Shown here: positions 1-33,726 of the stretch, piece after piece
Layout of the letters: each line of letters begins with the position of its first letter
Numbering within the stretch: the first letter of the stretch is position 1
Virus record (IMG/VR): IMGVR_UViG_2711768017_000019
Strand: one strand, 5' to 3'
DNA length: 33,726 nucleotides
DNA from: a virus
Taxonomy: Duplodnaviria > Heunggongvirae > Uroviricota > Caudoviricetes
The notes under the pieces: model-generated
Databases searched by the model: none
Told to the model about the DNA's origin: nothing
The model's input: the letters and a program-made list of their open reading frames with translations, nothing else
Translations under genes and position numbers: made by a program

Positions 1-212
1 CACAACATCCGAGGACAGCATCGTCCGCTGGCCCACAGAAGTCCGGAAAGTCATGGAAGGTCGTTGTTGGGAGGAGGTACAAATTCTCTCATGCAAAAAA
101 TACGTAAAATCGATAATAGCTGGAAATAATTCAATACATGCACTCTCGAAAGTGCATCAGCCAACCGCAGAACGTTATTGCATACAACGTTTCTGCGGCA
201 TAATCCCAATGA

Positions 213-797
213 TTACTCCCTGACAGGGTTCGTAGGCCACTCAATATCAGGTGCAGTTGACGTATCAACACGGTTCAGCAATACCCGATACTTTTTCCAT
301 GCTTCCAGCAACGAGATTTCTTCCTCCGTTGCAATTTCCAGATCTGCAGCATCCTGAAGCGGCGCAATATGCTCACTGGCTACCTGCATCAGGTTGTTTT
401 TTGTTTCTTCCGCCTCCCGGATCCGGAACAGTTTTTCTGCTTCCGTATCCTTCACCCAGGCTGTGCCGTTCCACTTCTGAAACTCCCCTTCCGGCGATAA
501 CCAGGTAACATTTTCCGGTAACGGACCGAGTTCAGAAATAAATAACGCGTCGCCGGAAGCCACGTCATAAACCGTTTTACCCCGATGATCTTCAACGAGA
601 TGCCACGATGACTCATCACTGTTGAAAACAGCCACGAAGCCAGCTGGAATATCTGGCGGTGCAATGTCGGTACTGTTTGCTGGCAGACCTGTATGAGGCG
701 GAATATATGCATCACCTTCACCAATAAATTCATTAGTTCCGGCCAGCAGATTATAAATTTTTATGGTCCGTGGTTGTTCACTCATTCTGAATGCCAT
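213..797 (-). CDS. tfa: Tail fibre assembly protein (Tfa)
   Basis: 194-aa ORF immediately downstream of stf; its ATG overlaps the stf stop (TAATG). The translation resembles lambdoid/e14/Rac-type tail fibre assembly chaperones. Confidence 0.8.
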
Positions 798-3766
798 TAT
801 GCAAGCCTCACAATATAGTTAAATGCGATGTTTTTGACGGTGTTTTCCGCGTTACCAGCAGCGTTAACGGTGATGGTGTGTCCATGTGAACCAATCGCAA
901 CGGAGTGCGTATGAGCACCAATACCGACAGTATGCGCGTGTGCACCTGCAGATGCTGCTGTGCCGGACAGTGAATGGCTATGATTACCATCTATACTGGT
1001 ATTCGCTGCATTACGAGTCTGGCCACTACCGCTTGTTGTGCTCATAATCCCCGCGCTCAGATTTGAAATCGCGGTATAACCATTAGGAAAAATGCTCGTA
1101 TTCGTGCCACCAAATGCACCGGAACTCTTGTGTTGGTGCGCACCGGCACTATTTGCAGTCCCGCTAATACTATGGGTATGCGCCCCGGTGTTATTCGTGG
1201 ATTTGGTTCCGTAATCAAACGACGATGTGTTTTTCGTCCCCAAATCCGTACTGGATGCGCTGGCGCTGTGGGTGTGCGATTTAATGCCGTCCTGTTCCTG
1301 AGACAATACGGCACGACCACTGGCGGGTTTGCCCTTAATCGTCCAGCCACGCATATCAGGGATCACGCCTGACGGATAAGCGGCTGCAAGTTTCGGGTAT
1401 GCAGATTTGTCAAAAGTCTGCCCCTGCATCAGGGCATAGCCAGACGGAACGGTATCTGATGGCCACGGGATTGGTGCGCCAGGCGGATAAAACTGCTCTG
1501 ATGGCGTATAGAGTGAATAAACTGTACCGTCCGTTAACCCTTCCGGCTTATTAGCAGAATATGCTGGTGACGTATGAATCGTCACGCTGGCATTACTGGT
1601 ATAATCCCATTGAATATTTACACCAGTCGCATAATTTCCGATTGCAACGTAAATATCGTAAGTATCACCAGATGTATTAACCCAGGCAAAATTTGTAAAC
1701 CCTGTCAATGTGCGCTGCCATAAAGCACCAGTAATCCCCTTCGGATTACCATTACCTGCACGTAAAACAAGTTCAGATATACCTGCCTGTTGAGGTGACC
1801 CCACGTTAAATCCAGCGCCACCAATCAACGTAATTGAAACAACAGAACTCGCCTGTGGCATGGTTACCGTTGCTAATTTGAACCAACCAGCACCACCGCT
1901 GAATGACATTGTTGTTGAGTTAAGCGTACCAATATCTTTCGGCGTCAGTGTTATATCCGCTGAAAGCGCCTTACCATTCACCTTACGGGCAGAAGGTACC
2001 CGACCATTCGCATTGTCATTAGCTGCTTTCACTGCTTTCGGTGTCGCAGCAAGCGTTTCAGATGTGCTGTTGGTTGCACTACTGAGCTGGACAATTCCTT
2101 TTTGTGCTGTCGTAGCGTCCTGTGCGGTGTATTTCCCGTTAGCCAGGTCATACGCGGCCTTAACGGCTTTTGGCGTTGCCGCCTGTGACTCGGAAGTGCT
2201 GTTAGTCGCACTGCTGAGCTGAACTATCCCTTTCTGTGCTGTCGTTGCATCCTGTGCGGTGTATTTCCCGTTAGCCAGGTCATACGCGGCCTTAACGGCT
2301 TTTGGCGTTGCCGCCTGTGACTCGGAAGTGCTGTTGGTCGCACTGCTGAGCTGTACTATCCCCTTTTTCGTCGTGCTCGCATCCTCAAGCGCCACGGCGG
2401 ATGCAATATCCTCTGCCCGTTTTGCTGCTGTCTCGGCGCGCGTTGCCGCGGATTCCGCCGTACTTTTGCTCTGTGCTGCCGCTGCCGCACTGCCAGCAGC
2501 CTCTGTCGCCTTCGTGGATGCCGTCGTGGCGCTGCCCCTCGCTGCTGACGCCTGTCTGGTCGCCTCATCTTTTGAAGCAGACGCAGATGATGCCGATGAC
2601 GCCGCCGAACTGGCGGACGATGCGGCAGCCGTTTTTGAGGATTCTGCGCTGGTTTCCGACGCTTTCGCGTTCGTTTCGGATGTCTTCGCTGCGGAAGCAG
2701 ACCTCGCTGCTGCGCTGGCCTGTTCAGTGGCTTCGCCAGCCTTCGTTGTGGCTGTTGAAGCGGATGATGCGGCGCTTTCTGCCGATTTTCCGGCGGCGGT
2801 GGCACTGACTGCTGCCTCCTCTGCCTTAATGGACGCCTCACGGGCCGATGATGCAGCTGCTGTCTCAGAGTCTGCCGCAGCTGAGGCGCTCTGTTCCGCT
2901 GCCGTTTCAGAAGACTTAGCATTCGTCTCGGACGTTTTTGCCGCCTTCACGGAATTTCCTGCCGCCGTTGCCGAGGAGGCTGCACTGCTGGCGCTTGTGG
3001 AGGCGTTCGTTTCTGATGATTTTGCCGCCTCTTTGGAGGCCGCCGCATCTCTGGCTGAAGTGGCGGCTTCTGACGCTTTCGTTGTCGCAGTGGATGCAGA
3101 AGTGGCTGCTGATTTTTGTGACGCTGCAGCATTCGTTTCTGACGTTTTCGCCGCACCGGCACTGGTGGCCGCCGCGCTTTTTGAGGACTCTGCAGCGGCA
3201 GCACTTTTTGATGCTTCAGTGGCCTTTGTTGATGCCGTTCCTGCGCTGGAAGACGCCTCCTGAGCCGAAGTCGCGGCCTGTCCGGCTGACGTGCTGGCTG
3301 CACGCGCTGAGCCTGCAGCATCAGTCGCATGGGTTGCCGCCTCACGGGCAGATGTGCCGGCATCACTGGCTGACTTCTTCGCGGCTGCCGTGTTCTGTGC
3401 CACCGCGGACGCGTTACGCGCCACCTCTTCCACCATCAGTTCAAAACGGCGCAGAGCCTCCGGACGGGCATCATCCTCCGTCATGGCACCGAGAAAATCA
3501 TTCAGCGTACCGGGTCGGGAATCTTCATACACGGTGATGGTCCCGGCATGTGACGGCGGGAATCCTTCCACCAACAGAATAACGCTGTACTGACCGTACT
3601 CAACGTCCATGCTGTAACGCCCGGCTTCATCCGGATTTTCTGAGGCCAGCGTGTTCACCACCACCGTGGTGCTGTTACGTTTTGCTTTCAGCTGGATTGT
3701 GCAGTTCTGTACCGGTTTTCCTGTGCCGTCTTTCAGTACACCTGAAATCTTTACTGCCATATTCAC
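797..3766 (-). CDS. stf: Side tail fibre protein (Stf); true start probably the ATG at 3760
   Basis: 989-aa ORF. N-terminus [37 protein letters not shown]... matches the conserved lambda Stf N-terminal domain; long Ala/Ser/Thr-rich low-complexity middle; internal 44-aa tandem repeats; His/Gly-rich C-terminus. The ORF track begins at a GTG two codons upstream of the ATG. Confidence 0.85.
1989..2384. repeat. Tandem direct repeat in stf, 132-bp period, about 3 copies (2121-2252 and 2253-2384 about 93% identical; 1989-2120 diverged)
   Basis: Read directly: tgtgcggtgtatttcccgttagccaggtcatacgcggccttaacggcttttggcgttgccgcctgtgactcggaagtgctgtt... recurs at 2121 and 2253. It encodes three 44-aa repeats ([43 protein letters not shown]). 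Confidence 0.85.
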
Positions 3767-3769
3767 CCC

Positions 3770-3798
3770 ACAAAAAAGCCCGCCTGAACCGGCGGGCT
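3770..3798 (-). terminator. Rho-independent terminator downstream of lom
   Basis: Stem gcccgcc / ggcgggc with 6-nt loop, followed on the minus strand by a U-run (plus-strand A-run 3772-3777). Confidence 0.6.
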
Positions 3799-3824
3799 GT
3801 CATAACACTGTGTTACCTGGCTAA

Positions 3825-4424
3825 TCAGAATTTATAACCGACACCCACGATGAAACCGTCAGTGCGCCAGTCGCCACTGCCGGAGCCTTCATAAGCAATA
3901 TCAATGGCCACGGATTCGGTCGGGTTAAACTGCACGCCAGCTCCCCACGCCAGAGACGTGTTGCTGTGGCGACCGTCATCACTTCCGGTCAGCACGTCGT
4001 GCGTTTTCCCCTTGTTGTCAGTTACGCGGAGATAATCCCCGGAGAAAGTCGACACACGGCTGTAAGCCACACCCGCCATCGCATACGCGCTGAACCATTC
4101 ATTCACGCGCACAGACGGCCCCGCCATTACGCTGAACCAGCGGTTACGAACGGAATCTTCATGCCAGCGGGTATCGCTGTAACGGGTCAGCTGGCGATTC
4201 TTGTCTCCTGCATAGCTGAATGACGTCACCAGCCCCAGCGTATCCGTAAACTCATAACGGTATTTCACGTTAATCCCGTTCAGATCATCACTGCCGGGAA
4301 CGTTGGTCCGGGCATGAAGATACCCCGCGCTCAGCGTGGACTGATGTTCAGACGCCCATGCAGGCGCACCGGATACGGCCAGACAAATGGCTGCGGACAA
4401 AATGGCGGCACAAACTTTACGCAT
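3825..4424 (-). CDS. lom: Outer membrane protein Lom (Ail/PagC/OmpX family)
   Basis: 199-aa ORF with signal peptide (…AVSGAPAWA) and C-terminus ...IAYEGSGSGDWRTDGFIVGVGYKF matching lambda Lom; ATG start with GAGAGG RBS; flanked by its own terminators. Confidence 0.9.
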   Translation of the reverse strand: MRKVCAAILSAAICLAVSGAPAWASEHQSTLSAGYLHARTNVPGSDDLNGINVKYRYEFTDTLGLVTSFSYAGDKNRQLTRYSDTRWHEDSVRNRWFSVMAGPSVRVNEWFSAYAMAGVAYSRVSTFSGDYLRVTDNKGKTHDVLTGSDDGRHSNTSLAWGAGVQFNPTESVAIDIAYEGSGSGDWRTDGFIVGVGYKF

Positions 4425-4444
4425 AATTACCTCTCGCTTTTCTG

Positions 4445-4473
4445 CAATAAAAAAGGCGTCATTCCTGACGCCA
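4445..4473 (-). terminator. Rho-independent terminator between J and lom
   Basis: Stem ggcgtca / tgacgcc, 4-nt loop, followed on the minus strand by UUUUUUAUU. Confidence 0.6.
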
Positions 4474-4494
4474 TTTATTGGGGTTATAAATATT

Positions 4495-7400
4495 TCAACG
4501 AATACTGATGCCGGAAGCCGCTTTTTTGGTCACAATCACCGTACAGTCGGTGATATTGCCTGCCCCCTGATTGCCTTTCTGGAAAATCTTAAACTCCAGA
4601 GTGACGCTACCACCACCACTAGGCATATCAATAACTGCACTGTAACTACCGGGAATGGCACCTTTAGTTTCTCTGGATGCGATTAATACGCCGTTTTTGC
4701 GAACTTCAAAACCATAACCCGTGTATCGCGTGCCTCCTGGGTTATTTCCGCTCCCCGGATCGTCATACGCTATACCGTTAAAAATAATGGGCGGAATAAT
4801 AATCTGGCGGTCAAAGTTATGATCATCGCTGATGGTGACTGTAACCGTACCGTCTGGTGTTTCCGTGTTACCCCACGTACCGACTTTTTTCGGGAAGGCT
4901 TTTGATACAGCTTTAACGAAATCCCCTCTGACCTGGGTCGCCTCCAGCATGCCCTTAATCGTACAGTTCTGGTTAATCGTGACATTGTTGAGCGTTCCTG
5001 AGTTCGCATTCACACTACCACTGATATCCGCATTTTTAGCGGTCAGCTTTCCGTCTGATGTCAGGGAAAATACCGGAGGACTGCCACCGCTGGTAATGGC
5101 GGGGGCTGTCAGGCGCTTCAGGAACACGTCGTTCATGAATATCTGGTTGCCCTGCGCCACAAACATCGGCGTTTCATTCCCGTTTGCCGGGTCAATAAAC
5201 GCGATACGATTGGCGGCAACCAGAAACTGGCTCAGCTTGCCTTCCTCCGTGTCCTCCATGCTGAGGCCAATACCCGCGACATAATGTTTGCCGTCTTTGG
5301 TCTGCTCAATTTTGACGCCCCACATCGCATTCCATTTATCGTTAGCGTCCTTCCACTCTTTCGAAAACTCATCCAGTCTGCTGGCGTTATCCTCCGTCAG
5401 ATCAACTTTTTCCAGCAGCTCTTTACCGAGATGGGATTCGGTTATCTTGCCTTTGAAAAAATCCAGGTAACCTTCCGCATCATCGCTCGCCCGACCGACA
5501 GCCTCCACGAATGCTGATTTGCCGACGGTGTTCACACTGCGGATATAAAAGTAATAATCATGGCCCGGTTTGATATTGATACTGGCGGCTATCCAGTACA
5601 GCCCCGCGCCAAGGTAGCGGGCTGTGGTTTCAACCTGCCTGATATCGGTAATCCGCGTTTCCGAGAACCAGAACTCAAACTGTACCGTCGGGTCATAAAC
5701 CGCAAGATGCGGCGTGGCAGTTATCTGAAAATAGCCCGGCGTCAGCTCAATCCGCGACGGTGCTACCGGTGCGGCAATCCTGAACGATACCGACGCCGGA
5801 TCGCCCTGCTGTCCCCAGGCATTTACCGCCCGGACTGTCAGCGTGTACCGTCCCAGCGCCAGTTGCGTGAAGCGGTATGTGGTTTCCGTCGTCCGGGCCG
5901 TGCTGACCAGCCGCTCACTGCCGTCATCCGCTGCCACGGTCAGGCGAAGCATAAAGCTCACCCCCTTCACCACCTTCGGCGTGTCCCAGCGCGCCAGCAC
6001 CTGATATTCCCCGCTGTCTGCGGTGACTTCGGCAGTCAGGTGCTGCACCGCTGGCGGCGTGACACCATTCACCGTGCCGCTCTGGTCGCCGTCAAAGTGC
6101 GCCCCGTTATCCACGATGGCTTCTTTTTCCGGTACATGCTGCACGGCAGTGATGGCATACGTGCCGTCATCGTTCTCACGGATACTCACACAGCGGAACA
6201 GGCGCTGGCGCAACGTCGGCAGCTTCAGCCCCCACACGCTGTATTCAGCAACGCCGTCAGGAACACGGCTCACTTTCACCTTCACGCCGTCGGTGACGGA
6301 CTGAACCTCCACGCTGACCGGATTGCCACTTCCGTCAACCAGGCTTATCAGCATGGTACCGGAGGATGGCAGCGTGATTTCACGGTCGAGCGTCAGCGTC
6401 CGGGTCTGGCTGTTTACCGCCAGCACGCGCCCGCCGATGCTGATACCCGCATAGTCATCATCACAGATTTCAATGACATCGCCCGGCACATGGCGAAGCC
6501 CTTCTGCGCCCACGCTGAAGTCCACGGTCTGCGTTTCCAGCAGTTCTGTTTTAATCAGCCACAGCCCGGCGCGGTGTGCCTGCCCCCGGCTGGTACAGCC
6601 AAAAGCATCCATCTTCGTGACGTTACGACCGTAACGGGCAATGGCCTGCGTATCCTCCACAAGCTCTGTCGCCGTCTCCCAGCCGTTATCCGGGTCAATC
6701 CAGTTCACCTCAACGGCATTATGGCGGTCTTTCAGGGCGCTGAAGCTGTAGCGGAACGGCGCGCCATCATCCGGCATCACCACATTACTGCGGTTATAGG
6801 TCCACACCTTATCCGACGGTCGGTCCTGCACGAACGTCAGCGTCTGCCCGTTCCATACCGGCATACAGCGCCCATTTGTCCACATCCGCCGCACCAAGAC
6901 GTTTCCCCATGCCGTAGCGCGGGTGGGTCAGCATATCCCACAGACACCAGGCCATGTTGTTGCTGTATGCCGGTATGGAACGGGCAGACGCTGACGTTCG
7001 TGCAGGACCGACCGTCGGATAAGGTGTGGACCTATAACCGCAGTAATGTGGTGATGCCGGATGATGGCGCGCCGTTCCGCTACAGCTTCAGCGCCCTGAA
7101 AGACCGCCATAATGCCGTTAGCGCTGTATGCCGGTTTTAACGTTCCGTCCCAGATACCGCTGTATTGTCGCGTCTGCGGGTTATAGTTCGACGGCACCTG
7201 CAGAATGCGCCCGCGAAGATGATAATTACGACTCACCTGCTGGCTGCCGAACTGCTCCGAGTCCACCTGTACGCCGACCAGTGCAGTGTTCGGGTAGCAC
7301 TGTTTCACATCGATGATTTCGGTGTATGACGACCAGAGCGTTTTGTTCTGCAGCTGGTCTGTGGTGCTGTCTGGTGTCATCCTGCGCATCCGGATACTGA

Positions 7401-7929
7401 ACGGGCGCGGAGGCAGGTTATCCACCACCACCGAGACCAGATACTGCGAGGTGGTTTTGCCCTTAATGGTGATGTCTTTTTCCGTCACCCAGCCACCGTT
7501 ACGCTGTATCTGAACCAGCAGGCGGACTTCCGACGGATTCCTGTCTCCCTTTGAGGTGGTTTCCACCAGTGCCTGTACACCGAAGGTAAAGCGCAGACGG
7601 TCGATGTTTGCCGACGTGATGGTCCGGGTGATCGGCGTGTCATATTTCACTTCCGTACCCAGCACCGTCTCGGAGCCGGAGGATTCAAACCCCTCCGGCG
7701 GTGACTGCTCCTGCTCACCTGCCCGGAACACCACCGTGACGCCGGAGATGTTGGTATTCCCCTCATTGTCCAGCACCGGCGTACTGTTCAGCAGCACGCT
7801 TTTTAATCCATCCACCGGACCTTCAACCGGCCCTTCACTGATGGCATCGATCACACTCAGCAGCTGCGTGGACTTCAGGTTGTCCTTCGCTTCGCGCGGG
7901 GTATGCCCCTTACTGCTGCCTTTACCCAT
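4495..7929 (-). pseudogene. J: Host specificity / central tail fibre protein J, disrupted (N-terminal 333-aa fragment 6928-7929 and C-terminal 800-aa fragment 4495-6897)
   Basis: Both fragments are co-linear with lambda gpJ (N-terminus MGKGSSKGHTPREAKDNLKSTQLLSVIDAISEGP...; C-terminal fragment from ...[20 protein letters not shown]). The reading frame is broken at 6870-7134 by an inverted duplication and a deletion. Confidence 0.8.
6712..7119. repeat. Perfect 158-bp inverted repeat (arms 6712-6869 and 6962-7119) with 92-bp spacer inside J
   Basis: The reverse complement of 6962-7119 was checked block by block against 6712-6869 and matches 158/158. A 12-bp direct repeat gctgtatgccgg lies at 6962-6973 and 7123-7134. 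Confidence 0.9.
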
Positions 7930-7951
7930 TCCTCACGCTCCATAAACGACA

Positions 7952-7971
7952 AAACCGCCCGCAGGCGGTTT
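7952..7971 (-). terminator. Hairpin (possible attenuator) in the I-J intergenic region
   Basis: 8-bp stem aaaccgcc / ggcggttt with 4-nt loop, followed on the minus strand by a U-rich stretch (ugucguuuaug), about 20 nt upstream of the J ATG. Confidence 0.3.
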
Positions 7972-7989
7972 CTCATAAAACATTTTGCA

Positions 7990-8637
7990 TCAGCGACCAA
8001 TCACCACAACCTGACCACCATCCCCTTCGTCTGCCGTGCTGATCTCCTGAGAAACCACACGTGACCCCACGCGCATTTCCCCGTACAGAACAGGCAGAAC
8101 ATTACCCTGGGCAACCATGTTATCCAGTGACGAGAAATACGTGTTCTGTTTGCCGTTATCTGTACTGGCTGCCGTGGGCGTCCTGGCTTTCGGTGCCAGC
8201 ATCTGCGCCACACCACCCAGGATCATACTGGCCCCTGCTGCATACATACCCGATACAGCCGCGGCCCCCAGCCAGCCCACAGGGTTCCACCATGCCACCG
8301 CAATCAGCGCCGCACCCAGCACCGCCTGAAACACACCGCCACTTTTGGCACCCGCCAGACGCGGAACGATGTGGATCACGGCACCATTTGCCAGCGGTTC
8401 ATTAAGACGGGCAGATAATTCATTTTCGCCTGCATCACGCCCGGCAATGCGCACCTGATACCAGCCGTCGCTCAGTTTCTGACGAAATGCCGGGAGCTGT
8501 GTGGCCAGTGCCCGGATGGCTTCGGCCCCCGTTTTCACACGAAGGTCGATGCGGCGGCCAAATCGCTGCAAATCCCCGTAAAGGCAGATGCGTGCCATGC
8601 CCGGTGACGCCAGAGGGAGTGTGTGCGTCGCTGCCAT
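7990..8637 (-). CDS. I: Tail tip assembly protein I
   Basis: 215-aa ORF; N-terminus MAATHTLPLASPGMARICLYGDLQRFGRRIDLRVKTGAEAIRALATQLPAF and C-terminus ...VLPVLYGEMRVGSRVVSQEISTADEGDGGQVVVIGR match lambda gpI; overlaps the end of K. Confidence 0.85.
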   Translation of the reverse strand: MAATHTLPLASPGMARICLYGDLQRFGRRIDLRVKTGAEAIRALATQLPAFRQKLSDGWYQVRIAGRDAGENELSARLNEPLANGAVIHIVPRLAGAKSGGVFQAVLGAALIAVAWWNPVGWLGAAAVSGMYAAGASMILGGVAQMLAPKARTPTAASTDNGKQNTYFSSLDNMVAQGNVLPVLYGEMRVGSRVVSQEISTADEGDGGQVVVIGR

Positions 8638-9278
8638 TTGTCGGTGTACCTCTCTCGTTTACTCAGTTGTTCAGGAATATGGTGCAGCAGCTCGCCGTCA
8701 CCACAGTAAATGGCGGCATGATTCGGCACCGATGAACCAAAACAGCACAGCAGCACATCGCCCGGCTGCGCCGTTGACAACGGCACCTGATACAGCCCTG
8801 TAGCCTCCAGATTATCCAGATAGAGATTCTGACCATTACGCCACCAGTCGTCCTCACGATGAAAATCTGGCATCTCAATTCCCGCCAGATGGTAAGCGTC
8901 CCGGAACAGCGTGTAACAGTCCGTCACCCCGTGCTCAAAGCGCCGCCCGGTGAGATGCGGCACACAGCGGAACTTGTGAATCGCCCCGCGGCAGACCAGC
9001 CACCACGACAAATCACTCTGCACCTGCAGCCGCCGGTCGGCCTCACTCAGCCAGGGCAGACCACCGGGGTGGCTGTGGACCAGCGCCACAATCTCACCCT
9101 GCATCTCTGCCTGCAGCCAGTCCTCCGGAGCCATCCGGAAATACTCCTCCGGCTCACCGGAAATATTCACGCAGGGAAAATATCTTTCCCCCTCCGGTGT
9201 TCTCACCACGAAGCCGCACGACTCCGCTGGCGCACATCGCCGGGCGTGCGCCAGAATCGCTGATTCTGTCTGTGTCAT
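8535..9278 (-). CDS. K: Tail tip assembly protein K (JAB/Mov34 plus NlpC/P60-like domains)
   Basis: 247-aa ORF, MTQTESAILAHARRCAPAESCGFVV...HSHPGG... (JAB-type motif) and a Cys/His-containing C-terminal half; matches lambda gpK. Confidence 0.85.
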   Translation of the reverse strand: MTQTESAILAHARRCAPAESCGFVVRTPEGERYFPCVNISGEPEEYFRMAPEDWLQAEMQGEIVALVHSHPGGLPWLSEADRRLQVQSDLSWWLVCRGAIHKFRCVPHLTGRRFEHGVTDCYTLFRDAYHLAGIEMPDFHREDDWWRNGQNLYLDNLEATGLYQVPLSTAQPGDVLLCCFGSSVPNHAAIYCGDGELLHHIPEQLSKRERYTDKWQRRTHSLWRHRAWHASAFTGICSDLAAASTFV

Positions 9279-9283
9279 GGGAT

Positions 9284-9982
9284 TTACTGCGAAAGTTTGT
9301 TAATGGAAAGGAAGCCGCCAAAGTTGCCGACGTTATTGCGGAACTTACAACCGCTCAGGCATTTGCTGCATTTATCCTTCGTGATATCGGACGTTGGCTG
9401 GTCATATTCATCCGCGACAGCCGGACCGTGATAACCGCACTCATCACCGCGATAGGTCCAGGTGCAGGTATTAGCAAGCATGATGCGCCCCGGAAAAACA
9501 GCGCCGTCCGTTTCCGTCGGCGTGGACAGTACAAAGGAGGCACTGACCGCGCTCAGTTCGCTGCACTGCTCAATACGCCAGCGGCTGATCACCTCCTGCT
9601 CCGGATCGGCGTCACTGTTTCCGTTGACGAAGTTCACCGCATCCAGAAAACGGGCGTAAACCTTACGCCTGACCACCGTTCCGCCGACCAGACTCTGCAG
9701 GTCTTCCGCCATCCCGGTGACCATGCCGTGCAGATTAGAGACTTTCAGCGTTGGCCTTGCACTGGCACCTTTGCCGTTCATCTCAAATCCACTCCCCTGA
9801 ATGGGATAGGCCTGATACTGCCGACTCTGCCAGGTGACAGACTCTCCTTTCTCGTTCTGCTCATTGCAGAAAAAGTAGCGATCCCCGCCTACCTCGGTCA
9901 GGTCGATTTCCCAGAGCACCACGCTGGCCGACTGCTCCGCACGAATGCATTCATTCAGCGTTTCCTGTTGTATGTCCTGCAT
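9284..9982 (-). CDS. L: Minor tail protein L
   Basis: 232-aa [36 protein letters not shown]...CSKCLSGCKFRNNVGNFGGFLSINKLSQ, near-identical to lambda gpL; ATGA overlap with M. Confidence 0.9.
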   Translation of the reverse strand: MQDIQQETLNECIRAEQSASVVLWEIDLTEVGGDRYFFCNEQNEKGESVTWQSRQYQAYPIQGSGFEMNGKGASARPTLKVSNLHGMVTGMAEDLQSLVGGTVVRRKVYARFLDAVNFVNGNSDADPEQEVISRWRIEQCSELSAVSASFVLSTPTETDGAVFPGRIMLANTCTWTYRGDECGYHGPAVADEYDQPTSDITKDKCSKCLSGCKFRNNVGNFGGFLSINKLSQ

Positions 9983-10320
9983 CAGATCACCACTTCGTCA
10001 AACTGACACGAAAAATCGGTATAGGTGATATGTTCTGTCGCTGACCACGTTCGACACACCACTCTGATTTTTCTGTTAATACCCGGCGGGCGCCAAAAAA
10101 AAGATTTATAGCCTTCATGCCGGGCTAAAAATTTTTCAAATGAATCACGTTCATTCGCCTCAACTTTGAAATCACAGGTGAAAACGCGCAGAGAATGATT
10201 AAGTCCATTTGGACTTCGTTGCTCATAACCATCACCAAATCTTACAGTTTTTATCGATGGTTTATTTTCTGTTTTCATTCCATCCTCTGGTAACCAGTGA
10301 AATTCTTCCGTATTAGCCAC
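9982..10320 (-). CDS. M: Minor tail protein M (probable true start ATG at 10278)
   Basis: ...[24 protein letters not shown]...[16 protein letters not shown]... is lambda gpM-like. The ORF track starts at an upstream GTG; an ATG with GAGG RBS lies 14 codons in. Confidence 0.8.
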
Positions 10321-13300
10321 TTAACATTCCCCCATCACGTCGCATATTTAACAGATTGCCCTGCACCCGCTGATCAACCATCCCCATAAGTGCTTTTATT
10401 GCCTGAGGGCCAATCTCTCCATTCTGGCCGTCATTTTGAATAGTGATTTGGTATACAGGGGCATAGGTAATATCTCCGCCTCCATTACCACTTTTACTAT
10501 TAATAGCTCTGACACCAAGAGAACCATCGGAAGTTCGTGTTAATGGCATAATGGCTTCCGGTCCAGCCTCACCAAAAACACCAGCCCCTTTTGCAAAAGC
10601 AAAAAATTGCGGGGAATCATAAATACCGTTCGAATACGTGCTCAATGACGGAGACTCATAAACACCGCCCTTTGCATTCGGAATAAATTTACTAATAGCA
10701 CTCCCGATAGTTCCTAAAATCCCCCCAGAAGAACTGTTACTAATGCTGTCGAAAATCCCAGTAATTGAAGCCTTTAATGCTATTCGACTAAGATCCGAAA
10801 TCACGGAAGTAGCGAAAGAACGAAAATTTGCCTTGCCTGTCGTGACAAAATCACCCAGCGCATCGGTCATCCCATCAAACATCTGAGTCGTGGTTGATTT
10901 TATCTGCTCACTGATATCCTTAGTGTCATCCAGCCAGTTATTGAATCCCTGGGAGGCACCACTAACCCAGTCTCCTGCCTGAATATCGAGCTGCTCGTTT
11001 TTCTGTCTGACAATTTCTTTTTCCCGTTCCAGAGCATCATTCAGAGCCTGCATTTTCTCTTGAAAAACATGATCTGACATTCCACGGGATTTATCTGCAT
11101 AGTCACGTTCAAGTTGCAGACGCTGATTGTTATATCCATGTTCAATCCGCAGTAATTCCTGCTGGCGTTGCTGATTTTTATCGCCAACCCCATAACCAGC
11201 AATCTGAATATCATACCCCTGCTGACGATTATCAATCGAAGCCTGCAATGAATCACGCCATGCTGTTATTTCGGCGGATTCCTTGATTAGCCTGTTATTT
11301 TTTTCAATCGCAACATTTTTCTCCATCAACGTGGTTATTTCTTCCCGGTGTAAGAGAAGCGATTTCTGATCCTGGGTTAATTTCGATGATGGTCGTGACT
11401 CTAGGTCGGCAATCCGCTGACGCCACTTAACCAGTTCCTGTTCAGAGGAACTTAATTTAACGGTCAACTCAGCTTGTGAACTTAGTAACGCATTCTGTTG
11501 ATTCAGATGATCAATCATTCGTTGGGCTGCATCATCAGAATAACCTTTCGCCTTTGGTTGCTTTGGATCTTTATAACGCTCATTTATTTGAGCGATAAGA
11601 TTATTATATTCTTCCTTTGAATACTGATTCTTTAGCTTTTCCAGTTTTGCAAGTTCACTAGCTCTCTGCTGCTCCCGGGTCTGATATTGTTTTGAAAAGG
11701 CATCTGCTCTCTGTCTGAGTTCAATTCCTTCCTGTTGTCGCTTGTTGTAATCGTTTATTGATGAATTTAGTACGTCCTGAGCAATTTTTTCTGCTTGAAG
11801 TACGCCCAATTGCTGCTTTAATCGTGCCAGCCTTTTATTTTGAGCTCCGCCATCTCCAATGCCACCTAACCCGAAAACTCCGGGTCGGGTATTTTTTTCT
11901 ATTTCATCAATTTGACGGAGAACATCTGAGATTTTTTGATCAAGGGAGGCCTCACGGCCAATATCCAGCATGGAATCCCATGCCCATTTTGCGGAGTCTG
12001 CGACAGCTTTCCATGCAGTCTCAAGATAACCAAGATTTTCTTTAATCTGGTTGGTGCGCTGGATCATTGAGGATGAGTATTCTTCTGTCGCAATGCGGGC
12101 GGCCTCCTGCTGGTTCCCTTCATCCTGTAGCGCCTTAATCTGGTTATAAGTCGCAAGTGTCAGAAAATGGTACTGATCATTAAGTTTTGATATGGCACTG
12201 ACAGGATCCTTTGCAATTTCATTGAAGTCATTAACCAGTTGTTCGGTTGATATTCCTGTTACTTCGCTCGTTTTTACTATCGCTGTCGTCACTTGCTCCA
12301 GCGAACTGCTCGCTACCTTTCCCGAACGCACAAGCTGATTTAATACTGCCGCCGCAGCACCAGTTGTCGAATCAGCCGCATTCCCGGCACGTTGAGCTAT
12401 ATCGCCCAATTGCCCGCTGGTTGTCCCCAACTGATTTCCGGTAAGAATAAGAGATTTATTAAATTCGTCCTGCTCCTGAGAGCCTTTATAGTAAGCCAGT
12501 CCTAAGACCCCAACGGCTGCTGCGGCCAGGGTAAAAGGATTAATTAATCCCAGCACATAAGAACCTACACCTTTGATCGCCGGGCCAATCCCACCGAACA
12601 TATCTTTTAGCTGGCCGCCCTGCTGCATTAACACCATAAATGGCGACTGACCAGTGGACAACCCAACAACAATATCCGTCATTTGTACAGGCAACATGCG
12701 CATAGCAAAAGCCGTTTGTTTTGCCGACATTCCGGTTTTGCTTAATTGTGATTGAGTAACCTCAAGCTCACTCCGCATAGCACGAAGTTTTCCAGAAAGC
12801 TCCTCATACATTTCAGGAGAAAGCATCCCCTTAGCTTTTGCTTCATTGAGCTGTTTCTGTTGTTCTACCAGACGATTAAAAGCAGTTCCGACAGGATCAA
12901 GTTGAGCAATCAGACGTTGCAAAGCAACAACCTGTTCATCATGCGCTTTTGCTGCTTCTCGCTCTGCCTGAGCCTCTCCGGTAAGCTCTCGCCGTGTTTC
13001 CTGTATTTTTCGGCTATAATTCTCAAACTGAGAACCATTTATTTTCCCGGATGCAAACGCAGCATTAAGTTCATCATGCTGTTGTTCAAGATTTCTTAGC
13101 GCCGCAGCCAGAGGGTCGATCTTGTCCAGCATTCTTTGAAAGGCCTGAGCCTGCGCTTCCTGCTGGGCGGCAGCAAGTTTTCCGGCCTTCTCGGCTTCTC
13201 TCTGCGCTTGCGCAACCCCGCTCAATTCCTCTGTGGTTTCATTAAGTTTACGGACAAGAAATTCATATTCTTCTTTATCAATAAGCCCTTTATCGAAAAA

Positions 13301-13546
13301 TTTCTTTAATTCAGAATAGCGTCGACCGACAGTATCAATTGCGGCACCAACTGGATCAATAGCTGCTTTTAATTTTGCGAGCGCGTTCTTCTCATCTTCT
13401 GTTGCCTTAGTCACTTTCCCTGCGCTATTTGCAGCAGTTTCCCCAGCCTGCGTCATTTTGACTAATGAGGAGGTCAGATTGTCAGCATTATTTTTCGCTC
13501 CAGTGCTATCAATAATTATTGCGAGACGCGAGGTTTGCTCTGCCAT
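10313..13546 (-). CDS. H: Tail tape measure protein
   Basis: 1077-aa ORF in the canonical position after the chaperone pair; long coiled-coil-like Ala/Gln/Glu/Lys-rich stretches and hydrophobic segments; ATG start with AGGAG RBS. Confidence 0.85.
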
Positions 13547-13560
13547 TTATTAAAACTCCT

Positions 13561-13592
13561 GACAACAAAAAACCCACCGCGAAGTGGGTTTC
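13561..13592 (-). terminator. Terminator-like hairpin immediately upstream of the tape measure RBS
   Basis: Stem aacccac / gtgggtt (6-nt loop) followed on the minus strand by UUUUGUUG, then AGGAG and the ATG at 13546. Confidence 0.4.
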
Positions 13593-13711
13593 AGGCGACA
13601 TAATAGTAGATATAGCGATTACGAGGCCACGCAATGCTTTTCTCCAGGAGCATCATCGATTTAATTAAAGACACCATCACATCTCTGTAACAGAGTGTAC
13701 GTAATTAACAA

Positions 13712-14032
13712 CTACACACACTGCTCCTGAAAATACTGGTCATCCAGTGCAAAGATCACTGCTTCAAATTCATCGCGCTCAATCAATACCGGATGAGTGG
13801 CTAAATATTCATTTATCTCTGTCAGAGATAAAGGCAAAGGCACCCCAGCCATTCCAGCATAACGTCGGGCACGGGATATTACCGAATAGGCGTACAACAA
13901 CTCCTTAAGCACCGGGTCTATTTCTGGTTCCGGTATCGGTGGCAACCTGAGTTTTTCTCGCTTCCATCTTGCCTTTTCCCCCCTTTCTCCCCCGAACTCC
14001 GATAACCACCGCTGGGCAGCTATGGCTTTTTT
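13712..14032 (-). CDS. -1 frameshift extension of the tail assembly chaperone (lambda GT analogue)
   Basis: Slippery heptamer A AAA AAG (plus 14026-14032) lies two codons before the chaperone stop; the -1 frame is open from there to 13712 and contains the 77-aa ORF from the track. Confidence 0.55.
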   Translation of the reverse strand, partial: KKAIAAQRWLSEFGGERGEKARWKREKLRLPPIPEPEIDPVLKELLYAYSVISRARRYAGMAGVPLPLSLTEINEYLATHPVLIERDEFEAVIFALDDQYFQEQCV

Positions 14033-14481
14033 ATCGTATCCTGCTTCTGCTGCTCTTTACCCTGGGCGATGCTGGCTGCTTCTGCAAGGATCTGCCAGTA
14101 CAACTCTGGATTCTGCTTAAGCAGCGCGATCCCTCGTTCTGCCGTATATTCCAGTGCAACCTCAACACCATTAACCAGTTCACCAACCCCTTTCCAGTCT
14201 TTCAGCAGATAACGAGCGGCATTATCAATGAGTAAATCATCAACAGAATCCACCTCGGAAACCTTTGAAATATCAAACTCCTTCGTTCCGACGTGCAAAC
14301 TGGCATCCATTTTCTCAATGTGGCGACGGATTAATGCATTACGGGAGCGATACTGATCGTTATCGCTGCTTGCCACCAACAGTTTTAACCCGTCTACAGG
14401 TTTTAAGTCCTTCATTGGCGTAAACCAGCGTTCTCCACCAATGATAATTTTCTGATTAAGAATAAACATCCATAACCTCAT
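14020..14481 (-). CDS. Tail assembly chaperone (lambda G analogue)
   Basis: 153-aa acidic ORF between major tail protein and tape measure, ending ...DTIKKP with the slippery site at its 3' end. Confidence 0.65.
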   Translation of the reverse strand: MRLWMFILNQKIIIGGERWFTPMKDLKPVDGLKLLVASSDNDQYRSRNALIRRHIEKMDASLHVGTKEFDISKVSEVDSVDDLLIDNAARYLLKDWKGVGELVNGVEVALEYTAERGIALLKQNPELYWQILAEAASIAQGKEQQKQDTIKKP

Positions 14482-14529
14482 TCAATGCGTCCCCCTGTAG
14501 GGCAGTACCACAGGAGGAATAACGGAAAA

Positions 14530-15492
14530 TCAACTAATCGCCTCAGCACTGGCTTTTGCGATCACGGCAGCCGGGGAATTTTTTTTTCTGGTTATCGTAG
14601 GTGCTTCATCTGCTGCGGTAATGCTCAATTGAACCTGGATAATGTCGCTATTACCCCCATCAGGCCATTCACCTGACACCTGAACCTTCGGGAAACTGAA
14701 AGTGTATGCCCCCTCTCCATTCGAAAGCGTGAAGCTGAACGGAACTGTTTCTCCAGTCAGTGTTTTACTCCAGATTTCCCACGCGGCTTTAGACCATGAA
14801 AGCGTCACCGTACCGGACGGTGTAAAAGTAGTCGGAATATTTGCTCCTGCATAAGGCGAGCCAGTCCCGATACAACGCTGTGTCTGGAGTTTGTTATCGA
14901 ACTGAATATCAAAACTGTCGATACAAAAACCGTTACCTCCGGCAACACCATTCAGGCTTACTGCTGAAACCTCCTTAAACGAATAACGTAGCTTTCCTGC
15001 ACTATCCACAGGTTCGCCTTTGATAAAATTCGTATCATCGGCCTTTGATTCCCAGTCCAGTCCGGCAAAGGTTACGGTCGCTGTAATATCGCCGTCGTTA
15101 GGGATCTGCATTTTCCATGAGCCAACCTGCGCTCCTCTGACGACAGAGGCAATTCCGACATCGGACGCATAGGTCGCCAGAGAAAATGTTATTCGCTCAT
15201 TCCCCATTGTCAGAGAATCGCCTGACCATTCCGCGCCGAAACAGGATGCAAGAAAATCATCATGTTGACCCCAGCGAAATTTGGTACCAACATCACCGCC
15301 GACATCCACAGTGCCAGGCGTCGCCCCCTGAGCCATCCGGGAGCCACCAATCTCATTATTTTCGCCTTTATTCTGGGTGGGTTTTACTCCCCAGCTTGTG
15401 CGTTTTAATAAACTCCAGTCACCACTTGCTGGCGTAGTGCCTGCAACCGTCTCCCGGATAAATGCCGAGATAACCTTTGCACCTGAACTCAC
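14530..15492 (-). CDS. Major tail protein (putative)
   Basis: 320-aa ORF directly upstream of the chaperone pair; GTG start with strong AGGAGG RBS; assigned by position and size. Confidence 0.5.
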   Translation of the reverse strand: MSSGAKVISAFIRETVAGTTPASGDWSLLKRTSWGVKPTQNKGENNEIGGSRMAQGATPGTVDVGGDVGTKFRWGQHDDFLASCFGAEWSGDSLTMGNERITFSLATYASDVGIASVVRGAQVGSWKMQIPNDGDITATVTFAGLDWESKADDTNFIKGEPVDSAGKLRYSFKEVSAVSLNGVAGGNGFCIDSFDIQFDNKLQTQRCIGTGSPYAGANIPTTFTPSGTVTLSWSKAAWEIWSKTLTGETVPFSFTLSNGEGAYTFSFPKVQVSGEWPDGGNSDIIQVQLSITAADEAPTITRKKNSPAAVIAKASAEAIS

Positions 15493-15518
15493 AGGAGCCT
15501 CCTATGTCATTAATTGCG

Positions 15519-15911
15519 CTAGAGCGCGCGATATGGAATTTGAAGATTAAGCTGGAACCAGCCATTCTTTTCGCCAACGGCTATTGAGGAAACAGCCTGG
15601 TAACTGAGACGATCGTCATCCTGAAACTCAAACAGTTCCCGCAATTTATCGGCTGTCTCAGTAATGAGTTTTGAACCAGAACCTGCGGGGACAAATAACT
15701 GAATAATGATTATCCCCGTGCGATAAACAACCGGCCCCGCGCCAATTTCATTAACTCCAGCCTGCCCGGGAATATTACTTAACCGCGCCCAGATTAACTT
15801 ACCGGAAGGATCGAACGTTGGCCCGTTCGGATACAATACGTCTTTTCCATCAATAATCGTCTGTGCCGTCATTCTGGAAATAACCGTATTTCTGATTTCA
15901 GTAAACTTCAT
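15519..15911 (-). CDS. Tail terminator / tail completion protein (putative)
   Basis: 130-aa ORF between head-tail joining genes and major tail gene; start overlaps the previous gene; positional assignment only. Confidence 0.35.
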   Translation of the reverse strand: MKFTEIRNTVISRMTAQTIIDGKDVLYPNGPTFDPSGKLIWARLSNIPGQAGVNEIGAGPVVYRTGIIIIQLFVPAGSGSKLITETADKLRELFEFQDDDRLSYQAVSSIAVGEKNGWFQLNLQIPYRAL

Positions 15912-16288
15912 TTGTAAGCCTGTAAAACACCATGAAAAGCGTTGGCATACACGCCAGTTGGCGCTTGTTGTGAATGACCGTTTTCAAGAGCCTCTGCATA
16001 AGGAAGGTTATTCTGGATATAAATAACCCCGTAATTTGCAGCTTTCGAAATAACCCCGATCCCACGCTGAACAGCAATCGTACCGTTCGGATCCACGTTA
16101 TCAGATATACCAAAATCGGGATGCTGTAACGACACCAGGTTGTTATTTCTGAAACGTCCGGTATCAACCGGAGCAGCAATATCAATAGCAGTAAGAATCT
16201 GCATAGCGATGTAGCGAATCTTCAGCCCTACATCTTCCTCAATCATCCCGGCAAATATTGACGGTTCTATATCCCATGCCTTTGCCAT
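15908..16288 (-). CDS. HK97 gp10-like head-tail joining protein
   Basis: 126-aa ORF containing a PVDTGRFRNN motif, as in HK97 gp10-family proteins; preferred over the overlapping 95-aa alternate-frame ORF 15898-16185. Confidence 0.5.
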   Translation of the reverse strand: MAKAWDIEPSIFAGMIEEDVGLKIRYIAMQILTAIDIAAPVDTGRFRNNNLVSLQHPDFGISDNVDPNGTIAVQRGIGVISKAANYGVIYIQNNLPYAEALENGHSQQAPTGVYANAFHGVLQAYK

Positions 16289-16672
16289 TTACGCTCTCCT
16301 TAACTGGATAGAGTAAACTGATGCGGAAGGATCTACACTTGCTGTAATTACCTCGTATCGTTGTAACTGCCTTGATACAGGATCATAAATCTCAATAATA
16401 TGGTCGACAGCTGGTTTATCCGTAACCTCGCATACCAGAGCGGTTAATTTAAGGTCACCATGCAAAATATTAATCCCATCAATTCTGCCCAGCTTATAAC
16501 GTGTCAACACGCCTCGCCCGGTATAGATTGCGGTTGATTCGCCGCCAGTTTCCGTCACAGGATCCCAGTGCCGGTGCGTAACGTAAGAACCAGAAAAATC
16601 ACTCACGGCGTCCGCTAAATCCTCATCAAAAGCAGCGGCAACCTCTGACTGAATCTCTTCACGAAGCCCCAT
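16289..16672 (-). CDS. Head-tail adaptor / head closure protein (putative)
   Basis: 127-aa ORF tightly packed in the head-tail joining cluster; positional assignment. Confidence 0.35.
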   Translation of the reverse strand: MGLREEIQSEVAAAFDEDLADAVSDFSGSYVTHRHWDPVTETGGESTAIYTGRGVLTRYKLGRIDGINILHGDLKLTALVCEVTDKPAVDHIIEIYDPVSRQLQRYEVITASVDPSASVYSIQLRRA

Positions 16673-17067
16673 TATCCCCCCCTCACAACCCTGACTTGTG
16701 AGCGACTAAGTCCGTACGGTTTCAGCAGTGCTATCGCAAGCTGTAAATCGGGTTCAAGCAATGCAGTGCTGTTTGCTGGCAACTCAGAAAATGATTTCGA
16801 TACACTGACCCCGTCAGCCGACACGGCTTTACTGATAACAACGCCAGAATCATTTTTCTGCTGAAACAACTTACCGAATGAGGCAATTCTGGCTGCATAT
16901 GCTCCCGCAAGTTTTACCTCTTCCGGAATACGGGATGGGTTAATTTTCAGGTTGAAGCCATTAAGCCAGGCATTAGCCATTAAAACAGCTTTATTTTTAG
17001 CGTTCTCACTCGTCCAGGCGTTCCCAAACGCATTATCAACGTCATCACAGGTCACGTAAGTGATCAT
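16672..17067 (-). CDS. Head-tail connector protein (putative)
   Basis: 131-aa ORF (ATGA overlap with next gene) following the capsid gene; positional assignment. Confidence 0.35.
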   Translation of the reverse strand: MITYVTCDDVDNAFGNAWTSENAKNKAVLMANAWLNGFNLKINPSRIPEEVKLAGAYAARIASFGKLFQQKNDSGVVISKAVSADGVSVSKSFSELPANSTALLEPDLQLAIALLKPYGLSRSQVRVVRGG

Positions 17068-17070
17068 GTG

Positions 17071-17247
17071 TTACTCCTGAGTTTTCCAGCCCATAGCCTT
17101 CCAGTTGTCAACTTCATCAGGATGAACATTAGCGATAGTTGGTGCGCCGGGAAACATCTGATAATCGGTCACCATAACCACTAACTCAATTTGCGTTTTT
17201 TGTGCGGCTTCACGCTGTGCTCTTTGCTCTTTAGTTAATCCGGCCAT
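17071..17247 (-). CDS. Small 58-aa protein between capsid and connector genes (not in the ORF track)
   Basis: Translated by hand: MAGLTKEQRAQREAAQKTQIELVVMVTDYQMFPGAPTIANVHPDEVDNWKAMGWKTQE, ATG at 17247, TAA at 17071-17073, fills the gap between annotated genes. Confidence 0.35.
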   Translation of the reverse strand: MAGLTKEQRAQREAAQKTQIELVVMVTDYQMFPGAPTIANVHPDEVDNWKAMGWKTQE

Positions 17248-17255
17248 ATGCCCCC

Positions 17256-17280
17256 CATTAAAAATGGGGCCGAAGCCCCG
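17256..17280 (-). terminator. Hairpin terminator just downstream of the major capsid gene
   Basis: Stem ggggc / gcccc with UUCG loop on the minus strand, followed by AUUUUUAAU. Confidence 0.4.
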
Positions 17281-17289
17281 TTTGAATGT

Positions 17290-18522
17290 TTAACCAAGAA
17301 TCAGACAACCATGTGCCGGCTTCACTGATGAAACACCCCATGCCAGTCCAACTTCATAGCGCACCTGGCGATACTGACGATACAGTGCAATCTGGAACGT
17401 AATCCCTGAAATCGGGTCCGTAACATTCATTACATCATCAGCATTATCGCCACCTTCCGGCATTGCCGGAGTACGGGATGCCAGCAGAAACGCGTTGCGA
17501 TCAAACGCCATATTTGCAGTAAAGGCCCCAACAACTGTGATGGCAGTATCATCGGCCAGATCCTGACGCAGTCCGGGCGCTGCAAGAGTAATCAGATTGC
17601 TGGTCGCTGCTGCCACAACATACTGATTCGGATCACCAGCGAACGTAACAATCTGACCTGCAGAAATACTCCCCGAACCAGTATCAATGGAAATAAGAAC
17701 ATCGCCTTCTTTTTTCTCTCCATTCACGAGATAACCAGTTGCAGCAACCTTTGGCGCTCGTTTCACACCTGCCGAACTGTGAATATTGAATCCCTCCAGA
17801 CGCCCCAACACGCCCTCACGCAGTAGCTGTTCAGTGCCGGATTCATTCACTTTAAACAATACAGACTGTTTTCCGCGCAAATTAGCAATGGCAGTGGAGC
17901 CAAGCACCATCTGCAGATCGGTTGTCGGTGCGCCGTTATCCTCCAGAACCTGACGAGCCAGAGCAGCATCAGAAAGATCATCTTTAACACCAAACGGCGT
18001 TGTCCCTGCGGTTCCCACGGCGCGGGAAGCACCGAAATACAACGCACCAAGATCAGCCTCAACCTCGTTTGCAAGGGCGCGAAAAGCCTGCTTGAACTGA
18101 TCAGCCAGAATGGTGTTGTAAGTCCCTGAAGGGCCAAGAGCCAGTTGTTCTTCACCATTCCATTTAACCGGTGCCATTTTGGATTTAGTAATTTTTACAT
18201 CAACAGTGCCAATATTTTGATCACCGGTATTCGGAGCTGACGGCCCCGGTACGATATCTTCGGTTTTCGCCTCAGGCGCAACTGGCGCGGTTACCGTCTG
18301 ATCTTTTGCTGCGGCGTCAGCTTTTGCGTTTTTTGCTACCGCAGGGATAAAACCTACCTGCTCACGGGATACAACATCCAGGGCGGTATAAATAGTCGGG
18401 ATCAACCCGGTCAGGGTATTTCCAGCCATAATTAAATATTCCTTAAAAATTTGCGTAATTGTGAATAGATGGAGTAATGAGCTATCCAGCCCTGACACCA
18501 GCTCCCATCCGGAAGCTGACAA
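17290..18522 (-). CDS. Major capsid protein (probable true start ATG at 18429)
   Basis: About 380-aa protein after the scaffold gene; internal ATG at 18429 is preceded by an AAGGA RBS (MAGNTLTGLIPTIY...); size and position typical of a major head subunit. Confidence 0.7.
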   Translation of the reverse strand: MSASGWELVSGLDSSLLHLFTITQIFKEYLIMAGNTLTGLIPTIYTALDVVSREQVGFIPAVAKNAKADAAAKDQTVTAPVAPEAKTEDIVPGPSAPNTGDQNIGTVDVKITKSKMAPVKWNGEEQLALGPSGTYNTILADQFKQAFRALANEVEADLGALYFGASRAVGTAGTTPFGVKDDLSDAALARQVLEDNGAPTTDLQMVLGSTAIANLRGKQSVLFKVNESGTEQLLREGVLGRLEGFNIHSSAGVKRAPKVAATGYLVNGEKKEGDVLISIDTGSGSISAGQIVTFAGDPNQYVVAAATSNLITLAAPGLRQDLADDTAITVVGAFTANMAFDRNAFLLASRTPAMPEGGDNADDVMNVTDPISGITFQIALYRQYRQVRYEVGLAWGVSSVKPAHGCLILG

Positions 18523-18527
18523 ATGTG

Positions 18528-19364
18528 TTAATCAACGATTGTGATACCGTCTTTCAATGCGTTTTGCTTACCTGCAACATCCAGTGCATCAAAAGCAGAG
18601 CGTTTCATCGTTTTCTGACCAATATCATGCTGTGTCGGACGGGAGCCGCCGCCATTGTTGCCACTGGCTTTCAGGATGTAGTCTTTCTGAGGGTAATTTT
18701 CGACAAGGAACTCCAGCGCCTCATCAAACTGCGCCAGTTCGCCAGGCTTCGCGCGGGAATAAATTTTGTTGCCGGAAGCGTCATAAGCAACGATCCTCCC
18801 TTCTTCCACTTTGAATGCCTGCCCGAAGCGGGCTTGTAATAAATCTGCCGGGATCGCAATTTTATCGGCAATATATTTTGAACCCGCAAAACTACCGCCA
18901 ATCATAGAATCGTAAAGCTGCTTCTCCAGCATCTGAGAGCGTTGCTTTTCTTCATCTAATTGCTGCTGAAAATTTTTCGTAATTTCTGCCTTAACCTGGT
19001 CAACCTGTCCCGCATCGAGCAGCTTTTTCTGGTCGATTTTTGACAGCATTTCCAGTGCCTCGATCGCCTTCTTCGGGTCTTCGATAGCGGCAAACTTAGC
19101 CAGTTTTTCCTCTGCAGCTTCTTTAGCCAGGCGATGATTTTTTGCCTCGCCATTAAGCTCTGTAATTTTTTTTGTCGCCAGCGGTGCATCGAAGCCAATT
19201 TCTTTACCATCGTCGTGCACATAAACTGGCAGGCCAGCAGTATCAATTTCTGCGTATTGTTTTCCGTTAATCTCGACCGTTTTCAGTTTCATATTAGTAC
19301 CTGGTTTAAGTCTTCCGACAGTTACGCTGCTCACCATCCGGATCGCAGCAATAAAAAAGGCCAC
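18528..19364 (-). CDS. Scaffolding protein (putative; probable true start ATG at 19292)
   Basis: Acidic, coiled-coil-rich (EAAEEKLAKFAAIEDPKKAIEALEMLSKIDQKKLLDAGQVDQVKAEITKNFQQQLDEEKQRSQMLEKQ) ORF between morphogenesis and capsid genes; the track start is a GTG inside the upstream terminator hairpin. Confidence 0.5.
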   Translation of the reverse strand: MAFFIAAIRMVSSVTVGRLKPGTNMKLKTVEINGKQYAEIDTAGLPVYVHDDGKEIGFDAPLATKKITELNGEAKNHRLAKEAAEEKLAKFAAIEDPKKAIEALEMLSKIDQKKLLDAGQVDQVKAEITKNFQQQLDEEKQRSQMLEKQLYDSMIGGSFAGSKYIADKIAIPADLLQARFGQAFKVEEGRIVAYDASGNKIYSRAKPGELAQFDEALEFLVENYPQKDYILKASGNNGGGSRPTQHDIGQKTMKRSAFDALDVAGKQNALKDGITIVD

Positions 19365-19378
19365 CCGAAGGTAGCCTG
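19350..19378 (-). terminator. Hairpin terminator between head morphogenesis and scaffold genes
   Basis: Stem aggcuacc / gguggccu (one G-U pair), UUCG loop, followed on the minus strand by UUUUUUAU. Confidence 0.4.
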
Positions 19379-19396
19379 TTGTAATAAATGATTTAT

Positions 19397-20512
19397 TTAA
19401 ATCCCTGCTTTTCTGAATACCTGTGCATCACGCTCACGGAGCTGCTTCAGCGTCAGCCATTCGCCTTTATCGGTGTAAAATTCATCTGGCGACATACCAC
19501 CATCCCGAATCAGCTTTGCTCGGCTTTCCCCCACAATCTGTTTTTGTCTGGTGTAAGGCTGACGCAAAAACCATTCCCTGTAGGTTGTATCTCCGGCCAC
19601 CACGCCATCCATGCTGGCCCGCTCAGCCGGGGAAATATCGCGAACATCAATACCCAGTTCCTTCGCTGATTTCAGAATGAACGTTTCCGTTGAGCGGCAG
19701 CAGAAATGAATTTTTCCCGGCCCCTGCAAATAAGGCACGCTGTGACCTACAGGTTTATTATTCAGCGTATATTTGAGGCGATCCCTGATTCGACATTGTG
19801 GCGTAGTACGATTATCAAGCGTTGATAACCATTGCTTACCCTTAATCAAATCATTATTCGCGCTGGCAAAACTCTCACGGGCAGTAGCAGCAAGATGTCC
19901 AACCGCTGTTTTTGCAATGCTGGCCGCATTAGCCCGGCTCATCTGCAATGCACCATCCTGAAATCCCTTACTGACATGTCCCCGAATTTTTCTTGCGATC
20001 TGCTCATTGGTATCCCCCAGCAAAAAACCCTGACGCACTGTATTTGTTATGCGTCTGAGCCGATCCGCCTCAAGATCTGAGGCCCACTCACTGAGCAGTC
20101 GTCCCTGGAATGGTCGCGCCATTGCAGCGGCATAAAGTGCATCAGGAGAGATACCAACCAGAGGGTGAACATCAGCAACAAAATCAGGTAGCATAGAATC
20201 AAACAGACTTAACTGATAACCAGCCTCATAAATTGCCAGCTCGTTCAGCTCTCCGGAGAGACTGGTAAACATGCTGTTAATAGCAGTGCGGTTAACCTCT
20301 CTGACGCTCGCCAGAAGTGACTCCAGGCGCTTAACGGTAAAACTACCTGGATCGAGGCTGTCCAGTGCTATCAGCAGGCGAGCAGTAAGTTCCGCATCGC
20401 TGTCATTCAGTATTTTCACCATTCTGGCAGCCACGCCAGTGCTATAGCGGGATATCCAGACTGCATGAGCAATTGATTCATCACGCAGCCGTTCATTCAC
20501 GGTTTGCATCAT
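19397..20512 (-). CDS. Head morphogenesis protein (Mu F-like / SPP1 gp7-like minor head protein)
   Basis: 371-aa ORF directly after portal with 20-bp overlap; position and size fit the F-like morphogenesis family. Confidence 0.6.
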   Translation of the reverse strand: MMQTVNERLRDESIAHAVWISRYSTGVAARMVKILNDSDAELTARLLIALDSLDPGSFTVKRLESLLASVREVNRTAINSMFTSLSGELNELAIYEAGYQLSLFDSMLPDFVADVHPLVGISPDALYAAAMARPFQGRLLSEWASDLEADRLRRITNTVRQGFLLGDTNEQIARKIRGHVSKGFQDGALQMSRANAASIAKTAVGHLAATARESFASANNDLIKGKQWLSTLDNRTTPQCRIRDRLKYTLNNKPVGHSVPYLQGPGKIHFCCRSTETFILKSAKELGIDVRDISPAERASMDGVVAGDTTYREWFLRQPYTRQKQIVGESRAKLIRDGGMSPDEFYTDKGEWLTLKQLRERDAQVFRKAGI

Positions 20513-21899
20513 TGATTTCCATCAGCATTACACTCTGATTTTTTAATTCATCGATCACTTCCTCTGGACGGGAATCCTGATCGATAAATTTCAACGCCTG
20601 CAACACCCGAACCGCATCAATCTGACGTATATCACCGCCCTGACGCAATGACTGAACAGCCAGCGCGGAGGATGAGTCAAACACCTGGGCAGATACATCC
20701 AGTTCAGTGCGCACATCCACATTGCCACCGCAACTCTCTCCGATCCATTCCGCCATTATCTGGAGAATATTATCGAGGGCATCTTCGAGGGAGTTCGCCA
20801 TTGTATAAAGCGGCGAGTTTTCCTGCATTCGCTCTTCATTAGTCTGATCAACAGATTTGGTGGATGTATTTTCAGCACGCAGAAGTTTAGCGCCGGCATG
20901 ACGCATCTGATTTTCCAGCTTCTCAAGTGATGTTTCGCCAGATTCTATCGCTGCGCCACTATGTTCAACATATTCGAGGCCATTTTTTGTTCTGTCCTCA
21001 AAAATCGTAGCGGTGGATGCACCAACCGTCAGTTCTTCATTCCTGTCCAGCCCGTAGGCCACCAGCAATGGAACGCGGGCAACATGAAGAATATTGTCCT
21101 GCTCGCTCTGGCTTTGCCAGTGCTTGATATTCAGCAAGCCAAGATTAAGCAATGGCGGTGTACCACGCATAAATCCTGTTTTCTTCGTGTACAGTGTTAC
21201 CAGAGGAATATCATCACGGCTGGTATTCCATGACTCATGAAGCGTCCAGACAGATTCGCCATTAGTGCCTTCGCTACGTCGATAAATTTCAACTCGACGG
21301 GGCATAATATGGCGGATCTGCTCCACCTTCTTCTGCCCGAAATCATCACCATCAATAATGATGACCTCTTTTATACGCAAATCAGTGAGAACAACTTTCC
21401 CTTTTTCAACTTTCGATTTCCATCCAATAACCTGGCGTGGATTCAGCATCGTAACGTACGGACGACCACCGGTCGCGTTTTCATCGGCTTTTGTCCGAAT
21501 CTCTTTCATATCCGTTCGTGGATAGTCCACCAGCGCATGTGCCACACCATACTGAAATGCGAGGCTGAAAAATTGCTGCGCCCACACATCCAGTCGGCTC
21601 CCCTCCATGTCGATATTTTCTGCATATTCCCTGATTTTTGCCGGCGTTTCCTCACTCAATACTGTCGGCTCTGCAAATATGCGCCCAATATTTTGCTTGA
21701 TGCTTTCTTCATACACAGGAAGTAGCGTAGCCACAGACAGGCGTTTTTTATAAGCGTCTTCATCTTCGTTAGGCCATTTTGGGAGATAATTTTCCCCCTG
21801 CCTGCGCATTTCAAGCGTACCGCCCATCAGTGCGTCGTTAATATCCCACGCCTCCAGCATATCGTTATAGTCGAGGTTGGGTGTTGATATATCAGCCAT
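20493..21899 (-). CDS. Portal protein
   Basis: 468-aa ORF immediately downstream of terminase large subunit; ATG start; position and size. Confidence 0.7.
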   Translation of the reverse strand: MADISTPNLDYNDMLEAWDINDALMGGTLEMRRQGENYLPKWPNEDEDAYKKRLSVATLLPVYEESIKQNIGRIFAEPTVLSEETPAKIREYAENIDMEGSRLDVWAQQFFSLAFQYGVAHALVDYPRTDMKEIRTKADENATGGRPYVTMLNPRQVIGWKSKVEKGKVVLTDLRIKEVIIIDGDDFGQKKVEQIRHIMPRRVEIYRRSEGTNGESVWTLHESWNTSRDDIPLVTLYTKKTGFMRGTPPLLNLGLLNIKHWQSQSEQDNILHVARVPLLVAYGLDRNEELTVGASTATIFEDRTKNGLEYVEHSGAAIESGETSLEKLENQMRHAGAKLLRAENTSTKSVDQTNEERMQENSPLYTMANSLEDALDNILQIMAEWIGESCGGNVDVRTELDVSAQVFDSSSALAVQSLRQGGDIRQIDAVRVLQALKFIDQDSRPEEVIDELKNQSVMLMEINDANRE

Positions 21900-21901
21900 A
21901 A

Positions 21902-23212
21902 TTAAATCCGAAGTGATGTGACTCTTCCGGTCGGTTTGACAATAGGGAATTGCTTAACGATGAAATAACCTCCGGCATCATTCGGGTGATCATTGCCAGA
22001 TTTTTTATCAGGCTCCCCCTTCTCATCCCAGACCTGTTGCTCCAGAGATTCGGCATATAACGGGCAACGCTTCACATTAACTTTATAGCGACGCTCACCA
22101 TTGGCATTGCAGAACATTGCATTCATTGAGTTAACGCGATCTTTTACTGGCGGGTTCGAGCTGTTCACCACAACGTTAAAACCAGCCTGCTTAAGCTGGG
22201 CTATATCCGTCGTACTTGCGTTACTTGATTTTCTGGAATCCCCGGAAGCATCTGGATAAATATAAATTTCCCTCACTTTCCGGTAATCATTCCCATCATA
22301 CAGCCAGAAGCGTTCTTTAATGATGCGGATCATATCCGGCGTATCGTAGGCATTGATGATTTCAGTTACCGCACATGGAAGCCCCAAACGCAGCACATGG
22401 ACGATTCCCGCCATCTTTCCAACGTTAAAATCCATCCCAATATAAATCGGCTCCCCTGGCTGCTCCACTTCTTCGCAATTATTCAGTTTCCGGTCAAACT
22501 GATGGTAAACAGTACCACTTGTCAGGTTAGTAAACTGTCCTCGAAGATAGGCTTTAATCAGCTCTGGAGGGTATGATTCAAGAAGCGAAGGAATGTAATC
22601 TGCTGGCAGGTTCTTTTCATTATCGAAAGTAGATGCCTGCACCAGACCATACAGTGAGGCCAGCTCTGTTTTTTCACGCACGGCTTTAACAAACTGCTCG
22701 TAGACAAATTTGAATCCTTCCGGCGTGGTTGTAACGTCAATACCGTTGCGAAGTCCATCAATCTTATAACGCATACGTGCAATTATCTTGCGCCACGCCG
22801 TTCTGGCTTTTTCCTTCGGCAAAATGTCCAGTTCATCCACCAACGCATTACCAATTTTGAAACCGACGATCGTTTGTGGCTTCTCCATCGATCTGCAGAT
22901 AGTGGTTCCCCGATACTGGCGTCCGTAATAAAAGTGAACCTCTTTATTTCCCTCATTAATTTTTACGTTCAATCCCCAGTCAGCAGCAACTTCTTCCACT
23001 GTAGGGTAAAAAATATCGCGAATTTGGGGATACGTTGGCGCAAAATATCCCTGATTTATACCTGGATGCTCCCAAATCCCCTTGCATATGCCGCCACACC
23101 CAACCCATGTTTTGCCCGAGCCAAAACCAGCAATATAGGCTTTAAATTTATGGGGCATTGAAAGAAATCGCGCCTGAGGCACATTAAGCGTCGGAGAGAT
23201 CATCTTCATCAC
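21902..23212 (-). CDS. Terminase large subunit
   Basis: 436-aa ORF with Walker A-like motif (AGFGSGKTW) near the N-terminus and acidic nuclease-type C-terminal region. Confidence 0.85.
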   Translation of the reverse strand: MMKMISPTLNVPQARFLSMPHKFKAYIAGFGSGKTWVGCGGICKGIWEHPGINQGYFAPTYPQIRDIFYPTVEEVAADWGLNVKINEGNKEVHFYYGRQYRGTTICRSMEKPQTIVGFKIGNALVDELDILPKEKARTAWRKIIARMRYKIDGLRNGIDVTTTPEGFKFVYEQFVKAVREKTELASLYGLVQASTFDNEKNLPADYIPSLLESYPPELIKAYLRGQFTNLTSGTVYHQFDRKLNNCEEVEQPGEPIYIGMDFNVGKMAGIVHVLRLGLPCAVTEIINAYDTPDMIRIIKERFWLYDGNDYRKVREIYIYPDASGDSRKSSNASTTDIAQLKQAGFNVVVNSSNPPVKDRVNSMNAMFCNANGERRYKVNVKRCPLYAESLEQQVWDEKGEPDKKSGNDHPNDAGGYFIVKQFPIVKPTGRVTSLRI

Positions 23213-24278
23213 TCCTTACTCTGGCATCAACCACATTAATATTGATCGCCACAGGCTGGGGATGTTCATTATCTTCCACCGTTTCGATCTCTTTGCGCAG
23301 CTTCTGGTTTTCCATTCTGCGCCGTTCAATTTCCAGTTCCCGTAGCCGCTTATCTGCACATAAAGCCCCGCCAGCAGAAAACAAACGCAACAATTCACGC
23401 CGGGCGGCAGCCTTATCCTCCAGCAGGATCTCAACGCCGAATTTTCCGAATTTTGCCCCTGCATATAATTGCCGCGCATCCCCATCAAGCAGAGTGGTAT
23501 CAGCCATATAAAGCTGTCCCGTTCCCTCACCGCAGCACTTCGGGCAGTCCGGATTGGGTATGGCGTTATCAACAAAGCCGAGGCCTCCATATTCCGGTTC
23601 GGGTTTGCCATCTCTGGAAGCCTGCGCCGCTGCCTTGTCGAATTCTGCTATATCGCGCCACTGGTAGAGATGATTCTCGCCCCAGCAATAACGGCAGTTA
23701 ACACGGCGAAATTGTGCAAGCTGATTGGGGTCGGCCAGGACAATAGCCATCAACTGACTCACTAGTAAATCCAGGTCTGCGGTATAGCGTTTCTGGTACT
23801 GATTGCGGAAGTAGCTGATAGCGCGAAAAACCCTGGCATTTCTAAGCATACGACTGGCGTTGCTGTTAGCTGTCGCACCTTGCCCCTCATAACCGGCTAG
23901 TCGGTACGCCTCTGTCGGCTTTTTACCCTGAGCAACAAGCATCGCAAACTTAGCCTGCTGGTCAGAAATGCCGAATTCATCGGGACAGAACGAAAATTCC
24001 TCCGCGTCGCCCTCATTCAGGCCCGCATCGAATACTGGCTTTTTTTCCTGAGATTTTTCGTTCCGCTTTTGTGCAGTCTGCGCAGATTTTTTCTGCGCAC
24101 TTTTTTGCGCAGTTTTGCACATTTCTGTCTGCGCATTTTTCGGAGTTTTTTTGATGTAACGACGGGCTGTTGCGTAATTCAGTCCCCTTGCTTCACACCA
24201 TGCCACCGGAGATATACCGGAGCGGGTGTATTCAGCAATATACTCCTGCTGCAACGCCCCCCAGTCCGGTCTGCTCAT
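23184..24278 (-). CDS. Terminase small subunit (putative DNA-packaging protein with N-terminal HTH)
   Basis: 364-aa ORF directly upstream of and overlapping terminase large; N-terminal HTH-like segment, Lys/Gln-rich linker, CPKCCGEG Cys cluster. Confidence 0.5.
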   Translation of the reverse strand: MSRPDWGALQQEYIAEYTRSGISPVAWCEARGLNYATARRYIKKTPKNAQTEMCKTAQKSAQKKSAQTAQKRNEKSQEKKPVFDAGLNEGDAEEFSFCPDEFGISDQQAKFAMLVAQGKKPTEAYRLAGYEGQGATANSNASRMLRNARVFRAISYFRNQYQKRYTADLDLLVSQLMAIVLADPNQLAQFRRVNCRYCWGENHLYQWRDIAEFDKAAAQASRDGKPEPEYGGLGFVDNAIPNPDCPKCCGEGTGQLYMADTTLLDGDARQLYAGAKFGKFGVEILLEDKAAARRELLRLFSAGGALCADKRLRELEIERRRMENQKLRKEIETVEDNEHPQPVAININVVDARVRSDEDDLSDA

Positions 24279-24281
24279 CAG

Positions 24282-24533
24282 TTAGTCCTGATTTTTATCC
24301 ACCCTGAGTAGTTCGCGCAGAGCAAAGGCATCCCCTTTTCTGGCAAGCTTAAACAATGCCGCTCGTAACTCGGCTTCACCTTTCGCTCTGCCCTTACGGA
24401 TGGCCGCATAAAAATCTGTCATTGCTTCCCGATTTTCTTTCAGTCGGTTCAGATCAACATCCAGAACGTCAGCGATTTGTTGTGCAGTCATCCGGCACGC
24501 TGCCAGAGACTCGACTTTCGAATACGGAATCAT
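24282..24533 (-). CDS. Small hypothetical protein (start uncertain; possibly the internal Met at about 24491)
   Basis: 83-aa basic ORF between the glycosyltransferase-like gene and terminase small; the track start overlaps the upstream gene by 65 bp. Confidence 0.35.
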   Translation of the reverse strand: MIPYSKVESLAACRMTAQQIADVLDVDLNRLKENREAMTDFYAAIRKGRAKGEAELRAALFKLARKGDAFALRELLRVDKNQD

Positions 24534-25419
24534 TTGTCACCCCCATTGATATGCAGGGTGTCTTCTTCCTGTATTTTTCGTGAAGGATTTTTACTGCAGC
24601 GTTGTTCCAGGTGACCTGATGGTGAATGCGTTTATGACTGGCACCCATAAGTGAGATTTTTACGCACGACGGCGCATACATGACGGAGTAAAAACTTTTA
24701 ACGTAGGTTCCGGAATCCAGATACAGCTCGGTCATTCCGCCGCTGTTTTTCTGCGTCTGTTTCTGCCCTAACTGGACAGCACCGATCGTCATAAACAATT
24801 CACCACAGCGACCGAGATTCGTGTACGTATTCACATCCTCGTTAATGCGCCCCATGAATGAGAACGGTCGATCAACCGAACAGATAAAGCTGTTCATTGC
24901 CTTGCGTTTCACCCACGAAGCATGGCCGCCATTGTCACCAAGAAAATCCCCGCCCTGCGACATAGCGATGGAAAGAGCAGGTATTGATTCGTAGTACGCA
25001 AGCATTTCAGAAAGGATCTCATCCAGTTTCCTTATCGGGAAATAGGCCTGGTCATAGTTGCGATCCACCCGAAACTGGAACTCGTGATAATCATCATCGA
25101 GCTGAATGAAGTATTTACACCCGACCAGTTTTGCCTGGTCGAAACAGGCATTACGGGCGTAAAAAATTGAGCGGCGGTCACTAAAATTATCGGCTTCGTC
25201 AAAACGACTAGCAATATCGGCTTTGGAAAATACCAGCACCTGTTCACCAAATTCAGCCATGTACTGATGCCGTGTCTTATCTTCATCATCAACAACGATA
25301 AAAATTTTCCCGGTATAGCCAGCACGACGCAACGTCCGGTAAGTCAGAACTTTGTCCGGTCGCCCGTGAGTCAGAATAAAGGCGCAAAAATCATCACGCA
25401 TATTCCTCCTCCCCGCCAT
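24469..25419 (-). CDS. GT-A-like (family-2-type) glycosyltransferase, soluble, function unknown
   Basis: 316-aa ORF. N-terminus AFILTHGRPDKV...GKIFIVVDDEDKT fits the GT2 signature and IQLDDDYHEF is a DXD-like motif; no predicted TM segments. Overlaps the ParB-like gene by 26 bp. Confidence 0.45.
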   Translation of the reverse strand: MAGRRNMRDDFCAFILTHGRPDKVLTYRTLRRAGYTGKIFIVVDDEDKTRHQYMAEFGEQVLVFSKADIASRFDEADNFSDRRSIFYARNACFDQAKLVGCKYFIQLDDDYHEFQFRVDRNYDQAYFPIRKLDEILSEMLAYYESIPALSIAMSQGGDFLGDNGGHASWVKRKAMNSFICSVDRPFSFMGRINEDVNTYTNLGRCGELFMTIGAVQLGQKQTQKNSGGMTELYLDSGTYVKSFYSVMYAPSCVKISLMGASHKRIHHQVTWNNAAVKILHEKYRKKTPCISMGVTNDSVFESRVSGSVPDDCTTNR

Positions 25420-26182
25420 GCATGATCTCCACCATGCGCTGCGTCATTCGGACAAATCCATTTTCAATAGCCTGCTGATAATCAATGATCACCAGCGCCG
25501 ACTCCTCGAAAAGGCACTGAATTTCAGCGGGGGCATGAGCGTAATAGTCCGCAATTCTGCTGAAATTAAACACCGTGTGACGTTCTGCTGCACACAGGAG
25601 GAATTTCTCAATATCAGGATCAAGGGACGCCGAACGTATCCGGCTGATCAGCTCCTGAGTTTTCGTATCGTCGTACAGTTCACTGATATCCGGTTTACCG
25701 CCTGACGGCTCATAAACAGGCGTATCAATTTTCGTCGTATACGGCTCCTCCTCATTTCCTGTACCGGGCAAAACATCCGTCAACAGTTCATCAATTTCTG
25801 CCGGGATGAAGCCTGTCAGGGAGACATCAAAATCAGCATTGATTAGGTCCGACAGCTCCATCCGCAACAGATCTTCATCCCAGCCAGCATTCATCGGCAG
25901 GCGATTATCTGCCAGGCGGTACGCCTTTTTCTGCTCATCCGTCAGGCCAGACAGAACAATGACCGGAACAGAATCCATTTTGAGCATTTCAGCCGCCATA
26001 ACACGACCGTGACCCGCAATAATTTCGCCCTTTTCGTCAATCAGCACCGGATTAGTCCAGCCGAATTGCTTAATACTTTCTACCAGTTGTGCCACCTGCT
26101 CAGTACTGTGCGTCCTGGCGTTGTGCGCATACGGTGACAATTCTTGTAATGGGCGATAGACTATCTTTAATTTCTCGCTCAT
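25394..26182 (-). CDS. ParB/Srx-like nuclease-domain protein
   Basis: 262-aa ORF with ParB N-terminal-type motif (...NPVLIDEKGEIIAGHGRVMAA...); ATG with AAGG RBS. Confidence 0.65.
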   Translation of the reverse strand: MSEKLKIVYRPLQELSPYAHNARTHSTEQVAQLVESIKQFGWTNPVLIDEKGEIIAGHGRVMAAEMLKMDSVPVIVLSGLTDEQKKAYRLADNRLPMNAGWDEDLLRMELSDLINADFDVSLTGFIPAEIDELLTDVLPGTGNEEEPYTTKIDTPVYEPSGGKPDISELYDDTKTQELISRIRSASLDPDIEKFLLCAAERHTVFNFSRIADYYAHAPAEIQCLFEESALVIIDYQQAIENGFVRMTQRMVEIMHGGEEEYA

Positions 26183-26319
26183 ACAGCCTTGCTTTATGAA
26201 TAAAACGCACCCCAGCAGCCAGTGCTACTGGGGGCGGAGGTGTTGCTGGTAAAGTTAGGTATTGGATCAATGAGTGAGTCAACATAATATTAAACTCACA
26301 ATTATAAATCAGCCATATA

Positions 26320-27795
26320 TTAGGAGCGCCAAAAAAAACCTGAAAACAATATAATAACAGGATAAATTTCAAGGCGACCAAGAATCATAGCTATGCACAT
26401 TAAATATTTTGCAATGTCATTAAGCACTCCGAATGACGATGCAGTAGCCCCAAAACCTAATCCCATATTATTAATACATGCAGCCACTGTTGCAAATGAT
26501 GTAAGAAAATCATATCCCATACCATTTAACACCAGTATAAAAAACACCGTGAAGAGAGTATAAAGAAAAAAGAAACTCCATACAGACCTCATTACACGAT
26601 CTGTAACTATCTTCCCTCCTACATTTACACTCAACAACGCTCTGGGATGAGAAAGCTGATTTATCTCGTGTTTGCTTTGTTTGAAAAGTATAAGAAATCG
26701 AAGTGACTTAATTCCACCACAGGTTGAACCTATACATCCCCCAAAGAAACTTGACAACAGCAAAAACACTATCGTGTGCGTGGGCCAGTTTGCATAATCC
26801 TGCGTAGCTAAACCATTATCAGTGAGCATGGAGCTGGCAAGAAAAAACGAATGAATAAAACTTCCATGCAAGTCATACATACCTATATGCCAGACCTGGA
26901 AAGAGGTAACAATGATCACCCCTAAGGCTATTAACAGAAAGAAACGAAGTTCAATATCTCTGATTAAAGGTTTTATCGTTTTTCTGCTAATAACAATATA
27001 CCAAAGAGTGAAGTTGAAAGCCGATAGCAGGGAAAAAGAACCAGCCACCAGCTCAACCAAATAGTTATTAAAATATCCGATACTCTCGCTATGAGTTGAG
27101 AAACCACCAAGCGAAACTGTGGAAATCCCGTGACAAATAGCATCAAACAAAGGCATTCCTGCAAGTCTATAACAGACAATACAAGCAATACCTAATAAAG
27201 AATAAGTTATCCACAGTGTCCGTGACGTATCGGCCAGGCGGGGAGTGAGTTTGTCATCCTTAAATGGCCCCGGCATTTCTGACTGATAAAGCTTTGCACC
27301 ACCAATACCCAATAATGGCAATACTGCAACCGCCAGAACAATAACTCCTAAACCACCTATAAAATTTAACTGTGACCGATAGTACAAATATGCCCGAGGT
27401 AATGAACTAACATCATCAATTACAGTTGCTCCTGTTGTTGTTATTCCAGAAACCCCTTCAAACAGAGCATCAATGAACGTTAAATTAAGTTCTGAGTCAA
27501 TCCATAAAGGGAATGCACTAATAACAGAAAACAAAATCCAAAACATTACAATTATAATAAACCCATCACGGGTACGTAATTGAATGCCAGATTTCTTAGT
27601 TGTATACCACGCTCCGCCACCAATGCAAAAAAATATAACGAAAGTTATAAAGAAAACGAACAGGCTTTTTTCTTTATAAAACAATGCTACAACCATTGGT
27701 GGCAACATTGAAAGACTATAGAGCCAAACCAGGAACCCACACATATGAGTAACAACTCTTACATGAGATGTATTCATATCTAAATATTCTTTCAA
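26320..27795 (-). CDS. trkG: TrkG/TrkH-family potassium uptake protein
   Basis: 491-aa polytopic membrane protein matching the E. coli Rac-prophage TrkG (MNTSHVRVVTHMCGFLVWLYS...); strongly AT-rich relative to flanking phage genes. Confidence 0.85.
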   Translation of the reverse strand: MKEYLDMNTSHVRVVTHMCGFLVWLYSLSMLPPMVVALFYKEKSLFVFFITFVIFFCIGGGAWYTTKKSGIQLRTRDGFIIIVMFWILFSVISAFPLWIDSELNLTFIDALFEGVSGITTTGATVIDDVSSLPRAYLYYRSQLNFIGGLGVIVLAVAVLPLLGIGGAKLYQSEMPGPFKDDKLTPRLADTSRTLWITYSLLGIACIVCYRLAGMPLFDAICHGISTVSLGGFSTHSESIGYFNNYLVELVAGSFSLLSAFNFTLWYIVISRKTIKPLIRDIELRFFLLIALGVIIVTSFQVWHIGMYDLHGSFIHSFFLASSMLTDNGLATQDYANWPTHTIVFLLLSSFFGGCIGSTCGGIKSLRFLILFKQSKHEINQLSHPRALLSVNVGGKIVTDRVMRSVWSFFFLYTLFTVFFILVLNGMGYDFLTSFATVAACINNMGLGFGATASSFGVLNDIAKYLMCIAMILGRLEIYPVIILFSGFFWRS

Positions 27796-27914
27796 TTATA
27801 ACCACCTTGCTGCAATATTATGATTATACTGTATAAAATTTAACTCCTCTTAGATCTTACTTCACTGTTCCTTATGAAACAATCATCAAAATGAATCATA
27901 TTGTAGTTAAGATT

Positions 27915-28220
27915 TTACTTTAAACACTGCTCGGTTATGTATTGCTGAGCACCTTCAAGTTGGGCCTGCATCATTACCAGTCGTTCCCGGAGGGTGAAAT
28001 AATCCCGTTCAGCGGTGTCTGCCAGTCGGGGGGAGGCTGCATTATCCACGCCGGAGGCGGTGGTGGCTTCACGCACTGACTGACAGACTGCTTTGATGTG
28101 CAACCGACGACGACCAGCGGCAACATCATCACGCAGAGCATCATTTTCAGCTTTCGCATCAGCTAACTCCTTCGTGTATTTTGCATCGAGCGCAGCAACA
28201 TCACGCTGACGCATCTGCAT
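27915..28220 (-). pseudogene. Rz (i-spanin) remnant lacking the N-terminal membrane anchor
   Basis: MQMRQRDVAALDAKYTKELADAKAENDALRDDVAAGRRRLHIKAVCQSVREATTASGVDNAASPRLADTAERDYFTLRERL... matches the C-terminal two thirds of lambda Rz; the frame upstream hits a TAA at the deletion junction (about 28235-28250). Confidence 0.7.
27974..28159 (-). CDS. Rz1 (o-spanin lipoprotein) embedded in the +1 frame of Rz
   Basis: 61-aa ORF MRKLKMMLCVMMLPLVVVGCTSKQSVSQCVKPPPPPAWIMQPPPDWQTPLNGIISP... with lipobox VVGC and Pro-rich body, lambda Rz1-like. Confidence 0.75.
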   Translation of the reverse strand: MRKLKMMLCVMMLPLVVVGCTSKQSVSQCVKPPPPPAWIMQPPPDWQTPLNGIISPSGNDW

Positions 28221-28249
28221 GTCAGTAATTGCCGCGTTACTGAAACCGT

Positions 28250-28660
28250 TTATGGATTACATCGACATGCGCCTTTGATATCGCCCTGGTTTATTTTGCG
28301 AAGAAGCGTCGATGTTCTGAAATTGCCAGCACCCACGTTGTAAACGAATGAGTAAAGAGCGCCGCGCGTTGTTTCCGGTATATCGACTTTGATGTACGGG
28401 TTAATTTGTCTGGCGACAGTGGCAAGGTCTTTATTCAAGAGTGTTTTGCATTCTGCTTTGGTATACGTTTTACCGAGCATGATGTCTTTTCCTGTATGCC
28501 CGTGACATACAGTCCATACACCAACAATATCTTTGTATGGTATGTAGCTGACACCTTCCAGACCATCGTTACCACTTGGGCCAGTGATTAACACTGATGC
28601 TATAGCAATTGCTCCGCCACCAATAGCAGCAGCAACGACTTTTCGTAATGATGGAGGCAT
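28250..28660 (-). CDS. SAR endolysin (phage 21 R-like lysozyme), C-terminally truncated
   Basis: 136-aa [61 protein letters not shown]... (SAR domain plus lysozyme core). Ends ...IKGACRCNP* where R21 continues about 29 aa further; start overlaps the holin stop. Confidence 0.75.
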
Positions 28661-28932
28661 TATTCACCTCTCGCAGCCTTGCGCTTATCTTCTTTAATCT
28701 TGAAATAAAGGTTTGTCAGGTACGTCAGCAGGCCAAATACCAGACTACCCAGCACACCGATTGCAGCCCACTGTGACGGAGTTACTCTATCGAGCAACTG
28801 TAAAAACCAGTAGCCAGCACTGCCTGCGGAGGTGCCGTAGGCAATGCCTGTTGAAATTTTGTCCATGGATTTCATAGCCTCACCTCCGCACGGAACGGAT
28901 GGCATAGTTATTATGTGTAGGCTTTCAGACAC
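28660..28932 (-). CDS. Class II (pin)holin, phage 21 S-like (probable start at MKSMDK, 28875)
   Basis: ...[71 protein letters not shown] matches S21 including the dual-start MKSMDK motif and the charged C-terminus. Confidence 0.85.
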
Positions 28933-28971
28933 ATCAATCAGAGCCTTAATTGATATATATGCTGGAGACGA

Positions 28972-29000
28972 TGCAATATAAAAAGCTCGCCGTAGCGAGC
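28972..29000 (-). terminator. Rho-independent terminator downstream of the second TolA-like lipoprotein gene
   Basis: Stem agctcgc / gcgagct with 4-nt loop, followed on the minus strand by UUUUUAUAUU. Confidence 0.5.
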
Positions 29001-29126
29001 TAATAAAATGTATTTCTCTGATATTATGTTTATTTGTATTAGCTCAGACTTGACATCACAGGTTTCGTATATAGAACATCATCAAATCTGTCAGTTTGCT
29101 ATGAATGAGATATAGTAATTGAAGAG

Positions 29127-29522
29127 CTAACCTCGCATGTCAAAGCCAGATTTCTGAAAATCTCTGTAGACTTCCGGATTGTTGAAGGCCGGAAATTTGG
29201 CTTTATGAGCTGCGGACTTTATCGCTTCGCAATAGGCTTTATCACCGTTACTGGTAGATATTTTTAACGCCGTGCCATCCTGAGAGAATTCCATATGCAA
29301 CCTGCATTTTTTCCCTTTCCAGTTATGCGGCTCATCAAGTTTGGCATTAATTGCAGCTCTGATTCCCCGCGCTTGCGCCCCCCATTCATCCTGATCATCC
29401 CAGCGTCCTGAACTGCAACTACCTGTAGCAGTAGTTTTGTGGCAATCTGAAGGGTGTAAAGGTGTGCATCCCGCAACAAAACCGACCCAAAAAGTCAACA
29501 TAACGATTTTCTTTAATCCCAC
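29127..29522 (-). CDS. Lipoprotein with TolA domain III-like C-terminal domain (paralogue 2)
   Basis: 131-aa ORF, GTG start with GAGGAG RBS, signal peptide with lipobox VAGC. C-terminus KKCRLHMEFSQDGTALKISTSNGDKAYCEAIKSAAHKAKFPAFNNPEVYRDFQKSGFDMRG aligns with the C-terminus of E. coli TolA, including both Cys at the same 26-residue spacing. Confidence 0.55.
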   Translation of the reverse strand: MGLKKIVMLTFWVGFVAGCTPLHPSDCHKTTATGSCSSGRWDDQDEWGAQARGIRAAINAKLDEPHNWKGKKCRLHMEFSQDGTALKISTSNGDKAYCEAIKSAAHKAKFPAFNNPEVYRDFQKSGFDMRG

Positions 29523-29672
29523 TTCTTGCTCCTCAATCCATTAAAATCTCAGCAATAGTAGTTGTTACGTCCGCCACTGGCTCAGAGCTGACTATCCGCT
29601 AAATTTAGCTCAGTGCCGTAGCTGTGTCAGAACAAACCTAAGCCGAAACCGTTTATTACAAAACAATAAATA

Positions 29673-30101
29673 TCAGGGTTTAAAATCCAGCACCCCATTT
29701 TGAAATACTTTATATACTTCCGGCGAAGGGGGGGCAGGTATATCAGCATTCTTTATCGCATTCATCGCTTCACGACATAAATCGAGGTCTCCACTTTCTC
29801 TTTTAACCTCCAGTAGAAGGCCATTCGGGGCCATATGCATTCTCAGTGTACACTCTTTTCCTGAATACTTACTCGCATCCCCGAACTGTTTTTCGATGGC
29901 GCTCTTGATTTGATGGGCATACAGACGGATATCCTCACTAACATCAGAAGTACGTTCAGATGAACTCACATACTGTGTCTCTATTGCTTTATCGGAGTAA
30001 TATGATGTACGGTCATGATAATTTGTCGATACAGCATCAGTGCACCCGATAATAATCCCACTAATAATCAACGTAAGAATTGATGCGCTACGAAAACCCA
30101 T
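29673..30101 (-). CDS. Lipoprotein with TolA domain III-like C-terminal domain (paralogue 1)
   Basis: 142-aa ORF, ATG with GAGGA RBS, lipobox IIGC. C-terminus QIKSAIEKQFGDASKYSGKECTLRMHMAPNGLLLEVKRESGDLDLCREAMNAIKNADIPAPPSPEVYKVFQNGVLDFKP closely parallels the remembered TolA C-terminus (...QIKSAIESKFYDASSYAGKTCTLRIKLAPDGMLLDIKPEGGDPALCQAALAAAKLAKIPKPPSQAVYEVFKNAPLDFKP). Confidence 0.65.
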   Translation of the reverse strand: MGFRSASILTLIISGIIIGCTDAVSTNYHDRTSYYSDKAIETQYVSSSERTSDVSEDIRLYAHQIKSAIEKQFGDASKYSGKECTLRMHMAPNGLLLEVKRESGDLDLCREAMNAIKNADIPAPPSPEVYKVFQNGVLDFKP

Positions 30102-30218
30102 TTTTCCTCACATATGTCATATAGTAAAGGATTATATATACCGTTGTTTTGGACGCTCAAACAGCGAATCAGATCAAATAAAACGCACATTTGTTAACAT
30201 TTACACAAAGTCTGCGTG

Positions 30219-30239
30219 GGATATTCTGAAAGAATATCC
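30219..30239. promoter_or_regulatory. Perfect 8-5-8 palindrome GGATATTC-TGAAA-GAATATCC upstream of TolA-like lipoprotein 1
   Basis: Read directly; lies about 120 bp upstream of the ATG at 30101 and about 75 bp upstream of a TATAAT-like -10 on the minus strand (around 30140-30150). Confidence 0.3.
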
Positions 30240-30689
30240 ATAATGTGGAGAGAATCTATTGAAGTGCATGGTGCCGGGTGCCTCCCGGTGAACAAAATGT
30301 TCGTGATACCTGTCGGCGACAGAAAAGGTTAATGGTATCACCCCACCGCACAGGGGGATTCACCATGCAGGAGTTTTCTTAGCAAACTCACTGCGCGCCC
30401 GGCAACTCCCAACCACATAAAATGCGGAGTTTGTGGCATTTATGCATATAACTCGCAGGAATTATCTTAAAAAACTGATGTCGATCCGGATTAAAAAGAA
30501 GCAGGTCATCATCAGATGACTGGAAAAAAGGAAAACAAAAAATACTCATCATACAGTTTTGATTGCAGGGATGAGCCTGCTATGCACAATATGCAGAATA
30601 TAAGCAAGATAAAAATATGCAGGCATATTATTTCGGATCTTGTTATTAACACAACCTTTTTAATAATCATTTGGCATACAATAAACCAG

Positions 30690-30720
30690 CCCAAAAAGAA
30701 CCGCCTAAACAGGCGGTTGG
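30690..30720 (-). terminator. Rho-independent terminator in the Q-to-moron intergenic region
   Basis: Stem aaccgcc / ggcgguu (6-nt loop) followed on the minus strand by CUUUUUGG. Confidence 0.45.
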
Positions 30721-30962
30721 TCAATACAAAGGATGCTTCGTCTTTATTATAGTAATCTGAGGCGTCGGGTGTCTTGTATCAGACAACATATTGTCCCGCT
30801 AAACAGCGAATTACAAACCACCCTGCAATGATCTCTCATCTCATTTTATATGAGTTGACGACATCAGGATAACGCATCATCAGCCCCTGCCAAGAAATAT
30901 CAAAACTCCCGCCAGCAATGTGTTATCACAATATTGTAAAAAAAACACAGCACCGAAACTAT

Positions 30963-31001
30963 AACTGGTCTCTGTTATAATTTGGAGCAGAAAGACCAGT
31001 T
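30963..31001. promoter_or_regulatory. 9-bp inverted repeat AACTGGTCT...AGACCAGTT enclosing an extended -10 (TGtTATAAT, plus strand 30973-30981)
   Basis: Read directly; perfect TATAAT with upstream TG lies in the loop of the inverted repeat, about 60 bp upstream of the bidirectional terminator at 31039-31067. Confidence 0.25.
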
Positions 31002-31038
31002 GCCCAACTAGCAGCATTCTCCCCTGCTTTCCTGACGT

Positions 31039-31067
31039 AAAAAAACCGCATTAAGCGGTTTTTTTAC
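31039..31067. terminator. Bidirectional intrinsic terminator about 80 bp downstream of Q (tR'-like)
   Basis: aaaaaaaccgc-attaa-gcggttttttt: GC stem flanked by an A-run and a T-run, so it can terminate on either strand. Confidence 0.5.
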
Positions 31068-31145
31068 GATGTCCATGTCTGCAATCCGCCTCGCGATACA
31101 GCTTTGCGAAGCATAGCAAAATTGAAGCAGTTTATACGTAAGAAA

Positions 31146-31688
31146 TCAAGCCATTTTCTCAGCAAATGATTCACGCATGGGAATATATAGGGCATACTCA
31201 GCAACAGCTAACCAATTAGCAATCCGTTTTTCGCATGTGCTAAAACACCACTCTGGGTGTGCATCATTTAGCAATTCAGCCATTTTGCGCTTAGTCATCC
31301 CCCGCCCTTCATAGCGTTGCCGGAGAATGCAAATCAATCCTGGATGCTCTGCCAGCACCTCACTTATGACTCGATCAATACATAACGCCTCTGCATCAGT
31401 ACAATGCGCCAGCCAGCTCTTTTGCTTGCCGTTGATCATCTCTCGCAAAAACGCTTCCAGCTCAGCTTTCTCTATTCCCGCTTTTTTCATTCTGCGCAGG
31501 GCTTCATTAATGGCTGTTTTCGTCAGTTTTTTGGATGCCAACAACTGATTGAACATATTCCCTGACCTGCCACCGCCAATATACGACCAGCGCCCCCACA
31601 TACGTAGTTTTCCCTGAATCCAGACACTTTCCAGCGTGGTGAGGCGAAGGTGTTCTCCGCTTTTTCCTGTATTCGTTGGGTAAATCAT
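31146..31688 (-). CDS. Late-gene antiterminator, Q-like (putative)
   Basis: 180-aa ORF directly after the nin-like genes and before the terminator/lysis region; several Cys (HCTD, LCID, WCFSTC) compatible with a Zn-binding Q protein; not lambda- or 82-type by sequence, possibly 21-type like the lysis cassette. Confidence 0.5.
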   Translation of the reverse strand: MIYPTNTGKSGEHLRLTTLESVWIQGKLRMWGRWSYIGGGRSGNMFNQLLASKKLTKTAINEALRRMKKAGIEKAELEAFLREMINGKQKSWLAHCTDAEALCIDRVISEVLAEHPGLICILRQRYEGRGMTKRKMAELLNDAHPEWCFSTCEKRIANWLAVAEYALYIPMRESFAEKMA

Positions 31689-31975
31689 AAATGACCTTTC
31701 TTTCTCCAGATTTCTTGTGTGCGAAAAACCCCTTCAGCATGCATCAGGCGCAATTCTTCTTTGGTGTAATCGCTGGTTTTTACCCGCCCGTCGATTAGAT
31801 CGTGGCATGAGCTACAGGCTATCGCCGCCTGCATATCATGTGGTTTTGTCGCTGTTCCGCACGTCCCCGCCAGCCTGTAATGCGCCAGCACAGAGGTTTC
31901 GGGATTGTGATTGCAGTAGCCAGGGATTCTGATCTGGCACATCTGGCCTTTAGCCGCTTTACGTAAATTCACCAT
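31685..31975 (-). CDS. YbcO-like nin-region protein (Cys-rich, putative nuclease)
   Basis: 96-aa ORF with C..R.PG.CN.NPETSVLAH....G.CG...KP.D...A.ACS.CHD pattern recalled from DLP12 YbcO; start overlaps Q. Confidence 0.5.
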   Translation of the reverse strand: MVNLRKAAKGQMCQIRIPGYCNHNPETSVLAHYRLAGTCGTATKPHDMQAAIACSSCHDLIDGRVKTSDYTKEELRLMHAEGVFRTQEIWRKKGHL

Positions 31976-32574
31976 TACGCAAACTCCAGTAGTTGTGCGG
32001 CCACATTTTCAACTTCCTCCTGAGAGGAGAATTTACGGAACAGAATCCAGTTCCACAGCACATTCAGTACAGATTTATAAACCTGCTGAAACTCGACTTC
32101 GTCCATATTCGCAAAAGCGATGGATTTTGCCCGACGCCCACGGCTACCGTCCGGATAAATATGCTCGGTGTAAAATCCGGCCTGAATGGTTACCCACTCG
32201 CGGAAAGCCTCAAACGACTTTAGCAACGCCGTATCCCGGGTTCTACGAGTCGCAACGGTGTTAAGGTATTGCTCTGCGGCATCACTCAGGGCTGGCGTGT
32301 GTTCCCGACCAACTGATTCGCACAGGTAATCAACGAAACCAGACAGCAGTTCTCGTTCGCGAGGCGTGATCGCCCCACCGACCGGAGTCCAGTAATCGAA
32401 TCCCAGTTGCAGGAGTTTGAAAAAACGCTTGTGGAATGCGTAGTTACGCACACGCTTAAAGTCTGCGTGTATCCACTCACCTATTTTGATTTGATGCAGA
32501 AAATCGCAACTCTCCGGCGTCGCCGGGAGAAGTAAACCAGAAGAGGTTTGTTTGACCAGTTGTATATGCGCCAT
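31975..32574 (-). CDS. YbcN-like nin-region protein (hypothetical)
   Basis: 199-aa ORF starting MAHIQLVK..., similar to the N-terminus remembered for prophage YbcN-family proteins; first gene after the AT-rich region. Confidence 0.4.
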   Translation of the reverse strand: MAHIQLVKQTSSGLLLPATPESCDFLHQIKIGEWIHADFKRVRNYAFHKRFFKLLQLGFDYWTPVGGAITPRERELLSGFVDYLCESVGREHTPALSDAAEQYLNTVATRRTRDTALLKSFEAFREWVTIQAGFYTEHIYPDGSRGRRAKSIAFANMDEVEFQQVYKSVLNVLWNWILFRKFSSQEEVENVAAQLLEFA

Positions 32575-32854
32575 TTCTCAATCTCTCGATGGCGCAGCGC
32601 AGCAGATGCCAGTTGTTCAGGCTGACGAATAAAGTATAAATAAACTGGCTATGGTGTAAAGCCCCACATAGCATGAACAAACACTACATATCAAATAGCT
32701 GGTACAAGGATAGAAATACGACACTTATTATTAAAAACGATTAGATAAATTACATTTTAATGTTATGCAAAAGTTCTTTTTTATCATAACATTTCAATAA
32801 AAGCATTACAGATGCAATCATCCCGTCATCATCAATTATTTAAGGTGGTTAAAC

Positions 32855-32941
32855 ATGGAAAATAACAAGTTCGCACATCTCGCTCCTTTTTTATCCGTAA
32901 TCCTTTTCGCTTGTTGTTTTATATGGGCATTATTTTTATAA
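32855..32941 (+). CDS. Candidate 28-aa small hydrophobic membrane protein
   Basis: ATG at 32855 preceded by strong SD AAGGTGG (6-nt spacing); encodes MENNKFAHLAPFLSVILFACCFIWALFL; below the ORF-track size cutoff. Confidence 0.3.
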   Translation: MENNKFAHLAPFLSVILFACCFIWALFL

Positions 32942-33332
32942 AGTAGCCACATGATAAGTTGCTGGAATCATATTTCCCACTCAAGTCATTAACATTTGAT
33001 AAGATATATCTAAAAGGACGCCTTTACATTATTTATGCGTATATAATTTATTTATATACACAGTAAAGGTATCCTGGGAAAATATTTATCGTTAAAAAAT
33101 ACATCATAAATAATTAAGCTGAAATTTCAGAACACAACTAATACACACAATAAGGTTCAGTAACAGTAATCTATGTGGACTACATCGAGATTTTTTGATT
33201 AAACTTTAATAACTTATTCCTAACACACAGAATGCATAAACTAAAAGTAAAACAAATAGTTATACGAAAAACAACCATATTTATTCTATCTTCTCCTCTA
33301 ATCAACATATCAATTATGTGTTTCATAACAGC

Positions 33333-33373
33333 TTGACATAACCCTCCAAAAGATGCATTTTTAATGCATGTTT
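33333..33373 (+). promoter_or_regulatory. Candidate promoter (consensus -35 TTGACA) with overlapping NsrR-type palindrome
   Basis: TTGACA at 33333-33338; AAGATGCATTTTTAATGCATGTT at 33350-33372 resembles the NsrR box (AAGATGCATTT half-sites); GGAGGAGGTGG RBS follows. Confidence 0.4.
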
Positions 33374-33726
33374 TGGAGGAGGTGGTTATGACACACAAGA
33401 GAATTCCTAAAGATTGGGTAATCAAACGCTCAACTCCGTTCTTCACAAAAGAGAACGTACCTTCAGCGTTATTAACACATCATAATACAGCAGCAGGTGT
33501 TTTTGGGCAGTTGTGCGTAATGGAAGGCACTGTAACATATTATGGTTTTACTGATGAGAATGCTACTGAACCGGAGATAAAAGTAGTCATTAATGCTGGC
33601 GCTTTTGCAACAAGCCCACCACAATACTGGCACCGTGTTGAACTAAGCGATGATGCTCAGTTTAATATTAACTTTTGGGTCGCTCCAGACTTTTCGGGCG
33701 AAAAAGTCTATAGCACCAAAAAATAG
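33364..33726 (+). CDS. YeaR-like DUF1971-family protein (probable true start ATG at 33388)
   Basis: TPFF.K...P...H.T..GV...L.VM.G.V.Y.G..DE...EP.......AG.FA..PP..WH.....D..FNI.F.VAP pattern shared with E. coli YeaR as remembered; strong RBS before the ATG at 33388; ORF ends at the window edge with a stop. Confidence 0.55.
   Translation: MHVLEEVVMTHKRIPKDWVIKRSTPFFTKENVPSALLTHHNTAAGVFGQLCVMEGTVTYYGFTDENATEPEIKVVINAGAFATSPPQYWHRVELSDDAQFNINFWVAPDFSGEKVYSTKK

Follow-up and report, generated by a model that had tools for sequence, protein, structure and literature searches.

The glycosyltransferase (GT) described here belongs to the TAGT family, whose founding work (Iyer et al. 2013, NAR) is cited in PMC4738411 and PMC8256090. 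With the beta-glucosyl-HMC-alpha-glucosyltransferase of phages T2 and T6 it shares the TAGT family hidden Markov model (HMM), the GT-A fold and the DXD motif; a T-even-type enzyme is a structural match in BFVD (E 1.6e-7), where the hit to the PKO111 enzyme has 14% identity, and phrog_842, labelled beta-glucosyl-HMC-alpha-glucosyltransferase, includes TAGT. The sequence itself is only marginally similar to those of the T-even enzymes: none of the 40 tblastn matches at E<=1e-3 is a T2 or T6 record, and the one to the T4-like Aeromonas phage 65 has 23% identity (E 8e-5). Unlike the T-even phages, the source of our sequence is a temperate lambdoid prophage without alpha-GT, beta-GT or hmC pathway, and the enzyme is always accompanied by a partner C-terminal domain (C-domain). 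To label these genes 'beta-glucosyl-HMC-alpha-glucosyltransferase' is to transfer the annotation too far. RefSeq calls the E. coli TAGT protein 'GREB1-related', and the two proteins have the TAGT domain and its Pfam family in common; GREB1 itself is eukaryotic, very large and reported to O-GlcNAcylate ER-alpha (PMC7968844).

The GT-A enzymes associated with 5mYOX/TET dioxygenases, and the trypanosome enzyme JGT, have the active-site pattern R...DDD...ED in common with TAGT, and ParB, terminase and clamp genes are also frequent neighbours of the 5mYOX/TET-associated enzymes (bioRxiv 10.1101/2023.12.21.572611). These enzymes and JGT use 5hmC or 5hmU supplied by a neighbouring dioxygenase or hydroxymethylase, whereas no such gene lies beside TAGT here. 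Of roughly 25,000 GT contigs, the approximately 65% lacking a 5mYOX or ThyS neighbour were set aside as 'less likely' DNA modifiers (bioRxiv 10.1101/2023.12.21.572611). In 288 of 753 phage genomes TAGT homologues are accompanied by neither alpha-GT nor beta-GT (PMC13216743), and 'solitary' phage glycosyltransferases have been flagged as unexplained (PMC13216743; bioRxiv 10.1101/2023.12.21.572611).

Several ParB-fold proteins that accompany DNA-modifying enzymes are comparable to the partner. ParB176 of the 5mYOX176 system (PMC13229309) likewise has a ParB nucleotide-binding domain, a linker, a C-terminal domain and no helix-turn-helix (HTH), and its gene adjoins that of a post-replicative DNA-modifying enzyme near terminase; in the phage thymine dioxygenase system ParB is needed only on double-stranded DNA (PMC13229309). 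The present locus differs in that its effector is a glycosyltransferase rather than a dioxygenase, its C-domain can lack the ParB_N domain, and its linker has an invariant PxYEP, whereas the ParB176 linker is described as non-conserved (PMC13229309). The DpdA/DpdB pair (PMC10164549) also combines a ParB-fold partner and a C-domain (alpha-helical in DpdB) with a DNA-modifying enzyme, and the ATPase of DpdB is stimulated by DpdA-DNA; DpdB has a positively charged DNA tunnel (PMC10164549), whereas the partner here is acidic, and the base exchange carried out by DpdA/DpdB is unrelated to glycosyl transfer. The partner has the architecture typical of such ParB-type activators (5mYOX-ParB, DpdB), a ParB-fold domain plus a C-domain and no HTH, and is likewise encoded with the enzyme, in 77 of 80 loci and, in the reciprocal search, 43 of 43. 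Fusions of ParB_N to DNA methyltransferases in the ParB-terminase (Tls) loci of phages (PMC4738411; PMC12704722) have the same ParB_N subtype at the same site upstream of terminase, but here the enzyme is separate and sugar-transferring, with a dedicated C-domain as bridge. A 'ParB-terminase locus' was earlier predicted to modify DNA at packaging (PMC4738411), and a survey of ParB-CTPases makes no mention of glycosyltransferases (PMC12704722).

The window, by which we mean the whole 33,726-nucleotide stretch of DNA that was analysed, comes from a Rac-type (Rac-like), temperate lambdoid E. coli prophage, in which the pair of minus-strand genes is flanked by the trkG moron and the terminase genes. 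The partner gene (25394..26182, minus strand; RefSeq 'ynaK' or ParB/Srx family protein) encodes 262 amino acids, and its start codon lies 27 nucleotides beyond the end of the hairpin terminator of the upstream trkG moron (26210..26233, minus strand; a 10-bp stem followed by a T run). The GT gene, with lysis genes on one side and terminase genes on the other, has a longest open reading frame (ORF) of 316 amino acids (24469-25419, minus strand) that overlaps the partner ORF by 26 nucleotides (25394-25419). This is the arrangement that the original prediction had described, although its 26-bp overlap holds for the longest ORFs and is probably not the real one: all homologues begin at the position of M7 (MRDDF..., ATG at 25401) and a Shine-Dalgarno sequence, GGAGGAGG, precedes that ATG, so that the enzyme most likely has 310 residues (24469..25401), as in RefSeq, and the true overlap is likely to be the 8 nucleotides ATGCGTGA. 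With either start the two genes are translationally coupled. A small basic ORF followed by the small terminase subunit, also anticipated, is there as well: the ORF (24282..24533, minus strand) encodes 83 residues (69 in RefSeq) with a pI of 9.25, overlaps the 3' end of the GT gene by 65 nucleotides and resembles part of small terminase subunits (phrog_309, E 8e-23), and it is followed on the same strand by TerS (23184..24278; PF03592, phrog_51) and TerL (21902..23212; PF03237, PF17289). Because homologues of the 83-residue ORF occur in only 8 of the 80 loci, we place it outside the conserved core.

Both genes of the pair are intact in all 80 E. coli-type IMG/VR loci. Of 5426 complete E. coli genomes, 1580 contain module DNA (867 near full length), and approximately 16% of the complete genomes have the module itself; strain K-12 carries a natural deletion, which leaves only the first 254 nucleotides of the partner gene and no TAGT. 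The GT has 1325 homologous representatives in a 50%-clustered library (493 at E<=1e-30), and these widespread homologues, together with the intact ORFs, indicate that neither gene is a chance ORF.

The match of the GT to the TAGT HMM (PF20691) scores 118.8 bits against a cut-off of 27.5 (E 4e-34), residues 14-228 aligning with positions 4-205 of the 205-position profile, and this assignment replaces the 'GT2-like' one originally proposed. The ORF contains KIFIVVDDEDKT and FIQLDDDYHEF, and the expected soluble GT-A fold with a DXD motif was borne out. The active-site pattern R...DDD...ED corresponds to R89, D108-D110 and E194-D195; the DDD element (25090..25098, minus strand), which is the DXD metal and NDP-sugar motif, is invariant across 16 homologues and nearly so across 77, and the enzyme is NDP-sugar-dependent. 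The final 20 or so residues are an extension of the Escherichia/Shigella lineage. We found neither a transmembrane segment nor a signal peptide in TAGT (the maximal Kyte-Doolittle mean over 19 residues is 1.08, and 1.25 for the partner), in agreement with the earlier view that this is not a Gtr-type enzyme; Gtr-type O-antigen glucosylation is also rejected on the position of the gene between lysis and terminase genes. TAGT had no sequence match in NCBIfam, PADLOC or PDB, and among the PADLOC models of defence systems, where the 83-residue ORF also had no match, the only hit of the module was that of the ParB_N part of a methyltransferase model, so that we rejected a defence-system component as well. 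Variation in sugar chemistry is visible elsewhere in the family: TAGT occurs in tandem copies or fused to a SAM-methyltransferase or a sulfotransferase domain, a His-phosphatase plus cytidylyltransferase gene can interrupt the module, and genes for an NDP-sugar epimerase and a nucleotidyltransferase are among its neighbours. TAGT of E. coli prophages is 43-57% identical to those of Bacteroidota, Firmicutes, Saccharibacteria, Methanosphaera and Haloarcula virus HHTV-2, and identity of this order across such hosts argues that the substrate is not a host-specific surface polymer.

The partner is acidic (pI 4.5, net charge -24) and has two parts. The first (residues ~1-138; 25769..26182, minus strand) has the predicted ParB/Srx fold (PF02195 ParB_N, E 8.7e-7; phrog_620, E 1.7e-90) and is of the subtype fused to DNA methyltransferases (phrog_498, E 6e-51; PADLOC MTase_II, E 1.5e-38, a match limited to the ParB_N part of that model). 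It keeps the phosphate-binding Arg/Asn of boxes II and III, whereas the GERR box of Spo0J reads GHGR and the EN reads DN; across the family the catalytic Glu of the GERR box is replaced by His or Asn. The nucleotide specificity of ParB folds is not predictable from sequence alone (PMC12704722). No support was found for the 'nuclease' label that this protein had been given, and a partition ParB is rejected, because the TIGR00180 score of 38.1 (residues 11-94 only) falls below the cut-off of 58.45 and the C-terminal half is an unrelated domain, with neither HTH nor dimerisation domain; no recognisable DNA-binding domain occurs in the protein, and no parA gene was found in the window or the prophage.

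The second part is a novel, acidic C-domain of about 110 residues (residues ~146-250; 25433..25747, minus strand), for which we found no relatives in Pfam or PDB. A PDB match to the FadA adhesin (E 0.002) was rejected as noise of helical composition, and a weak similarity to PF23887 (phage L5 gp47-like; 9 of 35 members, best E 0.0035) was judged uninformative. All invariant columns of the partner alignment fall within the C-domain, its mean pairwise identity is 44% (29% for ParB_N), and it was found in 76 of 77 testable loci. Its PxY(E)P motif (PVYEP here; 25706..25720, minus strand), of which PxY is kept in 72 of 73 C-domains, lies in a segment predicted to be disordered (residues 137-169, pLDDT <50). 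ParB_N is missing from about 8 loci, or approximately 10% of lineages, in which it is dispensable, and there are stand-alone C-domains of approximately 130 residues followed by TAGT. The constant partner of this TAGT clade is thus the C-domain and not the ParB-like part to which the original prediction had drawn attention. The C-domain and TAGT are complementary in charge (median pI 4.45 and 8.6). Mirror-tree correlations of pairwise identities are higher for TAGT with the C-domain (r 0.55) than with ParB_N (r 0.39) and fall to 0.27 and 0.12 without close pairs; as a sign of contact between TAGT and the C-domain they are at best suggestive, and too weak to serve as evidence.

We evaluated the pairing across viruses in a locus search that used an alignment of 16 sequences. 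In 77 of 80 species-level loci, which span many phyla and include archaeal MAGs, the partner lies directly upstream of TAGT on the same strand, and the remaining three are cut by a contig end; the two genes mostly overlap, by 4-44 nucleotides. The reciprocal search with the C-domain found TAGT downstream in 43 of 43 diverse IMG/VR loci, and adjacent in 37 of the 42 loci with room for it. Viruses and proviruses from a wide range of bacterial phyla, and from archaea, keep the module together as a pair. Usually it stands at the head of the terminase or late operon: terminase genes follow within one to three genes in most loci, the TerS and TerL families varying while the pair is constant, and in phage c5 (virulent, complete, 31.8 kb, 50 genes) the module comes right after the cos site. 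Other loci have the pair among replication genes, with DNA polymerase A upstream and, in a number of them, a sliding-clamp (DnaN-like) gene beside it; there terminase is not adjacent, and ParB_N is often missing. A Rosetta-stone search of 502 retrieved proteins gave ParB_N-TAGT and C-domain-TAGT fusions once each (P0222, P0081), both rejected as probable read-through or frameshift; N-terminal extensions of approximately 180 residues in three further proteins (P0269, P0302, P0312) are not C-domains.

To our knowledge, the DNA glycosyltransferases of this fold that have been characterised all act on a hydroxyl, be it on 5hmC, on 5hmU or on an attached sugar, and canonical DNA has no hydroxyl acceptor. 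Neither the window nor the rest of the Rac prophage yielded a TET/JBP (5mYOX) enzyme, a ThyA-like hydroxymethylase or any further enzyme that makes an acceptor, and no GT or hmC gene besides TAGT was found in the prophage. No hydroxylase or hydroxymethylase occurs among the top 25 families of 114 upstream neighbours in the 80 loci, nor in phage c5 by its genome annotation, a coverage that rare cases and small genes without annotation could escape. In the absence of a hydroxymethyl-pyrimidine pathway, the acceptors that DNA could offer are canonical bases, the backbone and modifications made by the host. We found no nucleoside analysis in the literature for phages that carry the module.

Our preferred reading, held with moderate confidence, is partner-activated, post-replicative glycosylation of phage DNA for counter-defence. 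The C-domain would bind the basic TAGT, with the PxYEP peptide as its likely docking element, and ParB_N, where present, would act as an NTP-dependent switch or clamp that loads or activates TAGT on double-stranded phage DNA, a role modelled on ParB for the phage thymine dioxygenases and on DpdB for DpdA. With an NDP-sugar as donor, TAGT would then glycosylate newly replicated phage DNA ahead of packaging, so that the packaged genome, on entering the next host, would be shielded against restriction or other defences aimed at DNA; the sugar would be elaborated or changed by additional TAGT copies, by fused SAM-methyltransferase or sulfotransferase domains and by NDP-sugar neighbours. DNA glycosylation had been proposed from the outset, and it is strengthened by TAGT membership together with the methyltransferase-type ParB_N, by the gene order conserved with terminase or replication genes, and by the requirement of DNA-modifying enzymes for ParB-fold partners (PMC13229309, PMC10164549); what did not emerge is an enzyme that makes an acceptor. 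More tentatively, and we think this rather unlikely, the partner may let TAGT glycosylate DNA that has no hydroxymethyl-pyrimidine, at a canonical base (for example, by N-glycosylation of an exocyclic amine), the backbone or DNA ends. Against a DNA target stand, besides the missing acceptor-making enzyme, an acidic partner without a DNA-binding domain, replacement of the GERR-box Glu, the dispensability of ParB_N noted above, and GREB1 as an animal TAGT-domain protein reported to glycosylate protein (PMC7968844).

The main rival, which we regard as unlikely, is protein glycosylation, in which TAGT would modify its partner (for example, at the PxYEP Tyr) or another phage or host protein, with the ParB-fold domain as a regulated carrier and not a DNA loader. 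Glycogenin, for one, glycosylates itself. The C-domain would be the simplest universal protein acceptor because it is the sole constant companion of TAGT besides nucleic acids, the invariant Y148 and Y157 sit in the predicted disordered segment, and the same reading would fit the reported activity of GREB1 (PMC7968844) and the lack of an enzyme making a DNA acceptor. The helical core of the C-domain (R201, Y214, Q222, E226, D234), however, is conserved as much as the peptide, and a folded binding or regulatory subunit therefore fits better than an acceptor tag; moreover, the pair sits among genes for the replication and packaging of DNA and for DNA methyltransferases, its ParB_N is of the methyltransferase-fused subtype, and a glycosylated ParB-like protein is of no obvious use to a phage.

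An RNA (for example, a tRNA base with a hydroxyl group, such as queuosine), a nucleotide or a defence signalling molecule as the target of TAGT is, in our estimate, improbable. The acceptor must be one that bacteria and archaea all share, which would suit such a target and, as far as we know, does not suit queuosine, which is not universal in archaea. The lack of a hydroxyl acceptor in canonical DNA also speaks for it, as does the binding of diverse NTPs by ParB folds, some of which are fused to RNA-related domains (PMC12704722), but the neighbours of the pair serve DNA replication, packaging and methylation, and none is RNA-binding or tRNA-related.

A packaging accessory, in which the ParB-like protein would mark or organise DNA for terminase in a pac/cos- or partition-like manner and the glycosyltransferase would be a passenger, was also suggested originally, and we give it a similarly small chance. 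Its appeal lies in location: TerS and TerL immediately downstream in the window and terminase within one to three genes mostly, the place directly after the cos site in phage c5, and the terminase-like 83-residue ORF behind the pair. This reading is weakened by the pairs that adjoin DNA polymerase A or a DnaN-like gene instead of terminase, several of them among the roughly 8 loci without ParB_N; the pairing with TAGT is near-absolute and that with terminase is not, the pair persists while TerS and TerL families change, and the partner has no ParB HTH, dimerisation domain or ParA (TIGR00180 38 against 58). Superinfection exclusion through a TarP- or Gtr-like change to a glycan of the cell envelope (lysogenic conversion) is very improbable, given an enzyme with neither transmembrane segment nor signal peptide, found unchanged in kind in hosts whose envelopes are unrelated (Gram-negative, Gram-positive and archaeal) and in the virulent phage c5, and a pair that heads the late terminase block rather than a lysogeny or moron site (the trkG moron has its own terminator).

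Returning to glycosylation by the pair, the 'solitary' TAGT clade is not truly solitary, because a dedicated partner domain, undescribed in databases, is always present, and the pair of partner and TAGT is self-sufficient; because it occurs in viruses of bacteria and archaea alike, its substrate must be universal. The Rac-type E. coli prophage is the most tractable setting for such a solitary enzyme, and the pair is easy to study, since the module is naturally deleted in E. coli K-12. Should DNA be the target, the pair would provide a way of glycosylating it without a hydroxymethyl precursor, with a bearing on phage counter-defence, on restriction barriers in phage therapy and cloning, and on enzymatic tools for DNA labelling; direct glycosylation of DNA that has no hydroxymethyl-pyrimidine, if it occurs, would add a chemical class to the known DNA modifications. 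If the target is instead the partner protein, the module would represent a viral switch of a new kind, in which a ParB-fold protein is glycosylated. With either target, the finding would widen an emerging theme, that of ParB-fold proteins activating nucleic-acid-modifying enzymes.

The window, a lambdoid prophage of the Rac type from E. coli, matches the Rac region of strain EC2 (with recET, kilR, sieB, ydaSTUV, trkG and ynaK) at 99.8-100% identity. The relevant genes all lie on the minus strand and, read 5' to 3', run from the lysis genes through the low-GC trkG moron (26320-27795; a hairpin terminator of its own at 26210-26233), the gene for a 262-aa ParB/Srx-family protein (the partner; 25394-26182), an ORF of 316 aa (24469-25419) and a basic ORF of 83 aa (24282-24533) to TerS (23184-24278) and TerL (21902-23212), followed by the portal, head and tail genes; the small basic ORF and the terminase small subunit follow the pair, as originally noted. 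The moron, which separates the lysis genes from the partner gene, encodes a potassium transporter; its GC content is 0.38-0.40 against about 0.48 in its flanks (26210-27795), and its terminator hairpin lies 27 nt upstream of the partner start codon. The window copy is probably lysis-defective, because about 214 nt are missing relative to strain EC2 at the lysozyme/Rz junction (28238/28261, within 27915-28660), leaving a lysozyme ORF of 136 aa (165 aa in RrrD) and an Rz-like ORF of 101 aa (154 aa in RzpD). A DUF1971 (TehB-like) ORF (33364-33726, plus strand) lies on the opposite strand between the nin-region and replication genes and reaches the last base of the window.

The 316-aa protein falls in Pfam family PF20691, TET-associated glycosyltransferase (TAGT), scoring 118.8 bits where the cut-off is 27.5; RefSeq names it 'GREB1-related protein' or 'hypothetical', and PHROGs assigns it to phrog_842, which bears the T2/T6 name 'beta-glucosyl-HMC-alpha-glucosyltransferase'. 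D47, R89, K173, N193, D195, H266 and H267 are invariant in the alignment, and D108-D110 (the DXD motif) are near-invariant, as is E194 among 16 aligned sequences. The NEB group reported the same R...DDD...ED pattern both in the trypanosome base-J glucosyltransferase and in phage GT-A enzymes shown to glycosylate 5hmC in DNA (bioRxiv 10.1101/2023.12.21.572611). Family membership and these conserved residues establish the glycosyltransferase fold on which the original prediction had been made to depend; the motifs it named were found in the window proteins, and neither protein has a hydrophobic segment, in line with its reading of the 316-aa protein as free of transmembrane segments. The T2/T6 function does not transfer with the label: the sequence is distant (tblastn of TAGT against 50,697 phage records gave neither a T2 nor a T6 record at E<=1e-3, and a match to the T4-like Aeromonas phage 65 at only 23% identity), and no alpha-GT, beta-GT or hmC pathway is present in the Rac prophage.

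The 26-bp overlap proposed for the two genes stands for the longest ORFs but not for the likely start at M7: TAGT is probably 310 aa long and overlaps the upstream stop codon by 8 nt (ATGCGTGA) rather than 26 nt, because all homologues start at the M7 equivalent (MRDDF...) and a Shine-Dalgarno sequence (GGAGGAGG) precedes the M7 ATG. The C-terminal 20 or so residues are an extension in Escherichia/Shigella copies, missing from every other aligned homologue, and this region (24469-24533) shares 65 nt with the 83-aa ORF. RefSeq starts that ORF at a later ATG (69 aa); the better Shine-Dalgarno sequence belongs to the longer form.

Aligned with Spo0J, the N-domain of the partner (ParB_N) reads GHGR for GERR in box II and DN for EN in box III, keeping the phosphate-binding Arg and Asn and replacing the catalytic Glu by His (Asn in many homologues). 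It belongs to the subtype fused to phage DNA methyltransferases (phrog_498, E 6e-51; PADLOC MTase_II, E 1.5e-38). We rejected a partition ParB as the identity of the partner, which scores under the TIGR00180 cut-off and is without an HTH, a dimerisation domain or a ParA. The invariant columns of the partner alignment (39 sequences, several phyla) all lie in the C-terminal half (C-domain; residues about 146-250): an extended segment, YTxKIxxPxYEP, with Y148, P155 and Y157 invariant and PxY present in 72 of 73 C-domain sequences, and a helical core, AAxRHxVFNYxKIAEYYAH...Q.LME.SALVIID..AI.NG, with L195, R201, F205, A211, Y214, Q222, E226, L230 and D234 invariant. Pfam and PDB searches found no family or relative for the C-domain, which is acidic (median pI 4.45) and whose AF2 model is poor, the motif segment being predicted as disordered in isolation. 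The C-domain is better conserved than ParB_N: mean pairwise identity is 44% for the C-domain, 29% for ParB_N and 50% for TAGT.

A profile search for TAGT in one genome per GTDB species gave 80 loci spanning Enterobacterales, Bacteroidota, Firmicutes (including Veillonella and Clostridia), Verrucomicrobiota, Acidobacteriota, Desulfobacterota, Saccharibacteria and archaeal MAGs, with 43-59% identity to the query outside enterobacteria. A partner homologue lies directly upstream on the same strand in 77 of these, mostly with an overlap of 4-44 nt; in the other three TAGT is at a contig edge. When the partner was split into its two domains, the C-domain was found in 76 of 77 testable loci, and ParB_N was missing in about eight with ample upstream sequence (including L092, L107, L112, L113, L132, L141 and L158). 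A search of 5.8 billion proteins with the C-domain profile mostly returned free-standing proteins some 130 aa long that lack any Pfam domain, on contigs ordered C-domain then TAGT, or PolA-TAGT-C-domain-TAGT; in 191-kb Vibrio phages a C-domain ORF of 139 aa precedes TAGT. Among diverse IMG/VR C-domain loci, TAGT is downstream in 43/43 and directly adjoins the C-domain gene in 37 of the 42 that have room for it, a His-phosphatase plus cytidylyltransferase gene separating the two in five. The pair is established as a two-gene viral module that is self-contained: one gene encodes a GT-A enzyme of the TAGT family, the other a C-domain partner that in most cases has a ParB/Srx domain as well. At one locus (L141:6472-8918) two pairs follow one another (C-domain, TAGT, C-domain, TAGT), the first C-domain lacking the YTxKI part and retaining YYEP; this doubling with a differing motif suggests, from the sequences, that each TAGT has its own cognate partner.

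Among cultured viruses, the pair is carried by Lactobacillus gasseri phage phi jlb1 (ParB-TAGT-TerS-TerL-portal), L. delbrueckii phages c5 (ORF1 and ORF2, immediately after cos), LL-Ku, phiLdb, Ld17 and PMBT4, and Nocardia phage NTR1; haloarchaeal virus HHTV-2 has it as genes 21 and 22. Pair DNA occurs in 1580 of 5426 complete E. coli genomes (near full length in 867), and both ORFs are intact in 80/80 E. coli-type viral contigs. In the K-12 lineage (records H100-H107) a Rac deletion took out the C-domain, TAGT, terminase and head genes; of the partner gene (ynaK) just the initial 254 nt survive there (window 25929-26182), joined to ydaY. About 700 other genomes keep shorter remnants with varied end points. 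PGAP annotates the intact 262-aa partner gene of strain EC2 as a pseudogene, a truncated ynaK, a label that apparently stems from use of the K-12 fragment as reference.

On the downstream side of the pair, genes for terminase subunits and portal proteins recur; they belong to several unrelated types. Among 114 upstream neighbours no family occurs more than three times (SSB, VRR-NUC, DNA polymerase A, N6/N4 methyltransferase and lysis genes were seen), and the families listed include no TET/JBP or thymidylate-synthase-like family; nor is such an enzyme present in the Rac prophage or in the annotation of the complete 50-gene phage c5 genome. Flanks of ±8 kb hold C5 DNA methyltransferases in eight loci and N6/N4 enzymes in seven. 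Where ParB_N is missing, the pair often lies amid replication genes, immediately preceded by DNA polymerase A or a primase-helicase and, at some loci, flanked on one side by a sliding-clamp (DnaN-like) gene. TAGT genes or domains occur in tandem (L112, L136, L140, L141 and L150; proteins P0266 and P0268) or fused to a class I SAM methyltransferase (P0248, P0252 and L140:3581-5275) or a sulfotransferase (P0290); P0278 also belongs to this set of fused or tandem forms. Elsewhere a SAM methyltransferase is fused ahead of ParB_N (L111, 189-1739), and NDP-sugar epimerase/dehydratase and sugar-1-phosphate nucleotidyltransferase genes adjoin the pair (L100). The bifunctional His_Phos_1 plus cytidylyltransferase-like insert (L223, L233, L236 at 5314-6300, L241 and L244; apparently fused to the partner in L231:4578-6260) may make a special nucleotide-activated donor. 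Such variation speaks for sugar chemistry that is real and has diversified.

Much the same enzyme occurs in hosts with unrelated envelopes, including archaea, and the acceptor must therefore be universal; we infer nucleic acid or the co-encoded partner. DNA is favoured by the ParB_N subtype, attached elsewhere to DNA methyltransferases, and by action on DNA-linked hydroxyls in both the characterised T2/T6 TAGT (PMC13216743) and the GT-A enzymes associated with 5mYOX (TET/JBP-type) dioxygenases (bioRxiv 10.1101/2023.12.21.572611). It is also favoured by the gene position, already named the 'ParB-terminase locus' with predicted DNA modification at packaging (PMC4738411; PMC8256090), and by two experimental precedents in which a ParB-fold protein partners a DNA-modifying enzyme: ParB176, whose activation of a phage thymine dioxygenase is specific to dsDNA (PMC13229309), and DpdB, an ATPase that works with DpdA (PMC10164549). 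On these grounds we propose that the C-domain would dock TAGT, that ParB_N would provide NTP-dependent loading or activation on dsDNA, and that TAGT would then glycosylate replicated phage DNA ahead of packaging, as counter-defence. The chemistry is the weak point of this proposal: no hydroxyl acceptor is supplied, and the target would therefore be a canonical base, the backbone or DNA ends, a transfer that would be new chemistry. An acidic partner with no DNA-binding domain is also uncomfortable for it, a lack shared with the dioxygenase-associated ParBs.

The main rival takes as acceptor the partner's own invariant Tyr-containing peptide, or another protein, and GREB1 is reported to glycosylate protein (PMC7968844). 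Less likely are a packaging-accessory role for the pair, which lies beside the terminase genes here but among replication genes at other loci, an RNA or small-molecule target of TAGT and, with an acceptor that must be universal, envelope conversion.

Earlier work had already described the TAGT family, the GT-A fold of its members and a loose link between phage glycosyltransferases and ParB and terminase genes, and in 2026 solitary TAGTs were expressly singled out as lacking an explanation (PMC13216743). Glycosyltransferases go unmentioned in a 2025 survey of the ParB-CTPase fold (PMC12704722), and our full-text literature search found no paper describing the pair. What appears to be new is that this TAGT clade is almost invariably coupled to an undescribed domain, that ParB_N is optional, that an enzyme to generate an acceptor is consistently missing, and that the module spans both bacteria and archaea. 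The genes in the window are typical of a prophage module common in E. coli; this system is uncharacterised, widespread and highly amenable to experiment, and it may represent precursor-independent DNA glycosylation.

Follow-up and report, generated by a model that had tools for sequence, protein, structure and literature searches.

[quoted passage not shown] Levengood-Freyermuth, Click and Webster are said to have reported in 1993 that periplasmic overproduction of soluble TolAIII leaves E. coli colicin-tolerant and leaky. Among the cargo genes of lambdoid prophages bor and lom are the classic morons, and the insertion hotspot between Q and the holin gene carries stx, nanS-p, tRNAs and AraC-like regulators. 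Cor (phi80, HK022, N15) and Llp (T5) are small phage-encoded outer-membrane lipoproteins that interfere, from within the periplasm, with a component of the entry route and so shield the cell from further phages and colicins (PMC3594210). In TolAIII the beta3 strand, A415–K420, is the binding strand for TolB, g3p-N1 and colicin N (PMC4339652; PMC7391070), and the colicin A site comprises L375–P380 plus K368, K379 and K396 (PMC3365938). The affinity of TolAIII for TolB is weak, with a Kd of 40–200 uM (PMC7391070).

The two genes described here, orfA and orfB, encode lipoproteins with a TolAIII fold and stand together in a moron-like cassette. They resemble E. coli TolAIII (PDB 1S62, 1TOL, 3QDP, 2X9A) in fold (rmsd 0.6–1.2 Å) and disulfide spacing, and an equivalent of Asp418 is present in both. 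They differ from TolA in its anchor: TolA is held in the inner membrane, whereas the two products are lipid-anchored to what is predicted to be the outer membrane, and their genes lie on mobile elements. Cor and Llp are alike in size, origin and lipid anchor, but they bind and inactivate a receptor, FhuA, whereas OrfA and OrfB would stand in for a co-receptor, with the invader or TolB as the bound partner. Neither sequence nor fold relates them to Cor or Llp.

Two lipoproteins with a TolAIII fold

The gene orfA (29673–30101, minus strand) encodes a 142-aa prolipoprotein with a TolAIII domain, of a type specific to E. coli and Shigella prophages. Its translated N-terminus is MGFRSASILTLIISGIIIG-C20-TDA, and an RBS, GAGGA (30105–30109, minus strand), lies 4 nt before the ATG. 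The signal peptide (30042–30101, minus strand) consists of an n-region with R4, the h-region ILTLIISGIIIG and the lipobox IIGC, which ends in Cys20 and is followed by Thr at +2. A Ser/Thr/Tyr/Asp-rich tether (aa 21–51; 29949–30041, minus strand) is predicted to be disordered and is fast-evolving; AlphaFold gives residues 13–51 a pLDDT below 50. The TolAIII-fold domain (aa 52–142; 29676–29948, minus strand) contains the pair Cys84–Cys109 and closes with the beta3 strand VLDFKP.

The second gene, orfB (29127–29522, minus strand), encodes a prolipoprotein of 131 aa whose TolAIII domain has diverged; this is the type widespread in Enterobacterales. Translation from GTG yields the N-terminus MGLKKIVMLTFWVGFVAG-C19-TPL. 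This start is favoured over the internal ATG of PGAP because the placement of the RBS, GAGGAG (29529–29534, minus strand; 6 nt before the start codon), fits it. The signal peptide (29466–29522, minus strand) has K4 and K5 in the n-region, the h-region IVMLTFWVGFV and the lipobox VAGC (Cys19), again with Thr at +2. Next comes a conserved N-terminal Cys loop (C27, C36; 29388–29465, minus strand; PLHPSxCHKTTAxGSCSSGRWDDQDE), which is kept across genera with a dN/dS of 0.02–0.10. The TolAIII-fold domain (aa 46–131; 29130–29387, minus strand) bears the pair Cys73–Cys98 and ends in the beta3 strand GFDMRG. A TolB-box-like motif suspected in this region (SSGRWDDQDEW, compared with DGSGW of the E colicins) was set aside: W47 lies within the domain, at the position of TolA Y340, and the Gly-Trp core is interrupted.

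Both N-termini show the positive n-region, hydrophobic h-region and lipobox ([LVI][ASTVI][GAS]C) by which lipoproteins were recognized, and the lipobox Cys is invariant in 33 homologues. The earlier note, made from the sequence alone, had described two lipoproteins with these lipoboxes, Thr at +2 and a strong RBS each, and in all these points it was right. Residue +2 is Ala, Ser or Thr in the homologues and never Asp. Thr at this position predicts that Lol delivers OrfA and OrfB to the periplasmic face of the outer membrane, their probable location.

Assignment to the TolA C-terminal family is firm. Against Pfam PF06519 (gathering cut-off 25), OrfA scores 82.6 bits (E 2.4e-23) and OrfB 54.6 bits (E 1.3e-14); OrfA also exceeds the cut-off of Pfam TonB_2. 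The E. coli TolAIII chains in the PDB (1s62, 1tol, 3qdp, 2x9a) are matched with E 5e-28 by OrfA and 5e-9 by OrfB. The AlphaFold model of the OrfA domain has a pLDDT of ~90 and superimposes in Foldseek on 2x9a_B at 0.6 Å and on 1tol at 0.7 Å over 88 residues. The OrfB domain, with a pLDDT of about 90 or above, fits 3qdp at 1.0 Å over 84 residues, and E. coli TolAIII structures in general at 1.0–1.2 Å. Profile and structure searches agree with the likeness to the TolA C-terminus proposed in the earlier note. Alignment bore out the TolA sequence used there: OrfA is identical to K-12 TolA 334–421 at 52 of 88 residues (59%), including the motifs QIKSAIE, GK.CTLR, IP.PPS..VY.VF.N and LDFKP. The claim of two Cys at identical spacing also holds, the distance being 25 residues in OrfA, OrfB and K-12 TolA; the disulfide itself is predicted.

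The remainder of TolA is missing. Domain I, the transmembrane anchor that couples to TolQ and TolR, is replaced by a cleavable lipoprotein signal peptide. The Ala/Lys/Glu-rich helical domain II is absent from proteins of only 131–142 aa, in which a tether of 25–30 residues precedes the domain. Lacking domains I and II, OrfA and OrfB would have no coupling to TolQR and the proton motive force. Whole-protein models give a mixed outcome. Both proteins fail the TolA equivalog PRK09510 (107.8 and 53.7 bits for OrfA and OrfB, cut-off 213). OrfA passes TIGR02794 by a purely local match (75.6 bits, cut-off 59.45), and OrfB fails it (47.2 bits). Matches to the equivalog models cover only positions 265–362 or 293–386. 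The genomic setting differs as well: K-12 has the operon ybgC-tolQRA-tolB-pal-cpoB, whereas orfA and orfB lie in a prophage late region. Both products are assigned to PHROG 5772, 'unknown function'. No significant TolAIII-fold match was found among the BFVD viral structures, and the literature searched yielded neither a characterized phage or plasmid TolAIII homologue nor a function for such lipoproteins.

A mobile cassette between Q and holin

The host element, contained in a window of 33,726 nt (the whole stretch of DNA analysed), is a Rac-like lambdoid prophage, and the pair is placed between its Q-like gene and its holin gene. The upstream boundary is a DUF1133 Q-like late-gene regulator (31146–31688, minus strand), annotated by RefSeq at an identical locus and supported by PF06576 on a homologous gene. 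Downstream lies an essD-like class II holin (28660–28875, minus strand; RefSeq annotation and ORF list). A scan detected terminator-like hairpins between the Q-like gene and orfA (30718–30687) and an intrinsic-terminator-like hairpin with a T run between orfB and the holin gene (28984–29001, minus strand). The arrangement is the one that the earlier note had given, a pair between the Q/terminator region and holin with a terminator after it. A putative sigma-70 promoter-like site, TTGAGC-18-TATAAT (30131–30160, minus strand), is situated ~30 nt upstream of the orfA start; it agrees with the consensus at 10 of 12 positions, and its -10 hexamer is perfect. Immediately upstream of orfA there is also an STnc100-family structured RNA element (30212–30398, minus strand; Rfam RF02076, 86.6 bits against a gathering score of 47). 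This element falls within the block common to other cassette-carrying prophages, and in one prophage locus (L051) copies are found on both flanks of orfA. No tRNA genes were found within the window.

Insertion between Q and holin is clear, and the promoter-like site and terminator of this moron-like unit are consensus matches only. The best explanation is that a lambdoid prophage carries the two genes as cargo ('morons'). They have in common with other cargo of this hotspot a putative promoter and terminator of their own, and the exchange among prophages with differing Q and lysis modules. Unlike that cargo, they encode a mimic of a host envelope domain and not a toxin, esterase or serum-resistance factor.

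The two genes have separate histories. OrfA and OrfB are only 27–30% identical over their full length (25 of 79 domain positions), and they occur in separate shared blocks, which rules out a local tandem duplication. Homology to prophages with orfA only stops exactly at the orfA stop codon, and the orfB block (29552–29124 of the window) is the piece that plasmids also carry. By sequence comparison they are two independently mobile, long-diverged cassettes. Recent capture of host tolA is likewise ruled out for orfA: its domain has 58.7% nucleotide identity to K-12 tolA and 40% at third positions, and blastn of orfA against K-12 tolA gave no significant match. Synonymous sites are near saturation while protein identity is still 59%, a pattern indicating that the divergence is ancient. 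Values of dN/dS are 0.09–0.35 for the orfA domain, 0.4–0.8 for the orfA tether and 0.03–0.21 for the orfB domain, and indicate purifying selection on both genes.

Genes like orfA are restricted to prophages of E. coli and Shigella and occur in 898 of 5426 complete genomes. The orfB type is present in 1269 genomes (~23% of complete E. coli genomes), and the tandem pair in ~14% of complete E. coli genomes. K-12 is without both genes; protein searches with each gave no K-12 match. Prophage loci L046–L053 carry orfA without orfB, and orfA variants adjoin tRNAs, an AraC-like gene and nanS-p. The element mEp460_ev081 carries the cassette at 99% identity with different Q and lysis genes, and a prophage copy with a deleted endolysin/Rz junction still has both genes intact. 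Homologues of orfB, of which 370 were found, are widespread in Enterobacterales, and on chromosomes and plasmids they stand alone. They are found on pO157 of EHEC and, directly 3' of the relaxase genes nikA-nikB, on pilus-making I-complex plasmids that include resistance plasmids. A third type of TolAIII lipoprotein occurs on ~290 Klebsiella plasmids, of which one, an IncF plasmid, was inspected. In Enterobacter, Leclercia and Serratia, single chromosomal orfB-like genes have no obvious mobile context; no conserved neighbourhood was found for them, and the neighbours vary by genus. An exhaustive search sorted short TolAIII lipoproteins into dozens of 50%-identity clusters. Distribution on mobile elements fits a host-protective cargo gene.

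Ligand surfaces and possible functions

OrfA retains much of the TolA ligand surface. Its beta3 reads VLDFKP against APLDFKP in TolA, with an identical LDFKP edge, and Y340 and F419 are retained. The colicin A site (beta2) is mostly kept as LLEVKR, with K379 and K396 present. OrfB, with its added Cys loop, has diverged here: beta3 preserves only a hydrophobic-Asp-hydrophobic-basic pattern (FDMR), and all three Lys of the colicin A site are missing. The Asp418 equivalent is nevertheless invariant and the beta3 pattern TolA-like in both proteins. Strong differences between OrfA and OrfB at both known binding surfaces fit the earlier suggestion that the copies have different targets, although the pair consists of independent cassettes and not of a local tandem duplication. 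CpoB, which had been counted among the ligands of domain III, binds domain II of TolA (PMC7391070).

A function as decoy or as modulator of Tol-Pal, the alternatives raised in the earlier note, is plausible and consistent with these findings. We favour, at a probability of roughly 0.45, the reading that OrfA and OrfB are outer-membrane-tethered TolAIII co-receptor decoys for invaders of the Tol route. After export and attachment of lipid to the lipobox Cys, each protein would hold a free TolA C-terminal domain just beneath the outer membrane on a flexible tether of ~25–30 residues. The tethered domain would capture TolAIII ligands by beta-strand addition, directly or through TolB. Pilus-specific filamentous phages would be caught by their g3p-N1 domain, and group A colicins by their translocation domains. 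Since the domain has no TolQR-coupled anchor, a bound ligand would be held un-energized; because ligands would be trapped while emerging through the outer membrane, the lysogen or plasmid host would be tolerant. The surface of OrfA closely imitates that of E. coli TolAIII, and OrfB may be an older, widely mobile relative with changed surfaces, an extra disulfide loop and presumably another range of ligands. That lysogens express the genes, that the products bind these ligands and that tolerance results is inferred for both.

The interface would be that of the tolerance caused by periplasmic g3p or colicin translocation domains. In the same way, cells would be expected to tolerate group A colicins and superinfecting filamentous phages, and to run the same risk of a leaky envelope. 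The roles are reversed, however: there host TolA is saturated by ligand, whereas here ligand would be saturated by uncoupled TolAIII. Tethered to the opposite membrane, a natural, mobile, uncoupled TolAIII would protect hosts in a new way, by periplasmic co-receptor mimicry, and would supply the Tol-Pal field with a ready-made in vivo competitor. Given the distribution in E. coli and on pO157, I-complex and Klebsiella plasmids, it could affect antibacterials based on colicins or filamentous phages, and phage-display hosts.

Several observations weigh on the decoy reading. The late-operon position means that the main expression of the pair could fall in lytic growth and not in lysogens. A 'TolA' entry in an EHEC ciprofloxacin transcriptome, EDL933_2012, was discarded as expression evidence; the annotation given for it is tail fiber protein. 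As the TolAIII–TolB affinity is weak, a decoy strong enough against invaders may disturb Tol-Pal too. Neither protein matches a PADLOC defence model, and only 1 of 50,697 records in a phage genome collection carries such a gene; both points count against decoys. The single chromosomal orfB-like genes would also fit a physiological role. A broader proposal is that TolAIII lipoproteins form a widespread, unrecognized class of envelope immunity genes ('co-receptor decoys') on prophages, conjugative plasmids and genomic islets, with subfamilies (orfA, orfB, the Klebsiella plasmid type) tuned to different invaders. This is tentative, and we would sooner bet against it than for it; if true, decoys on conjugative plasmids would offset the cost in phage susceptibility that pili impose.

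Modulation of Tol-Pal is rather unlikely but the strongest competitor. Tethered TolAIII would bind the disordered TolB N-terminus beside Pal and compete with energized TolA, locally weakening the tethering of the outer membrane to the wall. The benefit would lie in hypervesiculation, in an envelope that ruptures more readily when the phage lyses the cell, or in remodelling around conjugative pili. Retention of the TolB-binding strand in OrfA speaks for this, as do the position of the pair directly upstream of holin in a late transcription unit and that of orfB-like genes after the relaxase operon on I-complex plasmids. A review of Tol-Pal adds that vesicle production might be regulated via TolB–TolA or TolB–Pal contacts (PMC7391070). 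Yet spanin genes in intact relatives already provide outer-membrane disruption, and the family is retained in plasmid and chromosomal settings without lysis genes and in the lysis-defective copy. A constitutive tol-like phenotype would moreover be costly for a cassette that 14% of complete E. coli genomes carry.

Blocking of outer-membrane receptors in the manner of Cor and Llp is improbable, and would concern mainly OrfB. Here the domain would add its strand to a periplasm-exposed strand, for example a TonB-box-like one, and so inactivate an outer-membrane protein as phage or bacteriocin receptor; TolA ligands would not be involved. TolAIII and the TonB C-terminal domain have a common fold and mode of strand addition, OrfA passes TonB_2, and known TolA-ligand surfaces are not conserved in OrfB. 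A class of prophage lipoproteins is well known to act on receptors in this way, blocking them from within the periplasm (PMC3594210). Against this, no sequence signal toward any receptor was found, the OrfA surfaces are TolA-like and not TonB-like, and the Asp418 equivalent and beta3 are TolA-like in both proteins.

That the genes are non-functional remnants of a captured tolA, as the PGAP pseudogene label on orfA would have it, is refuted as far as sequence analysis reaches: the ORFs are complete with their own RBS, a lipoprotein signal replaces TolA domains I and II, dN/dS is well below 1, the types persist in 898 and 1269 genomes, and the nucleotide divergence from tolA is ancient. The label, 'tolA, incomplete, missing N-terminus', arises from the local TIGR02794 match (75.6 against 59.45 bits, at model positions 265–362 only). 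It is a systematic annotation artefact of RefSeq, which the present analysis corrects.

A TolA domain III fold in two lipoproteins

The first of the two genes, orfA (30101..29673, minus strand), encodes 142 aa from an ATG start, and the second, orfB (29522..29127, minus strand), 131 aa from a GTG start. Ribosome-binding sites lie 4 nt (GAGGA, orfA) and 6 nt (GAGGAG, orfB) upstream of the start codons. The N-termini, MGFRSASILTLIISGIIIG-C-TDA in orfA and MGLKKIVMLTFWVGFVAG-C-TPL in orfB, show the charged region, hydrophobic region and lipobox expected of a signal peptidase II substrate, and the lipobox Cys is invariant in an alignment of homologues (33/33). According to the Lol sorting rule, the residue after this Cys decides the membrane destination. 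Since this residue (position +2) is Thr in orfA and orfB, and relatives carry Ala, Ser or Thr there, outer-membrane localization is predicted.

The structural assignment is solid. Pfam PF06519 (TolA C-terminal) matches orfA at 82.6 bits and orfB at 54.6 bits (cut-off 25), and solved chains of TolAIII, the C-terminal domain III of Escherichia coli TolA, are matched at E 5e-28 and 5e-9, respectively. AlphaFold models have a domain pLDDT of ~90 in both proteins, with disordered N-terminal tethers. Superposed on the TolAIII of the g3p and colicin A complexes, they deviate by 0.6-0.7 Å for orfA and by 1.0-1.2 Å for orfB. Profile and structure searches thus bear out the earlier note, which had read both ORFs as lipoproteins with a TolAIII-like domain. 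The TolA sequence it gave was accurate. In alignment with K-12 TolA, 52/88 positions of the orfA domain are identical (27/79 for orfB), and the two Cys that it had placed at TolA spacing are 25 residues apart in each of the three proteins.

Strand beta3 of TolA (A415-K420) is the site for TolB, g3p-N1 and colicin N; binding occurs by backbone strand addition and is abolished by D418P or K420P (PMC4339652; PMC7391070). The colicin A site comprises beta2 (L375-P380) together with K368, K379 and K396 (PMC3365938). CpoB, which the note had also assigned to TolAIII, binds domain II instead (PMC7391070). In orfA, beta3 reads VLDFKP, Y340 and F419 are retained, and the colicin A site, LLEVKR, still has two of its three Lys. 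The beta3 strand of orfB (GFDMRG) retains the hydrophobic/basic pattern; its beta2 (ALKIST) has none of these Lys. The Asp418 equivalent is invariant in both families. Judged by these residues, orfA, unlike orfB, is a close mimic of the E. coli TolAIII surface. Two additional Cys, C27 and C36, lie in orfB aa 20-45 (window 29388-29465), a segment of low AlphaFold confidence that is strongly conserved in the orfB subfamily (consensus PLHPSxCHKTTAxGSCSSGRWDDQDE).

Separation from TolA

The membrane anchor and helical domain II of TolA are absent from orfA and orfB, and their matches to NCBIfam TolA models are restricted to the last ~100 positions. Because this local C-terminal match alone carries orfA past the TIGR02794 cut-off, RefSeq/PGAP labels orfA (window 29673-30101; L001, a comparison locus, 6774-7034) a pseudogene, 'tolA, incomplete, missing N-terminus'; orfB is started at an internal ATG, giving a 124 aa product. 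Both calls look like annotation artefacts of full-length TolA equivalog models. In pairwise comparisons, dN/dS is 0.09-0.35 in the orfA domain and 0.4-0.8 in its tether; the orfB domain (0.03-0.21) is matched in constraint by the N-terminal Cys loop (0.02-0.10). A remnant or pseudogene reading is effectively excluded by the constraint on the domains and by the explanation of the orfA label. At third codon positions, orfA and tolA are 40% identical, so their split is ancient, which argues against recent tolA capture as the source of the TolA-like motifs; these are kept by selection.

Annotation pipelines already pick up the domain homology, under the name 'TolA C-terminal domain-containing protein', and both proteins fall in PHROG 5772, 'unknown function'. 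Phage- or plasmid-encoded TolAIII lipoproteins, or functional tests of them, were not found in a full-text literature search, which covered few subscription journals, or in a 2020 Tol-Pal review. We group the pair with mobile-element exclusion/immunity lipoproteins and the TolA-domain family.

Two mobile genes

The Rac-like lambdoid prophage has the order DUF1367, YbcO-like, DUF1133 (Q-like), ~1 kb non-coding, orfA, orfB, holin, endolysin, Rz/Rz1, trkG, terminase. Terminator-like hairpins lie at 30718-30687, an STnc100-family RNA element (RF02076; 30398-30212, minus strand) directly upstream of orfA, and a promoter-like TTGAGC-18-TATAAT ends 30 nt upstream of orfA. The terminator reported earlier after the gene pair corresponds to a terminator-like site at 29001-28984, between orfB and the holin. 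G+C is 0.42 in orfA, 0.46 in orfB and ~0.48-0.52 in neighbouring phage genes. The 1.5-kb region queried (window 28900-30400) is 100% identical to many E. coli chromosomes, and phage mEp460_ev081, whose Q and lysis genes differ, shares a 1.6-kb block (28659-30292) at 99% identity.

Local duplication was rejected as the origin of the pair. Variants of orfA (91% and 66% identity) are solitary in the equivalent Q-holin interval of other prophages, with tRNAs, an AraC-like gene, nanS-p and additional copies of STnc100 as neighbours, and homology to these prophages ends exactly at the orfA stop codon. The orfB unit (window 29552-29124) runs from the RBS to the stop codon and has a counterpart of ~88% identity on ~600 plasmids. 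On one of these, pO157, the gene is flanked by the leading region and toxB. On others, the I-complex (IncK2/Z, MPF_I) conjugative plasmids, it follows the relaxase gene after 67 nt and is co-oriented with it, which suggests co-transcription with the relaxosome operon; the order is nikA-nikB-orfB-like gene (L003 6004-9558; L044 and L045 842-4396). Outside Shigella, 27 Enterobacterales species representatives carry solitary orfB-like genes (65-89% identity), and no shared neighbourhood was found on comparing genera.

Of 5426 complete E. coli genomes, 898 carry orfA-like genes (chromosomal in nearly every case), 1269 carry orfB-like genes and 771 have the tandem. Only 1/50,697 phage records carries them, and no significant TolAIII-fold protein turned up in BFVD. 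In an exhaustive HMMER search, lipobox proteins of 120-150 aa with a TolAIII domain formed dozens of clusters at 50% identity. A third type (144 aa, lipobox ITAC, beta3/C-terminus ALDFRL) occurs on ~290 Klebsiella plasmids. The distribution of such lipoproteins is wide and of medical relevance.

At the endolysin/Rz junction (28239-28260), 236 nt are missing and 22 other nt present relative to strain ECCHD184, whose locus is otherwise near-identical. The endolysin ORF (28250-28660) has lost its 3' end (136 aa versus 165) and Rz (27915-28220) its 5' end (101 aa versus 154); the Rz1 lipoprotein ORF (27974-28159) is intact. From its sequence, this prophage copy is probably lysis-defective.

Candidate functions and neighbouring genes

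We favour a co-receptor decoy, at somewhat below even odds (about 0.45). If expressed in lysogens and tethered as predicted, an uncoupled TolAIII domain immediately under the outer membrane would intercept the g3p of filamentous phages and the translocation domains of group A colicins, or complexes of TolB with colicin, before these contact energized TolA, and so confer tolerance. Pilus-specific inoviruses use TolA as co-receptor; 2X9A is the If1 g3p-TolA complex. That orfB-like genes adjoin the relaxase operon on plasmids that make pili is in keeping with protection from such phages, and retention of the pair despite the endolysin/Rz junction deletion fits host-beneficial cargo. The decoy hypothesis is open to direct testing. 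Capture of TolB might instead modulate Tol-Pal, with effects on vesiculation, lysis or envelope remodelling. This main rival, which we consider unlikely, is supported by the position in the late operon and by a review comment on regulated vesicle production (PMC7391070). A Cor/Llp-like receptor blocker, envisaged particularly for orfB, is more improbable still.

In Serratia marcescens (L008-L011), a GmrSD-family gene and a HEPN-domain gene lie ~550 bp downstream of the solitary orfB-like gene, and the locus, with nrdDG on one side and an ArsP-family permease gene on the other, resembles a small defence islet. On K. pneumoniae pKPN-b0b (IncF, the one plasmid inspected; L043 4217-5246), the third lipoprotein type is directly 3' of a thioredoxin-fold gene, whose product is possibly its dedicated disulfide partner. 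Cargo adjoining orfA variants in the Q-holin hotspot (L046-L049 2636-5429; L050, L052 3550-3877) includes a TfpB-like gene, an AraC-family regulator, a nanS-p-type esterase, tRNA genes, a PmrD-like gene and a Y1 transposase. STnc100 copies recur in a related prophage (L051 4704-4877, 5599-5803, 5854-6061; three flanking the orfA gene) and in L012 (5444-5634), and the 299-nt leader folds with z = -3.65; they resemble boundary or leader modules that recur in the cargo region between Q and holin.

What the first reader, a model, noticed from the sequence alone, without database searches (positions are those of the whole stretch)
33333..33726. YeaR-like gene with an NsrR-type operator at the edge of the prophage
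Seen in sequence: consensus -35 TTGACA at 33333-33338, a palindrome AAGATGCATTTTTAATGCATGTT at 33350-33372, a strong RBS and a 112-aa ORF resembling YeaR/DUF1971. Established knowledge: in E. coli K-12 the yeaR-yoaG operon is NsrR-repressed and nitrate/NO-inducible, and NsrR boxes contain AAGATGCATTT-type half-sites. Inference: a nitric-oxide-responsive cargo gene associated with the prophage, or the start of flanking host DNA.
Basis: partly seen in the sequence, partly recalled or inferred. Interest (0 to 1): 0.45.

Follow-up and report, generated by a model that had tools for sequence, protein, structure and literature searches.

The report
NO-responsive stress gene carried by Rac prophage
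A Rac-type E. coli prophage carries, as internal cargo, a small metal-binding stress protein of the kind Salmonella uses against nitric oxide, and the gene sits behind a near-perfect binding site for the host's nitric-oxide sensor NsrR; this is a tidy but fairly ordinary case of a phage gene wired into a host stress regulon.

Summary

- **NsrR box:** Scored with a matrix built from 26 published E. coli NsrR sites, it reaches 27.8 bits. Only ytfE scores higher, and the next best site in the window scores 12.
- **Conservation:** The same box, with a -35 hexamer 11 nt upstream of it in the 20 loci I inspected, lies 15-27 nt (43 in one) before the start codon in 52 of 80 orthologues from other species, including every enterobacterial one.

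Two parts of the interpretation need correcting.

- **Not a YeaR orthologue:** Identity to YeaR is 41%. It belongs to the subfamily found after fadR-nhaB-dsbB in Salmonella (79% identity; I take this gene to be STM1808). E. coli has this type only on prophages.
- **Not at the prophage edge or in host DNA:** In the genome identical to the window, about 14.5 kb of Rac prophage follows, from the replication genes to intR, ending at ttcA. The gene is cargo, on the opposite strand, between the replication and nin/Q modules. It is present in 458 of 5426 complete E. coli genomes and in isolated phages.

NsrR binding and NO induction are inferred, not shown. Verdict: new member of a known kind, modest interest.

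The parts
33333..33338 (+). -35 hexamer TTGACA of the gene's own promoter
   Evidence: Sequence. Invariant in the four Rac-phage alleles aligned. A -35-like hexamer (TTTACA, TTGACC, TTGACG, TTGACA) lies 11 nt upstream of the NsrR box in 20 of the 23 orthologue upstream regions aligned; Citrobacter and Yokenella show TTGC-type hexamers about 12 nt away.
33356..33361 (+). Probable -10 hexamer CATTTT, 17-nt spacer, equal to box positions 7-12 (inferred)
   Evidence: The fixed 11-nt distance from the -35 to the box puts the -10 at box positions 7-12. Orthologues have TATTTT, TATATT or CATATT there. It is weak (3 of 6), so the generic scan did not flag it. No transcription start data exist.
33350..33372 (.). 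NsrR-type operator, 11-1-11 inverted repeat AAGATGCATTT-T-TAATGCATGTT, overlapping the spacer, the -10 and the predicted transcription start
   Evidence: 27.8 bits on a matrix from 26 published CFT073 NsrR sites, second only to ytfE; next best in the window 11.95. Chance expectation 1e-6 to 5e-5 per window. A box of 20 bits or more is present in 52 of 80 orthologue loci.
33344..33379 (.). Extended palindrome: 16-nt arms with 15 complementary positions around a 4-nt centre; the right arm contains the Shine-Dalgarno GGAGG and the left arm CCTCC
   Evidence: Sequence. As RNA it folds at -22.9 kcal/mol, z = -5.7. It would form only in transcripts that start upstream of the box. Its role is unknown.
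33375..33385 (+). Ribosome-binding site GGAGGAGGTGG
   Evidence: Sequence. GGAGG ends 8 nt before the ATG.
33388..33726 (+). 112-aa DUF1971 protein of the STM1808 / PDB 3DL3 subfamily (RefSeq WP_000149055.1)
   Evidence: Pfam PF09313, E = 2.3e-26. PDB 3DL3 E = 3.5e-59; YeaR 3BB6 E = 1.6e-24. 79% identity to the Salmonella gene after dsbB. H31, H32, H82, C43, E46 and E85 are invariant in 12 orthologues. Intact in 39 of 39 phage and E. coli copies, with pN/pS of about 0.13-0.2 in the four most divergent alleles.
32575..33332 (.). AT-rich spacer (GC 31% over 32575-33387) between the nin gene DUF1367 and the cassette; part of the low-GC cargo island; contains a conserved 28-aa ORF at 32857-32943 (+)
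   Evidence: GC values. Shared among Rac-type phages at about 90% identity. The small ORF is conserved.

Best explanation
This is a self-contained cargo cassette ('moron') inside a Rac-family lambdoid prophage of E. coli that is integrated at ttcA. It consists of a sigma-70 promoter (TTGACA, 17 nt, CATTTT), an NsrR operator that covers the spacer, the -10 and the predicted start site, a strong RBS, and a 112-aa DUF1971 protein of the STM1808 type.

Proposed mechanism:
1. In the lysogen, host NsrR (an [Fe-S] repressor) sits on the box and occludes the promoter.
2. Nitric oxide, from host immunity or made endogenously during nitrate/nitrite respiration, inactivates NsrR and the gene is transcribed. 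This is independent of the phage lytic programme, because the gene lies antisense to the early-right operon.
3. By analogy with its 79%-identical Salmonella homologue, the protein is a small metal-binding protein that helps growth under nitrosative stress.

The box and ORF, and probably the promoter, appear to have been captured from an enterobacterial chromosome; Kluyvera and Leclercia are the closest lineages found.

Shown here: sequence anatomy, family membership, prophage-internal location, distribution, and conservation of the operator and promoter geometry across orthologues. Inferred: NsrR binding, NO induction, the exact -10 and transcription start, the protein's biochemical role, and the direction and source of the capture.
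For: Box strength:
- 27.8 bits, second only to ytfE among published sites, with chance expectation at most 5e-5 per window.

Phylogenetic footprint:
- 52 of 80 orthologue loci carry a box of 20 bits or more, 15-27 nt (43 in one) upstream of the start. These include every Kluyvera, Leclercia, Citrobacter, Klebsiella, Raoultella and Salmonella locus except one Leclercia whose best match, in a shifted register, scores 12.2.
- Only 5 such sites occur in 235,503 background positions of the same loci.
- The -35 is 11 nt upstream of the box in 20 of the 23 upstream regions aligned.

Capture of the cassette:
- DNA homology to the chromosomal orthologues (about 73%) runs from 4 nt before the box to the stop codon and no further.

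Protein:
- Pfam DUF1971; 79% identity to the Salmonella gene after fadR-nhaB-dsbB.
- PMC7527575 lists STM1808 in the NsrR regulon with a role in virulence, citing Karlinsey 2012.
- H32 and H82 are invariant.

Location and cargo status:
- Internal to Rac prophages and present in isolated virions of vB_EcoS-666R9-type phages.
- The island is low in GC, 27-44% against about 50% in the flanking phage genes.
- Alternative cargo occupies the same slot in other phages.

Maintenance:
- 458 of 5426 genomes carry it at 94.7-100% identity.
- 39 of 39 ORFs are intact and evolving under constraint.

Regulator:
- NsrR is an NO-sensitive [Fe-S] repressor (PMC5320621).
Against: - There are no binding, expression or transcription start data for this promoter.
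- The -10 at the canonical spacing is weak (CATTTT), and the generic scan did not call the promoter.
- The cassette lies in a 27-31% GC tract that H-NS might silence; this is inference, not a result.
- The operator is the most polymorphic part of the cassette among phage copies, and the commonest allele scores only 20.7 bits.
- Most Vibrionaceae orthologues have no box detectable with the E. coli matrix, so the link between gene and operator is specific to one clade.
- The CFT073 paper itself notes that some sites bound by NsrR are not regulated by it.
- The biochemical function of DUF1971 proteins is unknown. The zinc and H32/H82 data for STM1808 are recalled from Karlinsey et al. 2012, which I could not open.
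Confidence: 0.8

Rival explanations
1. The gene marks the start of flanking host chromosome: it is the host's own yeaR-type locus lying next to the prophage.
For: The window ends exactly at the stop codon, so nothing phage-like is visible beyond it. The family is otherwise chromosomal in other genera.
Against: - In NCTC10444 (100% identical over 24.7 kb) and in LD39-1, EBJ003 and phage vB_EcoS-666R9, phage replication, immunity and recombination genes follow the gene. The host gene ttcA comes about 14.5 kb later.
- K-12 yeaR is a different locus and only 41% identical.
- The gene is in only 8.4% of E. coli genomes.
Confidence: 0.01
2. The cassette is a regulatory fossil. The NsrR box was carried over from the donor chromosome, but in the phage the gene is silent or expressed constitutively, so NsrR control no longer operates.
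For: - Weak -10.
- Very AT-rich surroundings.
- The operator region is a substitution hot spot: 5 of the 9 differences between two alleles fall in a 37-nt interval, Fisher p = 6e-5.
- The commonest allele has a degraded left half-site and a new central TATAAT.
Against: - Every allele seen still scores 17.7-28.6 bits, within or above the range of the ChIP-positive sites (12.0-31.3, hmp 20.3).
- TTGACA and the RBS core are invariant.
- All 39 ORFs are intact, with pN/pS of about 0.13-0.2 in the four most divergent alleles.
- The window's own allele is the second strongest of those seen.
Confidence: 0.12
3. The palindrome works mainly as a nucleic-acid hairpin, or as the site of a different protein, rather than as an NsrR operator. 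For example, it could mask the RBS in read-through transcripts, or act as a pause or processing site on the antisense early-right transcript.
For: - The arms extend to 16 nt and include the SD and an anti-SD; the RNA folds at -22.9 kcal/mol, z = -5.7.
- One allele preserves the outer pairing through a double change, CCTCCAA/TTGGAGG to CCTCAAA/TTTGAGG.
- Salmonella and Citrobacter boxes are also embedded in longer palindromes.
Against: - The conserved part across genera is the 23-bp NsrR consensus, not the flanks, which differ or do not pair in Kluyvera, Klebsiella and phage alleles C and D.
- No T-run follows on either strand, and no terminator was called.
- The predicted transcription start lies inside the palindrome, so the gene's own mRNA lacks the left arm.
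- A hairpin role could coexist with NsrR binding.
Confidence: 0.07

Closest known systems
Salmonella enterica STM1808, a DUF1971 member of the NsrR regulon (Karlinsey et al. 2012, Mol Microbiol 85:1179; cited in PMC7527575 and PMC7082413)
   Same: - 79% identical over the full length with no gaps.
- The histidines at positions 32 and 82 are conserved. Their importance for zinc binding and NO resistance is from my memory of the paper.
- An 11-1-11 NsrR-type box lies just upstream of the RBS.
   Different: - STM1808 is a fixed chromosomal gene right after dsbB and its terminator. Assigning the tag STM1808 to that position rests on my memory of the LT2 gene order.
- The copy here rides on a temperate phage and is present in only 8.4% of E. 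coli genomes.
- The box is 15 nt from the ATG here, 27 nt in the Salmonella locus scored and 25-27 nt read from the serovar sequence.
- ORF GC is 41% here against 52%.
E. coli K-12 YeaR (b1797; PDB 3BB6) of the NsrR- and NarL-controlled yeaR-yoaG operon
   Same: Same Pfam domain. YeaR is also preceded by an NsrR box, AAATGGTATTTAAAATGCAAATT.
   Different: - Only 41% identical, with a 3-residue insertion.
- No yoaG partner here.
- The yeaR box is about 60 nt from the start.
- yeaR is annotated in K-12 and CFT073 and I take it to be core.
- NarL dependence was not examined here.
PDB 3DL3, 'tellurite resistance protein B' (119-aa stand-alone DUF1971); from memory a Vibrio fischeri structural-genomics target. 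Also the N-terminal domain of TehB (PDB 3M70).
   Same: 3DL3 aligns over residues 1-111 at E = 3.5e-59; Aliivibrio orthologues are 77-80% identical. It therefore gives a direct structural template.
   Different: - The Aliivibrio and Vibrio loci carry no box detectable with the E. coli NsrR matrix.
- TehB has an added SAM-methyltransferase domain that is absent here. The NCBIfam TehB model scores 49 bits against a cut-off of 303.
Prophage 'morons': autonomously expressed cargo genes of lambdoid prophages (general concept, from established knowledge)
   Same: Own promoter, opposite strand to the phage operon, deviant GC, located in a slot that holds different cargo in related phages, and expressed from the repressed prophage.
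   Different: - The control element is an operator for a host nitrosative-stress repressor.
- No intrinsic terminator was found on the gene's strand just downstream in the reference genome.

Membership tests
Pfam PF09313 (DUF1971 / TehB-like N-terminal domain) | Profile match above the gathering score covering the whole domain | tested here: met
   92 bits against a cut-off of 23.1; E = 2.3e-26; profile 1-80 of 80; residues 14-94.
STM1808-type DUF1971 subfamily | High full-length identity to the Salmonella gene located after fadR-nhaB-dsbB, clearly above the identity to YeaR or TehB | tested here: met
   79% identical with no gaps; locus context. Against this: 41% to YeaR and E = 5e-11 to the TehB homologue 3M70.
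   H31, H32 and H82 are invariant in the 12-sequence alignment, and numbering is identical up to residue 100. Metal binding itself was not tested.
STM1808-type DUF1971 subfamily | Contribution to growth under nitrosative stress | not testable with these tools
   Needs a deletion and complementation experiment in a lysogen.
YeaR orthologue (yeaR-yoaG operon) | Orthologous sequence and a downstream yoaG (DUF1869) partner | tested here: not met
   41% identity. No yoaG-like ORF in the 620 nt downstream in NCTC10444. K-12 has its own yeaR locus elsewhere.
TehB (SAM-dependent tellurite methyltransferase) | C-terminal methyltransferase domain; NCBIfam equivalog score | tested here: not met
   49.1 bits against a cut-off of 303; only model positions 11-106 of 289 match.
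E. coli NsrR regulon (operator) | 11-1-11 inverted repeat matching the NsrR matrix at or above the level of validated sites | tested here: met
   27.8 bits; rank 2 among 26 published sites (range 12.0-31.3). Tail probability 4e-11 to 1.4e-9 per position.
E. coli NsrR regulon (operator) | Position compatible with repression (overlap of core promoter elements) | tested here: inconclusive
   The box starts 11 nt after a consensus -35 and so covers the only plausible -10, a geometry conserved in orthologues. No transcription start data exist and the -10 is weak.
E. coli NsrR regulon (operator) | Conservation of the site upstream of orthologous genes | tested here: met
   52 of 80 loci have a box of 20 bits or more, against 5 per 235,503 background positions.
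E. coli NsrR regulon (operator) | NsrR binding in vitro or in vivo, and derepression by NO or in an nsrR mutant | not testable with these tools
   No data. CFT073 and K-12, the strains used for ChIP, lack the gene: its box is absent from the paper's 27 predicted 11-1-11 sites, and the K-12 Rac deletion is from memory.
Prophage moron / accessory cargo | Located inside a prophage, with its own promoter and orientation, deviant composition, and variable presence among related phages | tested here: met
   Internal to Rac prophages and isolated phages. GC 27-44%. 394 further genomes match part of the 1152-bp query (AT-rich tract plus gene) but lack the gene. Other cargo sits in the same slot.

The most novel reading that the evidence does not exclude
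Rac-family temperate phages spread an NO-defence gene that E. coli otherwise lacks, already wired to the host NsrR sensor, so lysogens gain fitness in inflamed or nitrate-respiring gut niches.

The cassette also faces the early-right operon head-on, between the replication genes and Q. NO-triggered transcription from it, or NsrR bound as a roadblock, could therefore modulate Q expression and so couple prophage induction to nitrosative stress.

The extended SD/anti-SD palindrome would ensure that only the NsrR-controlled transcript is translated.
Probability: 0.12. Interest if true: 0.55.

Novelty: new member of a known kind. Interest (0 to 1): 0.3.

Why it matters
- It adds a mobile, strain-variable member to the E. 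coli NsrR regulon, present in 8.4% of complete genomes. The K-12 and CFT073 studies that defined the regulon could not see it.
- It shows a temperate phage carrying a promoter-operator-gene unit from an enterobacterial chromosome into a species that lacks that gene type.
- If the protein protects against NO as its Salmonella homologue is reported to do, Rac-type lysogeny would be a small fitness factor in inflamed or nitrate-rich gut and urinary niches.
- The set of natural operator alleles (17.7-28.6 bits) is a ready-made series for testing how NsrR site strength sets induction thresholds.

Otherwise this is a correct annotation of an ordinary cargo gene.

Tried and rejected
- **Generic sigma-70 scan of 32575-33726:** it did not call the promoter, because the -10 is weak. 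I rely on the conserved geometry instead.
- **TTTAAT (33360-33365) as the -10:** rejected for this allele, because the spacer from TTGACA would be 21 nt and no other -35 fits. It stays open for the alleles that have TATAAT there.
- **Rfam scan of 30000-33726:** nothing in or near the cassette. The only hit above the gathering score is STnc100 at 30212-30398.
- **Literature searches:** NsrR+DUF1971, NsrR+'Rac prophage' and DUF1971 alone found no description of a prophage-borne copy. Karlinsey 2012 could not be opened by DOI or by PMC id.
- **NCBIfam search of the upstream 28-aa ORF:** no family.
- **Fur box in the phage copy:** absent. The best match is 11 of 19 in the 200 nt upstream, against 14-17 of 19 in the Kluyvera-group orthologues.
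- **Terminator after the gene in NCTC10444:** none on the + strand.
- **yoaG downstream:** none.
- **IscR or another Rrf2 regulator as the binding protein:** considered and set aside by eye only; no matrix was run.
- **Structure prediction:** not run, because a solved structure aligns at E = 3.5e-59.

Full report
**1. What is in the sequence**

The stretch 33300-33726 reads ...agc TTGACA taaccctccaa AAGATGCATTT T TAATGCATGTT ttggaggaggtggtt ATG....
- TTGACA at 33333-33338.
- The 23-bp repeat at 33350-33372.
- GGAGGAGGTGG at 33375-33385.
- ATG at 33388, with the stop ending at 33726.

The mechanical ORF list reports 120 aa from an ATG at 33364, inside the palindrome. The 112-aa start is the right one. 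It has the correctly spaced RBS, RefSeq annotates it (WP_000149055.1), and it aligns with the MSH/MTH start of every orthologue.

The protein matches Pfam DUF1971 over the whole profile (E = 2.3e-26). It is not TehB: the NCBIfam TehB equivalog scores 49 bits against a cut-off of 303 and covers only the N-terminal part of the model.

**2. Is the palindrome an NsrR box?**

Mehta et al. 2015 (PMC5320621) list 27 NsrR sites of the 11-1-11 type in E. coli CFT073, most of them with ChIP-seq peaks. I built a symmetrised log-odds matrix from the 26 distinct sequences.
- The window's site scores 27.8 bits. ytfE scores 31.3, hcp 25.8, tehA 25.3, yeaR 23.9 and hmp 20.3; the weakest listed site scores 12.0.
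- The next best position anywhere in the 33.7-kb window scores 11.95.
- The exact tail probability of 27.8 bits or more is 4e-11 per position on a uniform background and 1.4e-9 at 30% GC. That gives 1e-6 to 5e-5 expected per window.
- The left half, AAGATGCATTT, is identical to the ytfE left half.

This matrix is my own reconstruction from the published site list, not the authors' PatSer matrix.

**3. Where the gene sits**

The 1152 bases 32575-33726 are 100% identical in several E. coli chromosomes. The last 24.7 kb of the window are 100% identical to strain NCTC10444. In that genome the order after the DUF1971 gene is:
- two hypothetical genes;
- DUF977, DUF1627, ydaV, ydaU, ydaT;
- a cro-like and a cI-like regulator;
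- ydaF, sieB, kilR, ydaE, racC, recE, recT, ralR, xisR, intR;
- and only then the host gene ttcA.

The window therefore ends about 14.5 kb short of the prophage end. The element is a Rac-family prophage, and the window also holds its trkG, lysis, Q and nin genes and a full structural module.

The DUF1971 gene is on the opposite strand to the early-right operon. It lies between the replication genes and the nin/Q genes DUF1367, DUF1364 and DUF1133 (31146-32574, minus strand). The same placement is seen in LD39-1, in EBJ003 and in the isolated phage vB_EcoS-666R9.

The surrounding 4 kb is a low-GC island, 27-44% against about 50% in the adjoining phage genes. GC is 31% over 32575-33387 and 41% for the ORF.

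What follows the gene differs between phages: two or three hypothetical genes, or hok/gef plus a KilA-N gene. Phage vB_EcoS-683R6 has the same nin module but carries an S8 peptidase, an FtsH-like ATPase and a kinase in place of the DUF1971 gene. This is a cargo slot, and the cassette is a moron. 'Edge of the prophage' and 'start of flanking host DNA' are artefacts of the window boundary.

**4. Which DUF1971 protein**

- Identity to K-12 YeaR is 41%.
- Identity to a 113-aa Salmonella protein is 79%, with no gaps.
- That Salmonella gene lies directly after fadR-nhaB-dsbB. From memory of the LT2 map, this is the position of STM1808.
- STM1808 is described as an NsrR-regulon gene with a role in virulence (PMC7527575 and PMC7082413, both citing Karlinsey et al. 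2012).
- My recollection of that paper is that STM1808 is a zinc protein whose H32 and H82 are needed for NO resistance. I could not open the paper.
- Both histidines are invariant in a 12-genus alignment, together with H31, C43, E46 and E85.
- The best solved structure is 3DL3 (E = 3.5e-59), ahead of YeaR 3BB6 (E = 1.6e-24).

Close homologues at 73-82% identity are chromosomal in Kluyvera, Leclercia, Pantoea, Citrobacter, Klebsiella, Raoultella, Salmonella, Vibrio, Aliivibrio, Photobacterium and Shewanella.

In E. coli, a sensitive blastn search finds the gene in 458 of 5426 complete genomes. Every hit is at 94.7-100% identity, and there is no more distant class of hits. The only Escherichia/Shigella entry in the one-genome-per-species collection is a copy that shares the phage-linked AT-rich upstream tract at 98%. 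E. coli therefore appears to have this subfamily only through prophages.

**5. Comparative test of the operator**

I scanned the 250 nt upstream of the gene in 80 orthologue loci with the same matrix.
- 52 loci have a box of 20 bits or more, and all but one of the enterobacterial loci are among them. The exception is one Leclercia locus, where the best match is in a shifted register and scores 12.2.
- The box ends 15-27 nt before the start codon (43 nt in one Photobacterium).
- The remaining 235,503 positions of the same loci contain only five such sites.
- Most Vibrionaceae loci have none.

Aligning on the box shows a -35-like hexamer (TTTACA, TTGACC, TTGACG, TTGACA) ending exactly 11 nt before the box in 20 of the 23 upstream regions aligned. 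In Citrobacter and Yokenella it is a TTGC-type hexamer about 12 nt away. With a 17-nt spacer the -10 is then box positions 7-12: TATTTT, TATATT or CATATT in the orthologues, and CATTTT here. This explains why the generic scan missed the promoter. It also places the NsrR box over the spacer, the -10 and the predicted start near 33366-33370, the geometry expected for repression by occlusion.

DNA homology between the phage cassette and the Kluyvera/Leclercia-type loci is about 73%. It begins 4 nt before the box and ends at the stop codon. The unit that moved was therefore box plus gene, probably with the -35 as well. Phage copies with different downstream cargo also diverge right at the stop codon.

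**6. Is the gene maintained?**

- All 39 phage and E. coli copies examined have intact ORFs.
- Differences from the window allele are mostly synonymous (for example 8 synonymous against 4 non-synonymous), giving pN/pS of about 0.13-0.2 in the four most divergent alleles.
- IMG/VR holds 35 near-identical copies on viral contigs, all with TTGACA and a box.
- One genome has lost the gene through an IS1-associated deletion that starts just after the operator.

**7. Mechanism proposed**

Shown: the anatomy, the family, the location, and the conservation of the regulatory geometry.

Inferred:
- In a lysogen, holo-NsrR occupies the box and blocks RNA polymerase. NsrR is 'an [Fe-S] protein that is an NO-sensitive repressor' (PMC5320621).
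- NO relieves the repression, and the short-leader mRNA is translated from the strong RBS.
- The protein then acts as its Salmonella homologue does, in an unknown metal-dependent way.
- Because the gene is antisense to the early-right operon and has its own promoter, expression does not require prophage induction.

**8. Caveats and rivals**

There is no experimental evidence for this promoter, and the -10 is weak. The tract is AT-rich enough for H-NS silencing, which is an inference.

The operator is the most variable part of the cassette. Between the window allele and the commonest IMG/VR allele there are 9 differences in 627 nt, and 5 of them fall within a 37-nt interval around the box (Fisher p = 6e-5). 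Across four alleles, 12 of 53 polymorphic columns lie there (p = 1.4e-5). The alleles score 17.7-28.6 bits, so the box is retained but possibly tuned. Several alleles have TATAAT at the box centre.

The palindrome also extends to 16-nt arms that pair the SD with CCTCC (-22.9 kcal/mol as RNA, z = -5.7). This could matter only for transcripts that start upstream. Alternatively, it could simply reflect template-switch mutation in a quasi-palindrome, which is my speculation.

I rate the rivals as follows: the fossil-operator reading 0.12, a hairpin or other protein as the main function 0.07, and host-flank DNA as refuted.

**9. Novelty**

NsrR-controlled DUF1971 genes are known: yeaR in E. coli and STM1808 in Salmonella. 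Morons controlled by host regulators are a known kind. I found no description of a prophage-borne STM1808-type gene or of an NsrR site in Rac. The strains used to define the E. coli NsrR regulon lack it; its box is not among the 27 predicted CFT073 sites. This is a new member of a known kind. It is useful for annotating strain-variable regulons and mildly interesting for phage-host biology.

Noticed in passing
window 32857-32943 (+): A 28-aa strongly hydrophobic ORF (MENNKFAHLAPFLSVILFACCFIWALFL) with an AAGGTGG RBS, in the AT-rich tract next to the DUF1367 nin gene. It is intact and the same length in divergent phages, including vB_EcoS-683R6 (68% aa identity), which lacks the DUF1971 gene. 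It has no NCBIfam family. It could be a small membrane protein or a type I toxin.
   Followed up: partly
window 33343-33379, compared with L087, L109 and L113 (about 2955-2992 in each): The operator and RBS flank form a substitution hot spot among otherwise near-identical Rac-phage cassettes: 5 of the 9 differences between two alleles, and 12 of the 53 polymorphic columns across four alleles, fall in a 37-nt interval. Alleles score 17.7-28.6 bits. The commonest, AACACGCATTTATAATGCATGTT, has a consensus TATAAT at its centre. One allele keeps the outer SD/anti-SD pairing through a double change.
   Followed up: partly
L007-L028 (Kluyvera, Leclercia, Pantoea, Enterobacter, Buttiauxella, Pseudescherichia), 64-66 nt upstream of the start codon; also Photobacterium L059 and L079: Fur-box-like 19-mers (14-17 of 19 matches to GATAATGATAATCATTATC) sit immediately upstream of the -35 in the closest chromosomal orthologues. 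This suggests dual Fur and NsrR control there. The phage copy has none: its best match is 11 of 19 in the 200 nt upstream. Only 3 of 1600 shuffles reach 15 of 19.
   Followed up: partly
window 30212-30398 (-): Rfam match to the sRNA STnc100 (86.6 bits against a gathering score of 47, E = 2e-18), between the TolA-like genes and the Q gene.
   Followed up: no
window 29127-29522 and 29673-30101 (-): Two prophage ORFs annotated in RefSeq as TolA C-terminal-domain proteins, lying between the lysis genes and Q. They may be envelope- or exclusion-related cargo.
   Followed up: no
window 32633-32660 (-): A good promoter-like site, TTTACA-16-TATACT (10 of 12), pointing into the DUF1367/DUF1364/Q genes. 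If active, it would give the nin/Q block a promoter independent of the early-right promoter.
   Followed up: no
L002 5875-7854; L001 13768-16770; L004 9513-11558; L125 3914-7360 (all beyond the window end): The slot between the DUF1971 gene (or DUF1367) and DUF977 holds different cargo in different Rac-type phages: two or three large hypothetical proteins, hok/gef plus a KilA-N gene, or an S8 peptidase with an FtsH-like ATPase and a kinase. It looks like an accessory or defence hot spot.
   Followed up: no
L124 4001-4830 (E. coli B-JRPT-4119): An IS1A element sits directly after the promoter and operator. The DUF1971 gene and the whole prophage arm up to intR are deleted.
   Followed up: no
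L003 3945-3985 (Salmonella); L029 and other Citrobacter loci: The NsrR boxes of the chromosomal orthologues are also embedded in longer perfect palindromes, with arms of 17-19 nt and flank sequences that differ between genera. It is unexplained whether this reflects an extended protein contact, hairpin formation or a mutational bias.
   Followed up: no
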